Source: Planctomycetota bacterium
GTDB lineage: Bacteria > Planctomycetota > UBA1135 > UBA2386
Reading direction: 5' to 3'
Assembly: GCA_046290465.1 (NCBI GenBank)
Contig: JBKAGP010000001.1
Coordinates: 4,480,001-4,544,000, forward strand
DNA: 64,000 nucleotides
The notes under the pieces are model-generated. The model was not told the origin of the DNA, made no database searches, and was given only the letters and a program-made list of their open reading frames with translations. The position numbers and the translations under genes are program-made. Shown piece after piece: positions 1 through 64,000 of this stretch. Position 1 is the first letter of the stretch. Every line of letters begins with the position of its first letter.

Positions 1-443
1 ACGCCGGTGCGCGACGGCACGTTGTAGGCGATCACCGCGACGTCGGGCAGGGCTTCGGCGATCGCGCGGAAGTGCGCGACGATGCCGGCCTGGGTCGGCT
101 TGGTGTAGGGCGGCACGGCGATCAGCACGGCCTCGGCGCCGCGCTGCTGCGCCTCGCGCGTCGCGGCGATCGTCGCCGCGGTGCCGGACTGGCCGCTGCC
201 GACCACGAGCATCGCGTCGCCGCGGTTTTCGTCGACGATCTCGACGACGCGACGGCGCTCGGCGTCGTCGAGCATCGCCGCTTCGCCGGTCGAACCGAGC
301 GCGACGACGAAGTCGGCGCCGCCGGCGACCACGTGCTGCACGAGCCGGGCCAGGCCGTCCTCGTCGAGCGCTCCTTCGGGTTGGAAGGGCGTCGCCAGCG
401 CGACGCCGAAGCCGTTGCCGAACCGTTCGATCATGCCGTTCAT
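1..443 (-). CDS. dapA: 4-hydroxy-tetrahydrodipicolinate synthase (3' end outside window)
   Basis: Own translation MNGMIERFGNGFGVALATPF...LGSTGEA...PPYTKPTQAG...YNVPSRTG has DHDPS motifs; ATGA overlap with the dapB stop. Confidence 0.95.
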   Translation of the reverse strand, partial: MNGMIERFGNGFGVALATPFQPEGALDEDGLARLVQHVVAGGADFVVALGSTGEAAMLDDAERRRVVEIVDENRGDAMLVVGSGQSGTAATIAATREAQQRGAEAVLIAVPPYTKPTQAGIVAHFRAIAEALPDVAVIAYNVPSRTG

Positions 444-1171
444 CGCTCGCCTCCTTGCAGGCCGACGAACAGCGGGTCGAGCACCGTCGCCGCCACGTCG
501 TCCATGGTGAACACGCCCTTCCTGTCCTGGATCCACTCGCACGCCGCGAGCGCGCCGTCGGCGAAGGCCAGCGGGCTGCGCGCGGTGTGCCGGAGTTCGA
601 GCACCTCCGCCGGAGCGTCGATGCCGATGCGGTGCTCGCTGTAGGTGTGGCCGGCCCGCATCACGCCGACGCTGAGTTCGTCCGGCTCGAGCGGGCCGCC
701 GACGCGCCACGACTGCTTGCGCGGGCAGCCGTCGAGCATCGTGCCGGCGAGCAGCCTGGCCGTGCCGGATGGCGCGTCGTGCTTCTGGGCCTGGTGGTGC
801 TCGACGATGTACGGGTCGAGCAGCTCGTCGCGCGCGGCGAAGCGCGCCAGCACCAGCGTCAGGCGTCGCACGAGGGCGACGCCAAGCGAGAAGTTGGGTG
901 CGGTGACGACGCCGATGCGATCGCCGACGCGCTGGTGCAGGTCGGCCAGCTCCCAGCCGGTGCTGCCGATCACCAGCGGCACGCCGTGCTCGAGCGCCCA
1001 GTCGAGCCGTGCCGGCACCGCGTCGCCGCTGGCCGCCTCGATGATCACGTCGACGTCGCCGTTCGGCGGCGTCTCGCGCGTCAGGTGCCACGCGATGCGA
1101 TCCCCGAGGTGCTGGCCGATGGCCGCGCCGAGGCGTCCCTTGCCGAACAGTCCGATCCGTAGCTCGCTCAT
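440..1171 (-). CDS. dapB: 4-hydroxy-tetrahydrodipicolinate reductase
   Basis: MSELRIGLFGKGRLG, VIGSTGW, PNFSLG, EHHQAQKHDAPSGTA, HTARS...FADGAL; C-terminal part of ORF 440..2464. Confidence 0.93.
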   Translation of the reverse strand: MSELRIGLFGKGRLGAAIGQHLGDRIAWHLTRETPPNGDVDVIIEAASGDAVPARLDWALEHGVPLVIGSTGWELADLHQRVGDRIGVVTAPNFSLGVALVRRLTLVLARFAARDELLDPYIVEHHQAQKHDAPSGTARLLAGTMLDGCPRKQSWRVGGPLEPDELSVGVMRAGHTYSEHRIGIDAPAEVLELRHTARSPLAFADGALAACEWIQDRKGVFTMDDVAATVLDPLFVGLQGGER

Positions 1172-2556
1172 CGTGCCTGCTCCTCCGTCGCGACGCTGAT
1201 CCTCGCATCGAGGCCCTCGCCGAAGAACTCGTCGTGCAGCCGCCGCAGCGCCTGCTCCCGCTCGATCCCGCGCACCACGAACGACAGGTTGCGGCTGTTG
1301 CCGCCGAAGCTGACCATGCGCGGCTCGATCGGATGCAGCGCGCGACAGGCGCGCTCGAGCACCCGTTCGGTGTGCTGCAGGCCGTCGCCGATCGCGGCGA
1401 CGATCGCGCAGTCCTCGGTCACCTCGACGTGCGCGGTGCCGTCGAGCGCTGCGACCAGCCGGGCGACCGGCGCGTCGTGTTCGACCGTGACCGCGACCGA
1501 CACCTCGGCCGTCGTGATCAGGTCGACCGGCACGTCCAGCTCGCCGAACACCTCGAACAGCTTCGCCAGGTAGCCGCTGGCCTCGAGCATGCGCCGGCTG
1601 GTCATCGTCAGCACCGTCACCGGCCCGCGCGACGCCAGCGCCGCGATGCCGCGGGTCGGGTCGGCGCAGTCGGCCGCGATCCTGGTGAACGCGCCGTCGG
1701 GGCGCATCGTGTGGCGCACGGTCACCGCGATGCCGCGGTCGACCGCCGGTTGGATCGTCGACGGGTGCAGCACGCGGGCGCCGAACGCGGCCAGCTCCGC
1801 GGCCTCGTCGGGGCTCAGCGTCGCGATCGGGCGCGCCTGCGGAACGGTCCGCGGATCGGTCGTCAGCACGCCTTCGACGTCGGTCCAGATCTGCACTTCG
1901 TCGGCGCCGAGCGCGGCGCCGAGCAGCGCGGCGGACCAGTCGCTGCCGCCGCGGCCGAGCGTCGTGGTGAAGCCGTCGCGCGAGCGGCCGACGTAGCCCT
2001 GCGTCACGACGGTGACGCCGCGGCCGACGTGCGGGCCGATGTTCTGGTGCGCCAGCTGCCGGATCTGCCCCTTGTCGGGGCGAGCGCGACCGAACGTCCC
2101 GTCGGTCCGGATCACGTCGCGCGCGTCGACCGCGATCGCCTGCGCGCCGCGTTCGGTCAGGTGTCGCGTCAGCAGCAGCGTCGAGATCCGTTCGCCATGG
2201 GCGACCAGCGAGTCGGTGGTCCGGGCCAGGTGCTGCGGCGCGCGCCCGATGCCGCGGGCCAGCATGCCGACGTCCTGCTGCAGCTGCTGCAGCTCCGGCT
2301 CGATCGCGTCGGCGTCGTCGAGCAGCTCGGCCGCGACCGCGCGCGCATCGCCGAACAGCGCGTCCACCGCCTGCAGGGCCGCGTCGCTGTCGCCCGCCGC
2401 ACCCTGCCGGCAGATCGCGAACAGCGCGTTGGTGGTGTCGCCCATCGCCGACAGCACCACGCACGGCGTCCTTCCGGCCTTCAGCACGAGGTCGCCGACC
2501 TGCCGCAGGCGCGCGGCGCTGGCCAGCGAACTGCCGCCGAACTTCATGACGATCAT
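1168..2556 (-). CDS. lysC: Aspartate kinase with C-terminal ACT domains
   Basis: MIVMKFGGSS, SAMGDTT, TTLGRGGSDWSA, WTDVEGVLTTDPR, FGARVLHP. Confidence 0.95.
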   Translation of the reverse strand: MIVMKFGGSSLASAARLRQVGDLVLKAGRTPCVVLSAMGDTTNALFAICRQGAAGDSDAALQAVDALFGDARAVAAELLDDADAIEPELQQLQQDVGMLARGIGRAPQHLARTTDSLVAHGERISTLLLTRHLTERGAQAIAVDARDVIRTDGTFGRARPDKGQIRQLAHQNIGPHVGRGVTVVTQGYVGRSRDGFTTTLGRGGSDWSAALLGAALGADEVQIWTDVEGVLTTDPRTVPQARPIATLSPDEAAELAAFGARVLHPSTIQPAVDRGIAVTVRHTMRPDGAFTRIAADCADPTRGIAALASRGPVTVLTMTSRRMLEASGYLAKLFEVFGELDVPVDLITTAEVSVAVTVEHDAPVARLVAALDGTAHVEVTEDCAIVAAIGDGLQHTERVLERACRALHPIEPRMVSFGGNSRNLSFVVRGIEREQALRRLHDEFFGEGLDARISVATEEQAR

Positions 2557-3602
2557 GACGTGTGTCCTCGCAGCATCGTGGTCGCGACCGCGATCAGCAG
2601 ATCGGTGCCGCGCACCAGGTCCGTGCCGGTGATGTGTTCGTCGAGGGTGTGCGCGACCTTGATCGTGCCGGGGCCGCACAGCGCGACGCGGCGACCGCCG
2701 ACGATCGAGCGCAGCCGCGGTGCGTCGCTGCCGAACGGCACCACCGCGTGTTCGAAGCCGGGCACCTTGTCGAACGTCTCGGGCGGCGTGAACGACACCT
2801 GCTCGACGTGGCCTTCTTCGGGCGCGAGCTGGCGGACGCGCTGTTCGAACGACGAGCCCGGCACCGAACGCACGAACACCTGCGCCTCGGCGTTGGCCGG
2901 GATCACGTTGGGTGCGGTGCCGCCGCGCAGGTTGCCGATGTTCCAGATCTCGGGACCGAGATCCTGATCCTGGTCCTGCTGCAGTTCGCGCACGCGCTGC
3001 AGCCAGTCGAGCATCGGCCAGATGGCGTTGTGGCCGAGCTCCGGCATGCCCGAGTGCGCGGCGACGCCCTTGGTCGACAGCTGCAGCTGCAGCGAGCCGC
3101 GCTGGCCGGTCGCGAGCTTGTTCTCGGTCGGTTCGCCGTTGATCACCGCGACGCACTCCCGCAGCAGTGGTTCGAGGTCGGCTGCCGCCGCAGCGCCGAT
3201 GCTGTCGGTCTCCTCACCGACGACGCCGAGCCACGCGAGGTCGCCATGGCCGCGCGCGAGCAGTTCGCGGATCGCCGCCAGCTGCGCCGCGATCTGGCCC
3301 TTGGCGTCACACGTGCCACGCCCGCTCAGCAGGTCGCCCTGGCGCCGCGGCGGCAAGAACGGCGGCACCGTGTCGAGGTGCGTCGAGAACAGCAGCTTCG
3401 GCCGGCCCCAGGTGGCGAGCACGTTGTGGCGGCCGGGAGCGACCGGGTGCAGCTGCACGTCGGCGCCGAGCTCCCGCAGCAGGCTGCGGAGCTGCGGCAG
3501 GCCGTGGTCCTCGCGACCGGTCGTCGTGTCGGCGCGGCACAGCGCTTCGGTGCGATCCAGCAGCCAGGCGGCGCGATCTTCGGCGGGTTGGGTGGCGGTC
3601 AT
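2553..3602 (-). CDS. M20 family metallo-deacylase (ArgE/DapE-like), likely N-acyl-diaminopimelate deacylase
   Basis: HLDTVPP, GRGTCDAKG, GEE, GEPT, AHSG, AHTLDE motifs; first gene of the dap operon. Confidence 0.85.
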   Translation of the reverse strand: MTATQPAEDRAAWLLDRTEALCRADTTTGREDHGLPQLRSLLRELGADVQLHPVAPGRHNVLATWGRPKLLFSTHLDTVPPFLPPRRQGDLLSGRGTCDAKGQIAAQLAAIRELLARGHGDLAWLGVVGEETDSIGAAAAADLEPLLRECVAVINGEPTENKLATGQRGSLQLQLSTKGVAAHSGMPELGHNAIWPMLDWLQRVRELQQDQDQDLGPEIWNIGNLRGGTAPNVIPANAEAQVFVRSVPGSSFEQRVRQLAPEEGHVEQVSFTPPETFDKVPGFEHAVVPFGSDAPRLRSIVGGRRVALCGPGTIKVAHTLDEHITGTDLVRGTDLLIAVATTMLRGHTS

Positions 3603-3698
3603 GTCGGTGTCGGGCTTGCTTCGTGAACGAGCCGCCTTCGGAACACCTCGGACCGTGGCGCACGCGAGCGTGCGTTCGGCCTCTGGCTCTCCGCATCG

Positions 3699-3856
3699 CG
3701 CCAAGCGCTCTGCGACAGCCACGCGGGTATTAGCCCACGCAACCAACCAACGCTCGCTCGGGCGGGCGCCGGCTTCGGCGGTCGTCGCCTTTCACCGTCG
3801 ATCGTGGGGCTCCGAGGCCCTCACGACGGCTACTGATCGCGACCGCTCCTCCAGCG
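3699..3856 (-). ncRNA. Lysine riboswitch (L-box) aptamer
   Basis: Minus strand reads GGAGGAGC..AGTA..TGA/GAT kink-turn..GAAAGG..GCCGAA..TGG..AATA..CTGTC..GAGCGCT; P2, P2a, P2b, P3 and P4 pair; loops CTCGG/CCGAG are complementary; lies directly upstream of the lysine biosynthesis operon. Confidence 0.9.
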
Positions 3857-3864
3857 GTGACGGC

Positions 3865-3893
3865 AGGATGTGCGCGCCGTGTCGGTTCGTCAA
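3865..3893 (-). promoter_or_regulatory. Sigma70-type promoter of the riboswitch/dap operon
   Basis: TTGACG-N17-CATCCT on the minus strand, ending about 8 nt before the aptamer 5' end. Confidence 0.6.
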
Positions 3894-3950
3894 TGGGGCA
3901 GATCCCGGTTTCTCGTTAACGGCAGGCCACCGTTGGCGTCTCGTTGGTAG

Positions 3951-5111
3951 ATGCTCGTGCTCGCAGTCCTGTCGATCTCGGTGCTCCAGCAGCCGCAGGT
4001 GCCGTCCACACAACGGGTCGCGGCCAGGCTCCGCGAGGGCCATGAGGTCGCTGCGATCGTCGGTTGCGGCGAACAGGTCTCGGTCGCGCCAGACGGCTCC
4101 GCGGTCGCCGTGGTCGACCATCGGCGCAAGCTCGCGCGCGTCGTCGACGCCGCCACCGGAGACGTGCGGGACGCGCCGCTGGCGGGGGAGGTGTGCTCGA
4201 TCGCGCTGCTGCCCAACGGCGGCTGCTGGCTCGGCCTCGAGAACGGCGCGGTCGCGCACGCGCCGGCGGACGGGGCGCTGCGTCGGTTCGACGTGATGCA
4301 GCACCCGATCGACGGGCTCGTCTGCGTCGCGGGCAACGTCGCGTGGTCGTCGAGCAAGGCCGACCGCGGCGGCGTGCTCGACGCGCGCACCGGCGACGTT
4401 CGTTTCCGGGCGGCGACGCCGTTCGGCGGCTACCGCGAACGGCGCATGTTCCTGTCGCGCGACGGCCGCCACGCACTGCACTTCGATCGCGACCCGAGCA
4501 AGGGCGGCCGGCGGCTGGTGCGCGTGCGCGACGCGAACACCGGCGAGGTTCGCGGCACCGCCGACAGCTACCTGTGCAAGCGCGCGCCGGGGATCGCGTT
4601 CGGCCTCGATCGCCTGTTCACGGCCGCGCGCGTCGCGTCGAGCAAGTGGGAGCTGCGCCGGTTCGATCTCGTGACGATGCAGTCGCACGTCGTCGACGAC
4701 GACCTGCGCGGCAAGCACTTCGTTGACCTGATGCTGTCGCCGAGCGCGCGCTATCTGCTCGAAGGTGACCACGAAGAACGCGGTGCGATGCTCTACGACG
4801 TCGGTGGCGGGGTGACCGGGGGCCGGCGGCAACTGGGAGCGAAGGGCGCGCTGCCGGTCGGCTTCCTCGGGGATGGACTCGTCGGCGAGGAGCTCGCGTG
4901 CACGACGGTGGAGGGGGCGCGGACGGGGCTGACCGTGTGGTCGACGAGCAGCGGTGAGCGCCTCGCCGCCGACCTGCCGTTCGCACGTGCCAAACGCGTC
5001 ACGAACGTCGGCAGCCTGCGCGGCGGCCGCGCCATGTGGATCGCCAGCTGGTCCGCTGGCAAGGACCGTTCGATCGAATACGGGCTGCACGTGGTCGCGT
5101 TCGAGGACTGA
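3951..5111 (+). CDS. Hypothetical secreted protein, probable WD40-like beta-propeller
   Basis: Hydrophobic N-terminus; repeated xSPDG/xSRDG..VxDxxTG blade motifs. Confidence 0.6.
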   Translation: MLVLAVLSISVLQQPQVPSTQRVAARLREGHEVAAIVGCGEQVSVAPDGSAVAVVDHRRKLARVVDAATGDVRDAPLAGEVCSIALLPNGGCWLGLENGAVAHAPADGALRRFDVMQHPIDGLVCVAGNVAWSSSKADRGGVLDARTGDVRFRAATPFGGYRERRMFLSRDGRHALHFDRDPSKGGRRLVRVRDANTGEVRGTADSYLCKRAPGIAFGLDRLFTAARVASSKWELRRFDLVTMQSHVVDDDLRGKHFVDLMLSPSARYLLEGDHEERGAMLYDVGGGVTGGRRQLGAKGALPVGFLGDGLVGEELACTTVEGARTGLTVWSTSSGERLAADLPFARAKRVTNVGSLRGGRAMWIASWSAGKDRSIEYGLHVVAFED

Positions 5112-5171
5112 CGGCCACCTTGCGGTTTTCGGGGCGGGTGGGACGTTAGCCTGACGCCCTGGTAAGCCCCC

Positions 5172-6302
5172 ATGCCAGCCAGCCACCACCTCGCCATCCT
5201 CGTCCTCGCGCTGTGTGCCGCGCCGCTCGCAGCGCAGCGTCCCGTCGTCACCGTCGGCGGCAGCAACCCGAGCTTCGCGGACCTGCCGCAGGCCGTTGCC
5301 GCCGCCGCGCCGGGTTCGATCGTCGACGTGCGGCCCGGTCTCTACACCGGGTTCTCGACCAGCAAGCCGCTGCGCGTCGTGCTGCACGGCGCGACCGTGC
5401 AGCCGGCCGCGGGCGCCAGCTACGCGATCGAAGTGCACGGCGTCACGGGCCCCGACCAGTTCGTGCTGGCCGGCGATCCTGGCACGGTGCTGGCCGGGCC
5501 GCTCGGCGCGATGCGCGTCGACGGCACCCATGCGCCGGTCGTGATCGAGAGCGTCATCCTCGGTGGCACCACGCAGCCGGGTCTCGAGGTCTTCAACACC
5601 GGATCGGTGTTCGTGACGCGTTCGATTCTGCTGGGCAACCCGGCGTTGACCGCGCAGTTCTGCAACCTGACCAGCTGCGAGAACGTCGTCGGCAATGCGG
5701 TCGGCGTCGGAGCGATCGTCCAGAGCGCGCTGTTCGAATCGTCCCGCGCGATCTACCTCGGCACCAACCAACCGGCCCTGCGCGTGTTCACGTCCGACGT
5801 GCGGCTGTCGAGCGACGGGACCGGGTCGATGCTGGCGATCGGCTCGATCCCGGTGCCGATCAGCGCGGTCGAGGCGTTCGACAGCACGGTGACGTGGGAT
5901 CCGGCGCGGTTCACGACCTCGACCATCGGCGGTGCGCCGGTGCTCGGCGCGCAGCAGACCGTCGAGGTCATCGAGGACGTGCCGATGATGAACGCCGGCC
6001 CGGCACCGCTCGGCGGCGTCGCGATGGCGCGCATGGTCAGCGGCACGCCGGTGTTCGGCATGATCGCGATGGGGTTCCTGCTGACGACCCCAAACGTGTT
6101 CGCGTCGATCGGCTACTACGTCGACCCCGCCAACTTCGTGCTGGCCAACGCCGGCCTCGTCGACGGCAACGGCCTGTTCGTCAACATCGCCATCCCCAAC
6201 GACCCGGCGCTGCGCGGCAACCTCTACTGCTTCCAGGGCGTGACCTTCCCCGCCTCCGGCATCGCCGCCACCAGCAACGCCGCCCTCTGGCACGTCGAGT
6301 AG
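5172..6302 (+). CDS. Secreted protein, beta-helix-like N-region plus conserved C-terminal domain
   Basis: Signal peptide (APLAAQ); FADLPQAVAAAAPGSIVDVRPGLY motif; C-terminal IPNDPALRG..FQG..SNA. Confidence 0.7.
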   Translation: MPASHHLAILVLALCAAPLAAQRPVVTVGGSNPSFADLPQAVAAAAPGSIVDVRPGLYTGFSTSKPLRVVLHGATVQPAAGASYAIEVHGVTGPDQFVLAGDPGTVLAGPLGAMRVDGTHAPVVIESVILGGTTQPGLEVFNTGSVFVTRSILLGNPALTAQFCNLTSCENVVGNAVGVGAIVQSALFESSRAIYLGTNQPALRVFTSDVRLSSDGTGSMLAIGSIPVPISAVEAFDSTVTWDPARFTTSTIGGAPVLGAQQTVEVIEDVPMMNAGPAPLGGVAMARMVSGTPVFGMIAMGFLLTTPNVFASIGYYVDPANFVLANAGLVDGNGLFVNIAIPNDPALRGNLYCFQGVTFPASGIAATSNAALWHVE

Positions 6303-6309
6303 CGTACCG

Positions 6310-7425
6310 CTACTTCACGAAGTGCTTGAGGGCGCCGACGACTTCGACCTGTTCGGCTTCGGTGAGGCCCTGGAAGATCGGCAGGGCGAGCGAACGGCGG
6401 CTGGCTTCGTCGGCGACGGGGAAGTCCTTGGCGTCGTAGCCGAGGTACTCGAAGCACGGCTGGCGGTGGAACGGCACCGGGTAGTAGACGGCGCAGCCGA
6501 CGCCCTGCGAGCGCAGGTGCGTGATCGCCGCGTCACGCTGCTCCTCCGGCACGTGCAGTACGAACTGGTGGTAGGCGTGGCGGTCGGTGTCGGTCGGCAG
6601 CTCGGCCCACTCCATCAGGTCGGCCTCGGCGAACAGGCGTCGGTAGTTGTCGGCGTTCTGCCGGCGGATCTCGGTGACCTCCTCCATCGAGCGCAGCTTC
6701 ACGCGCAGCGCCGCGGCCTGCAGCGCGTCCATGCGGAAGTTGCCGCCGATCATGTGGTGCAGGTATTGCTGCTCCATGCCGTGGTTCCGCAGCAGCCGGC
6801 ACTTCTCGTAGAACTCGGTGTCGTTGGTGGTCAGGAAGCCGCCGTCGCCGATGCCGCCGAAGTTCTTGGTCGGGAACGTCGACCAGCCGGCGCAGAGGCC
6901 GTGGCCGCCGAGCATGCGGCCGTCGTGCCTGGTGCCGATCGCCTGTGCGGCGTCCTCGATCAGCGGCACCGAGTGGTCGCGGCAGATCCGCACTACGGCG
7001 TCGACGTCGAACGCGGCGCCGAACAGGTGCACGCCGACGACCGCCTTCGGGTTCTTGCACGCCTTCAACGCCGCCTCGAGCTTGTCGGGGTCGATGTTCT
7101 TGAAGGTCGGCTCCGAGTCGACGAACACCGGCGTCGCGCCGGTACGCGCGACCGTGCCGGCCGTCGCGAAGAACGAGTAGGTCGGCAGCACGACCTCGTC
7201 GCCCGGGCCGATGCCGAGCGCCATCATCGGCGCCAGCAGCGCGTCGGTGCCCGACGACATCGTCAGCGCGTGGCGGCAGCCGAGGTAGGCCGCCAGTTCC
7301 TGTTCGAGGTTCTCGACCTCGGGTCCCAGGATGTACTGGCCGCTGCGCACGACGCGCACGACGGCGGCTTCGATTTCGGCGAGCTGCGCTTGGTCGCGCG
7401 TGAGGTCGATCAGGGGTACCGGCAT
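6310..7425 (-). CDS. DegT/DnrJ/EryC1/StrS family PLP sugar aminotransferase
   Basis: SSGTDAL, VHLFG, IEDAAQAIG, STFPTKNFGGIGDGG, NFRMDALQAA. Confidence 0.95.
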   Translation of the reverse strand: MPVPLIDLTRDQAQLAEIEAAVVRVVRSGQYILGPEVENLEQELAAYLGCRHALTMSSGTDALLAPMMALGIGPGDEVVLPTYSFFATAGTVARTGATPVFVDSEPTFKNIDPDKLEAALKACKNPKAVVGVHLFGAAFDVDAVVRICRDHSVPLIEDAAQAIGTRHDGRMLGGHGLCAGWSTFPTKNFGGIGDGGFLTTNDTEFYEKCRLLRNHGMEQQYLHHMIGGNFRMDALQAAALRVKLRSMEEVTEIRRQNADNYRRLFAEADLMEWAELPTDTDRHAYHQFVLHVPEEQRDAAITHLRSQGVGCAVYYPVPFHRQPCFEYLGYDAKDFPVADEASRRSLALPIFQGLTEAEQVEVVGALKHFVK

Positions 7426-7468
7426 TGGCGCCGAAGAGGATAGACCTCCAGGCGCCCGGCGAAAGCAC

Positions 7469-10400
7469 TCACTTGGCGTTCAGCGTGCCCTGGCGCCAGC
7501 GATCTGCCAGGGAGTAGATCGGCTCGCAAAGCAGGTCGACGACCGGCATCGACGCCATCAGCTCCTCGTCGAAGGTCGGCTCGGTCTCGGTGACCGAGTC
7601 GGCCAGCGCCTGGTAGCGGTTGCGGTAGCCACCGAGGATGCCGCGCAGCTCCGCGGCCTCCAGGTGCTCGTGGAAACGCACGTGCAGCAGGGTCAGGCCG
7701 ACCGTGCGGTTGTCCTTGACCTCCGGCACGATCACGACGGTGCGGTCGTCGCTGCGGCCGCGCGCGACCATCAACTTGCGCTCGCTGGCGACCAGGTGCT
7801 TGGTGCCCTTCAGCGTCGGGTTCTGGTCGGTGCGCGACGACAGGTTGGCAGCGACGCCGCGGCGGTCGACGACGTGGGCGGTCGCGGTGCCGTCGCCGGG
7901 CTCGCCCTCGACGCGGTAGCGGGTGCTGCCGAGCACTTCGACGACGGCCGGATCGAGGCTGGCGAGCGCGCGCAGGTCGCGGTAGCCGAGGTGGTCGCGA
8001 ACGGCGCCCGCGGCGATCGCCTCGCGCACGAACGACGCCGTCAGCAGCGCCTCGTCGGTGCGCGAGATGCCGACCGTGACCGTCTTGGCCTGGTGCTTGA
8101 TCGCGTCGACCGGGCGGGTCAGCTCGTCGATCGCGGTGGTCAGCTCTTCGGTCAGGTGGTCGACGACGGCGCCGGGAGCGCCCGGTTCGCCGAACTCCAC
8201 CGAGAACGAGTCGAGCGGCATCAGCTCGAGCACGTAGTTGCACAGCGACGTCAGCCGCGCCGCGGTGCGCGCCTCGAGCGTGCCGTCGTAGCGGCCGAGC
8301 AGCAGGTCCTTGCGGAACTCCAGCCAGTGCGGCTGCAGGCGGGGGGCCAGGGCCGTCAGCACGTCGTCCTTCGGCAGCCCGGTCGCAAACGTCTCCTCGA
8401 TCGCGCCGCGCATGCGACGCAGCGGGCGCGCCAGTTCGTCGATGGCGAGCGCCGCCCGGTAGCCAAACAGGTGGCCGCCCATCGTCGACAGGATGTAGGC
8501 GAGCGACGGATGCGACGGCGGCACCTCGATGACGCCGTCGGCCTTGTCGAAGCGGGACTCACCTTCGGTGGCGATCACGATCGGCGATGCCTTGTGCGCC
8601 TTGTAGATCGCGACCTCCTTCTGGACGTCGTCGGCGGTCGAGCCGACCAGCCCGGCCGCGCAGCACAGGATCATCGGCTCCGACGACAGGTCGATGTGCT
8701 TCTTGTCCTCGGTCGCGTCACACGCGATCGACTTGTAGCAGAGCTCCGACAGCTTGATGCGCACCTCGGCGGCGGCGACGCGGTTCTTGCCGTTGCCGAC
8801 CAGCGCCCAGTAGCGCCGCTGCGGCGCGAACGAACGTGCGATGGCGGTGATCTTCTCGTCCTGCGCGAGCACCTTGCGCATCGCGTCGGGCAGCGCGACC
8901 AGCGCCTGCAGCAGTTGGTGTTCGGCGGCGTCGTCGTGGCAGCCGGCGGCGCGCGCGATCGCCAGCGCCAGCAGCTGGCCGGCCGCGCACTGCGCGTAGA
9001 AGGCCTTGGTCGACGCGACGCTCATCTCGACGTCGCGGCCGTCGGACGTGTAGATCACGCCGTCCGCCTTGTCGGTCAGGTCGCTGCCGCGGCGGTTGAC
9101 GATCGCCAGCACCGTCGCGCCGCGGCCGCGCACGAGGTCGACCGTGCGGTTGGTGTCGGTGGTCGTGCCCGACTGCGAGATCGCGACGATGAGCGTGTCA
9201 CTCATGTCGTCGCTCATGCCGAAGCCGGACAGTTCGGTCGCGGGTGTCGCCTGCACGGCGATGCCCGACGCTGCGAGGGCGTCGGTGATCGCGCCGGCGA
9301 CGGCCTGGCCGGCCACGGCGGCGGTGCCCTGGCCGATCACCAGGATGCGGCGGGTGGTGCCGTCCTGCAGCGCCTGCACCGCCGTTTGCGGCAGCGAGGC
9401 CTCGGGCAGTGCCGTGCGCAGCTGGTCACCGTGGTTCACGATGCGGCCGCGCAGCGTCTTCTGCAGCGAGTTCGGCGATTCGCCGATCTCCTTCAGCAGG
9501 TAGTGCGGGTGGTCGCCCAGGTCGATGTCGCGGGTCGTGACCGCCGCGGCCGTCAGGTGCGCATCCTCGACCGGCAACTCGGTCGCGTCGTACGCGAGCC
9601 GGGTGATGCCACCGACCTCACCCGCGCCGTCGCGGTCGAGCACGACGACCTGGCCGCGCGACGCGGCCGGGTTGTTGGGGTTGCCGGGGGTCTCGCCGTC
9701 CATGCGCAGGTAGCGGTCGCAGTCCTCGACCACGCCGTACGGTTCGCTGGCAACGATGTAGGTGTCCTCGGCGAGACCGATGTAGAGGGCCTGGCCGGAG
9801 CCGCGCAGCGCCAGCGCGAGCTTGTCGGGCTGGGCGGTCGACGCCGCACCGATCGCGACCGAGCCCTCGAACGAGCTGACCGTGCGGCGGAACGCGCTGG
9901 TCAGGTCGTGGCCCGCGCGCATCTGGTGCGAGACCAGTGTCGGGATCACCTTGGCGTCCGTGGTGATCGCGTCGTGCAGCTGCAGATCGTGCTGGCGGGC
10001 CAGGTCGTGGTGGTTGTCGACGTCGCCGTTGAGCGCGCCGATCACGTACGGGCCCGGCTCGCCGGCGATCTCCTCCTGGTTGAGCGGGTGCGCGTTGGGT
10101 TGGCTGATGATGCCGACGCTCGCCCAGCGGGTGTGGCCGAGCACCAGGCTCTGCACCTCGGGCTGTCGGAACGCGGCCTGCAGCAGTTCGTCGGCGAGGA
10201 TCGTCTCGCGCAGTGCCGCGACGTTGTCGCCGAGCTCGCCGATCTCGGCGGCATGCTTGTAGACGAAGTTGAGGTTGCCGTCGGCGCAGCGCACCGAGCC
10301 GTTCTGGAACAACGGGTCGATCGCGCGCGCTTCGCGCAGGCTGCGCAACCGGGCGTCCTCGACGTCGATGCCGCTGACGACCACCGAGACGCCGGCCGAG

Positions 10401-10900
10401 TCGCGGCCGCGGACCTCGAGGCGATCGAGCGCCGACAGCGCCGACTGCAGCGACGAGAACGCGGCCGCCGCGTGCTGGTGCGGGACCTCACCGCCGGCGA
10501 GTTCGCGAACTTCGCGGGCGTGCGGCACGCGGTCGCGCTGCACCGCCCACAGACCGTCCTTGAGCCGCACCATCGCGGAGTTGCGCTGCTCGACGTCGGC
10601 GTCCGTATCGACGCCCTGGTCGAACGAACGCTCGAGCGCCTCGACCTGCTGCTGCAGCGCGGCCGTGCCCTCGGTCAGACGTTCGGTCAGCGTTTCGTTT
10701 TGCAGCAGCGACCACAGCCCCGGCACGCCGCGCAGCTGCGCGTCGAGCGACGCCAGCGAGTCCGCCGCGGCGGCGAGGTGGTCGGCCGTGGGGGCACCCG
10801 CCAGCTGCGCCTCCGCTTCTGCGAGCAGGGCGAGCAGGTGATCCGGAGCGGGTGGTTGTCGCCGGCTCGCCCGGCGCAACACGGCGATGATGCCACACAT
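7469..10900 (-). CDS. glmS: Long-form glutamine--fructose-6-phosphate amidotransferase-like protein (GATase-II + 2 SIS, 1143 aa)
   Basis: MCGII N-terminus, EVRGRDSAG, GHTRWAS, NAHP, NGDVDN, ISQSGTTTDT, VASTKAF, IKLSE, AKTVTVG; large insertions and a C-terminal extension. Confidence 0.8.
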   Translation of the reverse strand: MCGIIAVLRRASRRQPPAPDHLLALLAEAEAQLAGAPTADHLAAAADSLASLDAQLRGVPGLWSLLQNETLTERLTEGTAALQQQVEALERSFDQGVDTDADVEQRNSAMVRLKDGLWAVQRDRVPHAREVRELAGGEVPHQHAAAAFSSLQSALSALDRLEVRGRDSAGVSVVVSGIDVEDARLRSLREARAIDPLFQNGSVRCADGNLNFVYKHAAEIGELGDNVAALRETILADELLQAAFRQPEVQSLVLGHTRWASVGIISQPNAHPLNQEEIAGEPGPYVIGALNGDVDNHHDLARQHDLQLHDAITTDAKVIPTLVSHQMRAGHDLTSAFRRTVSSFEGSVAIGAASTAQPDKLALALRGSGQALYIGLAEDTYIVASEPYGVVEDCDRYLRMDGETPGNPNNPAASRGQVVVLDRDGAGEVGGITRLAYDATELPVEDAHLTAAAVTTRDIDLGDHPHYLLKEIGESPNSLQKTLRGRIVNHGDQLRTALPEASLPQTAVQALQDGTTRRILVIGQGTAAVAGQAVAGAITDALAASGIAVQATPATELSGFGMSDDMSDTLIVAISQSGTTTDTNRTVDLVRGRGATVLAIVNRRGSDLTDKADGVIYTSDGRDVEMSVASTKAFYAQCAAGQLLALAIARAAGCHDDAAEHQLLQALVALPDAMRKVLAQDEKITAIARSFAPQRRYWALVGNGKNRVAAAEVRIKLSELCYKSIACDATEDKKHIDLSSEPMILCCAAGLVGSTADDVQKEVAIYKAHKASPIVIATEGESRFDKADGVIEVPPSHPSLAYILSTMGGHLFGYRAALAIDELARPLRRMRGAIEETFATGLPKDDVLTALAPRLQPHWLEFRKDLLLGRYDGTLEARTAARLTSLCNYVLELMPLDSFSVEFGEPGAPGAVVDHLTEELTTAIDELTRPVDAIKHQAKTVTVGISRTDEALLTASFVREAIAAGAVRDHLGYRDLRALASLDPAVVEVLGSTRYRVEGEPGDGTATAHVVDRRGVAANLSSRTDQNPTLKGTKHLVASERKLMVARGRSDDRTVVIVPEVKDNRTVGLTLLHVRFHEHLEAAELRGILGGYRNRYQALADSVTETEPTFDEELMASMPVVDLLCEPIYSLADRWRQGTLNAK

Positions 10901-10928
10901 CGAAAGGAGGTCTCCTGAGGTTGGGCGC

Positions 10929-12143
10929 CTAGCGCCCGTCGAACTGTCCCAGACCGCGACGAAGGTCGGCCGCGAGCTCGGTCTCTCCTGCTTCTTCGAG
11001 TCTCCGTGCGAGCCGCTTGAGCCAGTCTGCGGTGGGCTCGGGCATCGATGCGGGCGCGACCTTGGCGTTGGTCTTGCTGGTCGGCTGGAACACGCGCAGG
11101 CTGTCGCAGATCACGACACCGACGCTCTTCTCGAGCGCGAGCGCCGTGCGATCCTTGGACAGCGGTTGCCAGGCTTCGGCCGGCAGCTGCACCTTGCGGG
11201 AGCCGTCCAGGCCGAAGTGGATCTCGCCGTCGTCGGTCCACTGCACGAACTGGTCGCCGAACTTGCACGACAGCACTTCGATGCCGCCGGTGGCGTCGGT
11301 GACCTTGTCGGTGCGCAGCTCCGGCGTCGTGATCTTCTGCCCGGTCTTGGCCTCGACGACCTTCTTGATGGCCGCGATCGCCGCCGGCTTGTCGCCCGGC
11401 TCGAACTCGGGGAACTCGTCGCCGAGCCAGCGGCGCAGCGCCTTGCTCGCCTCGGTCGCGAGGTTGGCGCCCCACGGCGTGCCGAGGAACGTGCGCTCGT
11501 CCGCGAGCGCGTCGAACAGCGGCTGCATCGGCGGCACGACGCCGCGGGCGAGCAGCAGCGTCGCGAGGCGCAGCGGCGCGCGCGGGTCGGCTTCGGGCAT
11601 CGCGAACAGCTCGGCGAGCGGCTTGCCGTCCATGGCCAGCCCGAAGCGCGCGTGCGTGCGCATCAGCCAGGCCGGGTCGTTCTCGGCGCGAACCGACATC
11701 AGGTACTGCACCTGGGGGTGTTGCAGGCCGGGATTCTCGCCGTTCTCGGCGGCGGCCTCGTACTTCTCGATGCGCAGCGCCAGTCCGCGCATCGCCGACG
11801 AGCGCCAGTAGAAGTCCGGGTCCATCGTCCAGTCCCAGAGCAGGCGCGAGACCATCGGTCCGTCCTTGTCGCTGTCGGCGATCGCGTCGACCAGCGATGC
11901 GGGGATCGCGTTGGTGCCCTTGTCGGCCATGTAGGCCTTGACCGCCGGGACGGCTGCGTCGCCGCCCGCCGCGACCTTGCGTGCGGCGGCCAGGCGGATG
12001 CCGTAGCGGCGCGACTCGCAGGCCTTGGCGACGTGCCTGGCCCAGTCCTCGCCCTTGGAGTCCTGGCCGGTGGGCCAGAACGCGATCAGCGGTGCCGTGA
12101 CGGCGGCTGCCATCAGCAGCCGCAGGGAGGTGTTGGCGTTCAC
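10929..12143 (-). CDS. Hypothetical exported protein with HEAT-like N-region
   Basis: GTG start overlaps the upstream stop (GTGA); N-terminal hydrophobic segment; coding-like codon usage. Confidence 0.65.
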   Translation of the reverse strand: MNANTSLRLLMAAAVTAPLIAFWPTGQDSKGEDWARHVAKACESRRYGIRLAAARKVAAGGDAAVPAVKAYMADKGTNAIPASLVDAIADSDKDGPMVSRLLWDWTMDPDFYWRSSAMRGLALRIEKYEAAAENGENPGLQHPQVQYLMSVRAENDPAWLMRTHARFGLAMDGKPLAELFAMPEADPRAPLRLATLLLARGVVPPMQPLFDALADERTFLGTPWGANLATEASKALRRWLGDEFPEFEPGDKPAAIAAIKKVVEAKTGQKITTPELRTDKVTDATGGIEVLSCKFGDQFVQWTDDGEIHFGLDGSRKVQLPAEAWQPLSKDRTALALEKSVGVVICDSLRVFQPTSKTNAKVAPASMPEPTADWLKRLARRLEEAGETELAADLRRGLGQFDGR

Positions 12144-12550
12144 TGCGTCGTCGTCACCTTGTCGGCGTCCATCTGGTAGATCATGATGACGACGCCGTCT
12201 TCCTTCTCTTCGCCCACGTAGAGCTTGCCGGTGACCGTGACGACGCCTTCGTGCACGTCCTCAGTCACGCCGTCGGGCAGCATGCAGAAGACGATCTCGT
12301 TCATCATCGGCGTGCCGTTGCAGCCGCAGGCGTCGTTGATCAGCATGAACGCGTTGACCGGGCCCGAGCCGGGGATCTCGCGCTTCATGAAGCCGCGGAT
12401 CTCGACCTCCTTCTCGTCGAGCTTGGTCACCTCCTTGGGCAGGGTCATGCCTTCGGAGTAGTCGAAGCCCGCCAGCACCGCGAACCCGACGGGTTCGGGC
12501 TCGCCGACGAGGGCGGACAGCATCAGCAGGGTCAGGGGAAGGCGCAGCAT
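12140..12550 (-). CDS. DUF3299-family protein
   Basis: LDEKEVEIRGFM..FML..DACGC..PMMNEIV..VTVTGKL..IYQMDADKV; signal peptide. Confidence 0.75.
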   Translation of the reverse strand: MLRLPLTLLMLSALVGEPEPVGFAVLAGFDYSEGMTLPKEVTKLDEKEVEIRGFMKREIPGSGPVNAFMLINDACGCNGTPMMNEIVFCMLPDGVTEDVHEGVVTVTGKLYVGEEKEDGVVIMIYQMDADKVTTTQ

Positions 12551-12670
12551 TGGCGGGGTCTCTGGCTCGGTCCGGGGTGGGTCGGATCGAGGGCCGAACA
12601 GTGTAACAAGACGCCGCGCGCTGCGGCGAATCTTCATGCCCAGGAGCATCGTCGGGGGATACTCGCCTCC

Positions 12671-13026
12671 ATGAGCCCCAAACCGGTGTCCCGCAACCTC
12701 CTGGAGCGGGTTCGTTCGATTGCGCTGGCGCACGCCGAGACCGAGGAATCGGACCGGCTGGGCGGATCGCCGCACTTCTACGTGCGCGGCAAGATCTTCG
12801 CCGGGTGCGGGGACGACGACGGCGGCTGGGGTGTGTCGGCGTCAAGGTCGGGTTGGAGCTGCAGTCGCTGCTGATCCAGAGGGAGGGCATCGAAATAGCC
12901 AAGTACGTGGGCCGCTACGGCTGGATCCGCGTAGCCGAGCAAGCGCTCCAGGACGATGCCGAACTCCGCCACCTCATCCAACTCAGCTACGACCTCGTCC
13001 GCACCAAAAAGACCGCCAAGAAGTAA
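12671..13026 (+). pseudogene. MmcQ/YjbR family protein, frameshifted at ~12830
   Basis: MSPKPVSRN..PHFYVRGKIFA in one frame and GVKVG..AKYVGRYGW..LIQLSYDLV in another; junction GGTGTGTCGGC carries an extra GT. Confidence 0.75.
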
Positions 13027-13027
13027 A

Positions 13028-13065
13028 CACCGCATACCGAACCGGGTTCATCCTGCGCCACTTGC
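13028..13065 (+). repeat. REP-like ~37-bp palindromic element, copy 1
   Basis: CACCGCATACCGAACCGGGTTCATCCTGCGCCACTTGC; three further copies within 750 bp. Confidence 0.9.
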
Positions 13066-13069
13066 CATC

Positions 13070-13636
13070 GTGAACGTTCCCGCCCTCGGCTCGCTGGTCG
13101 GCATCGCGCTGATGTCCCTCGCGACGCTGCAATCTCCCGGTGGCTACCACTGGGCTGACCAGACGATCTCAGCTCTGCTCGCGCCGACCGCGGCCAGCGG
13201 CCAACCCAACCCGGCACGGCCGTTGGCGGTCGCCGGCGCGTTCGTCGTGCTGGCCAGCGTCGGATTGCTGTTCCACCGGCTGTCGACCAGGGCGGTCGGT
13301 TGGTGCCGTTCGACGATCCGGATCGGCGGCATCGGTGCGATGGTCTACGCCGCCCTGACGGTCACGCCGATGCACGACCTGATGGTGAGCATCGCGCTGC
13401 TGTTCTACCTGGCCGCCCTGTTCGCGACCCTGCACCTGCTGCGGCGCGAACGGCAACGCGGCGCCTTCTGGGCCGGCGTCGTCGCGCTCGTCGCGAAACT
13501 CGGCAGCGCAGTCCTCTACTACGGCGACGTTGGCGTGGACCTGCTGCCCCTCACGCAGAAGCTCACCCTCGGCTGGACGCTCGGCTGGCTGCTGACCGCG
13601 CAGCGCGAGGCGCCACCACGAAATGGCGCAGGATGA
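13070..13636 (+). CDS. Multi-pass membrane protein (DUF998-like)
   Basis: PGGYHWADQTISAL..NPARPLA..HDLMV; about 5 TM segments; stop codon lies inside repeat copy 2. Confidence 0.7.
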   Translation: MNVPALGSLVGIALMSLATLQSPGGYHWADQTISALLAPTAASGQPNPARPLAVAGAFVVLASVGLLFHRLSTRAVGWCRSTIRIGGIGAMVYAALTVTPMHDLMVSIALLFYLAALFATLHLLRRERQRGAFWAGVVALVAKLGSAVLYYGDVGVDLLPLTQKLTLGWTLGWLLTAQREAPPRNGAG

Positions 13637-13777
13637 ACCCGGTTCAGTATGCGGTGTCGGTGGGTTCGAAAGGCCGCATACCGAACCCGGTTCGGTTTGC
13701 GCCACTTGCGAACGGGAGCGTCGGGCTGCCGGATTCGAGCGAAATGGCGCAGGATGAACCCGGTTCGGTATGCGGTG
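13619..13777. repeat. REP-like element copies 2 (13619-13656, -), 3 (13673-13709, +) and 4 (13739-13777, -)
   Basis: Near-identical to copy 1, in alternating orientation; each has an internal GAACC-N-GGTTC palindrome. Confidence 0.9.
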
Positions 13778-13811
13778 GTAGGCTGGGGGGTGATGTTGCG
13801 AGAGGAAAGCG

Positions 13812-14195
13812 ATGCTTGATGATTTGGGTTCGGCGAAGGTGCGTCACCAGAGGTTCGTTCGACGGGTTGTCGAGTTGGGAAAGGTCTGGGGGCTGCATGC
13901 GGATGATGGTTGGGTGGTGTCGCCGTCCAATCATGGCGAACGGTCGGTGATGCCGTTCTGGTCCGACCGCGCCTATGCCGCGCAGTGCGCCGCCGACGAA
14001 TGGCACGGCTACGAACCGACGGCGATCCCGCTGCAGAGCTTCCTCGAGCAGTGGCTGCCGGGAATGGCCAACGACGACGTGCTCGTCGGCACCAACTGGA
14101 ACGCGCAACTGATCGGCGTCGAGGTCGCGCCGGCCGATCTGCTGCGCGAGCTGGTCGACGCGGCGGGCGGTGACGGCGGCGCGGCCGAGGCCTAG
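13812..14195 (+). CDS. DUF2750 family protein
   Basis: VWGL..GW..MPFWS..A..EW..YEP..I.L..FLEQWLPGM..D..LVGTNW pattern. Confidence 0.85.
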   Translation: MLDDLGSAKVRHQRFVRRVVELGKVWGLHADDGWVVSPSNHGERSVMPFWSDRAYAAQCAADEWHGYEPTAIPLQSFLEQWLPGMANDDVLVGTNWNAQLIGVEVAPADLLRELVDAAGGDGGAAEA

Positions 14196-14304
14196 CCCGT
14201 CGGCGAACGGGCGGACCGCCGGACGATTTGGCCGGACCGCACGTCACGCGGATCTCGACGCGCCGGTTCGCGTCGGCGCGCACACGTCCTCGACTGACCG
14301 CCGG

Positions 14305-14616
14305 ATGTACTTCTGCGCCATCGGCCTCGTGGCCCTGCTGCCGTTCGCCTACCTGTTCTGCCAGGCGTTGACCTTCATCGTGTACGAAGGCCGCTGGCGG
14401 TGGTGGTGCCTGGTGCCCCTGCTGTTCTTCCTCGGCGTGTGCTCGGTACTGATCTGGGTGCAGACGCCGGTCGCGTTCGTCACGGTCGTGATCGCCGCGC
14501 CGTCCGCGGGCATGCTCGCGCTGGCATGCGTGTGGGGGCTGTTCAGCAGGTCCGGCGGCAGCCCCGCGCCCGTCGAGGACGGCAACCCGGCCGCGACGGG
14601 GCAGCGCGAGAGCTGA
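14305..14616 (+). CDS. Small three-TM membrane protein
   Basis: MYFCAIGLVALLP..GRWRWWCLVPL; hydrophobic segments. Confidence 0.6.
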   Translation: MYFCAIGLVALLPFAYLFCQALTFIVYEGRWRWWCLVPLLFFLGVCSVLIWVQTPVAFVTVVIAAPSAGMLALACVWGLFSRSGGSPAPVEDGNPAATGQRES

Positions 14617-14628
14617 GCGCCGGCCGGG

Positions 14629-16062
14629 TCAGTTCGCCTGCAGCGACGACGGCGCGTTCGACGGCATGATCAGCCAGCTGCCGAGCGGCGGGTAAAGGGT
14701 GTTGGTCGAGCTCGTGTGCCGCTGCTCGTCGTCGTCGTGCACGTTCCAGTAGCTGCCCGTCCAGTAGACGATGTTGTCGCCGGACTGGTAGACCGGGCGG
14801 CCGTTGATCGTGAACCCCGAGCGCGTGTAGACGCCGTTGACGTTGGTCCACTCCGCGCCGGTGATCGTCAGCGTCGTCGGGATCGCGGCCTGGTTGAGCG
14901 CGATCGAGATCGGCCCGCCAAACTGGTTGGCGATGCCCAGGTCGGGTTGGCCGTTGCCGTCGTAGTCGGCGACCGTGATCGACTTGGGCGAGTTCGCGAG
15001 GCTGCCCAGGTTGAAGAACTGCGCCGTGCCGAAGCCGCCGATGCCGTCGCCGACGTGCACGGCCAGCTGGTTGGGGAACGATGCGTTCGAGTTGGCCACT
15101 GCGAGGTCGAGGAATCCGTCGGCGTTGAGGTCGACGGCCGCGATGCCCTTCGGGCGCGGTCCACTGGCAACCACCGTCGGGTTGCCGAGCGCGCCGAGGC
15201 CATTGCCGAGCAGGATCGAGATGTCGTTGAAGCCGGTGTTGGCGGTCGCGACGTCGTCGTTGCCGTCGTTGTTCAGGTCGGCGACGGTCAGGCCCCACGG
15301 GTCGACGCCACCGGGAACGCTCGCGTCGATCGTCGTGAACAGCGTCGCCGCGCCGAACGTGCCGGTGCCCGTTCCGAGCAGGATCGCGACGTCCTGCCCG
15401 CTGGTGCACGCCACCGCCAGGTCGAGGATGCCGTTGCCGTCGAAGTCGCCGGTGCGCAGCGCCCGCGGGTTGCTATCGACCGCGTAGTTGGTCGCGGCGC
15501 CGAAGCTGCCGGTGCCGGTGCCCAAGAACACCGAGACGTTGTTCGACTGACGGTTGCTGACGGCCACGTCGGCGTTCCCGTCCCCGTTGAAGTCGCCAGT
15601 GGTCACGTCCGACGGCGTCGAACCGGCCGCCATCCCGGCAGGCGCGCCGAACGCACCCGCGCCGTTGCCGAGCAGGATCGACACGTTGTTGACGCCGGAG
15701 AAGCTCGTGACCACGAGGTCCGCGTCGCCGTCGTTGTCGAAGTCGTCGGTCGCGACGCTGCTCGGCATCGCGCCGGCCGGATAGGCGGTGAACGCGCCGA
15801 ACGTGCCGGAGCCGTTGTTCAGGTAGACGAGTGCGCCCTGGAACGTCGACGACGCGACGAGGTCGGCGTCGCCGTCGTTGTCGAAATCGGCGGTGGCGGC
15901 GCCATACAGATAGGTCGTGCCACCCGAGCCCGGGTACGTGGTGACGCCGAACGACGGCGCGACGGCGCCGGGGCTCTGCGCGGTCGACGTGGCGGCGAGC
16001 ATGACAGCGGCGAGCAGAATGGCGGGAGCGATGCTCCGGCCCCGAGTGCGTGCGAGGTTCAT
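14629..16062 (-). CDS. Secreted FG-GAP/VCBS-repeat beta-propeller protein with extra C-terminal domain
   Basis: Seven DFDNDGDADL-type repeats with LGNGxGxF linkers; signal peptide; start 16062 or 16068. Confidence 0.9.
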   Translation of the reverse strand: MNLARTRGRSIAPAILLAAVMLAATSTAQSPGAVAPSFGVTTYPGSGGTTYLYGAATADFDNDGDADLVASSTFQGALVYLNNGSGTFGAFTAYPAGAMPSSVATDDFDNDGDADLVVTSFSGVNNVSILLGNGAGAFGAPAGMAAGSTPSDVTTGDFNGDGNADVAVSNRQSNNVSVFLGTGTGSFGAATNYAVDSNPRALRTGDFDGNGILDLAVACTSGQDVAILLGTGTGTFGAATLFTTIDASVPGGVDPWGLTVADLNNDGNDDVATANTGFNDISILLGNGLGALGNPTVVASGPRPKGIAAVDLNADGFLDLAVANSNASFPNQLAVHVGDGIGGFGTAQFFNLGSLANSPKSITVADYDGNGQPDLGIANQFGGPISIALNQAAIPTTLTITGAEWTNVNGVYTRSGFTINGRPVYQSGDNIVYWTGSYWNVHDDDEQRHTSSTNTLYPPLGSWLIMPSNAPSSLQAN

Positions 16063-16391
16063 CTTCATCTTCCTGTGGTGCCGGAGGAGGCCCGGCCGGA
16101 GCACGCAAGCTAGAAAGTACGTATGAGCGTGGAGTGCGGGCTGCCGCGAAGGAGTGGACAAGACGTAGCGCGCCGATCGGGTGGGCACGGCCGTCACGCT
16201 CCGCTGCGAGAGCGGGCAAGACCAGCTGGCGCAGATCGGCGCGTTCACGGTGCACGCCGCTACCTGGTCTGTCCCGGACCGCGGCCCGGACCGCGGCCCT
16301 GCCCGCAGCGCCGACCAGGGCCACCGCTACCTGGCGCGCGACCCGCGCTGCGAGACGAACCGCAGCTCGTGCGCGTCGTTCGCCGTCCTGC

Positions 16392-18320
16392 CTACAGCTG
16401 CAGGCTCACCGGCATGACCTCGCGCGCGACGATCTGCACGTAGCGCTCGTGCACGCCATGCACGCCGAGGTCGAACACCAGCCGGTACGGCCCCGGCGGC
16501 AGCACGTCGGCGTAGACCGAGACGTCGTCGTCGTGCAGCACGCCCGGCTTGCCGCCGTCGTGCATCGCGGCGCGGCGCACCGAGCCGTCGACCCCGTGCA
16601 CGGCCACGGTTCCCGGCAGGCGCCGGCCTGCCCGGTCGAGCACGTTGCACGCGAACCGCCCGCCGAATTTCGCCTGCACGGTCATCCTGGTCGGGGTCGA
16701 CGCGACAGTGACCGTGCGTTCGATCGGCAGCAAGAACGTGCCGTTGCGCTCGCCAGGGCCGGCGGTGATGCGCAGCCGGTAGGTTCCCGGTTCGACGAAC
16801 AGACGGAACGGCAGCTCGCGATCGTCGCGCTGTCGCGCCTCCTCGGTGCGCCGACCATCGCTGCGCTGCCAGGCGAACGTCGCGTTGCGCACCCGCGGTT
16901 CGGCTTCGATCTCGATCGCGAGTTCGACCATCGAATCGGTCAGCTGCAGGTCGACGGTACGGTGGTCGTCGCCGACGTCGAGCGCCGTCCAGTCCGAACG
17001 CAGCACGCCGCGGTCGGCGCGCACGACCGTCGGCTCGGCCACCAGCAGTTGCCGCGTGCCGTCCTTCTCGAAGCGCAGCGATTGGCCGCGCTCGCTCACC
17101 AGCCGCGCGTGCGGCTGCAGCTGGTCCTGGTGCACCGCACGCACCGTGGTGGTGAACGGCAGCACCACGTCGACGCGGGCCGGCGCCGTCGCGACGTGCA
17201 GCTGCAGGTTGCCGACGATGCGCATGTGCAGGACCGTCAGCACCTGCGCGATCACCTGCTGGCCGGGCGCTGCGGGCAACTCGAACCGGCCGTCGTCGCC
17301 AGTCGGGACGTCGCCGGACACCGCCAGCGTGCCGTCGGCCAGCACCGTCAGCGTCGTGTGCTCCGACACGTCCAGGTTGGTGGCGTTCGCATCTGCGGCA
17401 TTGGTGGACGTCAGGTGCACGCGGGCGTCGGCTGCCGGGCGGCCGTCCGGGTGGGTGACGGTGCCGTGCACGCGCGCCGCGTCCGGCACGACGAAGTCGA
17501 AGCCGTCGCGCGGTGTGCGGATGTCGAGCCGCGCCGTGCGTGCGCTCGGCAGCAGCGAGGGGTGCAGCTCGCCGGTGTCCTGCACCCCGTCGCTGCGCCG
17601 CCAGCGCATCGCCTGCGGCCGCATCGGGATCGCGACGACGAACAGCTCGGCGTCCGGCGGCGCGAGCAGCCGGAACGCGCCCCGTTCGTCGCTGCCGGTC
17701 TCAGCGACGGCGCGGCCGATCGGCTGGCCGTCACGGGTGCGGTAGGCGGCGATGCGCGCCGCGCGCACCGGCTCGCCCTGCGCGTCGTGCACGTGGCCCA
17801 GCACGGTCGCGACCGGCTGCACGTCGAGCACCAGTTCGCCGGCCAGCGTCAGGGCGCCGCGCTGCCGAACGAAGACGTCGCGATAGCCGTCCTGCCGGCC
17901 CTGCACCCCGAGCCTCACCATCCGGCCGGGCTGCCACCAGCTCGGCAGTTCGAGCCGGCAGCGGGCTTCGGCGTCGATCGGGGCGGTCGCGACGTGGTCG
18001 TCGAAGCGATGCTGCGCGCGCGAACGGTCCTGCAGCTCGAGGCGCAGTTCGCTGGTCCACGGCGCGTCGGCGTGCAGCCCGCGCAGGCGCACGACCAGGA
18101 AGCGCGGCGCGACCGGTTCGTCGTCGCGGCTGCGCGCCGTCGCGCGGATCGGCTCGTCGCGCCCGCCGGGCTGCGCGGCCGATGGCCCGACCTGGTCGTC
18201 GACGTGGGCATCGCGCACCGGTGGCGGCGCGGTCAGGTCCCGGTTCGCCGACAGCCACCACGCCGCGAGGGCGGCGGCGATCGCGAGCAGGCAGGCGAAC
18301 AGCAGTTGGCGTCGCTGCAT
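16392..18320 (-). CDS. Membrane-anchored protein with carboxypeptidase-regulatory-like (beta-sandwich) domains
   Basis: N-terminal TM; GHVHDAQGEPV..SDERGAF, GTVTHPDGRPAADA..TGDDGRF, VEPGTY, LPPGPY. Confidence 0.75.
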   Translation of the reverse strand: MQRRQLLFACLLAIAAALAAWWLSANRDLTAPPPVRDAHVDDQVGPSAAQPGGRDEPIRATARSRDDEPVAPRFLVVRLRGLHADAPWTSELRLELQDRSRAQHRFDDHVATAPIDAEARCRLELPSWWQPGRMVRLGVQGRQDGYRDVFVRQRGALTLAGELVLDVQPVATVLGHVHDAQGEPVRAARIAAYRTRDGQPIGRAVAETGSDERGAFRLLAPPDAELFVVAIPMRPQAMRWRRSDGVQDTGELHPSLLPSARTARLDIRTPRDGFDFVVPDAARVHGTVTHPDGRPAADARVHLTSTNAADANATNLDVSEHTTLTVLADGTLAVSGDVPTGDDGRFELPAAPGQQVIAQVLTVLHMRIVGNLQLHVATAPARVDVVLPFTTTVRAVHQDQLQPHARLVSERGQSLRFEKDGTRQLLVAEPTVVRADRGVLRSDWTALDVGDDHRTVDLQLTDSMVELAIEIEAEPRVRNATFAWQRSDGRRTEEARQRDDRELPFRLFVEPGTYRLRITAGPGERNGTFLLPIERTVTVASTPTRMTVQAKFGGRFACNVLDRAGRRLPGTVAVHGVDGSVRRAAMHDGGKPGVLHDDDVSVYADVLPPGPYRLVFDLGVHGVHERYVQIVAREVMPVSLQL

Positions 18321-18342
18321 GCCGGCAGGATACTCGCGCGGC

Positions 18343-18906
18343 ATGAAGCGCATCGCGATGACTTGTTCCCTGCTCGCGTTCTTTGCGTCGTCCGCGTGCG
18401 AGACCCCGGCGCCGGCGATGCAGGTCGAGCCGTGGCCGACCAGCGGCAAGGGCCCGACGCCGTACACCGCGGCGCAGATCCGCGACGCGCATCCGAGCGG
18501 CACGGTGCTGCGCTTCCGGATGACGTCGCCGACGACGGGTGAGGTCGTGCAGACGATGTCGTTCGTCGACAGCGACGCCGACGGCACCACCGTTCGCCAG
18601 CGCAACGAGCAGGACGGTGAGCTGATGGGTGCCGAAACCGAGCAGCGCGCCGGCTGGGAGGAGCTGCGCGAGCACGCGCGGTTCGACGCCGAGATGACCA
18701 CGCGCGAGGCGGTCCGCGGCGTGTCGGTGCCGGCCGGCACCTACGACTGCTGGCTCTACACGGTGCGGCAGGTCGCGATGCCGGGCGTCGTGCAGCGCCT
18801 CTACTTCGCGCACAAGAAGCCGGGCCCGCCGGTGCTGATCGTCTCCGAGGCCGATGGCAAGGAGATGATGCGCATGGAACTGCTCGAATACCGCCGCGGC
18901 GCATAG
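18343..18906 (+). CDS. Hypothetical lipoprotein
   Basis: Lipobox ASSAC; VSVPAGTYDCWLY motif. Confidence 0.7.
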   Translation: MKRIAMTCSLLAFFASSACETPAPAMQVEPWPTSGKGPTPYTAAQIRDAHPSGTVLRFRMTSPTTGEVVQTMSFVDSDADGTTVRQRNEQDGELMGAETEQRAGWEELREHARFDAEMTTREAVRGVSVPAGTYDCWLYTVRQVAMPGVVQRLYFAHKKPGPPVLIVSEADGKEMMRMELLEYRRGA

Positions 18907-18958
18907 GCGGCGTCGGTGGCGCCGACCGCAGAAAAACCTGCCTGGACGCGACAGGTGA

Positions 18959-18980
18959 TCTAGTGGTATAGATCACTAGA
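18959..18980. promoter_or_regulatory. Putative GntR/YtrA operator
   Basis: Inverted repeat TCTAGTGGT-ATAG-ATCACTAGA, 10 nt upstream of the gntR ATG. Confidence 0.7.
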
Positions 18981-18990
18981 GCCGTCGAAC

Positions 18991-19401
18991 ATGGTCTTCC
19001 TGCGAATCGACCCCAACGACCCGGTGCCGCTCGGCGCCCAGATCGTGCGCGGCATCCGCCTGGCCGTCGGCCAGGGACGGATCGCGCCCGGGGAACGGCT
19101 GCCGTCGGCGCGGGAGCTGGCGGCAACCCTGCAGGTCAACTTCCACACGGTGCGCAAGGCGTATGGCGAGCTCGAGGCCGACGGGGTGCTCGAGTTCCAG
19201 CGGGGGCGCGGAACGTTCGTCTCGGCGACCGCCCGGCGGCTGCGCGCGACCGACCTGCAGAAGCTCGTTCGCGGGCACGTGCAGCGGCTGGTCGAGGATC
19301 TCGCCGGCGGCGACGTCGACTACGACGCGCTCGCCGAGACGGTCGCCGAGGAGCTGCGCAAGGCCATGAAGCAACGCAAGAACGAAGGACGGACGCAATG
19401 A
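18991..19401 (+). CDS. GntR family regulator, YtrA subfamily
   Basis: PGERLPSARELA..VNFHTVRKAY..RGRGTFV; short C-terminus; precedes an ABC ATPase. Confidence 0.93.
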   Translation: MVFLRIDPNDPVPLGAQIVRGIRLAVGQGRIAPGERLPSARELAATLQVNFHTVRKAYGELEADGVLEFQRGRGTFVSATARRLRATDLQKLVRGHVQRLVEDLAGGDVDYDALAETVAEELRKAMKQRKNEGRTQ

Positions 19402-20300
19402 CTGCCAACACCTCCATCGATGCTTCGGCCGACGCGGTCGTGATCCGCGGACTGACCAAGCGCTACGGCTCCGACGCCGACTTCGCGGTCGACGGGCTCG
19501 ATCTGACCGTGCCGCGCGGCGCGGTCTTCGGCCTGGTCGGCGGCAACGGCTCGGGCAAGACCACGACGCTGCGCACGTTGCTCGGCCTGGTGCGCCAGGA
19601 CGGCGGCGAGGCGACGGTGTTCGGCGAGGACTCGCGCCGCCTGAGCAAGGCGGTGCGGCAGCGCATCGGCTACCTGTCGGAGAACGAGTTCCCCTACGAC
19701 GACATCGCGATCGTCGACGCGCTGCGGTTCGTGCGCGGCTTCTTCGACGCGTGGGACTGGGACTGGGTCGACCACCTGGTCGAACGGCTCGGCGTCGACC
19801 GGCGCAAGCGACTCGACGGCCTGAGCAAGGGCCAGCGCCGCCTCGCCGAGGTGCTGCTCGCGGTGGCGCCGTCGCCCGACCTGCTGGTGCTGGACGATCC
19901 GGCGATCGGCCTCGACCCGTCGGTGCGCCGCTCGGTGCTGTGGACGCTGCTCGAGACCGTGCAGGAGCGCGGCACCACCGTGCTGTTCAGTTCGCACATC
20001 CTGCAGGACGTCGAGCGCGTGGTCGACCACGTCGGCATCCTGCAGAACGGCCGCATGCGCATCGCCGGCGAGATCGACGACGTCAAGGAACGGGTCCGCC
20101 GCATCGTGCTGCCAAAGCATGCGGCGCCGACGCAGATCGACGGCGAGCTGTGCCGCGAGGAGCTCGGCAGCGAGGTCGCGATCGTGACCGGCAGCTGGAC
20201 CGAGGCGCTCGCCGCGCGCTATGCCGACGCCACCGCGATCGACCGACTCAACCTCGAAGAGATGTTCCTGTCGCTCGCGGGTGAGGAGGTGTCGTCGTGA
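19398..20300 (+). CDS. ABC transporter ATP-binding protein
   Basis: GGNGSGKT, LSKGQ, LVLDDP (D in place of the catalytic E), SSH. Confidence 0.93.
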   Translation: MTANTSIDASADAVVIRGLTKRYGSDADFAVDGLDLTVPRGAVFGLVGGNGSGKTTTLRTLLGLVRQDGGEATVFGEDSRRLSKAVRQRIGYLSENEFPYDDIAIVDALRFVRGFFDAWDWDWVDHLVERLGVDRRKRLDGLSKGQRRLAEVLLAVAPSPDLLVLDDPAIGLDPSVRRSVLWTLLETVQERGTTVLFSSHILQDVERVVDHVGILQNGRMRIAGEIDDVKERVRRIVLPKHAAPTQIDGELCREELGSEVAIVTGSWTEALAARYADATAIDRLNLEEMFLSLAGEEVSS

Positions 20301-21628
20301 GCTGGGCGATCTGGACGGCCGACGCGCGCCGCCTCGGCGAGGTCGACCGCGCGCATCGACAGGCCCGGGAAGGGCGCGCCTTCGGTCGCGAGCTGGTGCC
20401 CGTGGGCCGGATCTCGCGCTTCCTGACCGTGTGCTTCGCGGTGGCGATCGGGTCCTTGATGTTGATGCCGGTCGACTCCGACGTGCCGGTCAACGTCGTC
20501 GTGATCACCGGCTTGATGCTGGCGTCGTTCGCGCCGTTCGCCGGCAGCTGGCTCAAGCTGACCGAGTTCGAACGGCTGCACGCGCCGCCCGCCGGTCTGC
20601 TGCTGCTGCGCCTTTTCCGCCTGTCGCCGTACCTGGTGCTGATCGGGGCGATCTGGGCCGCCATGCTGTTCACCGCCAGCGACAACGGCTGGGCGATCGC
20701 GGCGATCGGCTTGATGCCGCTGGTGATGAGCATGGCCAACATGCTGCGCGCAGAGTTCGCCGGCTACGCGATGCGCGTCGCAATCACCGCGACGTTCGTG
20801 CTCGGCTGGATGCAGGTCGTCGCCTGGCTGCCGATCGTGACGCTGGCGCTCGACGTCGCGGTCGTCCTGTGGTTCGTGCGGGACCTCGGGATCTACGATC
20901 GGCGCGGCTTCGCGATCCAACGCGAGGTCGGCGACGCGCGCGACGAGACGTTCGAGGAGCTGCTGGCTACCCGCCCCCTGCCCGACGTGCGGGCGTCGAC
21001 CCGGCGCTCCCTGTTCGCCAGTGCGGCGTTCTACGTGCGCGCCACGCAGTGGGGCTGGTTCGGCTATGCGATGCGGCGGCCGCTGGTGTCGACGGTGTCG
21101 CTGATGGTCCCGCTGGCGTTCTGGCTGCTGCCGATCTGGGCGGGGGTGCTGGCGGTGTGGCAGTCGGCCGAGGGGGTCGCCGCAATCTACGCGGTGCTGG
21201 CGGTCGCGCTGTCGATGTCGGTGATCTCGCTGGAGCCGAACGAACAGCTGTTCCTGTGGGGGTGTGACCTGCGCCAGGTCGAACGGCACAACATCGTCGC
21301 ACGGCTGCTGTGCGTCGCGCTGCCATCAGTCGCCGCCGGATCGATTGCGGTCTGGCTGATCGGTGCGGGCGACGTGCGTTGGATCGCCGTGGCGCTGCTG
21401 CTCGGCCTGCATCTCGCGCGCATCGGCATCACCGCGTTCAACCTGCTGACGCGCATCGTGCTGGTGGTCGCGTTCGCGGTTGCGCTGGTGGCCTGCGGCG
21501 CCGGCACCGCGATGGATCCCACAGCGGCGCAGTGGACGGGACTCGGGTTCGCGACGTTCGGCCTGGTCGGCATCGCCATCCGCGCGTTCCGCGACGAGCA
21601 GGCGCTGCGCGAGCATGCGTTCGCCTGA
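20297..21628 (+). CDS. Polytopic membrane protein, putative ABC permease
   Basis: Many TM segments; GTGA overlap with the ATPase gene. Confidence 0.7.
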   Translation: MSWAIWTADARRLGEVDRAHRQAREGRAFGRELVPVGRISRFLTVCFAVAIGSLMLMPVDSDVPVNVVVITGLMLASFAPFAGSWLKLTEFERLHAPPAGLLLLRLFRLSPYLVLIGAIWAAMLFTASDNGWAIAAIGLMPLVMSMANMLRAEFAGYAMRVAITATFVLGWMQVVAWLPIVTLALDVAVVLWFVRDLGIYDRRGFAIQREVGDARDETFEELLATRPLPDVRASTRRSLFASAAFYVRATQWGWFGYAMRRPLVSTVSLMVPLAFWLLPIWAGVLAVWQSAEGVAAIYAVLAVALSMSVISLEPNEQLFLWGCDLRQVERHNIVARLLCVALPSVAAGSIAVWLIGAGDVRWIAVALLLGLHLARIGITAFNLLTRIVLVVAFAVALVACGAGTAMDPTAAQWTGLGFATFGLVGIAIRAFRDEQALREHAFA

Positions 21629-21824
21629 TCGCGGAGCGGGGCCCCTGATCGCGGAACGGGGCCGATGCCGTCCGCCAGCGCGATCGGCCGATGCGATCCG
21701 CCGGTGACACCGGCCCGTTGCATGCAGGCGAGGCCCATCGCACGGGGTGCCGCCCACCGAAAGCGTGCAACAAATCTCGGCCCGGCTGTCCGCCGCGCTC
21801 GCTTGCCGACACTGTGCAGGCGTC

Positions 21825-24194
21825 ATGCCCGCACCTCGTCCGCACCCGACCCGTCCGACCGCCGCCCAGCTGCTGCCGGCCCTCGCCGCCCTGTGGCTCG
21901 CCGCCACCGGCCAGTCCCAGGAGCGACCCCAATCGCCGGAGCTGCAGCTCGCGGCGCGCGTGCCGATCCACTCGGCGCCCGCGGACGAGGGGGTCGCGTA
22001 CGGCACCTGGGGCGCGGGGCGGGACTACAAGGCGTCGTTCCACGACGGCATGACGTTCGTGCCCTACCTCGGCCGCAGCTACCCGGTCAGCCGGCCGGTC
22101 TCCTGGCGGACGACGTCGGTGACGGTCGGCAGCGTGACGTTGGTCGGTGCCGGCGAGGTCGCAGAGCAGCGGAGCCTCCCGTATCGCCATGAATACCGCT
22201 TCGCGGCGGGCGTGACCGAAGCCTACGACGTGCGCGAGGACGGTCTCGAGCAGACCTTCGTCGTCGAGCAGCTGCCGGCTGCCGGAGACCTGGTCGTTTG
22301 CGGCCGGATCACGTCGTCGCTGCGCGCGGCGAACGTGCGTGCGGCACACCAGCAGCTGCGGTTCGTCGACGACGAAGGTCGCGCGATCGTCGGCTATGGC
22401 GAAGCGATCGCATTCGATGCGGCGGGTCGACGCCTGGCGATCCCGACCTCCTGCCAGGACGGCGTCGTGTCGCTGCGGGTCGCCGGAGCGTGGCTCGAGT
22501 CGGCGGTGATGCCGGTCGTCGTCGACCCGCTGTTCTTCCCCTACTTCCTCGGCGGGTCCGGCGGCTCGCAGGAACTGACGTCGCTCGACGTCGCGAGCGA
22601 GGCGGAGAACGCCGTGCGGGACACGATGGTGGTCTACTCGCGTGCGGTCTCGGCGACCGACGACGACCTGTTCGCCCAGCTGCACTCGTCCCTCGGGGCG
22701 AGCGAGACGCTGGTGTTCTCCGACCTCAGCGCCAACTGGAGTTCGGACTCCGGCTCGGCGGCGTTCGTCGGCGGCGCCGACCGCTGGGTGGTCGCGTTCC
22801 GGCGCCTGTTCGCGAGTGGCGCGAGCCGGATCCGCTGCCGCGCGCACGACGCCGGGTCGGCGACCTTCGGCACCGCGATCGCGGGGGTGCTGCCGCAGTC
22901 CAACGACTACAACCAGTGGCGGCCGCGCGTCGGCGGCGTGCGCTCCGGGTGGTCGGGCGAGCACGCGCTGGTGGTGTTCCAGCAGGAGGACAACGCGCAG
23001 CAGGGCGGGGTGATGACCAACACCGCGCGCAGCACCGTGCAGGGGGTGACGTTCGACGCGACGCAGCCCAACGGCGCGTTCGGCGGCACGTTCGCGATCG
23101 GCGGCTCGCTGTTGTCCGACTACGAACGTCCGCACGTCAACCGCGTCGCCGAGGGCGACGACCTGGCGCCGTATCCGTTCGTGTGTGCGATGCAGGTGCA
23201 CAGCCCGCCGCTGCTCGGCGGCTCCGACGACTGGGACGTGATCTGTCGCCTGGTCGACACCGGCGGTGCCGTCGCGGGCAGTTCGTTCGCGACCGACCTG
23301 GGCGCGGCCAACGACCGCCACCAGATGGGGCCGATGGTCGCCGGCACCGGCGGTCGGTATGCGGTCGCGTTCTCGACGTTGTCGACGTCGTGGCCGATCG
23401 CCAAGCCGAGCGAGGTCGAGGGCACCGAACTGTGGCTGCAGCGGTTCGACTGGGATGCCGGCGCCGCGGCGCCGAGCGGCAGCCAGCCGTCCCACCAGCT
23501 CGACGTCGAGACGCTGCCGGCGCTGCGCCTCGGCGGCGTCGCGCACCAACGCGCCGACCGTTCGCGGTGGCTGGCCGTCTGGCGGCAGGAGGACGCCAAT
23601 CGGCAGCGCGCGCGCTGCGAACTCGTCGGCTACACCGGGCAGACGATCGACGAAGCCACCATCGAGAACCTGCCGCCGGCAAGCTACTTCTACGTCGGTG
23701 CGCCGGCGGTCTGCTTCGACGACGAGGGCGAGCAGTTCCACATCGTGCTGACGACGGACCAGTGGACGCAGCAGTATGCGCGGCCGTTGATCGGCACCCA
23801 GTACTACGACGTGCCGGTGACGCCGTGGAGCGCGACCGGCAACGGCTGCGCCGGGGCGACGATCGGCTGGTCCGGTCCGCAGCGCATCGGCACCGAGTTC
23901 TCCGGCGTCGAGGTCGCCAACGCGGGCGCCCTCACGGCGCACTTCGTGCTGGTCTCGCTGGCGCCGACCTCGTTCCCGGTCGTGCTCGGCGGCGTCGGTG
24001 CGGGTTGTGAGCTGTTGGTCGATCCGGGCGCGTCGTACGTCGGCATGATGCCGGTGCAGCTCGGCGCGGCGCCGTTCTGGCCGTTTGCGCTGCCCGAGTG
24101 GCTGCCCAACGCGACGCTCTACTTCCAGGACTGGATCCTCGAGAACGACGAGTTCCGCAGCACGCAGAGGCTCGAGGTGCCGATCGGGCGGTAG
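21825..24194 (+). CDS. Large secreted protein with conserved C-terminal domain
   Basis: Signal-like segment; N-domain ..EAYDVREDGLEQTF..YGEAIAFDAAG..VVVDP; C-terminal GNGC..CELLVDP..LYFQDW..STQRL. Confidence 0.75.
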   Translation: MPAPRPHPTRPTAAQLLPALAALWLAATGQSQERPQSPELQLAARVPIHSAPADEGVAYGTWGAGRDYKASFHDGMTFVPYLGRSYPVSRPVSWRTTSVTVGSVTLVGAGEVAEQRSLPYRHEYRFAAGVTEAYDVREDGLEQTFVVEQLPAAGDLVVCGRITSSLRAANVRAAHQQLRFVDDEGRAIVGYGEAIAFDAAGRRLAIPTSCQDGVVSLRVAGAWLESAVMPVVVDPLFFPYFLGGSGGSQELTSLDVASEAENAVRDTMVVYSRAVSATDDDLFAQLHSSLGASETLVFSDLSANWSSDSGSAAFVGGADRWVVAFRRLFASGASRIRCRAHDAGSATFGTAIAGVLPQSNDYNQWRPRVGGVRSGWSGEHALVVFQQEDNAQQGGVMTNTARSTVQGVTFDATQPNGAFGGTFAIGGSLLSDYERPHVNRVAEGDDLAPYPFVCAMQVHSPPLLGGSDDWDVICRLVDTGGAVAGSSFATDLGAANDRHQMGPMVAGTGGRYAVAFSTLSTSWPIAKPSEVEGTELWLQRFDWDAGAAAPSGSQPSHQLDVETLPALRLGGVAHQRADRSRWLAVWRQEDANRQRARCELVGYTGQTIDEATIENLPPASYFYVGAPAVCFDDEGEQFHIVLTTDQWTQQYARPLIGTQYYDVPVTPWSATGNGCAGATIGWSGPQRIGTEFSGVEVANAGALTAHFVLVSLAPTSFPVVLGGVGAGCELLVDPGASYVGMMPVQLGAAPFWPFALPEWLPNATLYFQDWILENDEFRSTQRLEVPIGR

Positions 24195-24265
24195 CTGCGC
24201 CGCCGGCGGCCGATACGTGCCGCGCGGCCCTGCCTTTGCGGTGCGTCGCGGCTATCGTTCGGGCC

Positions 24266-25024
24266 ATGCCCGCCTCGCCCTCGTCGCGCGCGAACCAGAA
24301 GATCGACCGAGCCTTCCGCTGGCGCGGCGAAGGCGTCTCGCGCCTCGAAGGGTTGACCGACGCGGTGTTCGCGATCGTGCTGGCGCTGCTGTTCCTGCGC
24401 AGCGAGCCGCCGGACAACTTCGCGGACCTGTTCACGGCGATGAAGTCGCTGGTGCCGTTCGCCGCGATGTTCGCGATCATCGCCTACGTGTGGATCGAGT
24501 CGTGGCTGTTCTCACGGCGGTTCGCGCTGCGGGACGGCTGGGCGATGTTCCTGCAGCTGTTGCTGTTGTTCCTGCTGCTGTTCTACGCCTACCCGCTCAA
24601 GTTCCTGTTCACGTTCCTGTCGGTCCTGCTGTTCGGGCCGATCGGCGACGTGACCCTGCACAGCATCTGGGTGGGGGCGGGGCCCGATGCGATGCAGACG
24701 CTGTTCGTCATCTACGGCATCGGCTACGGCTCGATCTTCGGTCTGCTCGCGCTGATGTACCACCGCGCGGCGAAGCTGCACGAACGTCTCGAGCTCAGCG
24801 AGGTCGAGCTCTACATCACGCGCGGCGCGATGCGCCAGAACCTGCTGCAGGTCGGCTTCGCCGCCTGTTCGGTCGCCTTCGCCGTGGCCGGCATCGGCAT
24901 CGGCATCGGCGTCGGCGGGCCAGGCTGGGTCTACGCGTGCATCGGGCCGGTGATGGCGTGGCACGGGGTGCGTCAGGGCCGCGGCGTCGAACGGCTGCAA
25001 AAGCTGGCGGGTCCCGAGGCCTGA
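24266..25024 (+). CDS. TMEM175/DUF1211 family membrane protein (K+ channel-like)
   Basis: SRLEGLTDAVFAIVLALL signature; six TM segments. Confidence 0.85.
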   Translation: MPASPSSRANQKIDRAFRWRGEGVSRLEGLTDAVFAIVLALLFLRSEPPDNFADLFTAMKSLVPFAAMFAIIAYVWIESWLFSRRFALRDGWAMFLQLLLLFLLLFYAYPLKFLFTFLSVLLFGPIGDVTLHSIWVGAGPDAMQTLFVIYGIGYGSIFGLLALMYHRAAKLHERLELSEVELYITRGAMRQNLLQVGFAACSVAFAVAGIGIGIGVGGPGWVYACIGPVMAWHGVRQGRGVERLQKLAGPEA

Positions 25025-25132
25025 TCGCGCCTTGGAGGTGGTCCCAGCTTTCTCTGGGGCGGATACTTCGATGGAAACCCCGAAGCTCGCTCGCCGGGCT
25101 CGGCCTCACACCTCTCTCTTCAGGAGCCTCAG

Positions 25133-25978
25133 ATGCGTTCTCGTTGGTTGCCGTTCCTGGCAGTTGCGACTCTCGGCATGACGGCTTGCGACAGCAAGAC
25201 GACGTCGGCCTTCGACCCTTCGATCCAGCCGCAGATCGATGTGATCACCGACTGCTTCCCCAACCTGTGGGCGTTCGTGGACGGCGTGATCCGCATCTCG
25301 GATACCTGGAAGCTCGAGGGGGACAACAACCCGCCGGACCCGGCCGAGCTGAGCTGGAGCTTCACCGGGATGGACATCACGGCCAACCTGACCGTCGGCT
25401 CGTCGACCGTGACGATGGTGATCAGTGCCTACGGTCCCAACGGTGCGGCCGAGCAGCGCAACTGCCAGACGCTGGCCGATGCCGGTGCGATCCAGCCGGA
25501 CGACGCGCTGAGCGAGGCCATCGACAACATCGCGACGCAGCTGCGCAACGAGTTCGGCACGGCCAACCCGTTCTTGCACGGCGTCTGGTCGATCAGCGGC
25601 GGCGGCGTGTCGGCGACCGCCGAAGGCCTGCTCGGCATCATCGGCGGCGCGACCAACGCCAACGAACTCGAGGAGGTGCGCACCGTCGATGCCACCGTCA
25701 CGACCGGCGCGCCGGCCGTCGACCCGAGCACGATCGCGGACACCAGCTCGAGCCCGAACTGCACGATCACGTTCGACACCAGCGGCCTGATCACGGACGA
25801 GGAGCCGGGGCAGGAGTACCCGCGCGGCACGATCAACCTGACCATCAGCGACGGCACCACCAACGTCAACGCGACGATGACGTTCGACAAGTCGAACACC
25901 GCGCGGATCGAGATCTCGGGCATCTCGGGCGCCTTCCTCCTCAACCTCGACACCTTCGCGGTGACCGGCTCCTTCTGA
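25133..25978 (+). CDS. Hypothetical lipoprotein
   Basis: RBS AGGAG; lipobox MTAC; EYPRGTINLTI motif. Confidence 0.75.
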   Translation: MRSRWLPFLAVATLGMTACDSKTTSAFDPSIQPQIDVITDCFPNLWAFVDGVIRISDTWKLEGDNNPPDPAELSWSFTGMDITANLTVGSSTVTMVISAYGPNGAAEQRNCQTLADAGAIQPDDALSEAIDNIATQLRNEFGTANPFLHGVWSISGGGVSATAEGLLGIIGGATNANELEEVRTVDATVTTGAPAVDPSTIADTSSSPNCTITFDTSGLITDEEPGQEYPRGTINLTISDGTTNVNATMTFDKSNTARIEISGISGAFLLNLDTFAVTGSF

Positions 25979-25982
25979 TTCC

Positions 25983-26744
25983 ATGCGCAAGATCCTCCTC
26001 TCTCTCGTGCTGCTCCCGTTCGTCGCGACGCTGCCCGCCTGCTTCGGGTTCGGGGCGCAGGCCCAGGTCGGCTACGCCCAGCTCGCGCTCGACGGTGACA
26101 TCGGCTACGTCAACGGCACGTCGTCGGGCAGCATCCAGCAGGACATCGAGTCCGGCTTCGGCCTCGGCGACGACCAGGGCAGCCCGTACGCGCGCGCCAA
26201 GCTCGACTTCGGCGTGCCCAACCTGTCGATCTCGGTGTTCAACTTCGAGGACGACGGCGAAGGCACGCTGAACGCGACGTTCGGTAACGTGCCGGCCGGC
26301 ATCCCGGTGCGTTCGGACTTCGAGCTGTTCAACGCCAAGGCCGCCTACGCGTTCGAGATCGGCATCGGTCCGGTCAGCATCTCGCCCGGCATCGCGGTCG
26401 ACTACTTCGACCTGGCGATCGACGTGCGCGACGCGTTCGGCATCTCCAGCGAGAACGTCGAGCTCAACGGTCCGCTGCCGCTGGCGTTCCTGCGCGGTGA
26501 GGTCGACCTCGGCATCGTCAGCGCGGTCGTCGAGGGCGGCTACATCACCGCGGACATCGACGACGTCGAGGGTGAGGTGCTCGACCTCGAGGCGCAGCTG
26601 GTGCTGCACCCGACCGACCTGATCGAGATCTTCGTCGGCTACCGTTCGCTCGAGCTCGAGCTGGACGGCGAGATCGACGGCGACTCGTTCGACACCGACA
26701 TCCAGATCTCCGGCTTCATGGTCGGCGGCGGCATCCGCTTCTAC
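25983..26744 (+). CDS. Outer-membrane beta-barrel protein; expected stop after ..GGGIRF is TAC
   Basis: Amphipathic beta-strands, VGYRSLEL, terminal GFMVGGGIRF beta-signal; beyond this the ORF is antisense to the SDR gene. Confidence 0.7.
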
Positions 26745-26774
26745 GGGACGCCGCGCTCGCTGGCGGCTCCGGCG

Positions 26775-27542
26775 CTATTGCGCCGTGAAGCCGCCGTCGA
26801 CGGCCACCGTCTGGCCGGTCACGAAGGCGCTCTGTGGCGAGCTGAGCCAGACCACCGGGTCGGCGATCTCGTCCGCCTTGCCCAGGCGCCCCATCGGGTG
26901 CAGCGACACCATCATCTCGCGCGGGACGTCCTCGGCGAAGCGGTCGAGCATGCCGGTCTCGATCGCGCCCGGCGCGACCGCGTTGGCGCGGATGCCCTGC
27001 TGCGCGTATTCGAGCGCCGCGTTCTTGGTCAGGCCGATCACCGCGTGCTTGCTGGCCACGTAGGTCGCAGCGGTCGGGAAGCCGATCACGCCGGCGATCG
27101 ATGCGTTGTTGACGATCACGCCGCCGCCGTTCTTGAGCATCGCCGGGATCTCGTGCTTCATGCTCAGGTAGACGCCCTTGACGTTGACCGACCAGATCTG
27201 GTCGAAGTCGTCGTCGTCCTGGTCGGCGAGCGGCGCGCGCACGCGGCCCTCGGTGCCGGCGTTGTTGAACGCGATGTCGAGGCGGCCGTAGGTCTCGACG
27301 GTCTTGGCGACCAGCTTCTCGATGTCGGTTGGCACGCTGACGTCCGCCTGCACGAACGTTCCTTCGCCGCCGGCCTTGCGGATCAGCTCGACGGTCTCGA
27401 GGCCTTCCTTCTCGCGGCGTCCGGAGACGACGACCTTGGCGCCGGCCTTGGCGTAGGCGATCGCGGTGGCGCGGCCGATGCCGCTGGTGCCCCCGGTGAC
27501 GAGGGCGATCTTGTCCTGCAGGTTCTTGGGTTGGGTGCTCAT
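26775..27542 (-). CDS. Short-chain dehydrogenase/reductase
   Basis: TGGTSGIG, NNAG, YVASK, VDGG. Confidence 0.95.
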   Translation of the reverse strand: MSTQPKNLQDKIALVTGGTSGIGRATAIAYAKAGAKVVVSGRREKEGLETVELIRKAGGEGTFVQADVSVPTDIEKLVAKTVETYGRLDIAFNNAGTEGRVRAPLADQDDDDFDQIWSVNVKGVYLSMKHEIPAMLKNGGGVIVNNASIAGVIGFPTAATYVASKHAVIGLTKNAALEYAQQGIRANAVAPGAIETGMLDRFAEDVPREMMVSLHPMGRLGKADEIADPVVWLSSPQSAFVTGQTVAVDGGFTAQ

Positions 27543-27566
27543 CTCTTGCGGTCCTTCTCTCTGTAG

Positions 27567-27582
27567 TGGAACGAACGTTCCA
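27567..27582. promoter_or_regulatory. Putative TetR operator upstream of SDR
   Basis: Perfect palindrome TGGAACG-AA-CGTTCCA; second copy upstream of tetR. Confidence 0.8.
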
Positions 27583-27629
27583 GAATGGTTGATGGTGAGG
27601 GTTGGGTGGTCGGTTGGTGTGTGGCTTGC

Positions 27630-28211
27630 TCAGCGCAGGGCGGCGACGCCGCGGTCGACGAGGGCCTGCATGCGCTCGGCGGGCAGGCGCTGCTTGCCGA
27701 GCACGTTCATCGCGAGGATCAGGCCGTTGACGAACGTCGCCAGCTCGTCGGCGTCGGCATCTGCGTCGATCTGCTCGAGCTTCTGCGCGCGGCGAATGGT
27801 GTCCGCGAGCAGCTCTTCGACATGGTCGGTGTGCCGACGCAGCAGCTTCTGCACGTCGCGGTCCTCGGGCGCGACCTCGACGGCCGCGTTGACGCAGAAA
27901 CAGCCCTTCTTACCGCCGCGTCCGGACGTTCGTGCGGCGACCTCCTCGAGCAGGTCGACCAGCGCCTGGCGCGGGCTCTCGCCGGTTGCGAGGTTGCGCG
28001 CGAGGTCCTCGACGCCGCGCCGCTGGTAGCTCTCGAGGGCGCGCATGTAGAGGCTGTGCTTGTCGCCGAACGTTCCGTAGAGGCTGGCGCGCTGGATCCC
28101 CATCGCATCGACGAGATCCTGCATCGACGTCGCCTCGTAGCCCTTCTGCCAGAACACGCCGAGGGCGCGCTCCAGGGCCTGGTCGACATCGAACTCCTTG
28201 GGACGGGGCAC
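27630..28211 (-). CDS. TetR/AcrR family regulator (NemR/ComR-like)
   Basis: VPRPKEFD..FWQKGYEATS..SLYGTFGDK..GCFCVN. Confidence 0.93.
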   Translation of the reverse strand: MPRPKEFDVDQALERALGVFWQKGYEATSMQDLVDAMGIQRASLYGTFGDKHSLYMRALESYQRRGVEDLARNLATGESPRQALVDLLEEVAARTSGRGGKKGCFCVNAAVEVAPEDRDVQKLLRRHTDHVEELLADTIRRAQKLEQIDADADADELATFVNGLILAMNVLGKQRLPAERMQALVDRGVAALR

Positions 28212-28218
28212 GCGCCTA

Positions 28219-28240
28219 TTCTGGAACGAGCGATCCAGAA
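28219..28240. promoter_or_regulatory. Putative TetR autoregulatory operator
   Basis: TTCTGGAACG-AG-CGATCCAGAA, matching the 27567 site. Confidence 0.8.
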
Positions 28241-28391
28241 TGGCAACCCGCTTTTTCGGGCAGCGGTCCGGGAGCGGCGTCGCCGCAGGCTCGCCCGCGT
28301 CCGTCCGCCCTGGCTGCGGTGCGTCGGCGACCTCGCCGCCACCGCCGCTGCCGGTCCGCAAGTCCTGCCGGAACCGGCCTTACGGACCGGG

Positions 28392-28410
28392 GCTTGACGG
28401 GTTTTTGACA
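28392..28410 (+). promoter_or_regulatory. Putative OmpR-family direct-repeat box
   Basis: GCTTGAC-N5-TTTGACA, 11-bp period; same motif at 30934. Confidence 0.6.
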
Positions 28411-28489
28411 GGGTGGTGGTGGGGGCGACTCGGTTCTGGGGATCGAACCTCGAGGTGGCAGGAATCGGGCGCGTTGGCAGGCGGCGCTG

Positions 28490-30238
28490 TTGCTGACCGG
28501 TGCGGTCGCGGCGCTGGCGTTGACGCACCAGCTGTGGCGGTCGTGGCGGCTCGAGGTGCAGCTGCGGCAGGCCGACTACGACCGCGACCGGCTGCTGGCG
28601 GAGCGGATCCTGCAGCGGGCGACGCGCTCGGAAGAGGTGTTCTCGGTGGTGGCGCCCGATCGGCGGGTGACGGTGAGGGGGGACGAGGTGGTGGCGGATC
28701 GCCGGGTGGCGTGGATCGACGTCGCCGACGACGAGAGCGACCGCGACCCGGTGGTGCTCGAACGGCTGCAGCGAGCGGCCCGCGCCGAGTTCGGGGACCG
28801 CGATCCGGCGGCGGCGCAGCGCGAGTTCGACGAACTGCTGTCTGGCCCACTGGTCTTCGAACAGCGGCTGCAGGTGCTCGCGGCGGCGGCCTGGCAGGCT
28901 CGGCGCGCCGGCGCCGACCAGCGGGTCGCGGAGCTGTGCGAACCGCTGCGAGAGGAGCTGCTGCGCGTCGCACCCGAGCGCCTCGCCCGCCCGACCGTCG
29001 CTGCGGCGGTCGCGGCCGCGGCCCGCCTCGGCGTCGTGGCCGACGCCACGGGCGACCTGCTCAGCTACCTGCCGACGCTGGTGTTCGCCGGCCTCGACGT
29101 CGACGCGGAGCTCGCCTCGCGCCATCGCCGACGCGCGGCGCTGCGCGAACGGTGCCGCCTGGCGGCCGCCTGCCTCGTCGATGCGCCGGACGACGCGCGT
29201 GTCGGCCTGCATCCGATCGACGCCGACCACGTGCTGTGGCGCATGCCGTCGGTCGACGGCGCTGGCCGCGCCGCCGTGCTGCAGCCTTCGCAGTGGCACG
29301 ACGCGGTGCTGGCGGCGGCCGACGCCGGCGCGACCTTCGAGTGGCCGCGCCGCGTCGTCGTCGTCTGCGGTGATCCGCGCGCACCGTCGCCGTTCGGCAT
29401 CGCCGGGGTGCAGGACCTCGTGCCCGCCACCGGCCCGGACCTCGGCGCCAACGCCTGGCTGCTGCCGGCGCTGACCGGCGCCCTGGCGATGGCGTTCGGG
29501 TTCGTGTTCTTCCAGCAGCGGCGCGCGGCCTCGCGCGAAGCGCAGGCGATTGCGCAGCAGGCGCAGTTCTTGACGACGGTCACGCACGAACTCAAGACCC
29601 CGCTCGCCGGCATCCGCCTGCTCGCCGAGATGCTCGCCGAAGGCCGCGCGAACGGCCGCGAGCACGAGTACTACCAGCTGCTGGTCGGCGAGTCGGCACG
29701 CCTCTCGATGCTGATCGACAACGTGCTCGACCTCGGCCGGCTCGAGTCGGGCCAGCGCCACTACGCGCTGCAACCGTGGCCGATCGCCGATGTCGTTCGC
29801 GAGACGCTGCGCATGCTGGTGCCGGTCCTCGAACGCGACGGCATCGACGTCGTCTTCGACGAGACACTCGGCGAGGCAACCGCGCAGATCGATCGTGATG
29901 CGTTCGTGCAGGCGTTGGTCGCGGTGCTCGACAACGCGCGCAAGTACGGGGCCGCCGGTCGGCGCGTCGAGGTGCGCGCGTGGCTCGAAGGCGGCCAGCC
30001 GCGCGTCGCCGTGCGCGACCACGGCCACGGCGTGCCCGACGGCGAACGCGAGGCCGTGTTCGAGCGGTTCGTGCGCGGCCGCGACCACGCCCACGGCTCG
30101 ACACCCGGCGTCGGCATCGGCCTCTATCTGGCCCGTTCGATCGTGCGTCGGCTCGGCGGCGAGCTGCGCTGCGTCGCGCCGGCCGACGGGCCGGGCGCGG
30201 AGTTCCGATTCACCCTGCAGGGCCACCCCAACGCATGA
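28490..30238 (+). CDS. Sensor histidine kinase (HisKA + HATPase_c); true start uncertain, probably slightly upstream
   Basis: THELKTPL, NARKY, DHGHG, GVGIGL; two TM segments. Confidence 0.9.
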   Translation: MLTGAVAALALTHQLWRSWRLEVQLRQADYDRDRLLAERILQRATRSEEVFSVVAPDRRVTVRGDEVVADRRVAWIDVADDESDRDPVVLERLQRAARAEFGDRDPAAAQREFDELLSGPLVFEQRLQVLAAAAWQARRAGADQRVAELCEPLREELLRVAPERLARPTVAAAVAAAARLGVVADATGDLLSYLPTLVFAGLDVDAELASRHRRRAALRERCRLAAACLVDAPDDARVGLHPIDADHVLWRMPSVDGAGRAAVLQPSQWHDAVLAAADAGATFEWPRRVVVVCGDPRAPSPFGIAGVQDLVPATGPDLGANAWLLPALTGALAMAFGFVFFQQRRAASREAQAIAQQAQFLTTVTHELKTPLAGIRLLAEMLAEGRANGREHEYYQLLVGESARLSMLIDNVLDLGRLESGQRHYALQPWPIADVVRETLRMLVPVLERDGIDVVFDETLGEATAQIDRDAFVQALVAVLDNARKYGAAGRRVEVRAWLEGGQPRVAVRDHGHGVPDGEREAVFERFVRGRDHAHGSTPGVGIGLYLARSIVRRLGGELRCVAPADGPGAEFRFTLQGHPNA

Positions 30239-30939
30239 GCTTCCACATCCTGTTCGTCGAGGACGACCACACGCTCAGAACGGCGCTGCGCGACGCGCTC
30301 GTCGGCGAGGGCCATCGCGTCACCGCGGCGGCCGACGGCCACGAGGCGCGCGCGCTGCTCCGCGAGCAGCGCTTCGATCTGCTGGTGCTCGACGTGATGC
30401 TGCCCGGACCGAGCGGCCTCGAGCTGCTGCGCGAGCTGCGCGACCGCGACGCCGACACGCCGGTGCTGATGCTGACGGCCCGCGGCGAGGAAGGCGACAA
30501 GGTGCTCGGTCTCGAGCTCGGCGCCGACGACTACGTGACCAAGCCGTTCTCGTTGCGCGAGCTGCTGGCGCGCGTCAAGGCGATGCTGCGACGGCGCGAC
30601 CCCGGCGAGTCGGCGTTCGTCGAGCGGTTCGCGCTCGACGATGGCGCGGTGCAGGTCGACCTGGCGGCGTTCACGCTGACCCGGGACGGCGAGGTGCACA
30701 AGCTGTCGCCGAAGGAGGCCGGGATGCTGCGGCTGCTGCGGCAGCAGCAGGGACGCGCGGTGTCGCGCGCCGACTTCTTGCGCGAGGTCTGGGGCGGGGA
30801 CCAGTTCGTCGGCGACCGCACCATCGACACGCACATGCTCAACCTCCGCCAGAAGCTCGAGCGAGACCACAGGCAGCCGGCGCACCTGCTGACGGTGCAC
30901 GGCGTCGGCTACCGCCTGCTCGAACGGCCCGAGGCTTGA
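30235..30939 (+). CDS. OmpR/PhoB family response regulator
   Basis: VEDD, LDVMLP, LTA, GADDYVTKPF, RTIDTH..LRQKLE, TVHGVGY. Confidence 0.96.
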   Translation: MSFHILFVEDDHTLRTALRDALVGEGHRVTAAADGHEARALLREQRFDLLVLDVMLPGPSGLELLRELRDRDADTPVLMLTARGEEGDKVLGLELGADDYVTKPFSLRELLARVKAMLRRRDPGESAFVERFALDDGAVQVDLAAFTLTRDGEVHKLSPKEAGMLRLLRQQQGRAVSRADFLREVWGGDQFVGDRTIDTHMLNLRQKLERDHRQPAHLLTVHGVGYRLLERPEA

Positions 30940-30952
30940 CCACTCCTTGACA
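30934..30952 (+). promoter_or_regulatory. Putative OmpR-family direct-repeat box
   Basis: GCTTGAC-N5-CTTGACA, 55 nt upstream of the HEAT-protein ATG. Confidence 0.6.
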
Positions 30953-31007
30953 CCGATCTGATCCGCGCCGGACCGCGGCCGACCGATCCACAGGTCTCAT
31001 CGACATC

Positions 31008-33794
31008 ATGAAGCACATCGCACTCGCAGGGTTGTTCGCGCTGGTGGCTCCGGCCGTCGCGCAGGAAGGAGCGGCAGCGGCGCCCAAGTGGTCGAAGCAA
31101 GCCAGGCTCGAGGTGGCCAAGGCCGTCGCCGCGGAAGAACAGGAACGCGACCTCGACAAGGCGCAGCAGCTGTATCGCGCAGCGATGCAGGACGCGGACC
31201 GCAGCGACGAGGCGAGGTCGTTCGCAGCGTCTCGACTGGCCGCGCTGCTGCGCCGGCTCGGCAAGGCCGACGAGGCCGATGCCGTGCTGCGGCAAGCGGG
31301 CAAGGGGGTGGTGGCGTCGCTCGACGACGTGACCAACGGCCGGGTCGGCCAGGATCGCGTCAAGGAGCTGCGCGCGCAGGCGCGGGTGCTGGTGCAGCGG
31401 ATCCTCGACAAGGGTAACGGCCGGCGCGTGATGCGGCGAACGCAGCTGACCGGGGTCTCGCGCGAGGACTCGGACCAGCTGTTCTGGATCGGGGACCCGG
31501 CGATTGTCGAGGTTGCGGCGGGGCTGCAGGAAGAACTCAAGAAGCCGTACGGAGGACGCGTCGGCAAGGCGCCGGGCCTGTTCGAGTTCTTGTGGATGCG
31601 CGGCGGGCCGGTGGCGTCGCGGTTCTTGTTGGATGCGATCGAGGGCGAGGTCGGAGCGCAGATGGTGGCGTTGGCCGCCAGCAGTGCGACCGAGATCGAC
31701 CTCGACTCACCGGGGGTCCGTGCCCTGCTCGAGAACGAGAGCGTCGGCATCGCGATGAACTTCCTCGACGGCCTGAGAGGCGAGGGGGGCGCGATCCAGA
31801 AGCTGACGACCGACCAGCTACTGACCGTGTGCGAACGCGGCCGACCGGCGGTCCGAGCGCTGGTGCTGCCCAAGCTGGCTGCGCGGCGCTTCGAAGCCCA
31901 CGAACTGAAGCGTGCGCACGAACTGGTGCGGGCCGCGCTGCAGGGTGCCGACCCGAAGCTGGGCAAGGCCGCCGAACTGTTCGTGACCAGCACTGCGTCG
32001 CAGCAGTCGGTGACCGGCCTGACGATGCTGCTCGAACGGCTGCACGACCTCGATACGCGCGGCGTGACTCCGGCGCCCTGGGCGCGCCGGGGGACCAACC
32101 GGAACTTCTCCGTGGGCGAGGCCGTCGCGCTGCTGCCGGCCATCGACGAGACCTCCCGGCAGATGCGCAGCGCGGCGAAGAGCACCGCCCGGCAGTGGCT
32201 GACGTCGCTGATGATCCAGCTCGTCTACGACGCCAAGGACGACCGCGTGATGCACGCCGCGCTCCGATGGGCCGACCGTGGTTACGAGGTCTACGAGGCG
32301 ATCTCGCACAACATCACGAGGGGCACCCTGGTGCCCGCGCTCGAGCGCGCTCCGGAGATGTCGGCCGACGGTCGCCGCATCCTGTTGTCCAACGTTCCGA
32401 CCCGGGCGATGAGCGCCGAGGCCTTGCCGCGGTTGCTCGCGGTGGCGCCCGAACTCGGCGACGATCTGCTGCCGCGCGTCGGCCGGCTGGTCTCGTTCGC
32501 CGGCACCGACGAGGCGGTCGACTGGATCATGGATCAGTGGCGCCAGGCCAAGGTCCGCTTCCCGGAGTCCGCTGCGAACTACACCAAGTGGGTCCCGGAG
32601 GCGTTGATCCGGGTCGGCCGGAGCAACCGCAGCGAACGGGTGCGCGCCGCGATGCGCGCGGTCGTGCGCGGCTTCGGCGGTCCGCAGGCGCGCGGCAAGG
32701 AACTGGCGCGGCTGCTGCTGGCGTTGATGTCGATGTCGGACGAGCGCGTGCTCGACTTCCTCGGCGTCGGGGTCGGGTTGGGCCAGCGTGGGCACCATCC
32801 GTATCCCGAGGGCGCCAGCCAGCTGATGAGTCCGGTTGGCTACCTGCTCGACAACGGCGACCCGAAGCACGGCTACTCGGACGAGCAGGCCGCTGCGGTC
32901 GTTCGCAAGCTCGCGGCCATGCAGGAGCACGTTCCGTTGCTCGAGATGTGCGATCCGAAGCTGGTCTCGGATGCGCTGCTGCTCGTGCTGGCCGAGCACG
33001 ACCGGACCATGTTCAAGAACCGGACCTGGATCAACGAAGTCGTCCATCGCCTCAACGTTCGCTTGCACGCTGGCGACGACGTGGATGGCATCGAGCCGTA
33101 CTTCCTGCAGCAGCTCGGGCGCGACGGCCGGTTGAACCAGTGGTTCTACCTGCTGCCCGCCAGGATCGTCGACCGCTACCGGAAGCAGATCGCGGCGTTG
33201 CTCGACGGCGATGACGGGGAATGGGCCGAAGCCGCGTGCGTTCGCCTGTGGCGTCACGATCGCGGCATCGACCTGCGCACCGCGCTCGAGAACGAGCATG
33301 CCACGGTGCGGTTGTGGGCCATCGATCGCCTGGCCCGCGACCGGACCCCGGTGGAGTCGGCGGTGTTGGTGGCGCGGCTGGACGACCCCAACGAGCAGGT
33401 GCGGCTGCTGGCCGCAAACCGGCTCGGCGCGATGGTCAGCAAGCAGGCGGTGCCGAAGCTGATCGAGCTGCTGAAGGACCCCGTCTTCTCGGTGCAGGAA
33501 GAAGCCTCCAAGGCGCTCACGCGCATCCGCTTCTACCACGAGCAACAGGCCCACTGGGACCGCATCCTCAAGGGCATGGACGCGTCGCCGCAGTCCGCCG
33601 TCGAGAAGCTGCTGCTGCAGGCGAAGCCCACCGCGCGCAAGGAGCAGCGCCTGCTCGCGATCGCGTCGCTGGGCGTGCTCGGCAAGCCGGAGGCGCTGCC
33701 GTTCTTGATCGACTGGACGCAGGACGCGGACGCCGCGATCGCCGAGGCCGCCAAGGCCGCGGTCCAGAAGATCCACCTCGACCCGAAGAAGTAG
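31008..33794 (+). CDS. Secreted alpha-helical protein with C-terminal HEAT repeats
   Basis: Signal peptide AVAQ; LDDPNEQVRLLAANRLG, AVPKLIELLKD, AIASLGVLG. Confidence 0.8.
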   Translation: MKHIALAGLFALVAPAVAQEGAAAAPKWSKQARLEVAKAVAAEEQERDLDKAQQLYRAAMQDADRSDEARSFAASRLAALLRRLGKADEADAVLRQAGKGVVASLDDVTNGRVGQDRVKELRAQARVLVQRILDKGNGRRVMRRTQLTGVSREDSDQLFWIGDPAIVEVAAGLQEELKKPYGGRVGKAPGLFEFLWMRGGPVASRFLLDAIEGEVGAQMVALAASSATEIDLDSPGVRALLENESVGIAMNFLDGLRGEGGAIQKLTTDQLLTVCERGRPAVRALVLPKLAARRFEAHELKRAHELVRAALQGADPKLGKAAELFVTSTASQQSVTGLTMLLERLHDLDTRGVTPAPWARRGTNRNFSVGEAVALLPAIDETSRQMRSAAKSTARQWLTSLMIQLVYDAKDDRVMHAALRWADRGYEVYEAISHNITRGTLVPALERAPEMSADGRRILLSNVPTRAMSAEALPRLLAVAPELGDDLLPRVGRLVSFAGTDEAVDWIMDQWRQAKVRFPESAANYTKWVPEALIRVGRSNRSERVRAAMRAVVRGFGGPQARGKELARLLLALMSMSDERVLDFLGVGVGLGQRGHHPYPEGASQLMSPVGYLLDNGDPKHGYSDEQAAAVVRKLAAMQEHVPLLEMCDPKLVSDALLLVLAEHDRTMFKNRTWINEVVHRLNVRLHAGDDVDGIEPYFLQQLGRDGRLNQWFYLLPARIVDRYRKQIAALLDGDDGEWAEAACVRLWRHDRGIDLRTALENEHATVRLWAIDRLARDRTPVESAVLVARLDDPNEQVRLLAANRLGAMVSKQAVPKLIELLKDPVFSVQEEASKALTRIRFYHEQQAHWDRILKGMDASPQSAVEKLLLQAKPTARKEQRLLAIASLGVLGKPEALPFLIDWTQDADAAIAEAAKAAVQKIHLDPKK

Positions 33795-33808
33795 CCGTCG
33801 GCGCGGTG

Positions 33809-36676
33809 CTACGGCACCGTGCTGACGACGCGTGGCGCCGCCATCCGCTGCCAGACCGCGAGCGTGCGTTCTGCGGTGGCGCGCCAGGTGAACTGCTCGG
33901 CCTGCAGCGCGCCGCGCCGGCGCAACTCGGCGCCGAGCGTCGGCTCGTCGAGCAACCGCAGCACGTGCGCAGCGGCGCCGGCCTGGTCGTCCGGGTTCAC
34001 CAGCAGCGCGGCGTCGCCGGCGACCTCCGGGTGCGACGTGACGCCGCTCGCGATCACCGGGCAGCCCTTGGCCATCGCCTCGAGGATCGGCAGGCCGAAG
34101 CCCTCGGCGCGCGACAGGAACAGCAGCGCGGTGGCCGATGCGTAGAGCGCGTTGAGGTGCTTGCGCGGCAGGTAGCCGGTGAACGTCACGTCCGGCACGT
34201 TGCGCTTCGAACAGAACGCCGCGGCGGCGGTGGTGCCCGGATCGATCGCGCCGACGACCACCAGCTGCAGCGGTTGCTTCGCGCGCGCCATCAAGAACGC
34301 GTTGAGCGCGCAGTAGAAGTTCTTGTGCGGATCGTGCGCGCCGACGTGCAGCACGAACGGCCCGCGGATGCCGAGGTCGGCGTGCACTTCCGAGATCTCC
34401 GCCGCCGACGGCGGCCGGCCACCGTCGCGGTGCAGGCCGGCGAGGATCGGCGTGACCCGCCGCGCCGGGATGTCGGTGTGCGCGAGCACGTCCTGCGCGG
34501 TGAACGCCGAGTTGGTCAGCAGGTGTACGTCGCTGCGCTCGAGCTGGCGCAACCGGTCGAGGTAGCCTTCGCGGTTGGCTCGCGGCCACTCGTCGAGATA
34601 GCGGTGCAGCGGCGTCAGGTCGTGGAACGTCGTCGTCACGCGCGGGTGCCGCAGCGTGCGGATCGGCGAGTCGAACCCGAAGCTCATGTTCATCGGGTCG
34701 GGCAGGTGCACCAGGTCGACCTGCTCGGACCGGTAGCCGTCGATCTGCTGCAGCGTCACCTGCGGCAGCTGCAGCACCGGCGGCAGCACGGCGCCGTCCT
34801 GCGTTGCGTAGCCGACGATGCGCAGGCCCGGATCGGCCTCGCACAGCGCGGCGAGGTGCTGCGTCGTGAACTTGCCGATGCCGCGCGCGGTCGAGTCGGC
34901 GTAGAACAGCGTGCGCAGGTCGACGCCGACGGTCAGCGTCGGCGCAACGGCGGGCAGCGCCGGCGTGATGCAGGTGTCCTTGGGCTTGGGCTGCCAGTGC
35001 GCCGCGAACACGAACGACGTCAGCACCTGCGGGCCGACGATGCTCGAGAGCGCCGGATACTGCGCCACGTCCGGCGCCGTGACGCAGGCCTCGAGCACCG
35101 CGTCGTCGACCGCCAGCGCCAGCGGCGCGGTCGGCCGCAGGCGGGTCCGTTCGATCAGGTCGAGGTCGAGCTGCAGCGGTTGCGGCGTCGCCTTGGTCGG
35201 CACGCCGTTGAGCGCGGTCTGGCCGAGAACCAGCACGAGCGTGTCGTCGTCGGCGTGGCGCGACAGCGTCTCCTCGATCACGTCCGTGTCGAGCACCATG
35301 GAGAAGATCACCGCGTCGAAGCGATCGCGGGCCGCGCGACCGTCGCTGCAGACCTCGACGCCGAGGCCGCTCAACCAGTCGGCGACGCGGCCCAGTTCGT
35401 TGCCGAGGTGCAGGACCCGCGCGCCCGCGCGCGCGACGCCGTGGCGCGACAGGTGCGACGCGAACGCGAGCTGCTCCCACAGCTGGGCCGAATGCGCGTA
35501 CGGGTCGTCGACGAGTCCGCGGACCCGCAAGGCCTCGGCCGCCGCGCCGAACTCGGGTGATCCGAAGTCCGCATCGCGGCAGACGCCCTGGCCGGGGATC
35601 GTGCCTTCGCGGTGCGGCCCGCCTCGAACCATCGAGCGCAGCAGCGGCGTGTTGCCGGCGCGCTGCAGCGCCGCGGCGATGTCGGCGAACCGCCGGGACA
35701 GTGCCTCGTCGCGGAGCTGGTCGGCCTGTTCGCGGTGCAGCTCGAGCAGCGCCCACGTGCAGGCGGGGATCGGGTGGCGGTGGTCGTCGAACCAGCGCAC
35801 CGGATCCTGTTGCTCCAGCATCTGCTCGAGCAGGGTCGCCGCGGCGGCGAGCTCGCTGCGGCCGACCGCTCGGCCGATGCGTCGCCGCATCTCGGCGCGC
35901 ACCAGCTGTGGCAGGTAGGGGCCGCCCTCGCGCTTGACCCAGCCGTCCGCATCGACGTAGCCATGCGTGCGCCACTTGCCCGCCAGGTAGGCGAGGTTGT
36001 CGCGCGAGCCGCCGTGGACGAGGTCGGGCGTCGCGACGCCGGACGCGTGCTCGTGGTGCACGATGGCCGCCTCGGGCACGGCGACGACGTCGAAGCCGGC
36101 GGCGATCGCACGCACGCAGTAGTCGTCGTCCTCGTGCCAGAACTGGCCGAGCTCCTCGTCGAACCGCCCGATGGTGCGCGCCGCGTCGGCGCGCACGAAG
36201 CACGCGAAGCCGCCGCTGACGACGTCGACGTGCGCGGTGCGCGCCGGCGCCGGCAGCAGCTCGCGGCCGGTCTCGTGCACGGTGATCAGGTGGCCGACCT
36301 TGCCGAGAACGCGCGCACCGGGGAACTGCCGCATCGCCTCGGCGAACGGCTGCAGCCAGCCCGCCTCGAACTCGAGGTCGTTGTCGACGAACACGATCCA
36401 GTCGTGCGGCTGCGTCTCCGGCAGGATGAAGTCGAGCAGGTCGTTGCGTCCGCCCGGCACGCCCCGGTTGCTCTGGTTGAGTCGATAGCGCAGCCACGGT
36501 TGCTGCTGGGCCTGCAGCCACGCCTGCGTGCGACCGTCCGGCGACGCGTTGTCGACGACGTGCAGCACGAACGGCTGCCCGGTGGTCGCCGCGATCGTGC
36601 GCACCGCCCGTTCGGTCTCGGCGAGCGCACCGTAGGTGAGCATCGCGAAGTGCAGGGTCGGGCCGGCGTCGCTCAT
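33809..36676 (-). CDS. Multidomain glycosyltransferase (GT2 + central domain + GT4)
   Basis: VDNAS, FVDND, EDDDY (GT2); HKN, EGFGLPILEAM (GT4). Confidence 0.9.
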   Translation of the reverse strand: MSDAGPTLHFAMLTYGALAETERAVRTIAATTGQPFVLHVVDNASPDGRTQAWLQAQQQPWLRYRLNQSNRGVPGGRNDLLDFILPETQPHDWIVFVDNDLEFEAGWLQPFAEAMRQFPGARVLGKVGHLITVHETGRELLPAPARTAHVDVVSGGFACFVRADAARTIGRFDEELGQFWHEDDDYCVRAIAAGFDVVAVPEAAIVHHEHASGVATPDLVHGGSRDNLAYLAGKWRTHGYVDADGWVKREGGPYLPQLVRAEMRRRIGRAVGRSELAAAATLLEQMLEQQDPVRWFDDHRHPIPACTWALLELHREQADQLRDEALSRRFADIAAALQRAGNTPLLRSMVRGGPHREGTIPGQGVCRDADFGSPEFGAAAEALRVRGLVDDPYAHSAQLWEQLAFASHLSRHGVARAGARVLHLGNELGRVADWLSGLGVEVCSDGRAARDRFDAVIFSMVLDTDVIEETLSRHADDDTLVLVLGQTALNGVPTKATPQPLQLDLDLIERTRLRPTAPLALAVDDAVLEACVTAPDVAQYPALSSIVGPQVLTSFVFAAHWQPKPKDTCITPALPAVAPTLTVGVDLRTLFYADSTARGIGKFTTQHLAALCEADPGLRIVGYATQDGAVLPPVLQLPQVTLQQIDGYRSEQVDLVHLPDPMNMSFGFDSPIRTLRHPRVTTTFHDLTPLHRYLDEWPRANREGYLDRLRQLERSDVHLLTNSAFTAQDVLAHTDIPARRVTPILAGLHRDGGRPPSAAEISEVHADLGIRGPFVLHVGAHDPHKNFYCALNAFLMARAKQPLQLVVVGAIDPGTTAAAAFCSKRNVPDVTFTGYLPRKHLNALYASATALLFLSRAEGFGLPILEAMAKGCPVIASGVTSHPEVAGDAALLVNPDDQAGAAAHVLRLLDEPTLGAELRRRGALQAEQFTWRATAERTLAVWQRMAAPRVVSTVP

Positions 36677-37488
36677 CGCTGCTCCTTGTGGAAGTAGGCC
36701 ATCCACAGCTGGCGTTCGGCGAGCTTGTCGATGTCGAGCAGCGGCGTGGTGCCGTCGTACTCGCAGTAGCGGATCGTGTAGCCGGCGGCGGCGACGTCGC
36801 GCAGCCACGGCGCGGCCTCGGCGTTGACGGTCACCTCGGCGAACACGTGCATCTGCGGGTTGTGCGCCAGCACGCCCTGCATGCCGCGCCAGATCGCCGG
36901 CTCGCTGCCCTCGCAGTCCATCTTGAGCACCTGGATCGGCGCCAGGTCGCCGAGCAGCTGGTCGAGCGTGCGCATCGGCACGTCGAGGATGCCGTCGTGC
37001 CGATAGTCCTCGGGCACGATGCACGCGCCGCCGAGGTTGTCCTCGCCGTGCACCAGCAGCCGCGCGCTGCCTTCGCGATCACCGACCGCGCACTCGACCA
37101 CCTCGAAGTGCTGCCAGCCGTTGCGTTGGCCGGTCAGGCGCAGCCGTCGCGCCAGCTCCGGATTGGCCTCGACCGAGATCACCGCGGCCGCGCCGAGCGA
37201 CTGGAACAGCGCGCCGAAGTAGCCGGCGTTGGCGCCGAGGTCGACGCAGATCGTGCCGGGCCGCATGCAGTCGGCGATCGCCTTGGTCACCCACCACTCC
37301 CAGAAGCCGACCTCGAGCATGTGCCGCGCGACCGATCCGTCGCGGGGATCGACGACCACGTCGCAGGTCTCGAGCACGCGAGCGATCGCATCGGTCTCGG
37401 TGTCGGCGTGGGTGGGGCGCTTCTGTGCGGCGATCGCACAGCGCAACTCGGACTTCTCCCGGGGGACCTGCAGCAGTTGGTAGTTCAA
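36673..37488 (-). CDS. FkbM family methyltransferase
   Basis: VDLGANAG, VEANP, TLDQL, KMDCEGSE; TTG start 7 nt after AGGAG. Confidence 0.9.
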   Translation of the reverse strand: MNYQLLQVPREKSELRCAIAAQKRPTHADTETDAIARVLETCDVVVDPRDGSVARHMLEVGFWEWWVTKAIADCMRPGTICVDLGANAGYFGALFQSLGAAAVISVEANPELARRLRLTGQRNGWQHFEVVECAVGDREGSARLLVHGEDNLGGACIVPEDYRHDGILDVPMRTLDQLLGDLAPIQVLKMDCEGSEPAIWRGMQGVLAHNPQMHVFAEVTVNAEAAPWLRDVAAAGYTIRYCEYDGTTPLLDIDKLAERQLWMAYFHKEQR

Positions 37489-37576
37489 GGCGGAGCTCCT
37501 GGCCGACGATCGGTCCCATCGACATCCGCGCCGTCGCGACTCAAGCCATGGCACCGGCGTTTCCGATCAGGCGGGC

Positions 37577-38266
37577 ATGGCGACGATCCAGGCCAGAACC
37601 GCCCCGGGCACGCTGGTGCTCGACCCCAACCTTCCGGCGCACGTCGCCTTGCGCCGGTCGCTGCCGCGTTGGCGCGCGGTCGCGTGCAGCGAACTGATCG
37701 GACGGGACGTCACCGCCGGCGCCAGGCTGTGCGTCGCCGACTGGCGGATCTTCGGCGCGGTGCCGTACCTGCGCGAAACGCTGATGCAGAACCGCGGCCG
37801 CACGATCGCCCTCGTCGGCCTGTCCGACGAACCGTGCGACGACGGCGCGCTCGCGATGCTGCGCCGCTTCGCCGGCGAGGTCGTCGCGCTGGTCTCGGCC
37901 GCGCAGCCGTCGTGGACCAGCCGCCTGCTGGTGCCGGTCTCGACGGTCGGTCCCGCCGGCGTCGCCGACGCGATCGTCGAGGCGTGCCGTCGGCCGGCCG
38001 CGGACCTCGGCAGCGTCGACGTGCACCTGCGTGAGGCGATCCAATACATGCAGCGCGGCGACGACGACGGCGCGTTCCAGGCATCGGCACGCGCGCTGGC
38101 GATGGCGCCGGACCAGCCCGGCATCATCGCGGACGTCGCGAGACTGCTCGCTCGCATGGGCCGTTCGGCAGACGGCGAACAGCTCTGCCGCACGTTCTTG
38201 CTGCAGCGCCCCGACAGCGCGCCGGTCCAGGCCGCGCTCGGCGAACTCGCACCGCTGCGCTGCTGA
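37577..38266 (+). CDS. Hypothetical protein with C-terminal TPR
   Basis: GDDDGAF..RALAMAPD..LARMGR..LLQRPDS TPR pattern. Confidence 0.65.
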   Translation: MATIQARTAPGTLVLDPNLPAHVALRRSLPRWRAVACSELIGRDVTAGARLCVADWRIFGAVPYLRETLMQNRGRTIALVGLSDEPCDDGALAMLRRFAGEVVALVSAAQPSWTSRLLVPVSTVGPAGVADAIVEACRRPAADLGSVDVHLREAIQYMQRGDDDGAFQASARALAMAPDQPGIIADVARLLARMGRSADGEQLCRTFLLQRPDSAPVQAALGELAPLRC

Positions 38267-38360
38267 ACGGCTTGCGTATACAGATCGGTAACAAGTCGGA
38301 AGAAGTTCTTGTGCCGCTCTGCGTGTCGCATCGGGATCGGCTCGTATCATCGCCGCCCCG

Positions 38361-40799
38361 ATGGAATCCCGATTGCGCCTGTTGTTGACCCTGTTGCTGA
38401 CGCTGACCGCGTCGCTGTATGCGCAGGGCGATCCCAAGTTCAAGCTGAAGGCCGCGCTCGAGCCGGCAACGGCCGCGCCGGGCCAGGAGGTCCAGCTGGT
38501 GCTGACCGCGACGACGCAGCACGGCTGGCACGCCTACGGCACGCTCGAGACCAGCAACGTGCCGGTGTCGCTCGACACGTCGGGGCTCGACCTGGTCGGG
38601 CTCGAACGCAACGGTGAGGCCGAGATCCCGCCGGGCATCCCGGACGTCTCGCAGTATGGCACGCAGTATCCGTTGCCCGAGTCGTTCCGCGTGACGGTGC
38701 CGCTGAAGGTCGCGGCCGACGCGAGCGGCGAGCTGAAGGTCGCGGGATCCCTCGGCTACCAGATCTGTGAGCAGGGCCGCTGCGAAGCGCCGAACGAGGC
38801 GCCGTTCGAGGCGGCCGGCAAGCTCAGCGAGGGCAGCGGCGAACCGGTTGCGCAGCAGCCGCAGGAGCCGATCCCGGTGCCGGGCCTCGGCACGGTGCCC
38901 GGCCTGATGCTCGACCCCGACCAGAAGGTCACGATCACGGCGAAGTTCGAACCGGCGATCGTGCGCGCCGGCGAGGTGACGACGCTGGTGCTCGACGTCG
39001 AGGTCGTCGACGGCTGGCATGCCTACGGCGTGCTCGAGACCGGCCAGATCCCGGTCGGCTACGACCCGTCCAAGCAGGACGTCGGCATCCTCGAGTTCGA
39101 AGGCCAGCCGGTGATCCCGCCAGGCGACCCGACGGACTTCCACGGCACGACGCAGTACCAGCTGCCGCACCACTTCGAGGTCAAGCAGACGTTCCGCGTG
39201 CCGGCCGACGCCGAGCCGCGCCAACTCGCGATCGGGGGCGTGCTCGACTACCAGGTCTGCGACGAGAACGGCTGCGACCAGCCGACCGAAGGCGAGTACG
39301 AGGCCGAGCTCGAGATCGAGGCGGGCGAGGCGCGTGAGGGCCGGACCGAGGCGCCGAAGGTCGAGCCGCAGGACGACGGTTCGGTCGGCGAGGAGACGCT
39401 TGCCAGCCCCGACGATCCGTTCGCCAGCTGGTGGACGCTGATCCTCGCGTGCATCGGCGGCGGCCTGTTCGCCCTGGCGATGCCGTGCACCTATCCGATG
39501 ATCCCGATCACGTTCAGCTTCTTCACCAAGCAGGCGGAGAAGACCGGCGGCAACGTGCTGCCGCTGACGATCACCTACGGCCTGGGCATCATCGCGATGT
39601 TCGTGTTCGTCGGGGTCGCGCTCTCGGCGATCATCATCGACGTCGTCAACCACTGGGCGACCAACACCGTCATCGGGGTGATGTTCTTCTTCTTCGCCGC
39701 GGTGCTGTTCGGATGGGTCAACCTGAACCCGCCGCAGTTCATGCAGAAGCTGGCGACCAAGGCGCAGATGTCGGCCATGGGCGGCGGCAACGAAGGGAGC
39801 ACCGGCCTGTCGCTCGGCGGCCTGGCCGGCGTGTTCTTCATGGGTGCCACGCTGGTGCTGACCTCGTTCACCTGCACGGCGCCGATCGTCGGCTCGCTGA
39901 TCGGCGGCATCGCCAAGCACGGCTGGGAAAAGGTCGCCGTCGGCATGGGCATCTTCGGCCTGACGATGGCGATCCCGTTCATGGTGCTGTCGCTGATGCC
40001 GACCAAGGTCAAGGCGATGCCCAAGTCCGGCGAGTGGATGGAGACGCTCAAGATCTCGCTCGGCTTCGTCGAGCTGGCGGCGGCCTTCAAGTTCGTCTCG
40101 ATGGTCGACATCGCGTTCGGCTGGGACGCGCTGCCGCGCGAGCTGTTCCTGATGATCTGGGCTGCGGTGTTCGGCATGTGGGCGCTCTACCTGTTCGGCG
40201 TGATCCGCAAGGCGGGCACGCCGAGCATGGGGGTGAGCAGCGGCCGGATGGCCAGCGGCATGATCGTCACCCTGCTCGCGACCTACTTCTTGTTCGGCGC
40301 GATGGGCAACCGCATGGACTCGATCATGACGAGCTTCGTGCCGGCCTACTCCAACCGCATCGTCATGAAGGGCGAAGGCGGCGCGGCCAAGGTCGAGACG
40401 CACATGGTCGTCAAGGACGACCCGGCGAAGGCGATCGAGGTCGCCAAGGCCGAGGACAAACTCGTGCTCTACAACTTCACCGGCTTCAATTGAGGCAGCT
40501 GCCGCATCATGGAAGAACAGATCTTCCTCGAGGAGGCGGTCGCCTCCCTCATGAAGCAGCACCTGGTCGAAGCGCGTCTGCACACCGATTCGCAGAAGCA
40601 CCTGACCGACGAGCAGTTCGCCAACAACAAGAAGGCGCAGGCGGAGCTCGCCGGCGTCACGACCAACCCGTACTTCGTCATGGTCGACCCGACCACCGGC
40701 GACAAGGTCGCGGAGTTCTCGCTGTCCGGCGGCTTCGGCGCCTGGAAGGGCAACTGGATCCAGTTCTTGCGGGGCGTCGCCAAGAAGACCGGGCGGTAG
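38361..40799 (+). CDS. dsbD: DsbD-type thiol:disulfide interchange protein, probable selenoprotein (in-frame TGA 40491-40493 = Sec711)
   Basis: Two N-terminal Ig-like domains (YQICEQGRC, YQVCDENGC); TM domain with PCTYPMIP and FTCTAP; thioredoxin domain NFTGFN*GSCRIMEE continues in frame to TAG at 40797. Confidence 0.88.
40492..40546 (+). promoter_or_regulatory. Candidate bacterial SECIS stem-loop
   Basis: Upper stem GGAAGA(40511-16)/TCTTCC(40522-27) with loop ACAGA, 23 nt after the UGA; lower pairing GCTGCC/GGCGGT and GAGGC/GCCTC. Confidence 0.65.
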
Positions 40800-40806
40800 T
40801 CGGCGC

Positions 40807-40836
40807 GGCCTGGATGCCGGCTGCGGCATCCAGGCC
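40807..40836. terminator. 13-bp perfect hairpin between convergent genes
   Basis: GGCCTGGATGCCG-GCTG-CGGCATCCAGGCC; no U-tract. Confidence 0.55.
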
Positions 40837-40924
40837 CGTATTCGCGCGCGTCGAAGCCCGCTGGGTTGCGATGCGCAAAGACCGAACGCCTACGGCAACC
40901 GGGCGCAGGGCCCGCTGACGCGGC

Positions 40925-41998
40925 CTACCGACCGCGCCTGCCCTTCGCCTTCTGGAACGGCAGCCGCCCGGCCTCGACGCACCACGTCATCTTCTGCTTC
41001 CACACCCGAGCGCCCTTCTGGTCGTACTCGGCCACCCGCGTGTTCTCCGCGACCAGCGTGTTGCCGTTGGGCAGGCGGTCGGCGTCGCTCGGGGACGACA
41101 GCCCCTTGAGCGTCCAGACGCGCTTGCCCTGCGCGTCGACCTCGACGACCTCGCCCTTGTTGCGCAGTGTGATCAGCGTGTTGCCGTTGGGCAGGCGGTC
41201 CGCGTCGTGGGCATTGGGCATGCCTTCGACCTGCCAGACGATCTTCTTGGCCTCGTTGACCTCGATCACGCGGTCCTTCAGCACGTCGCTGATCAGGTAG
41301 GTGCCGGCCGCAGTCTGCTCGACGTCGAACGGGCGGATGTTGTCGTCGTAGCGCCAGACGGTCTTGCCGTCCTTGTCGACGATCAGCACCTCACTGCCGA
41401 ACGTGTTGGCGATCAGCGTGTTGCCGACCGTGAGGCGCGACGCGCAGTAGGGGTTCTTCAGCCCTTCGTACTGCCAGACCCGCTTGCCGTTGCGGTCGAC
41501 CTCGGTGATCCGGCTGACGCTGAACTCGGTGATCAGCGTGTTGCCGTTGGCGAGGCGCTTGACGTCCCAGGCGCCGAACACGTCGTCGAGCACCCAGACA
41601 TGCTTGCCGTTGGCGTCCATCTCGACGATGCGGTTCTCGGAGTAGTCCGCGACCAGCGTGTTGCCGCGCGGGCCGAACCGCTTCGGGTCCTGACGGTCCG
41701 GATCGCGCTCGTCGTCGGGCGCGACCGCGTGCTGGTCGTCGCCGTCGTCGAGCCACGCGATCCCGCCGACGACGCCGGCACCGCCGAGCAGGCAGGCGGC
41801 GAGCAGCCACCGCGACAGGCGCGTCGCCGGTGGCGGCGCGTGCGCTGCGCGCGACCGCGGTTCGCCCGCGAGGGCGTCGAGGATCCGGCTGGTGAGAGAA
41901 CGGTCGGGGCCGAGGCCGCCGAGCTCCGTCAAGGTCGCTTCCATCTGCATCTCCTCCGCACGTTGTCGTGCCGTTGGTCGGTCTTCTCGTTGGGTCAT
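40925..41998 (-). CDS. Putative anti-sigma factor with extracytoplasmic beta-propeller
   Basis: ATGA overlap with the ECF sigma gene; one TM; repeats of RLxNGNTLI..V.EVDxxGKxVW. Confidence 0.75.
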   Translation of the reverse strand: MTQREDRPTARQRAEEMQMEATLTELGGLGPDRSLTSRILDALAGEPRSRAAHAPPPATRLSRWLLAACLLGGAGVVGGIAWLDDGDDQHAVAPDDERDPDRQDPKRFGPRGNTLVADYSENRIVEMDANGKHVWVLDDVFGAWDVKRLANGNTLITEFSVSRITEVDRNGKRVWQYEGLKNPYCASRLTVGNTLIANTFGSEVLIVDKDGKTVWRYDDNIRPFDVEQTAAGTYLISDVLKDRVIEVNEAKKIVWQVEGMPNAHDADRLPNGNTLITLRNKGEVVEVDAQGKRVWTLKGLSSPSDADRLPNGNTLVAENTRVAEYDQKGARVWKQKMTWCVEAGRLPFQKAKGRRGR

Positions 41999-42510
41999 CG
42001 CATCGTCCTCCCGATGCAGTCGCGCAGCAGCTTGCGGGTGCGCTGCAGCAGCGTCTTGAGTCCGTTGGGCTGCAGGTCGAGCGCGCGCGCGACGGCGTCA
42101 CGGTCCTGCGCGTCGTCGGCTCCGATGCCGTAGCTGAGCTCGATCGCGCGCCGCGCCCGCCCGTCGAGCCGCTGCATGCAGACCGCCAGGGCGTCGACCA
42201 GGCCGTCGCCACCGTCGCGCTCGGCGTCGCGATCCCACAGCGCGTCGACCTCGTCCATCAGCGCCGGGTCGCGCTGGCGATCCCGCACGTGGTGCAGCCA
42301 CGCGAAGCGCGCCGAGCGCCGCAAGAACGTCCAGGCTGCCGCCGGCTCCAGGTCGAGCGCGCCCTTCTGCAGCGCCGTGACGAACGTCTCCTGCGCCAGG
42401 TCGTCCGCCTCGTGCGGCGTCGCGCCGTGCATGCGCAGGTAGCGCCAGACCGGACGCAGGTGCCGATCGACGAACGCGCGCGCAGAAATGGCGGGTTCTC
42501 GATGGTTCAT
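41995..42510 (-). CDS. ECF RNA polymerase sigma factor
   Basis: ADDLAQETF, WTFL..AR, CMQRL, KTLLQRTRKLLRDC. Confidence 0.9.
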   Translation of the reverse strand: MNHREPAISARAFVDRHLRPVWRYLRMHGATPHEADDLAQETFVTALQKGALDLEPAAAWTFLRRSARFAWLHHVRDRQRDPALMDEVDALWDRDAERDGGDGLVDALAVCMQRLDGRARRAIELSYGIGADDAQDRDAVARALDLQPNGLKTLLQRTRKLLRDCIGRTMR

Positions 42511-42738
42511 CGCGGGGGCCGTGGACGTCAGCTGCACGCACCTCAATGCCCCGAGGCGCGTAGGTGCTATTCAACAAGTTCGAGAAAACCGCCGTGCCGT
42601 CGCGGCCGCGGCGGGTCCAGGTGACGCCGGCCTGCGCAGCGGCGCAAGCCCAGGAGCGTAGGGGATCGCCCCCGAGTCGCTTCGCGTAGGGGAGAAACCC
42701 ATCGAGAACCCGTCGAAATGCGTCCGATCGGGAGTGCG

Positions 42739-43848
42739 ATGATGAGAGGAAGGAGCATTTCGGTGCGGTTGACGAGCATCGCGGCAGCGCTGTTCGCGGC
42801 CATCGGAACGGGGGCCTACGCGGTCGGCGCGGGCGCGCCGTTCGCGTTCGGCACGTTGCTCTCCGGGCTGCTGGTGGCCGGGCTGCCGGCGGCGCTGCTG
42901 GCCGGAACCGCCTACCGCTGGCTGATCCAGCGCTGGCTGGTCCGGCCGCTGCGCACGCTCGACGAGCGCCTCAGCGAGATGTCGATCGGCAACTGCGACC
43001 TGACCAGGCGGGTCGGGCTCAGCCGTCCCGACGAGATCGGCGCAGCCGCGATGCACTTCGATGCGTTCGTCGCGCGCGTGCAGGACGCGCTGTCGGGTGC
43101 GGTGTCGCTGAGCCTCGACGCCGACAACGCGGCCTCGATCATCGCGACCGAGTCGCAGCGCCTCGCGACCAGCGCGTCGACCAACGCGGCGACGATCGAG
43201 GAGGTCATGGCGACGCTCGGTGAGATCAACGACCTGTCCTCGAAGACGGCCGACTCGTGCCAGAGCGCCGCGCAGGGCGCCGAACGGGCCAAGGAGGCGG
43301 TCGCCAAGGGCAACTCGGAGGTCGACCGCCTGACCGAGGCGATGGACGAGATCCGCGAGTCGAGCCAGACGATCACCAAGGTCGTCGGCGTGATCCAGGA
43401 CGTGTCGTTCCAGACCAACCTGCTGGCGCTCAACGCAGCGGTCGAAGCCGCGCGCGCCGGCGAAGCCGGCAAGGGCTTCGCCGTCGTCGCCGAAGAGGTG
43501 CGCAGCCTCGCACAGCGCAGTGCGTCGGCGGCGTCGGAGACCAGTTCGCTGATCGAGGAGGCCTGTCGACGCGCCGAGCGTGGCGGCGCGATCGCCGAGG
43601 AGGTCGCGCTGGTGCTCGGGCAGATCCACTCGGAGACGATGCAGGTCGGCCGGCTGCTCGGCGGTGCCGCCGAGGAGGTCGTGCACCAGAGCGAGAACGT
43701 CGGCATGGTCACGCGCGGCCTCGACTCGCTGGGCCAGACGTCGCAGGACAACGCGGCGAGCGCCGAAGAGCTGGCGGTGGCGTCCGCGCAGAGTTCGGGG
43801 CAGATCAAGCGGCTGCAAGAACTCGTCGGCGCGTTCCAGGTGTCGTAG
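42739..43848 (+). CDS. Methyl-accepting chemotaxis protein (TM-TM-HAMP-signalling)
   Basis: [48 protein letters not shown]. Confidence 0.95.
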
Positions 43849-43961
43849 CGATTCGCGCTACAAGCTTGGGGTGAAGACTTGATGAGGTCGCGCAAATAGC
43901 GTGGCCTCTGCCGCCGTGGCAGGCGTAGTGTCGCCGGCTCTCGCCACCTTCCTCCACCTCG

Positions 43962-45488
43962 ATGCCCCCACCAGCCGGCGCTGCCCCCGCGCCAGCCGCC
44001 TGGGACGCAGCGACGCCCAGCACCACCTCGAAGCTTCGAGTCGGGCGTTCGTGCGCGTGCCTGGCGCTGGTCGTGTTCGGACTCCTCACGTGGTTCGTCG
44101 TCCCGCACGGGATCGGGCTGTCGTGGCGCGAGTGCGACACGCAGGCGATCGCGCGCAACTTCCTGCTCGACGGGTTCGACCCGCTGCGGCCGCGGGTCGA
44201 CTGGCGCGGGGCCACCGACGGCGCCGTCGAGTGCGAGTTTCCGCTCTACCAGCTGGCGATCGCGTCGGTGATGGCGGCGTTCGGTGAGGCCGAGTGGCCG
44301 GGCCGGCTGCTGTCGTTGCTCGCGACGCTGTGGGCCGCCGTTTCGTTGTACCGGCTGCTCGAACTACGCACGGGCGCACGCGGCGCGCTGGCCGGACTGC
44401 TGACGTTCCTGACCTGCGGCAGCACGCTGCTGGTCGCGACGCGCGTGATGCCCGATGCGTTCAGCCAGGCGCTGTCGATCGCGAGTCTGACCGCGTTCGT
44501 GCGCTACCTCGGCTCGGGCAGTCGGGTCGCGCTGTGGACCAGCGTGGCGGCGTTGACGTTCGGTGCGCTGCAGAAGCCACTGGCGCTGCAGGTCGGCTGG
44601 ATCCTGTTCGGCTGGGCGCTGTTCCTGGCGCCGCGCCGCCTCCGCGATCCACAGCTGTGGCTCGGCTTCGGGGTGGTGCTGGCCTTGGTCGCCGCATGGC
44701 TGCTGCACGGCAAGGTGCTGCACGAGGAGACCGGGTTGACGTTCGGCGTGCTGAGCGGCGGCGACACCAAGTTCCCCGACGCCGAGCATCTGCTGTCGCC
44801 CAAGATCCACGCGCAGCTGGCCTGGACCACCGTGCAGTACGGCCTGTCGCCGCTCGGCCTGCTGGCGGCCGTCGTGCTGCTGCTGCGGCGCCGGCTCGAC
44901 CGCGCGGACGCGGTGCTGCTCGGATCGGTGGTGGCAGCCCTCTACCTGTCGCTGCGCTACAGCTACCACCAAGGCATGGGGCCGCACTACCACGGCTTCG
45001 CGGCCGTCGCCGGCTCCTGGTGCGTCGCGCGGCTGTTCGGGGGCGGCGTGCCGCGCTGGCTGTGGCTCGCCCTGCTGGCGGGCGTGCTCGCGCAGGGGGC
45101 GTGGCGGCTGTCGACCGAGGCGCGCACGCGGCACGACATGGTCGACAACCCGATGCTCGACGTCGCCGCGTCGATCCGGCGAATGAGCCTGCACGACGAA
45201 CGGATCGTCGTGCGCAGCCAGAAGCGCCGCGTCGACCCGGTGTGGCACCGGCGCAACAACTTCGAGGACCCGCGCCTGTTCTACCAGACGCGCCTGCACG
45301 GCTGGGCGCTGCCCGCCGACGGCTTCGAGCCGCTCGCGCTGGAGCGGCTGCAGGCGCGCGGGGCCGCGCTGGTGTTCGACTGGGCCGGGGGCGCCCGCAG
45401 CCCGGCGCGCGACTGGCTGGAGCAGCACGCCGAGGTGCTGTTCGACCGGCCTGCGGGTCGGCTCTACCGGCTGCGATCGGGCGAGTAG
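43962..45488 (+). CDS. GT-C fold glycosyltransferase (ArnT/PMT-like)
   Basis: WRECDTQAIARNF..EFPLY..GRLLS..MPD; polytopic. Confidence 0.85.
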   Translation: MPPPAGAAPAPAAWDAATPSTTSKLRVGRSCACLALVVFGLLTWFVVPHGIGLSWRECDTQAIARNFLLDGFDPLRPRVDWRGATDGAVECEFPLYQLAIASVMAAFGEAEWPGRLLSLLATLWAAVSLYRLLELRTGARGALAGLLTFLTCGSTLLVATRVMPDAFSQALSIASLTAFVRYLGSGSRVALWTSVAALTFGALQKPLALQVGWILFGWALFLAPRRLRDPQLWLGFGVVLALVAAWLLHGKVLHEETGLTFGVLSGGDTKFPDAEHLLSPKIHAQLAWTTVQYGLSPLGLLAAVVLLLRRRLDRADAVLLGSVVAALYLSLRYSYHQGMGPHYHGFAAVAGSWCVARLFGGGVPRWLWLALLAGVLAQGAWRLSTEARTRHDMVDNPMLDVAASIRRMSLHDERIVVRSQKRRVDPVWHRRNNFEDPRLFYQTRLHGWALPADGFEPLALERLQARGAALVFDWAGGARSPARDWLEQHAEVLFDRPAGRLYRLRSGE

Positions 45489-45551
45489 AGAAAAATCGGA
45501 ATGGTCGTTCCGCTCCCGGCCCGCGCTCGCGGTGACCAGGGCAAGGAGCAC

Positions 45552-46775
45552 ATGACCATGACCAACTTCCGCAACGTCCTTCTTCTCTCGCTCGGTTTCG
45601 CCCTGACGGGCAGCGCGCTGGCGCAGAACCACATCACCGTCGGCGTCACGCCCGGCCAGACGACCACTGGCAGCGGTTCCATCGGCGTCACCGTCGGCGG
45701 CCACGGCACCGTGCCGGTCAACGTCCCGGCCGGCACCGGCTCGCTCGGGATCGCGACCGCGACAGCCAACGCGCTGACGGCCCAGGGCTTCACCGTCACG
45801 CAGAACGGCACCGACGTGACCATCACGGCCGGCCCCGGCGGCGCGCCGCTGATGCACGGCGGCGGCATCGGCAGCACCGACGGCGGCGTCACCGGCGTCA
45901 AGTGCAAGGTCCAGAAGGCGCCCGGCGGTGGCGGCGGTCCGGGCGGCGGGCCGGGCGCCAACGCGCAGCGCAACGTCGGCGGCCAGGTGCGCCAGGCCAA
46001 CCCCAACGGCCAGGCGCAGTCGACCGGCAGCCTGCAGGTCGACGTCGAGGTGATCAAGGTCGTCAACGGCGTGCCGACGCTGCTGTGGGTGCAGGTCGTG
46101 GTGCCGGTGTTCGCCGGCGACGACGGCCAGGCGATCAACGACCGCGCCCGGCAGATGATGCAGCAGCAGGGCCTGATCGTGAACGACCTCACGCTGCCGC
46201 CGGCGGTCGCGCCGATCACCCCGATCCCGCCGGCGGCGTTCGGCATCGACCGCACGGTCGACGGCGGCAAGGTGCAGGGCGTGCAGGTCGAGGCCACCGG
46301 CGGCGCCAAGGACGTCTTCGGCGCGACCGAAGCCGGCGCCGCCCGCACGCCCGACACCGGTGCGGCCGAATACGATCGCTCGATCGACGAGAACGGCCAG
46401 GACACCGGCGACTTCGCGGTCTTCCAGGGGCTGCCGATCCTCGGGCAGGGCGGTGTGATCGAGGCGTTCACCGCGCCCAACCAGTTCGGCATCTTCGCGC
46501 TGCAGTTCGGTCCCGGCGGCCTGCTGCAGGCTCCCAACGTGCCGCTGCCGTTCGGTCCGGGGTTCTACATGCCGCTCGACCCGTTCGGCGCGCAGCTGCA
46601 CGCCACGATCACCGACCCGCTCGGCCAGATGCAGATGCCGCTGCCGATCCCGCCGATGCCGCAGCTGGTCGGCCTCGAGCTGCAGACCGCGGCGCTGACG
46701 CTCGACCCGACGGGCCAGACGCTGTTCGACGGCGTCAAGCGCACCAACGCGCTGACGATCCGGGTCGGCCAGTGA
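45552..46775 (+). CDS. Secreted Gly-rich protein with conserved C-terminal domain
   Basis: RBS AAGGAG; signal ALAQ; C-terminal LDP..IPPMPQLVGLELQ..TNALTIRVG. Confidence 0.75.
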   Translation: MTMTNFRNVLLLSLGFALTGSALAQNHITVGVTPGQTTTGSGSIGVTVGGHGTVPVNVPAGTGSLGIATATANALTAQGFTVTQNGTDVTITAGPGGAPLMHGGGIGSTDGGVTGVKCKVQKAPGGGGGPGGGPGANAQRNVGGQVRQANPNGQAQSTGSLQVDVEVIKVVNGVPTLLWVQVVVPVFAGDDGQAINDRARQMMQQQGLIVNDLTLPPAVAPITPIPPAAFGIDRTVDGGKVQGVQVEATGGAKDVFGATEAGAARTPDTGAAEYDRSIDENGQDTGDFAVFQGLPILGQGGVIEAFTAPNQFGIFALQFGPGGLLQAPNVPLPFGPGFYMPLDPFGAQLHATITDPLGQMQMPLPIPPMPQLVGLELQTAALTLDPTGQTLFDGVKRTNALTIRVGQ

Positions 46776-46890
46776 CAGCGAGCCGTCGGCGGGCATCTGC
46801 CGACCGCTTGTGCGAAGCTTGTGCGAGCCCGCCGGCGATGACGTCGGCGGGCTCACTTCGTTTCGGGCTTCGACCGATATAACGGGCACT

Positions 46891-48081
46891 GTGGCGACCC
46901 CGCGCGACATCATCATCTTCTGCGGCCAGGACTGGTGGTACCACAACCGCGCGCACAGCGACTTCCAGCTGATGACGCGCGCGGCGAAGCACCGCAGGGT
47001 GCTGTTGGTCAACTCGATCGGCATGCGCATGCCGATGCCGGGCCGCTCGCCGCTGCCGTTCAAGCGCATCTTCCGCAAGCTCAAGAGCATGATGCGCTCG
47101 GTGCGGCGGCCCTTGCCGGACACGCCGGACTTCACCGTGATGACGCCGATCCTGTTTCCGTTCTACGGGAGCGAGAAGGCGCGGCAGTTCAACGCCAACA
47201 GCATCCGCAAGCAGGTCTCGCGGGTCGCCAGGAAGATGGGCATGGTCGACCCGCACATCATCGTGACGGTGCCGACCGCGTGGGACGTCGCCAAGGAGAT
47301 GCCGCGCAGCTCGCTGGTCTACAACCGCAGCGACAAGCACTCGGCGTTCGGCGAGGCCGACCAGGGCCTGATCGCGGACTTCGAGCGCGCGCTGCTGAGC
47401 AACAGCGACGGCGTGCTCTACTCGAGCCGGGCGTTCCTCGACAGCGAGCGTGAGCTGACCGGGGATCGCGCGTTCTTCCTCGACCATGGCGTCGACAAGC
47501 AGCACTTCCACCGGCGCGAACGAACGGGCGCACTCGACGGACTGGACTGCAAGCGGCCGGTCGTCGGCTTCTTCGGCGGCCTCGACGACTACGTGATCGA
47601 CTTCGACCTGCTCGAGCGCTGCGCGGTAGAACGACCGGACTACTCGCTGGTGCTGATCGGCGATGCGACGCTGCCGATGGACCGCCTGACGCGGCATCCC
47701 AACGTGCGCCACCTGGGCTTCCGGCCCTACAGCGAGATCCCGCACCTCGGCGCCGACTTCGACGTGTCGATCATGCCGTGGCTCGACAACGACTGGATCC
47801 GCCACTGCAACCCGATCAAGCTCAAGGAATACCTGTCGCTCGGCCAGGAGGTCGTGACGACCTGGTTCCCCGAAGCCGAGCACTACCTCGACCACCTGCA
47901 CATCGGTCGCACCGGGGACGAGTTCCTGCAGCGCATCGACGAGGTCGTCGCCGGCGCGAGGTCGCCGGGCGACCGCGACGCCCTGCTCGCCAAGGCGACC
48001 TGGGACGATCGCACCGAGGAGCTGATCGCCTACCTGGACTCGCTCAACGTCGCCGCCGCGCCGACGGCGGCGTGCGGCTGA
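46891..48081 (+). CDS. Glycosyltransferase family 1/4 (TuaH-like)
   Basis: DHGVD, VGFFGGL..DFDLL, NVRHLG, NPIKLKEYL. Confidence 0.9.
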   Translation: MATPRDIIIFCGQDWWYHNRAHSDFQLMTRAAKHRRVLLVNSIGMRMPMPGRSPLPFKRIFRKLKSMMRSVRRPLPDTPDFTVMTPILFPFYGSEKARQFNANSIRKQVSRVARKMGMVDPHIIVTVPTAWDVAKEMPRSSLVYNRSDKHSAFGEADQGLIADFERALLSNSDGVLYSSRAFLDSERELTGDRAFFLDHGVDKQHFHRRERTGALDGLDCKRPVVGFFGGLDDYVIDFDLLERCAVERPDYSLVLIGDATLPMDRLTRHPNVRHLGFRPYSEIPHLGADFDVSIMPWLDNDWIRHCNPIKLKEYLSLGQEVVTTWFPEAEHYLDHLHIGRTGDEFLQRIDEVVAGARSPGDRDALLAKATWDDRTEELIAYLDSLNVAAAPTAACG

Positions 48082-48084
48082 TCA

Positions 48085-48573
48085 TCACGGCCGCGGCCGG
48101 CGAAACGACAGGATCAGCATCAGGGCAGCGACCGCGATCGCCGCGATCCCTGCCGCGAACACCAGGGTAGCCGTCGGCGGCTTTGGGCTGGCCAGGTCCC
48201 GGTCGTAGACCGGAGCTCCGTCGCGGCTGAGGACCAGGATCGGGATCGGCAGCTTCGAAGCCGACTGCGCCCGGATGCGTTCGCGGGCGACGTGCTGGAC
48301 CTCGACGGTGGCTCCGACCTCGGCCGCTGCGAGCAACCTGGGTTCGACGCCTTCGAGCTTCTGCAGGTGGTTGATCGTGTAGCGATCCTCATCGTCGACG
48401 AGCGTCATCGAGAACACGCGGCCGAGCTTGCGTGAGTCGCGGGTGCCGCTCTCGGCAACGACGCCGCGCGTCGTGACCCATGCGTCCCGCGGCGCGGGGT
48501 CGGAGTTGGCGGCCGACATCATGAAGGCGCCGATCGCGGCGAACAGGACAGCGAGGAGACGAACGACGATCAC
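48085..48573 (-). CDS. Small two-TM membrane protein
   Basis: N- and C-terminal hydrophobic helices; TRGVVAES motif. Confidence 0.6.
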   Translation of the reverse strand: MIVVRLLAVLFAAIGAFMMSAANSDPAPRDAWVTTRGVVAESGTRDSRKLGRVFSMTLVDDEDRYTINHLQKLEGVEPRLLAAAEVGATVEVQHVARERIRAQSASKLPIPILVLSRDGAPVYDRDLASPKPPTATLVFAAGIAAIAVAALMLILSFRRPRP

Positions 48574-48648
48574 GGTGCTTTCTGGTGGGGGGACGAGTCC
48601 GAGACCATAGGAAACCGTGCCGCCAGCGCGAGGCCGTCGCCCGCCCGG

Positions 48649-51570
48649 CTACCGGATCCGGCCGTTGCCCCTCGCGGTCGAGCGGCGGTGCGGCGTCTGC
48701 TGCGGCGTCGACGGATCGAGGGCCCGGGCCGCCTCGGCCAGCTTCTTGCGCAGGTCGACGATCTCGCCGTTGCCGCTCAGCAGCATCGCGGCGAAGCCAC
48801 GCGCGCACTTCTCGGTCGTGCTCGCCTCTGCGTTCGGCCGCAGCATCTCGGCGCGCACGGCTTCGGCGGCGTCGATCCAGTCCTGGTCCGCCCAGACCCT
48901 GGCGCGGTCGGCGCACGGGCCGATCAGCTCGAGGACCTGCCTGCGAAACCTGTCGGGTCGGAAGCCACCGGGCTCCCGTGAGTGCACGTCGCGCAGCCGG
49001 CCGTGGTGCAGCGCCATCGCCGCGTCGAGCTCCTTGACGAGGATCGCCGGCAGGCCGTAGTCGCCGGTGCCCTCCGCCATCGGCGTGAGCTTCTCCCGCA
49101 TGCGCCGCAGCAGCGGTTCGCGCCGTTGCCGCGCGTCCCGGTGCTCGAACGCCGCCGACAGGATGCGCAGCGCCTGCTGCTCGAGTTCGAGCGGCGTCGC
49201 GTGGAAGACGGTGGAGCACGGTTGCACGTGGCGTGCATGGGCCAGCAGGTTCCAGGCGCGGCTGGCGGCCCGGTCGGCGTTGCCGGCCTCTGCCTGGATC
49301 CAGCCGTCCGCCGCGATCATGCGCGTCATCAGCGCGAGCCGTTCGGGGGCGAAGCCGCGCGCGCCGTCGTCGAACTGGCAGTGCTCGCGCGTGGTCGCCT
49401 GCGCAAACAGCTCGAGCGCGCGGACCGACGCGTCGACCGCCGGCTGCCAGTCGCGCGCACGCTCCGCGTCGAAGAACTGCGCGCAGCCGCCGCTCTGACG
49501 CAGCTGGCTCCGGTACTTCTTCGGCAGCTTCGCCGCCAATCCGGGTTCGCCGCGCGCCAGTTCTTCGAGCGCCAGCCGGTAGAGCCGGGCCGCGTTGTCG
49601 CGCGGATGGTGGCGCCGCAAATACTCGGTGTAGGTGGCGTCGGCGCGCTGCAGCCGTTGCAGTGCCGGCAGCAGCAGCTCGAACTGCGGGCGCACGAAGT
49701 AGGCGAGGTGGCACGCCCAGCACTCGACGCGGTCGGCCGCGGCCAGACCGTCGGCTTCGCGTTCTCCGGCGAGCAGCTTCCAGCGATCGAGGATCGGGGT
49801 GGTGCGCTCCTGCAAGCCCGCGATGGTGGCGTCGGCCGCCTGCGGCGTCAGCAGCTCGTCGACGAGTTCCTGGGCGCGCACCGGCACCTTCGGCATGTCG
49901 TCGGTGTAGTCGTCGCCCGCGATCGTGCACAGCCGCCGGGTATCGGCACGCACGACGCCGAGCGCGTCCACCAGCGAGCGTCGCCGCTGCCTGGCCTCGC
50001 CCGCGAGCACGTCGGCGCTGCGCGCGTAGCGGGTGCGCTGCAGCTCGGGCACGCGGGCGTGGCAGCGGCGCAGCAGCTCCAGCGCCGCGGCTTCGGCCTG
50101 CCAGGCGACGCGCACACCGGTCGCCGACGGGCACGCCTGCGCATGCTGCGCGTAGCGCATCAGCGCGGCAGCCGCCTCGATCGCCGCCTCCGGCCGACGT
50201 TCGCACTGCTGCAGCGCATCGGCCTCGAGCAGGCGCGCGACCATCTGCAGTTCGCCGCAGAGGTGCCACAGCTCGTAGAACGTCTCGTCGCCAGCGAGTT
50301 GCCAACGACACTCGGGGATGCGGGTCGCCGCGACGAAGCCGGCGCGCGCCGTCGCGGTCTCGAGCACCGCGGCGCGCCATGCTGCGTCGAGCAGGTCATC
50401 GCTTCGCGGCAGCCGTGCCGAACGTTCGGCGCTGCCGGCAAGCGCGGTGCGCAGGTCGCGAACGGCCTGCCGGTAGGTCGCAGGTGCCGGGTTCGGGCGC
50501 TGGTCCTGCTTCGTCGGCCGCTCGGCGGCTTCCTTCGGTAGCGCCGCGAGCAGCTTGCGCACACCGGATTCGAGCGCGGCCAGCTGAGCATGCTCCTCGG
50601 TCCACTCCTTCATGATGCCGGCCGGGTCGTGCGCTACCATCGTCGCCAGCGCCGCCGCCAGCGCCTCTCCGGATCCCGACTCGATCACGTTCGTGACGCG
50701 GGCCTTGCCGAACCTGGCCTTCAGCGAAGCCATGTAGGATCGGGTCGCGCGGCGGACGCGCTGCTGGTCGTCCGCGCCCGCCGTTCGCATCGGTTCGATG
50801 AAGTCGCCCAGCATCTCCAGGGCGCGGGCCTTGGCGGCCCGCAGCGCCGGCTGGTTCTGGTCCGCATCCTCGATGGTGCTGTCGAGAGTGGCACGCCAGT
50901 CGGCCATCGACAGGTCGGCGAACCGCGGCGGGCCCGGTCGGCGTGCACCGCGGCGGCGGATGGCCTCGACTAGCCGTTCGAGCGTCTTGCGGGGCAGGCC
51001 GCGATCGCGGTGGCGATCGAGCGTGACGGTTGCGATCTCGAGAGCGTCGCCCGCAAAGGCCATCGCGTACATCGACGGGAACAGGTGGCCCTGCGCGTCG
51101 AGGTGGGCGGCGTGCGCCAGCATCGTCATGCAGTCGGCGAGCGTGACCTCCGGGCGCGCCGCGAGGTTGGCCCATGCGTTGGCCTGGAGAAGCGTGCGCA
51201 TCCTGGCGAAGGCGGCGACGCGTTCGCGCACCTCGTCACCCCGTCGGCCGTCGGGCGCGGCGAACTCGCAATGCGGCAATGTCGTCGCCTGGGCGAACAG
51301 GCCGCGCGCGACGGCGGTCTTGCTCAGGATCTGCTGCCAATCCTCGCCCGCGTAGGCGTCTGGCCCAGGCTTGCGCACGGGCGGGCATTCGATGTCGCGG
51401 TCCCGGGTCACACCGAATGCCTCGCGCGCCTCGGCGAACGCTCGGCGATACAGCTCGGCGGCGTTCGGGCGCTGGTCCTGCGCGGCTGCCGGAGCGGCAA
51501 GCGTCGCGACTACGGCGAGGGCGGAGGCGGAGCCGGATAGGAATCGGGCGACCCTTGAGGTAGGAACCAC
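48649..51570 (-). CDS. Large secreted helical protein built of three homologous ~310-aa modules (start approximate)
   Basis: Signal APAAAQ; three NAAxxYxxA...FxxATxxxxCx(F/W) modules. Confidence 0.7.
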   Translation of the reverse strand: MVPTSRVARFLSGSASALAVVATLAAPAAAQDQRPNAAELYRRAFAEAREAFGVTRDRDIECPPVRKPGPDAYAGEDWQQILSKTAVARGLFAQATTLPHCEFAAPDGRRGDEVRERVAAFARMRTLLQANAWANLAARPEVTLADCMTMLAHAAHLDAQGHLFPSMYAMAFAGDALEIATVTLDRHRDRGLPRKTLERLVEAIRRRGARRPGPPRFADLSMADWRATLDSTIEDADQNQPALRAAKARALEMLGDFIEPMRTAGADDQQRVRRATRSYMASLKARFGKARVTNVIESGSGEALAAALATMVAHDPAGIMKEWTEEHAQLAALESGVRKLLAALPKEAAERPTKQDQRPNPAPATYRQAVRDLRTALAGSAERSARLPRSDDLLDAAWRAAVLETATARAGFVAATRIPECRWQLAGDETFYELWHLCGELQMVARLLEADALQQCERRPEAAIEAAAALMRYAQHAQACPSATGVRVAWQAEAAALELLRRCHARVPELQRTRYARSADVLAGEARQRRRSLVDALGVVRADTRRLCTIAGDDYTDDMPKVPVRAQELVDELLTPQAADATIAGLQERTTPILDRWKLLAGEREADGLAAADRVECWACHLAYFVRPQFELLLPALQRLQRADATYTEYLRRHHPRDNAARLYRLALEELARGEPGLAAKLPKKYRSQLRQSGGCAQFFDAERARDWQPAVDASVRALELFAQATTREHCQFDDGARGFAPERLALMTRMIAADGWIQAEAGNADRAASRAWNLLAHARHVQPCSTVFHATPLELEQQALRILSAAFEHRDARQRREPLLRRMREKLTPMAEGTGDYGLPAILVKELDAAMALHHGRLRDVHSREPGGFRPDRFRRQVLELIGPCADRARVWADQDWIDAAEAVRAEMLRPNAEASTTEKCARGFAAMLLSGNGEIVDLRKKLAEAARALDPSTPQQTPHRRSTARGNGRIR

Positions 51571-51622
51571 CCCGACCCGATGTTGGGGAGACGCGACGCT
51601 CCCCGGCGACCCTTCCTTCTTC

Positions 51623-53485
51623 ATGTGCGGCATCGTAGGCATCCGTAGGTTCGACGGCGCTCCCGTCGACGAGCAGCTCCTTCGCGACATGGCGAAGAAC
51701 CTGCACCACCGTGGCCCCGACGGGGATGGCTTCCAGATCATCGGGGGTCAGGTCGGATTCGGCCATACCCGCCTGTCGATCATCGACCTGGCCGGTTCGC
51801 CGCAGCCGATGACCTCGGCAAACGGCCCGGTACACCTCACCTACAACGGGGAGATCTTCAACTACCAGCCGCGCCGCGACGAACTGCTCGCGGCTGGCGT
51901 GCAGCTGCGCACGCACGGCGACACCGAGGTCCTGCTCGAGACGCTGCGTCGCGACAACCTGCGCGGGCTCGAGCGGCTCAACGGGCAGTTTGCGTTCGCG
52001 TTCTACGACGAGGACTCCGGCGAACTGCTGCTGGCGCGCGATCGCATCGGCATCCTGCCGCTCTACTACGCCGAGCGCGACGGCTTCGTCGCGTTCGCCA
52101 GCGAGATCAAGGCGCTGCTGCCGGCGCTCGAGGCGCCGCAGCTCGACGACGACGCGGTCGAGGACTACCTGACCTACCGTTCGGTGCCGCCGCCGAACAC
52201 GCTGTTCCGTGGCATCAAGAAGCTCGCCGCAGGCACCGCGATCCGCATCGGCCGCGACGGCAAGCTGCGCCACGAGACCTGGTGGAAGCTGCCGGACCAG
52301 CTGCCCGAACGCATGCTCGACGGCGACGAGGCGATGCAGGCGGTCGACCGGGCGCTCGAGCAGGCGGTGCAGCTGCGGCTGGTCGCCGACGTGCCGGTCG
52401 GCGCCTACCTCAGCGGCGGCCTCGACAGCAGCCTGACCGTCGCGCTGATGAAGAAGCTGCGCGACGGTGGCGAGGTCGAGACGTTTGCGGCGGGCTTCCA
52501 CGACCCGCGCTACGACGAGCTGCCGTACGCCAGGCAGGTCAGCGACGCGGTCGGTACCAGCCACCACGAGATCCACACGACCGCCGGCGACTTTCAGGAG
52601 CTTTGGTCGAAGCTGTCGTGGCATCGCGACGGCCCGATCAGCGAGCCGGCCGACGTCGCGATCTTCCGGATCGCCGAGTACGCGCGGCAGCACGTCAAGG
52701 TGCTGCTGTCCGGCGAGGGCAGCGACGAGCTGTTCGGCGGCTATCCCAAGTACGCCTACGATCCCAAGGTCGGCAAGCTCGCGGCGGTGCCGACGTTCTT
52801 GATGCGCGCCGGCGAGCGCATGCTGCCCGGCTCCAAGTTCCGTGCCCGCCAGGCGGCACGCGCGCTGACCGGACGTTCGACGGCCGAGCGGCTGCAGACG
52901 TGGTTCGCGCCGTTCACGTGGTACGAACGCAGGCAGCTACGCAGCGGCTACGGCGACGAGCGCACGCTCGGACAGTACGAACGCTGCCAGGGCGACCACC
53001 TGCGCAAGATGCTCTATGTCGACTGCCACACCTGGCTGGCCGACAACCTGCTCGAACGCGGCGATCGCATGTCGATGGCCGCGAGCATCGAGAACCGCCC
53101 GCCGTTCCTCGACCACGAGCTGGTGGAGCTGGCGTTCCGCGTCGACTCGTCGATGAAGGTGCGCGGCAAGAGCGGCAAGTGGATCGTCAAGGAGATCGCG
53201 CGCCGCCACCTGCCGGACAACATCATCGACCGCAAGAAGGTCGGCTTCCGGGTGCCGCTCGACGAGTGGTTCCGCGGTGGCCTGAAGGACTTCGTGCACG
53301 ACCTGCTGCTCGGCAAGGACGCGTTCGTCAGCAGCTACCTCGACCGCAAGACGATCGAGGGCCTGCTGCAGGACCACATGCGTCGGCGCCGCAACGAGGA
53401 GCTGCGGCTGTGGACGCTGATGGGGTTCGAGGTGTGGCACCGCACGTTCTTGCAGAAGCAGAACGGCGTCGCCTGTCCGGCGTGA
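51623..53485 (+). CDS. asnB: Asparagine synthase (glutamine-hydrolysing) family amidotransferase
   Basis: MCGI, HRGPD, RLSIIDL, YNGEIFN, LSGGLDSS, SGEGSDELFGGY, PFLD, KVGF. Confidence 0.95.
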   Translation: MCGIVGIRRFDGAPVDEQLLRDMAKNLHHRGPDGDGFQIIGGQVGFGHTRLSIIDLAGSPQPMTSANGPVHLTYNGEIFNYQPRRDELLAAGVQLRTHGDTEVLLETLRRDNLRGLERLNGQFAFAFYDEDSGELLLARDRIGILPLYYAERDGFVAFASEIKALLPALEAPQLDDDAVEDYLTYRSVPPPNTLFRGIKKLAAGTAIRIGRDGKLRHETWWKLPDQLPERMLDGDEAMQAVDRALEQAVQLRLVADVPVGAYLSGGLDSSLTVALMKKLRDGGEVETFAAGFHDPRYDELPYARQVSDAVGTSHHEIHTTAGDFQELWSKLSWHRDGPISEPADVAIFRIAEYARQHVKVLLSGEGSDELFGGYPKYAYDPKVGKLAAVPTFLMRAGERMLPGSKFRARQAARALTGRSTAERLQTWFAPFTWYERRQLRSGYGDERTLGQYERCQGDHLRKMLYVDCHTWLADNLLERGDRMSMAASIENRPPFLDHELVELAFRVDSSMKVRGKSGKWIVKEIARRHLPDNIIDRKKVGFRVPLDEWFRGGLKDFVHDLLLGKDAFVSSYLDRKTIEGLLQDHMRRRRNEELRLWTLMGFEVWHRTFLQKQNGVACPA

Positions 53486-53489
53486 GGGC

Positions 53490-53845
53490 TCAGGCCTCGC
53501 CGCGCGCCGGGTAGTCGTTCTGCAGGATCCAGTCGAGCGACTTGAGCAGCGTCTCGGTGTGCGGCCGCGCGAACGGCATCGTCTGCAGCGACGACGCGTA
53601 GAGCGTGCCGTCGGGCCGGATCACGAACAGGCCGGGCTCGACGAACTGCGCCGGCTCCTTGTCGTTGACGCCGTTGGAGACGTAGAGGCCCCAAGCACGC
53701 GCGGTCTCGATCGACAGGCCGTAGCCGAGCGGCACCTTCTTGTCGTGTCATTCGGTAGACGTGCGCTCGGCCAGCTCGCGGTCGTTGACGCTCAGCATGA
53801 CGACGTCGATGCCGCGGCTCTGGAACTCAGCGTAGAAGCGCTCGG
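53490..53845 (-). pseudogene. AhpC/TSA-family redoxin remnant (5' half missing, internal TGA)
   Basis: EFQSRGIDVVMLS..TE*HDKKVPLGYGLS..ARAWGLY..FVEPGLF..PFARP..YPARG; no CxxC region and no start codon. Confidence 0.8.
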
Positions 53846-53847
53846 AT

Positions 53848-53946
53848 CGGCCGATCGCGGTCGAATACGCGATCACCGAGATGGGTCGCTCGGCGCTGGT
53901 CGTGCTCGAGAAGCTCAAGGCGTGGACCGAGGTCCACGGCCTCTAG
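53848..53946 (+). pseudogene. HxlR-family regulator C-terminal remnant
   Basis: RPIAVEYAITEMGRSALVVLEKLKAW matches the HxlR C-terminal motif; no N-terminal HTH. Confidence 0.7.
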
Positions 53947-53952
53947 CCTGAC

Positions 53953-54420
53953 TCAGCGCACGCGCGTCCAGCGGTACTCGAGCCGCTGCCCGCCGGAGTC
54001 GTTGGCGTCGGCGGTCGCGCGCAGCTCGTCGCCCTCGGGCGACAGCTGGTAGTGGATGCGCTTGGGGAAGTCGTGGTCGTTGTTGACGAACGTCGCCGAG
54101 TTCTCGCCGTGCGAGGTCATCACGAACTCGGTCGCGTCGGCGCCGCGCGGCCGCGCCACGTAGACGAACGTGTCGCCGCGCTTCTCGATGCCGAGCAGTT
54201 CGAAGAACACCAGCTGGCCGCGCGCGATGGTGCGGTTCTGGCCGTACATCGTCAGCCCGTGCGGCGAAGTCCAGACCTCCAAGCTGCTGCCGCCGTCGTC
54301 GTCGAGCGAGCGCCAGGCGCCGGTCATGAAGGCGACCGGCTGCCACTCCGGGTCGGTGGGCGCCGCGGTGGTCTGGCACGCGGTCAGGAGCAGGAGGCCG
54401 AGCAGGGTCGTTCGCAGCAT
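53953..54420 (-). CDS. DUF6265-like lipoprotein
   Basis: Lipobox LTAC; GAW..EVW..FFE..YVARP..FVNNDHDFPKRIHY. Confidence 0.8.
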   Translation of the reverse strand: MLRTTLLGLLLLTACQTTAAPTDPEWQPVAFMTGAWRSLDDDGGSSLEVWTSPHGLTMYGQNRTIARGQLVFFELLGIEKRGDTFVYVARPRGADATEFVMTSHGENSATFVNNDHDFPKRIHYQLSPEGDELRATADANDSGGQRLEYRWTRVR

Positions 54421-54437
54421 CCGCGCAGCGTAGCCGC

Positions 54438-55391
54438 TCAGTCGGCCAGAGACAGACCCGGGACGCGCGTGGCGATCTCGGCGACGCGCGTGCGGCACTC
54501 GGTGGCGTCGCCGTCGGGGGCGACGGTCCGGAAGCGGTGCACCTTGGTGAAGCCGAACGGTGCTTCGGTGCCGGTCCAGCGGCGCAGCTCGGCCTCGACC
54601 AGGCGGACCAGTTCGTCGTCGTGCTCGGGCAGCTGGTCGAGCGCCGGCTCGGCGCGCACCAGCACGCGGTCGGGCATCGCGCGGTTGGCGAACACCTGGG
54701 TGCAGAAGATCAGCTCGGCGAGGCCTGCGTCGAGGGACGGGTGCGGCAGCACTCCGTAGCCCGTGAGTTCGGGGGCCTGCCTGGCGATGCCGCCGAACCA
54801 GACGAACGCGCGCGGCTCGGCGGTCGTGCGCGCGGCGACCTGCGACAGTTCCGGTTCGAACGGGTCGAGCATGCGGCAGGCATCGACCGGCGAGACTGCG
54901 AGCACGACCTCGGTGGTGGTGTGTTCGGTCGGCACCTCGCCGTCGAGCAGCAGCGCGAACCCGCCGTCGTCGCGCGGCGAGATCGACGTGACGCGGCGGC
55001 CGAGGTGCAGCGCTTCGCCGAGCTGGCGACGGTAGGCCTGCACGACGTCCTCGCAGCCGGTCGGGAACGAGCACGGCTCGGGCTCGACCCGCAGCGGCCT
55101 GCGTTCGCGGCCGTCGAACAGCCAGCCGGTGCGGCCGGAGTCGAGGGCCGTGACCACCCGCGGCCGCGCGACCAGCGGTTCGAGCCAGGCGTCGACCTCC
55201 TCTCGGGTGAACGCGAACGGGCCCAGCTCGCAGACGAAGCCGTTGCTGCGCTGGCTGCGCACGTCGTCGCCCGGATTGGCATCGGCCTCGACGCACAGGA
55301 TCCGCGCGTCGGGGCGATTGGCCATTGTGCGTAGGGCGGCGCGCATGCCGCGCAGGCCGCCGCCGACCACGATCACGTCGAACCCCGTCAT
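54438..55391 (-). CDS. Shortened protoporphyrinogen-oxidase (HemY)-like flavoprotein
   Basis: VVGGGLRG, NGFVCELGP, SFPTG, GYGVL, FANRAMP; only 317 aa. Confidence 0.7.
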   Translation of the reverse strand: MTGFDVIVVGGGLRGMRAALRTMANRPDARILCVEADANPGDDVRSQRSNGFVCELGPFAFTREEVDAWLEPLVARPRVVTALDSGRTGWLFDGRERRPLRVEPEPCSFPTGCEDVVQAYRRQLGEALHLGRRVTSISPRDDGGFALLLDGEVPTEHTTTEVVLAVSPVDACRMLDPFEPELSQVAARTTAEPRAFVWFGGIARQAPELTGYGVLPHPSLDAGLAELIFCTQVFANRAMPDRVLVRAEPALDQLPEHDDELVRLVEAELRRWTGTEAPFGFTKVHRFRTVAPDGDATECRTRVAEIATRVPGLSLAD

Positions 55392-55481
55392 GGCCGCCCA
55401 GCTAACTGGCGCGGGCACGAAAATGCGATCACAAGCCACTTTGCGCACGCGCGACGACGTTCCATGCTGGCAAGCCTCGCC

Positions 55482-57428
55482 ATGGCCGAACACAAGGCTC
55501 GCACGACCTGCAATCGGGACTGCCCCGATTCCTGCGCGATCGTCGCTACGATCATCGACGGTGTCGTCACGCGGCTCGAAGGCGACCGCGAGCATCCGGT
55601 CACCAAGGGCTTCCTGTGCTTCCGGACCAGCCGGTTCCCCGAGCTGGCCGCGTCGAGCCAGCGCATCGCCCAGCCGCAGATCCGGCGCAACGGTCGGCTC
55701 GAGCCGGCGACGTGGGAGGCGGCGCTGTCGCTGGTCGCCGACAAGCTGCGCATCGTGCGCGACGAGTCGGGCCCGGCCGCGATCTTCCACTATCGCTCGG
55801 GCGGTTCGCTCGGGATCCTGAAGCACCTGACCGACCTGTTCTTCGACCAGTTCGGTCCGTGCGCGACCAAGGTCGGCGACATCTGCTCGGGCGCCGGCGA
55901 GGCCGCGCAGCTGCACGACCTCGGCACCAGCGACAGCAACGACCTGTTCGACCTGCGCAACAGCAAGCACATCGTGTTGTGGGGCAAGAACCCCAAGGTC
56001 AGCAACGTGCACCTGGTGCCGGTGCTGCAGGACGCGCAGAAGCGCGGCGCCGAACTGATCTCGATCGACCCGCTGCACCACAAGTCGTCGTCGCTCGCCG
56101 ACGTGTCGCTGCAGCCGGCGCCGGGTCGTGACTTCGAACTCGCGATGGGCGTCGCGCGCTACCTGTTCGACGAGGACGCGGTGGTCGACGACGCGGCCGA
56201 CTTCTGCGACCACCTCGACGCGTTCCGGGCGCTCGCCGAACGCCGCAGCGTCGCCGAGTGGGCCGGTCTCGCCGGCCTCACCGAGCGCGACGTGCGCGAC
56301 CTCGGCGCGCGCTTCGCCGAAGGGCCGGCAGCGATCCTGGTCGGCTGGGGCATGCAGCGGCGCCAGCGCGGCGGCGCGATCGTGCGCGCGCTCGACGCGC
56401 TGGCGGCGATCAGCGGCAACCTGTTCCGTTCGGGCGGCGGCGTGTCGTTCTATTTCGCGCGACGCAAGCCGTTCCAGCCGTTCGGTCCGACCGTGAAGCA
56501 TCCGCGCACGATCCGCGAACCGCTGCTGGGCGAAGACGTGCTGGCCGCCAGGGAGCCGCCGGTGCGCGTCATGTGGGTCACCGCCGGCAACCCGGTGTCG
56601 ATGCTGCCGGACGCGCAGAAGGTCGCCGAGGCGTTCGAGCAGACCGAGTTCGTGGTCGTCGCCGACTGCCTGATGACCGACACCGCGCGGCGTGCCGACG
56701 TGGTGCTGCCGATCCCGACCCTGCTCGAGGACAGCGACCTGCTGGGCGCCTACGGCCATCACTGGATCAGCGAGTCGCGGCCGGTCGTGGCGGCGCCCGA
56801 CGGCGTTCGCCACGAGGTGCGCATCTTCCAGGACCTGGCGCGCCGGCTCGGGCTCGCCGACTATCCGCAGGACAGCGTCGACCAGCTCAAGCGTCAGGCG
56901 CTGTCGCTGATCGCCGGCCAGGGTGCGAGCCTCGACTCGCTGCGCCGCGACGGTGCGGTGCGCAGTCCGTTGGCGACGCCGCTGCTGTTCCCCGATCGCC
57001 GCGTGTTGACGCCCAACGGCCGCGTGCAGTTGATCGACCGCGAGCCCGACGAGGCCGTGCTCGCGACGCCCGACGCCGTCGACGGTGGCAGCGAGCCGCT
57101 GTGGTTGTTCTCGAACTCGACCGAGAAGAGCCAGGGCGCGCAGTGGGCCGGGCAGGGGCTCGGCGAACGCACGTGGGTGGTCGTGCATCCGGACGCCGCG
57201 CCGGGCATGGCCGCCGGGGACGTCGTGCGGGTCGTCAGTCCGCACGGCGAGATCGAGGCCGAACTGCGGCTCGACGACCAGCAGCGACGCGACGTCGCGA
57301 TCATGCCGAAGGGCGGCCACTTCGACCGCGGCCACAGCGCCAATGCGCTGATCGCGGCGCGGCCGACCGACCTCGGCCTCGGCGCCGCCTACCTCGACTG
57401 CTTCGTGCGGCTCGCGCCGAAGCGCTGA
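55482..57428 (+). CDS. Molybdopterin-dependent oxidoreductase
   Basis: TCNRDCPDSC..GFLC Fe-S motif, WGKNP, IDP, GWGMQR, TDTARRADVVLP, C-terminal molydop-binding domain. Confidence 0.92.
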   Translation: MAEHKARTTCNRDCPDSCAIVATIIDGVVTRLEGDREHPVTKGFLCFRTSRFPELAASSQRIAQPQIRRNGRLEPATWEAALSLVADKLRIVRDESGPAAIFHYRSGGSLGILKHLTDLFFDQFGPCATKVGDICSGAGEAAQLHDLGTSDSNDLFDLRNSKHIVLWGKNPKVSNVHLVPVLQDAQKRGAELISIDPLHHKSSSLADVSLQPAPGRDFELAMGVARYLFDEDAVVDDAADFCDHLDAFRALAERRSVAEWAGLAGLTERDVRDLGARFAEGPAAILVGWGMQRRQRGGAIVRALDALAAISGNLFRSGGGVSFYFARRKPFQPFGPTVKHPRTIREPLLGEDVLAAREPPVRVMWVTAGNPVSMLPDAQKVAEAFEQTEFVVVADCLMTDTARRADVVLPIPTLLEDSDLLGAYGHHWISESRPVVAAPDGVRHEVRIFQDLARRLGLADYPQDSVDQLKRQALSLIAGQGASLDSLRRDGAVRSPLATPLLFPDRRVLTPNGRVQLIDREPDEAVLATPDAVDGGSEPLWLFSNSTEKSQGAQWAGQGLGERTWVVVHPDAAPGMAAGDVVRVVSPHGEIEAELRLDDQQRRDVAIMPKGGHFDRGHSANALIAARPTDLGLGAAYLDCFVRLAPKR

Positions 57429-59161
57429 CCGCGGCCGCCGCGGAACGTCTCGCGGTGGATCACCAGGTGCGGGTCGCGCTTGTCGCGGCGCTGCACGCGG
57501 CGCGCGAACTCGTCGGCCGCCTGCTCCGAGACCTCGAACGTGGTCGTCATCGCGTCCATCGAGATCGAACCGACCTGCTGGCTGTCGACGCCGCCGCGGC
57601 GGCAGACGTGCGCCAGGATGCGGCGCGGGTTGGCGCCGCCGCGCGCGCCCCAGTTGATGCGGAAGCGCACGAAGCCGTGCTCGGGCTGCTTGGCCGGCTC
57701 GGCCTCCTCGCCCTTCCACGACGGCTTGGCGCCCGGCGCGCCGCGGCGGTCGTTGCCGAGGCGCGGCGCGTCGTCGCGCTCCTTCGGCGGCTGCGGCGGC
57801 AGCAGGTCGAACGGCTGGCGCGGCGCGGTGATCGACTTGCTCAGCAGCATCGCGACGACCTCGACGGGGTCGCGTTCTTGCAGCAGGTTGGCGGCGGTGG
57901 CGCGCTTCTCCGGCGTCGCGGCCATGCCGGCAGTCAGCGTCGTCAGCGCTTCGGCCTCGGCGCGCTCGAGCTGCTTCTTGGCGATGGTCTGGGCCGTCGG
58001 CGGCCACGTCCAGCGCGGCTCGAGTCCGAGGTGGTCGAACATGCGGTGGCTGCGGCCGGCGCGCATCTTGGGGACCAGCAGCACGCTGCGGCCCTTCTGG
58101 CCGGCGCGGCCGGTGCGGCCGCTGCGGTGCACGTAGGTCGCCGCGTCGATCGGCAGATCGACGTGGATGACCATCGTCACGGCCGGCACGTCGATGCCGC
58201 GCGCGGCGACGTCGGTCGCGACCAGCACCTTGATGCTGCCGTTGCGGAACGCGTTGAGCGTGCGCGTGCGCTGCGTCTGCGCCAGGTCGCCGTTGAGCGG
58301 CAGCGCGCCGAAGCCGTCGGCGGCCAGCTTGTCGGCCATGCGCGCGGTCTCCTCACGCGTGCGCACGAAGATCAGCGTGCGCTCCTCGCCGGCGAGCAGC
58401 AGCAGGTTGACGGTCGCCTGGTAGTGCTCGCGCGGGCCGATGCGGCAGGCGACGTGCTCGATGTCGGAGTGCTGTTCGCCGGTCGTGCCCTCGATCAGCA
58501 GCGGCTCGTTCTGGAAGCGGTCGGCCAGCTCCAGCACCGCGCGCGGGAACGTCGCCGACACCAGGTGCGTGCGGCGCTGCTCGGGCAGGTGCTCGAGGAT
58601 GCCGTCGAGCTCGTCCTTGAAGCCGAGGTCGAGCATCTGGTCGGCCTCGTCGAGGATCAGCTGCGAGACCGACGAGATGTCGAGGCCGCCGCGACGCAGG
58701 TGGTCGAGCAGGCGGCCGGGGGTGCCGACCAGCACCGACGGCTTGCGCCGCAGGCGAATGCGTTCGCGGTCGAGGTTGGTGCCGCCGGTGACGACCTCGC
58801 ACTGCACGTCGCGAATCCCGGCAAACAGCCACGACAGCTCGTCGCGGACCTGCATCGCCAGTTCGCGCGTCGGCGCGATCACCAGCGTGGTCGGGCCGAC
58901 CCGGTCGGGGTCCTCGAGCCTGGCCGCCAGCGCAAAGCCGATCGCAACCGTCTTGCCAGAGCCGGTTTGCGACGAGATGCGCAGGTCGCGGGCGCCGTCG
59001 TCGGCGTTGGCTACGGCCTCCTGTACCGCGGTCAGCTTTTCGAACCCGCGCTTCTCCAGCGCGGGTCGCAGGGCGTCCGGAGCCGCTGCGAGGGGCGATG
59101 CGCTCGGGGGCGTTTCGGCCTCACTCGGGGTCTCCAGGGACTTTTCTGACTCGAAGTACAT
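57389..59161 (-). CDS. DEAD-box RNA helicase with DbpA-type RNA-binding domain
   Basis: QTGSGKT, PTRELA, TPGR, DEAD, SAT, ARGID, HRSGRTGRAG. Confidence 0.96.
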   Translation of the reverse strand: MYFESEKSLETPSEAETPPSASPLAAAPDALRPALEKRGFEKLTAVQEAVANADDGARDLRISSQTGSGKTVAIGFALAARLEDPDRVGPTTLVIAPTRELAMQVRDELSWLFAGIRDVQCEVVTGGTNLDRERIRLRRKPSVLVGTPGRLLDHLRRGGLDISSVSQLILDEADQMLDLGFKDELDGILEHLPEQRRTHLVSATFPRAVLELADRFQNEPLLIEGTTGEQHSDIEHVACRIGPREHYQATVNLLLLAGEERTLIFVRTREETARMADKLAADGFGALPLNGDLAQTQRTRTLNAFRNGSIKVLVATDVAARGIDVPAVTMVIHVDLPIDAATYVHRSGRTGRAGQKGRSVLLVPKMRAGRSHRMFDHLGLEPRWTWPPTAQTIAKKQLERAEAEALTTLTAGMAATPEKRATAANLLQERDPVEVVAMLLSKSITAPRQPFDLLPPQPPKERDDAPRLGNDRRGAPGAKPSWKGEEAEPAKQPEHGFVRFRINWGARGGANPRRILAHVCRRGGVDSQQVGSISMDAMTTTFEVSEQAADEFARRVQRRDKRDPHLVIHRETFRGGRGQRFGASRTKQSR

Positions 59162-59166
59162 ACCGC

Positions 59167-59195
59167 AGTGTCGCAGCCGTGCCCGCAAGAGTCAA
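59167..59195 (-). promoter_or_regulatory. Sigma70-type promoter of the helicase (likely leaderless)
   Basis: TTGACT-N17-GACACT with TG extension, 5 nt before the ATG. Confidence 0.55.
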
Positions 59196-59293
59196 TGTAC
59201 CGAGGAGCGTTCTGCACAGGTTGTCCAGGGGCGGCTCGGCGCGGCGGCGCCAACGCGGTCGCAGCATGCCCCGGTCGCGTTAGTTTCTCGGGC

Positions 59294-59668
59294 ATGTCTG
59301 CACGCGTGCTGCTGGTCGGTCTCGAGAGTGCCGCCGTCGACTTCGCCAGGTGGCCCGAGCTGACCGTGCAGAAGCTCGAAGCGGCCTTCGCTGCGGTCGA
59401 ACGGGCGCTTGCCGACGAGGGGATGGAGCCCCGCTGGTGCCTGGTCGACTCGGGTGCGACGGCCTGCGACCAGCTGGCGGCGGCCTTGACGCAGTTCGCT
59501 CCCGACGTGGTGTCGATCGGGGCCGGCGTGCGCGCGGACCCGGCGCACCTGCACCTGTTCGAACGCATGGTCAACCTCGTGCACCAGCAGGTGCCGCAGG
59601 CGGTGTTCGCCTTCAACACCGACCCGATGGACACGATCGCGTCGGTGCGACGGGCGGTCCGCTCGTGA
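59294..59668 (+). CDS. Conserved hypothetical protein
   Basis: DVVSIGAGVR..LFERMVNLVH..FAFNT.P.DT motif. Confidence 0.75.
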   Translation: MSARVLLVGLESAAVDFARWPELTVQKLEAAFAAVERALADEGMEPRWCLVDSGATACDQLAAALTQFAPDVVSIGAGVRADPAHLHLFERMVNLVHQQVPQAVFAFNTDPMDTIASVRRAVRS

Positions 59669-60666
59669 GGTGGCGTTGCTGGTGGCTGCTGCTGGCGGCG
59701 CTGGCCGGCTGCCGCGTGCCCGGGCCGGTCCTGGAGCCCCGGTTGGCTCATGAGTCCCGGTCGGCTCATGAGTCGCGGTCGGCCCCAGACGCCGGACCCG
59801 CGTCGCGCGTGCGCGTCGCGATCGCGCAGTGGCCGATCCGCAGCGGACGCAGCGCCGACGAGCTCGCTGCCGACGTCGCCGCGACCGCGCGCCGTGCTGC
59901 CGAGGGCGGGGCCGGCCTGCTGGTGTTCCCCGAACTGGTCGCGCTCGACTGCTGGAAGGCGCGCGCGGACGAGTCCGAACGGGACGCCGCCCGTCGGCTC
60001 GCGGTCGAGGTCACGCCGTCGCTGTTCGCCGCGGCGCGCGCCGCGGCTGCCGAGCACCGACTCGCCATCCTGGTCGGCGGTCCGATCGTCGCCAGCGACG
60101 GCGTGCACAACCGCGAGCTGTTCGCGTTCGCCGACGGCAAACGCGTCCTGCAGGACAAGCTGTTCCTGACCGCGTGGGAACGGCAGGTCGGCTGGCGCGC
60201 CGGCGACCGGCTGCACGTGTTCGCGGCGCCCTGGGGCACCACCGCGATCGCGACCTGCTACGACGTCGAGTTCCCGCGCGTGACCGAGCTGCTCGCGCAG
60301 CAGCCGATCGACGTGCTGCTGGTGCCGTCGATGACCGAGTCCGAGCACGGCCGCGGCCGCGTGCGCACGACGGCCGCGGCGCGCGCGGTCGAGCACCACG
60401 CGTTCGTCGTCGTCGCGGCGACGGTCGGCCGGCCGGCGCCGGACTGGCGCCACTTCGGCACCAGCTGCGTGTTCGCTCCGCACGACGGCCCGTTCTCGGG
60501 CCTGCTCGCCGACGCCGAGCCCGACCGCGAGCAGCTGCTGTTCGTCGACCTCGACGTGCCGGCGCTGCGCGCGAGCCGCGCCGCCAGCCGGTTCGCGCCG
60601 GCCGTGGACCAGCGCGCGCGCGATGGCGCCGTCCGGCTCGTGCGCGGAGCCACCGAAAACCTGTGA
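59665..60666 (+). CDS. Carbon-nitrogen hydrolase (nitrilase superfamily) with lipoprotein-like signal
   Basis: FPE, QDK, CYDVEFP triad; LAALAGC; GTGA overlap. Confidence 0.88.
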   Translation: MRWRCWWLLLAALAGCRVPGPVLEPRLAHESRSAHESRSAPDAGPASRVRVAIAQWPIRSGRSADELAADVAATARRAAEGGAGLLVFPELVALDCWKARADESERDAARRLAVEVTPSLFAAARAAAAEHRLAILVGGPIVASDGVHNRELFAFADGKRVLQDKLFLTAWERQVGWRAGDRLHVFAAPWGTTAIATCYDVEFPRVTELLAQQPIDVLLVPSMTESEHGRGRVRTTAAARAVEHHAFVVVAATVGRPAPDWRHFGTSCVFAPHDGPFSGLLADAEPDREQLLFVDLDVPALRASRAASRFAPAVDQRARDGAVRLVRGATENL

Positions 60667-60733
60667 TTGCGCGGCGATCTCGGTTGCGCGCCGGATCGCG
60701 CGGCGATCAGCTGCGCGCCGAGGTCTACCAACC

Positions 60734-62416
60734 ATGATCCATCGTTCGGCCGTTCTGGCGCCGCTCGTCGTGTTCTTCGCCTGTGCAGCGCCGACGCGCC
60801 ACGGTGACTCCCAGCTCCAGCCGGGCTCGCGCCTCGGCACCGTCTCGTCCGCGTCGCCCGAAGCGACCGCCGCCGGCCTCGACGTGCTCGCCGCCGGCGG
60901 CAACGCGATCGACGCCGCGGTGGCGGTCGCGTTCAGCCTCGGCGTCACCGAGCCGGCCGGCTCCGGACTCGGCGGGCAGGCGTTCCTGCTGGTGCAGCGT
61001 CCCGGCGAGGCGGCGTTCGTCGTGCACGGCTCGACGCTGTCGCCGGCGGCGACCGATCCCAACGCCGGTTCGGCCGAGGTGCGCGGCCGCCGCGCGTCAA
61101 CCGTGCCGAGTATGGTCCGCGTGATGGACTTCGCGCACCGCAGCTTCGGCAGCGGCACGATGGCGTGGCGCGACCTGCTCGAGCCTGCCGCGCGCCACGC
61201 CGAGAACGGCTTCGCACTCGGCTCGTTCCGTCGCAACTCGGTCGCGCGCTACGCGGGTGCCTTGGCGGTCGACCCGGCGGTGCGCGAGGTGTTCCTCGCT
61301 GCCGACGGCGGCATCCCCGAGGTCGGCGACCTGTGCCGCCAGCCGGCGCTGGCGCGCACCATCCGGCGCCTCGCCGAGGCCGGCGGCGACGACTTCTACC
61401 GCGGGGAGATCGCCGCGGCGATCGCCGACGACATGGCCGCCAACGGCGGCTGGATCACGGCCGCCGACCTCGAGGCCTACCCCGAGCCACGCGTCGGCCC
61501 CGCGCTGCAGGGCAGCTACCGCGGTTGGACGGTCAGCACGCTGCCGCCTCCGACCGGCGGCTGGGTGGTGCTGTTCGCGCTCAACTTCCTCGAGAACGCC
61601 AAGGCCGCCACGATGACGGCCGGCGGCGACCAGGCGGCGATCTGGATGGCCGAGGCGCTACGGGCCGCGCACGATCGCCGCCTGTCGGCGCCGATCCGCA
61701 GCCTCGAGGACTACGAGCAGGCGGTGCAGCGTCGCGTTCGCAAGCAGACCGCGGCCGACGTGGTCGAAGAGCTGCGCATGCCCGGGGGCACGCGCCGCGC
61801 GGCGCAGCCGGATGGCACGGGCAGCGGCGAGACCACGCACTTCAGCGTCGTCGACAAGGACGGCACCGTGGTCGCGGCGACGCTGAGCCTCAACGCCTAC
61901 TTCGGCGCCAAGGTGATGTCGCGCGAGCTGGGCATCCTCTACAACGACTACATGCGCGAGTTCGAGTTCGGCTCGCCGGGCCACGCGTTCGCGCTGCGGC
62001 CGGGGGCGATGCCGTATTCGTCGATGAGCGCGACCATCCTGTCCAAGGACGGCGTGCCGCAGTTCGGTGTCGGCAGCCCCGGCAGCCGCCGCATCATTTC
62101 GGCGGTCGTGCAGACGGTCAGCAACTACATCGACCGTGGCCTCGATCCCGCCGCAGCGGTGGCGGCGCCGCGCATGCACGTCGTGCCCGAGGACGACGAC
62201 CTGATGCTGGAGGCGCGGCCGCGTTCGCGCGCGTTGCTGCGCGACCTCGAGCTGCGTGGCTTCTCGCTGGCGATCCCGCTGTCGAGCCTGTTCGCAGAGG
62301 ATCGCAACCCCTACTTCGGCGGCGTGCACGCGGTCGGCCGCGTGCCCGACGGCGGCTGGGCCGGTGGCGCGGACCCGCGTCGCGACGGCGTCGCCGCATC
62401 GGTCGACGCGCGCTGA
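60734..62416 (+). CDS. ggt: Gamma-glutamyltransferase
   Basis: GGNAIDAAVA, SGLGG, FYRGEIA, ETTHFSVVD, SSMS, GSPG, DPRR. Confidence 0.95.
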   Translation: MIHRSAVLAPLVVFFACAAPTRHGDSQLQPGSRLGTVSSASPEATAAGLDVLAAGGNAIDAAVAVAFSLGVTEPAGSGLGGQAFLLVQRPGEAAFVVHGSTLSPAATDPNAGSAEVRGRRASTVPSMVRVMDFAHRSFGSGTMAWRDLLEPAARHAENGFALGSFRRNSVARYAGALAVDPAVREVFLAADGGIPEVGDLCRQPALARTIRRLAEAGGDDFYRGEIAAAIADDMAANGGWITAADLEAYPEPRVGPALQGSYRGWTVSTLPPPTGGWVVLFALNFLENAKAATMTAGGDQAAIWMAEALRAAHDRRLSAPIRSLEDYEQAVQRRVRKQTAADVVEELRMPGGTRRAAQPDGTGSGETTHFSVVDKDGTVVAATLSLNAYFGAKVMSRELGILYNDYMREFEFGSPGHAFALRPGAMPYSSMSATILSKDGVPQFGVGSPGSRRIISAVVQTVSNYIDRGLDPAAAVAAPRMHVVPEDDDLMLEARPRSRALLRDLELRGFSLAIPLSSLFAEDRNPYFGGVHAVGRVPDGGWAGGADPRRDGVAASVDAR

Positions 62417-62474
62417 GTGGCCCGGTCGGGACTCCGGGTTTGCGTTTGCGCCCGGATTCCTCTGACATGCTCCC

Positions 62475-63110
62475 ATGGAAGCGAAGAACCATGTTCGTCT
62501 CGCCACGACGCTGATCACGAGCCTGCTGCTGTGTGGCTGCGCGACCCAACAGGTCGAGCCGATCGGTGATCGCGGTCCGGACCTGCAGAACTACACGGCC
62601 GAACAGGTGCGCGCCGAAGCGGTGCGGCTGATGGACGCGCGCGGCTTCGACGACAAGCAGCGCCAGGCGCTGTCGCAGCGGCTCGACCGCTACCTCGCCG
62701 AGCACGACGGCATCCTCGCCGATCCGGGCGTGACCGGGGTCGCGGTCTACCACACCGCCGGTGGCGGCTTCGTGTTCAAGGGCTCCGGTGGCAAGGGCCT
62801 CGCCAGCTTCTGCGGCGGCGAACAGCAGGTGCCGTTCGTGGTGAGCGGCTACGAGGTCGGCGGCGTGGTCGGCGGCGGTTCGCACAACGGCATCGCGCTG
62901 GCGATCGGCCTGCGCGACCAGCGTCGCTTCCGCGGCCACTACGAGAGCACCTCGGCGGATGCGACCGGCGGCGTCAAGGCGGTCGGCGATGGTCGCGCCA
63001 ACTACGTCGGCGACGACGGCCACTCGCTGCGCTACTTCGCGATCGGCGTCGGCGTCGAGGCCAACGCGACGTTCGGTCGGTTCACGGTCGAACTCGACGG
63101 CGAGCAGTAA
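62475..63110 (+). CDS. Hypothetical lipoprotein (Gly-rich, YSC84/EipA-like)
   Basis: Lipobox LCGC; GGFVFKGSGGKG..VGGVVGG. Confidence 0.6.
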   Translation: MEAKNHVRLATTLITSLLLCGCATQQVEPIGDRGPDLQNYTAEQVRAEAVRLMDARGFDDKQRQALSQRLDRYLAEHDGILADPGVTGVAVYHTAGGGFVFKGSGGKGLASFCGGEQQVPFVVSGYEVGGVVGGGSHNGIALAIGLRDQRRFRGHYESTSADATGGVKAVGDGRANYVGDDGHSLRYFAIGVGVEANATFGRFTVELDGEQ

Positions 63111-63245
63111 GCGGCACGGCGGCCGGGCGCGAGGGCGCCGCCGTTTTCGGCTGTCCCCGCCGCCCGGCGCATCCGATACTCGCACGCCGTCGCCGGGGCG
63201 GCCCGGCGGACGGGTCGGCCGCGCGGCGAGACGGACGAATCATCG

Positions 63246-64000
63246 ATGAGGCGGATCACCGGCACCCACGTCTACTCCTACGTGAAGTGCCCGCATCTGG
63301 CCTCGCTCGACCTGCACCTGCCGCGGTCGGAGCGGCGGCCGCCGCACCCGTGGGAGGAGTTCGCCGCCAAACGCGGCCGCGACTTCGAGGACGTCTACGT
63401 CGCCGGCCTCGACGCGGTCGCTCCGAGCTACCCCGAGCGCGACTTCGACGCGGGCGCCGCGGCGACGCTGCAGCTGCTGCGCGACGGTGCGCCGCTGCTG
63501 CACCAGGCGGTGCTGCGCAGCGAGGACCGGCTCGGCCTGCCCGACCTGCTGCGCAAGGTCGACGGCGACAGCGAACTCGGCGACCACCACTACGAAGTGC
63601 TCGACGTCAAGACGTCCGGGCGCACGCGCGGCGACCAGATCCTGCAGGTCGTGTTCTACACGCAGCTGCTGGCCGAGCTGCAGGGCCGTATGCCGACGCA
63701 CGGCGCGATCATCCTCAAGGACGGCCGCGAAGAGCGGTTCGTCGTGCGCGACTACCTGGCGGCGTGCGACGAGGTCGTGGCCGAACTGCGGCGCCTGCGC
63801 GAGCGCCCCGACGACTCGCGGCCGTTCTTCCAGCTCGGCTGCGGCAGCTGCTACCACAACCACCGCTGCCTGCCCGAACTCGAGGTGCGCGATGACCTGT
63901 CGCTGGTGCAGGGCATGAGCCAGGGGGCGCGCGCGATCCTCGAGGCGTCGGGCTGCACGACGGTCGAGGAGCTGGCGACGTTCCATCCGGACAATGCGCG
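63246..64000 (+). CDS. TM0106-family RecB-like nuclease (3' end outside window)
   Basis: Own translation MRRITGTHVYSYVKCPH..GLPDLL..YEVLDVK..LQVVFY..CGSCYHNHRC..DDLSLVQG (PD-(D/E)xK, Fe-S Cys, HhH). Confidence 0.88.
   Translation, partial: MRRITGTHVYSYVKCPHLASLDLHLPRSERRPPHPWEEFAAKRGRDFEDVYVAGLDAVAPSYPERDFDAGAAATLQLLRDGAPLLHQAVLRSEDRLGLPDLLRKVDGDSELGDHHYEVLDVKTSGRTRGDQILQVVFYTQLLAELQGRMPTHGAIILKDGREERFVVRDYLAACDEVVAELRRLRERPDDSRPFFQLGCGSCYHNHRCLPELEVRDDLSLVQGMSQGARAILEASGCTTVEELATFHPDNA

Follow-up and report, generated by a model that had tools for sequence, protein, structure and literature searches.

Does the TGA codon that divides a predicted DsbD gene of a Planctomycetota bacterium end one protein, or is it translated as selenocysteine (Sec) within a longer one? 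The gene lies in a window of 64,000 nucleotides (the whole stretch of DNA that was analysed), where two open reading frames, 38361..40493 (710 aa) and 40509..40799 (96 aa), share one frame and have nothing between them other than TGA 40491-40493 and five sense codons. An earlier note on this DNA had described these same-frame ORFs and an 812-aa product of readthrough, and both were confirmed on the sequence: translation of the TGA, the single one in the frame, as Sec (U) gives an 812-aa protein with the motif NFTGFN-U-GS-C-RIMEE, in which the two active-site residues are U711 and C714. The TGA sits at the position of the attacking Cys of a DsbD gamma domain. From the evidence below we conclude that it is almost certainly read as Sec, and that the gene very probably encodes one 812-aa inner-membrane reductant conduit of the DsbD type in which Sec replaces the attacking Cys of gamma (UGSC).

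The readthrough product has the architecture of a DsbD-type conduit

The features of the predicted protein and its gene are collected in Table 1. Pfam recognizes DsbD_N (PF11412) twice, DsbD_TM (PF02683, 63.6 bits against a cut-off of 27.1) and thioredoxin-like families that span the TGA. An AlphaFold2 model of the whole protein (mean pLDDT 87.4) comprises two domains made up entirely of strands, eight long helical segments and a thioredoxin fold, while hydropathy gives seven membrane segments. An even number of helices after the signal peptide would place the alpha and gamma domains outside. Both beta cysteines are invariant in sets of 28 and 99 sequences, as are C136 and C141 of alpha 1 in the set of 99, and C300 and C305 of alpha 2 are each conserved in at least 90%. 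Among the top 120 homologues, 97 carry two motifs of the CxxxxC type before the membrane domain. This duplication of alpha, with a Cys pair in each copy, had been missed in the earlier note.

The gamma domain is most similar in structure to that of Bacteroides fragilis 3f9u (Z 15.9, rmsd 2.6, 130 residues aligned), followed by E. coli 1vrs_D (Z 11.8, rmsd 2.7, 114 aligned), and the sequence match to 3f9u (E 6.2e-6) covers the FTG-x-x-C-x-x-CR motif. A C-terminal DsbD thioredoxin domain with the expected two-residue redox centre is obtained only if the TGA is Sec. A phmmer search of the PDB with the alpha region returned no match; Foldseek with the full model returned generic Ig matches and none to the membrane domain, a result that excludes nothing.

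Table 1. Coordinates of the predicted Sec-DsbD gene, its domains and the downstream hairpins within the window.
Feature	Position	Strand	Evidence or remarks
Predicted whole selenocysteine DsbD gene, 812 aa (signal peptide, alpha1, alpha2, beta, gamma)	38361..40799	+	True stop TAG 40797-40799
Predicted signal peptide, residues 1-21	38361..38423	+	Basic start, Leu-rich core (hydropathy 2.5), A-x-A end; by eye
DsbD alpha domain 1, Ig-like all-beta, C136/C141 (CxxxxC)	38439..38825	+	PF11412 E 3.8e-10; all-strand model
DsbD alpha domain 2, C300/C305	38928..39320	+	40% identity to alpha 1; model
DsbD beta membrane domain, catalytic C376 (in PC) and C505	39429..40301	+	PF02683 E 2.1e-17
DsbD gamma thioredoxin domain, U711-G-S-C714, invariant Pro P770	40404..40796	+	Structure match to 3f9u and 1vrs_D; invariant columns
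In-frame TGA, predicted to be read as selenocysteine (U711)	40491..40493	+	Frame, four-run contigs, TGA/Cys codons of relatives
Hairpin 1, GGAAGA / loop ACAGA / TCTTCC	40511..40527	+	Loop 23 nt after UGA; 92% of cells paired
Hairpin 2, GGAGGC / loop GGUC / GCCTCC	40532..40547	+	Loop 44 nt after UGA; covariation

The TGA is genuine and the genome encodes the Sec machinery

An in-frame TGA could reflect an error at position 40493, a point that the earlier note had wished to see checked. Contigs spanning the TGA were found in four runs, one in each, from four studies of which one is possibly the source of the assembly. Over the stretch they differ from it at 0, 9, 12 and 14 letters, so that three of the four represent other strains; none of these differences falls between 40264 and 40779, and the four, which are assembled contigs rather than raw reads, carry no variant at the TGA or the hairpins. 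With TGA in all four runs, we reject an assembly lesion. The RNA runs contained 0.09-0.11 of the words.

A search for the Sec genes, also suggested by the note, recovered the full set above curated cut-offs: selA (453 bits, cut-off 268), selB (354 bits, cut-off 242), selD (352 bits, cut-off 125), which has an in-frame TGA of its own, and tRNA-Sec (selC; Rfam, 72.8 bits, cut-off 47) with a UCA anticodon. A tRNA scan at low stringency produced thousands of chance matches and was disregarded.

A changed code or a suppressor tRNA could instead have the TGA read as Cys or Trp, which would make the protein an ordinary CxxC or an inactive WxxC DsbD. TGA is the commonest stop of this genome, ending 1534 of 2580 long ORFs, which indicates the standard code with site-specific readthrough, and the tRNA-Sec is the only UCA tRNA at default stringency. 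At the site itself, no TGG occurs in the 30 loci of relatives read without a filter, and hairpins with a GU loop, described below, accompany TGA and are lost where Cys stands. Genomes with the Sec machinery can also live with the Cys form, and in eukaryotes Cys is reportedly inserted through the Sec machinery under selenium shortage, both of which would fit a Cys reading; we nevertheless regard translation as Cys or Trp as highly unlikely.

Sec and Cys alternate at the site among relatives

All 61 genomes searched gave some match, and the 50 best loci were fetched. At the site 43 of them have TGA and 7 a Cys codon: 29 TGA and one TGC among the best 30, where the codon was read without a filter, and 14 TGA and 6 Cys among the next 20. 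In the 30 best loci the frame stays open for 84-112 codons past the site. Among the Cys loci, L063 is a second copy that has diverged. A search of genome contigs with the gamma domain found just six close loci.

In a sample of the phylum, 160 of 301 genomes match at E 1e-45. Ninety loci were read, comprising the 30 best and 60 chosen manually out of about 150 listed rows so as to span families and both kinds. The pooled set holds 142 sites, 107 of them TGA, or 133 distinct sites (98 TGA and 35 Cys), a ratio that is not a frequency because the 60 loci were hand-picked. All 142 sites carry either TGA or a Cys codon, although the patterns used for 110 of them admit just these two. At least 31 families of Planctomycetota contain the TGA form. 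An unrooted FastTree phylogeny, in which neither the long row L063 nor the pair L128/L136 is reliable, requires 13 switches between Sec and Cys, and at least 9 of these fall on starred branches. Relatives keep the TGA, with conservation on both sides of it, or else have Cys, which answers the question put by the earlier note.

selA was found in 59 of 60 relatives and in 76 of 80 selected genomes, so that most Cys forms live in Sec-capable genomes (for example G016, G021 and G029, among others). Three of the four selected genomes without selA (G339, G213 and G087) have the Cys form and also lack selB, selD and tRNA-Sec. The fourth, G233, has TGA at the site, yet has no selA, selB or selD above cut-off and a weak tRNA-Sec (50.6 bits); its assembly is 90% complete and in 140 contigs.

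Attempts to refute the Sec-DsbD reading of the earlier note on three grounds, the Sec machinery, the relatives and the TGA in independent contigs, all failed, and the reading is supported.

Most public records end at the TGA

The note had predicted that standard annotation would split or truncate such a gene, and database entries bear this out. Of the top 120 protein matches, 112 stop exactly before the site and 7 are full-length with CxxC; among 150 cluster representatives, 97 end just before it and 48 are full-length with CxxC. The downstream piece matches 19 separate proteins of 81-104 aa (19/19), hypothetical where named. Ten representatives whose taxa were inspected are assigned to Planctomycetota or have no taxon given, and to nothing else. 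The wrong annotation extends across the phylum, public records showing a DsbD without gamma and a hypothetical protein.

Those records could be taken at face value, the TGA being a true stop or a lesion that leaves a 710-aa alpha-alpha-beta protein using a separate thioredoxin as gamma, with the 96-aa ORF a remnant or a separate gene. Such a stop would have to coincide exactly with the catalytic Cys position in at least 31 families and alternate there with nothing but Cys codons, while the R, E, H, D and P positions past the TGA stay invariant and four runs agree on the TGA. The downstream ORF begins after C714 and so lacks both catalytic residues, and it has no signal peptide. Apart from the way in which databases store the gene, a stop or lesion would be in keeping with a further TGA in frame, that of a broken redoxin-like gene at 53750 of the window, and with the TGA of G233, where selA, selB and selD are not detectable. 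We consider it extremely unlikely.

Two hairpins follow the UGA

Bacterial SECIS elements (bSECIS) have been described by a consensus that asks for a G among the first two loop positions and for a loop 16-37 nt from the UGA, and some selenoprotein genes fall outside this model (PMC13188914). The present gene departs from that consensus in both hairpins: the first has the loop ACAGA and the second lies at 44 nt. The earlier note had proposed a SECIS-like hairpin from the GGAAGA/TCTTCC pairing. That hairpin is present at 23 nt, but the SelB-type loop is found in hairpin 2 instead. The note had further extended it by two stems. GAGGC/GCCTC does pair, as a separate hairpin with a GGUC loop rather than as an added stem of the first. 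The lower stem, GCTGCC/GGCGGT, is complementary but has a pair probability of 0.0 and no compensatory change in 38 TGA sites (0 cells; 500 of 500 shuffles as high); it also competes with hairpin 2 and was rejected. The note's own caveat, that the loop has no G in its first two positions, is resolved since the loop that follows the pattern of this genome belongs to the next hairpin.

This pattern was derived from other genes of the genome. A scan by coding score kept 123 of 42,594 TGA junctions, and 30 other TGA candidates were chosen by protein motif from these 123 plus selD. A hairpin with GU at the first or second loop position, located 17-31 nt after the UGA, occurs in 23 of the 30; the background, taken from ordinary Cys codons and from TGA stops, is 15-16%. 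The remaining 7, SelD included, have no GU-loop hairpin, and none of the 30 has only a far one. The Sec-DsbD gene, by comparison, has no GU loop at 17-31 nt, its only one being that at 44 nt. Four redoxin genes of the genome have the same GGUC loop, at 31 nt.

Hairpin 2 has a 6-bp stem and a 4-nt loop starting with GG (-10.4 kcal/mol). Over 38 aligned TGA sites (alignment A2 omits 5 of the 43, three being identical to L009 and two having indels), it shows 20 compensatory cells against 6.0 in shuffles, with 0 of 500 shuffles as high, and its covariation score tops all slid controls. Synonymous shuffles predict it at 26.3 of the 98 distinct TGA sites and at 2.9 of the 35 Cys sites; it is present at 55 and 4 of them, respectively, a spurious regex match (L026:521-586) having been removed before counting. 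Its distance is exactly 44 nt in 51 of the 55, 17 stem/loop variants keep the GU loop, and in the three nearest Cys genes the loop becomes GAUC. The Ala-Val-Ala encoded at hairpin 2 is written GCG GTC GCC 33 times out of 39, compared with a share of 17.8% in the whole genome.

When the 98 TGA sites are sorted by GU-loop hairpin, 49 have only the far one, 25 only the near one, 6 both and 18 neither; loss of hairpin 2 is often accompanied by the gain of a GU loop in hairpin 1 (e.g. L024-L026). Kinship among the genes means that Fisher p values for the TGA-versus-Cys hairpin counts are overstated, and we do not rely on them. Of nine independent Sec/Cys pairs, 5.8 have a GU-loop hairpin on the side of Sec and 0.1 show the opposite (median p 0.031). 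Mutual exclusion of near and far hairpins does not reach significance when judged by independent pairs (median p 0.0625). Nucleotides 16-41 fold at -4 kcal/mol or below in 46 of the 49 far-only TGA sites, and also in 23 of 28 plain Cys sites.

Part of the pairing in both hairpins is imposed by the protein code. The 83-nt fold taken alone is modestly non-random (z -2.11, 5 of 200 shuffles), and RNAalifold returned no consensus structure for the 38 TGA sites, for which reason pairs were counted on named structures instead. The codons for M-E..F partly dictate hairpin 1.

On this evidence hairpin 2 most likely holds the SelB-binding loop, and hairpin 1 probably serves as a spacer in this gene but supplies the SECIS loop in some relatives. 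Alternatively, Sec could be inserted under the direction of hairpin 1 as the SECIS, hairpin 2 being a secondary enhancer or simply a consequence of the conserved Ala-Val-Ala. Hairpin 1 falls within the range of 16-37 nt, has a pair probability of 1.0, and undergoes compensatory changes (8 cells against 1.8 in shuffles); in TGA genes it is under synonymous selection, exceeding synonymous shuffles (67 against 33.5), its Val codon is GTG in 19 of 20 TGA genes but 2 of 13 Cys genes, and at those 25 TGA sites a near GU loop occurs where the far hairpin is absent. Its ACAGA loop, in contrast, varies among relatives and lacks the N-G-U start seen in 23 of the 30 other candidates, whereas hairpin 2 holds its GU loop and exact distance through synonymous compensatory changes and loses that loop in the nearest Cys genes. 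We therefore judge hairpin 1 as the SECIS to be a possible but rather unlikely arrangement, and retain hairpin 2 as the candidate element.

If hairpin 2 is the SECIS, SelB carrying Sec-tRNA would bind its GGUC loop, and hairpin 1, by folding out 17 nt, would shorten the effective distance of that loop to about 30 nt. Such an arrangement, with the SECIS loop 44 nt away and a spacer hairpin in front of it, would, if true, widen the model of bacterial SECIS elements and account for some selenoprotein genes without a canonical one; such distant elements would also escape selenoprotein searches that use the 16-37 nt rule.

Predicted electron path and envelope clients

By analogy with characterized DsbD, electron transfer of the DsbD type by the predicted Sec-DsbD is very likely. 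In E. coli DsbD, electrons pass from thioredoxin to beta, gamma and then alpha, and gamma Cys461 reduces the alpha disulfide (PMC2631958). Cytoplasmic thioredoxin would here reduce C376/C505 of beta, and beta would reduce U711/C714 of gamma, which would cycle as a selenenylsulfide. U711 would then attack the disulfide of either alpha domain (C136/C141 or C300/C305), which in turn would reduce envelope clients. A selenolate would be ionised and would react faster in both directions. Since this gene is the sole PF02683 (DsbD_TM) match in a single-contig genome that is 94% complete, the single DsbD/CcdA of the genome is the only predicted channel carrying reducing power across the membrane.

Likely clients would be exported redoxins, Msr-like and peroxiredoxin-like proteins, and cytochrome c maturation. 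Among the 30 other TGA candidates, some of which we take to be TlpA, MsrA and HMA proteins, 19 start with a stretch resembling a signal peptide (by eye, hydropathy of at least 1.8), and five of these 19 are redoxins with W-U-x-x-C. CxxCH occurs in 72 long ORFs, and there is one heme-attachment gene of the PF01578 family. Many of the likely clients carry TGA themselves in this genome.

If the sole reductant conduit needs selenium, cytochrome c maturation and envelope repair would need it too. We give even chances to a wider proposal, in which a selenium-based envelope redox network would operate in much of Planctomycetota, a single Sec-gamma DsbD with its two redox-active alpha domains supplying a set of exported selenoenzymes and selenium supply gating all reductant export, an undescribed tandem SECIS would use a spacer hairpin to bring a GU loop at 44 nt within reach of SelB, and that loop would have moved between hairpins several times.

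Relation to known DsbD-like proteins and selenoproteins

The predicted protein shares with E. coli DsbD (1vrs, 2fwf) the domain order of PF11412, PF02683 and a thioredoxin fold, with a Cys pair per domain, and U711 occupies the position of Cys461. It differs in having Sec at the attacking position and two alpha domains, each with CxxxxC. It does not reach the cut-off of the proteobacterial DsbD model NCBIfam PRK00293 (99.3 bits against 330), and its nearest solved relative is the B. fragilis gamma domain 3f9u; it is a member of the DsbD superfamily near the Bacteroides-type branch and not of the E. coli subfamily. Cys461 of E. coli has a pKa of 10.5 and is activated only on binding alpha (PMC2631958). 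Sec at this position removes or rewires the control that keeps the Cys unreactive until docking, and the natural Sec/Cys sister pairs, with at least nine well-supported switches, make that control testable.

Replacement of Cys by Sec in a thioredoxin UxxC motif is familiar, and selenoproteins resembling DsbD gamma have been listed. A 2026 catalogue of 119 prokaryotic families includes a 'Thiol:disulfide interchange protein' (UxxC) and TsoB (PMC13188914), and 'Trx-like 2' of the GOS data bears the CDD label cd02953 and a UxxC motif (PMC2398784). The interchange protein and Trx-like 2 share with the present protein a UxxC in a thioredoxin domain like that of DsbD gamma. The 22 GOS Trx-like 2 reads are mostly small thioredoxins with a signal peptide, one resembling a fragment of proteobacterial DsbD gamma (PMC2398784), and none of the 22 has the Sec-DsbD motif or a membrane domain. 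The parts of the catalogue that were covered, its whole table among them, list no DsbD of alpha-beta-gamma form whose gamma holds Sec, and they are silent on planctomycetes. In the literature searched, which covered few subscription papers and included passages of BSepDB (PMC13326102), deep-Sep (PMC12013277), PMC1794560, PMC9312934 and PMC10778597, we found no paper on a full Sec-gamma DsbD or a 44-nt SECIS; the BSepDB member lists and the deep-Sep and bioRxiv supplements could hold members. What lifts the present case above the routine is a complete conduit whose two alpha domains are redox-active, its status as sole conduit and the distant SECIS loop.

TsoB (NF045694), which resembles a rhodanese/DsbD fusion, shares the beta and gamma parts of DsbD (residues 353-751, E 7e-21), and its model scores 73.9 bits here, below the cut-off of 805. 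TsoB is listed with two Sec in UxxxxU and a rhodanese-like domain (PMC13188914); going by that description, the present protein differs in its one Sec in a gamma UxxC, its two alpha domains and the absence of a rhodanese match.

ScsB has tandem Ig-like N-terminal domains as well, the match to the alpha domain of PmScsB (6c29) standing among many generic Ig matches (Foldseek E 2.9e-5). ScsB feeds an envelope TlpA and a peroxiredoxin (PMC3322552), a precedent for the clients proposed here. Its Cys pair is confined to alpha-A (PMC10907172), whereas both Ig domains of the present protein carry one. The Lys that is diagnostic of ScsB at +8 after the first beta Cys is Thr here (CTYPMIPIT), and Thr occupies this position in all 116 of the top 120 matches in which the stretch was read.

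Candidate selenoproteins and Sec machinery of the genome

The contig of the source genome carries a large candidate selenoproteome, amounting to at least 31 genes with Sec-DsbD included. A GU-loop hairpin (GU at the first or second loop position) 17-31 nt after the UGA is common to 23 of the 30 other TGA candidates, which were picked by protein motif, with AGUU, CGUGA and GGUC among the loops, and 19 of the 30 have a signal-peptide-like start as judged by eye. The genes selA and selD are adjacent, and selB and tRNA-Sec are located away from this pair. SelD itself has the Sec site S-S-A-G-U-A-A-K, and under the same loop rule no GU-loop hairpin accompanies the selD TGA. In one TGA gene, which encodes a signal-peptide protein, a DsbD_N domain follows the TGA in frame; the product is probably a fusion between a selenoredoxin and a DsbD alpha domain.

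Features of the genome contig (G000:C1) and of the window
Feature	Location	Strand	Remark
selA and selD, side by side	G000:C1:1309619-1311945	-
Signal-peptide protein, CLT-U-VPF at TGA	G000:C1:2322227	+	coding-score scan of TGA junctions
DsbD_N domain, in frame past that TGA	G000:C1:2322782-2323081
TPR protein gene, upstream neighbour of DsbD	window 37577-38266	+
Inverted repeat directly 3' of DsbD stop	window 40800-40925		GGCCTGGATGCCG...CGGCATCCAGGCC
Convergent arylsulfotransferase-like gene, with sigma-70 region 2 gene, past DsbD	window 40925-42546	-
Redoxin-like fragment	window 53493-53945	-	in-frame TGA at 53750-53748

Surroundings of the DsbD gene

No redox operon is evident among the neighbours of DsbD (TPR, arylsulfotransferase-like and sigma-70 region 2 genes). 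Contigs from public sequencing runs show 40856-40906 replaced by 466 other letters in two strains. A short piece of the downstream arylsulfotransferase-like gene (41049-41087) recurs in several contigs per run, probably as a repeated propeller motif. Elsewhere in the window, the redoxin-like fragment appears to be a broken gene rather than a selenoprotein: no catalytic motif lies upstream of its TGA, no clear SECIS follows it and its 5' end is interrupted.

Unusual DsbD homologues in relatives

One relative (G233, 90% complete) has a TGA-form DsbD (L118); in this genome none of selA, selB and selD scored above the cut-off, and the tRNA-Sec match is weak. A genome of the same family (G330) has selA, selD and tRNA-Sec. 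Four TGA-form homologues (L111, L126, L131, L133) continue for ~190 codons past the site rather than the usual ~95, a length that suggests an extra C-terminal domain. Two DsbD homologues (L056 in G048, L057 in G040) bear two gamma domains in tandem, each CxxC. Genome G011 has, besides a TGA form, a divergent second gamma-containing gene (L063) of the Cys form.
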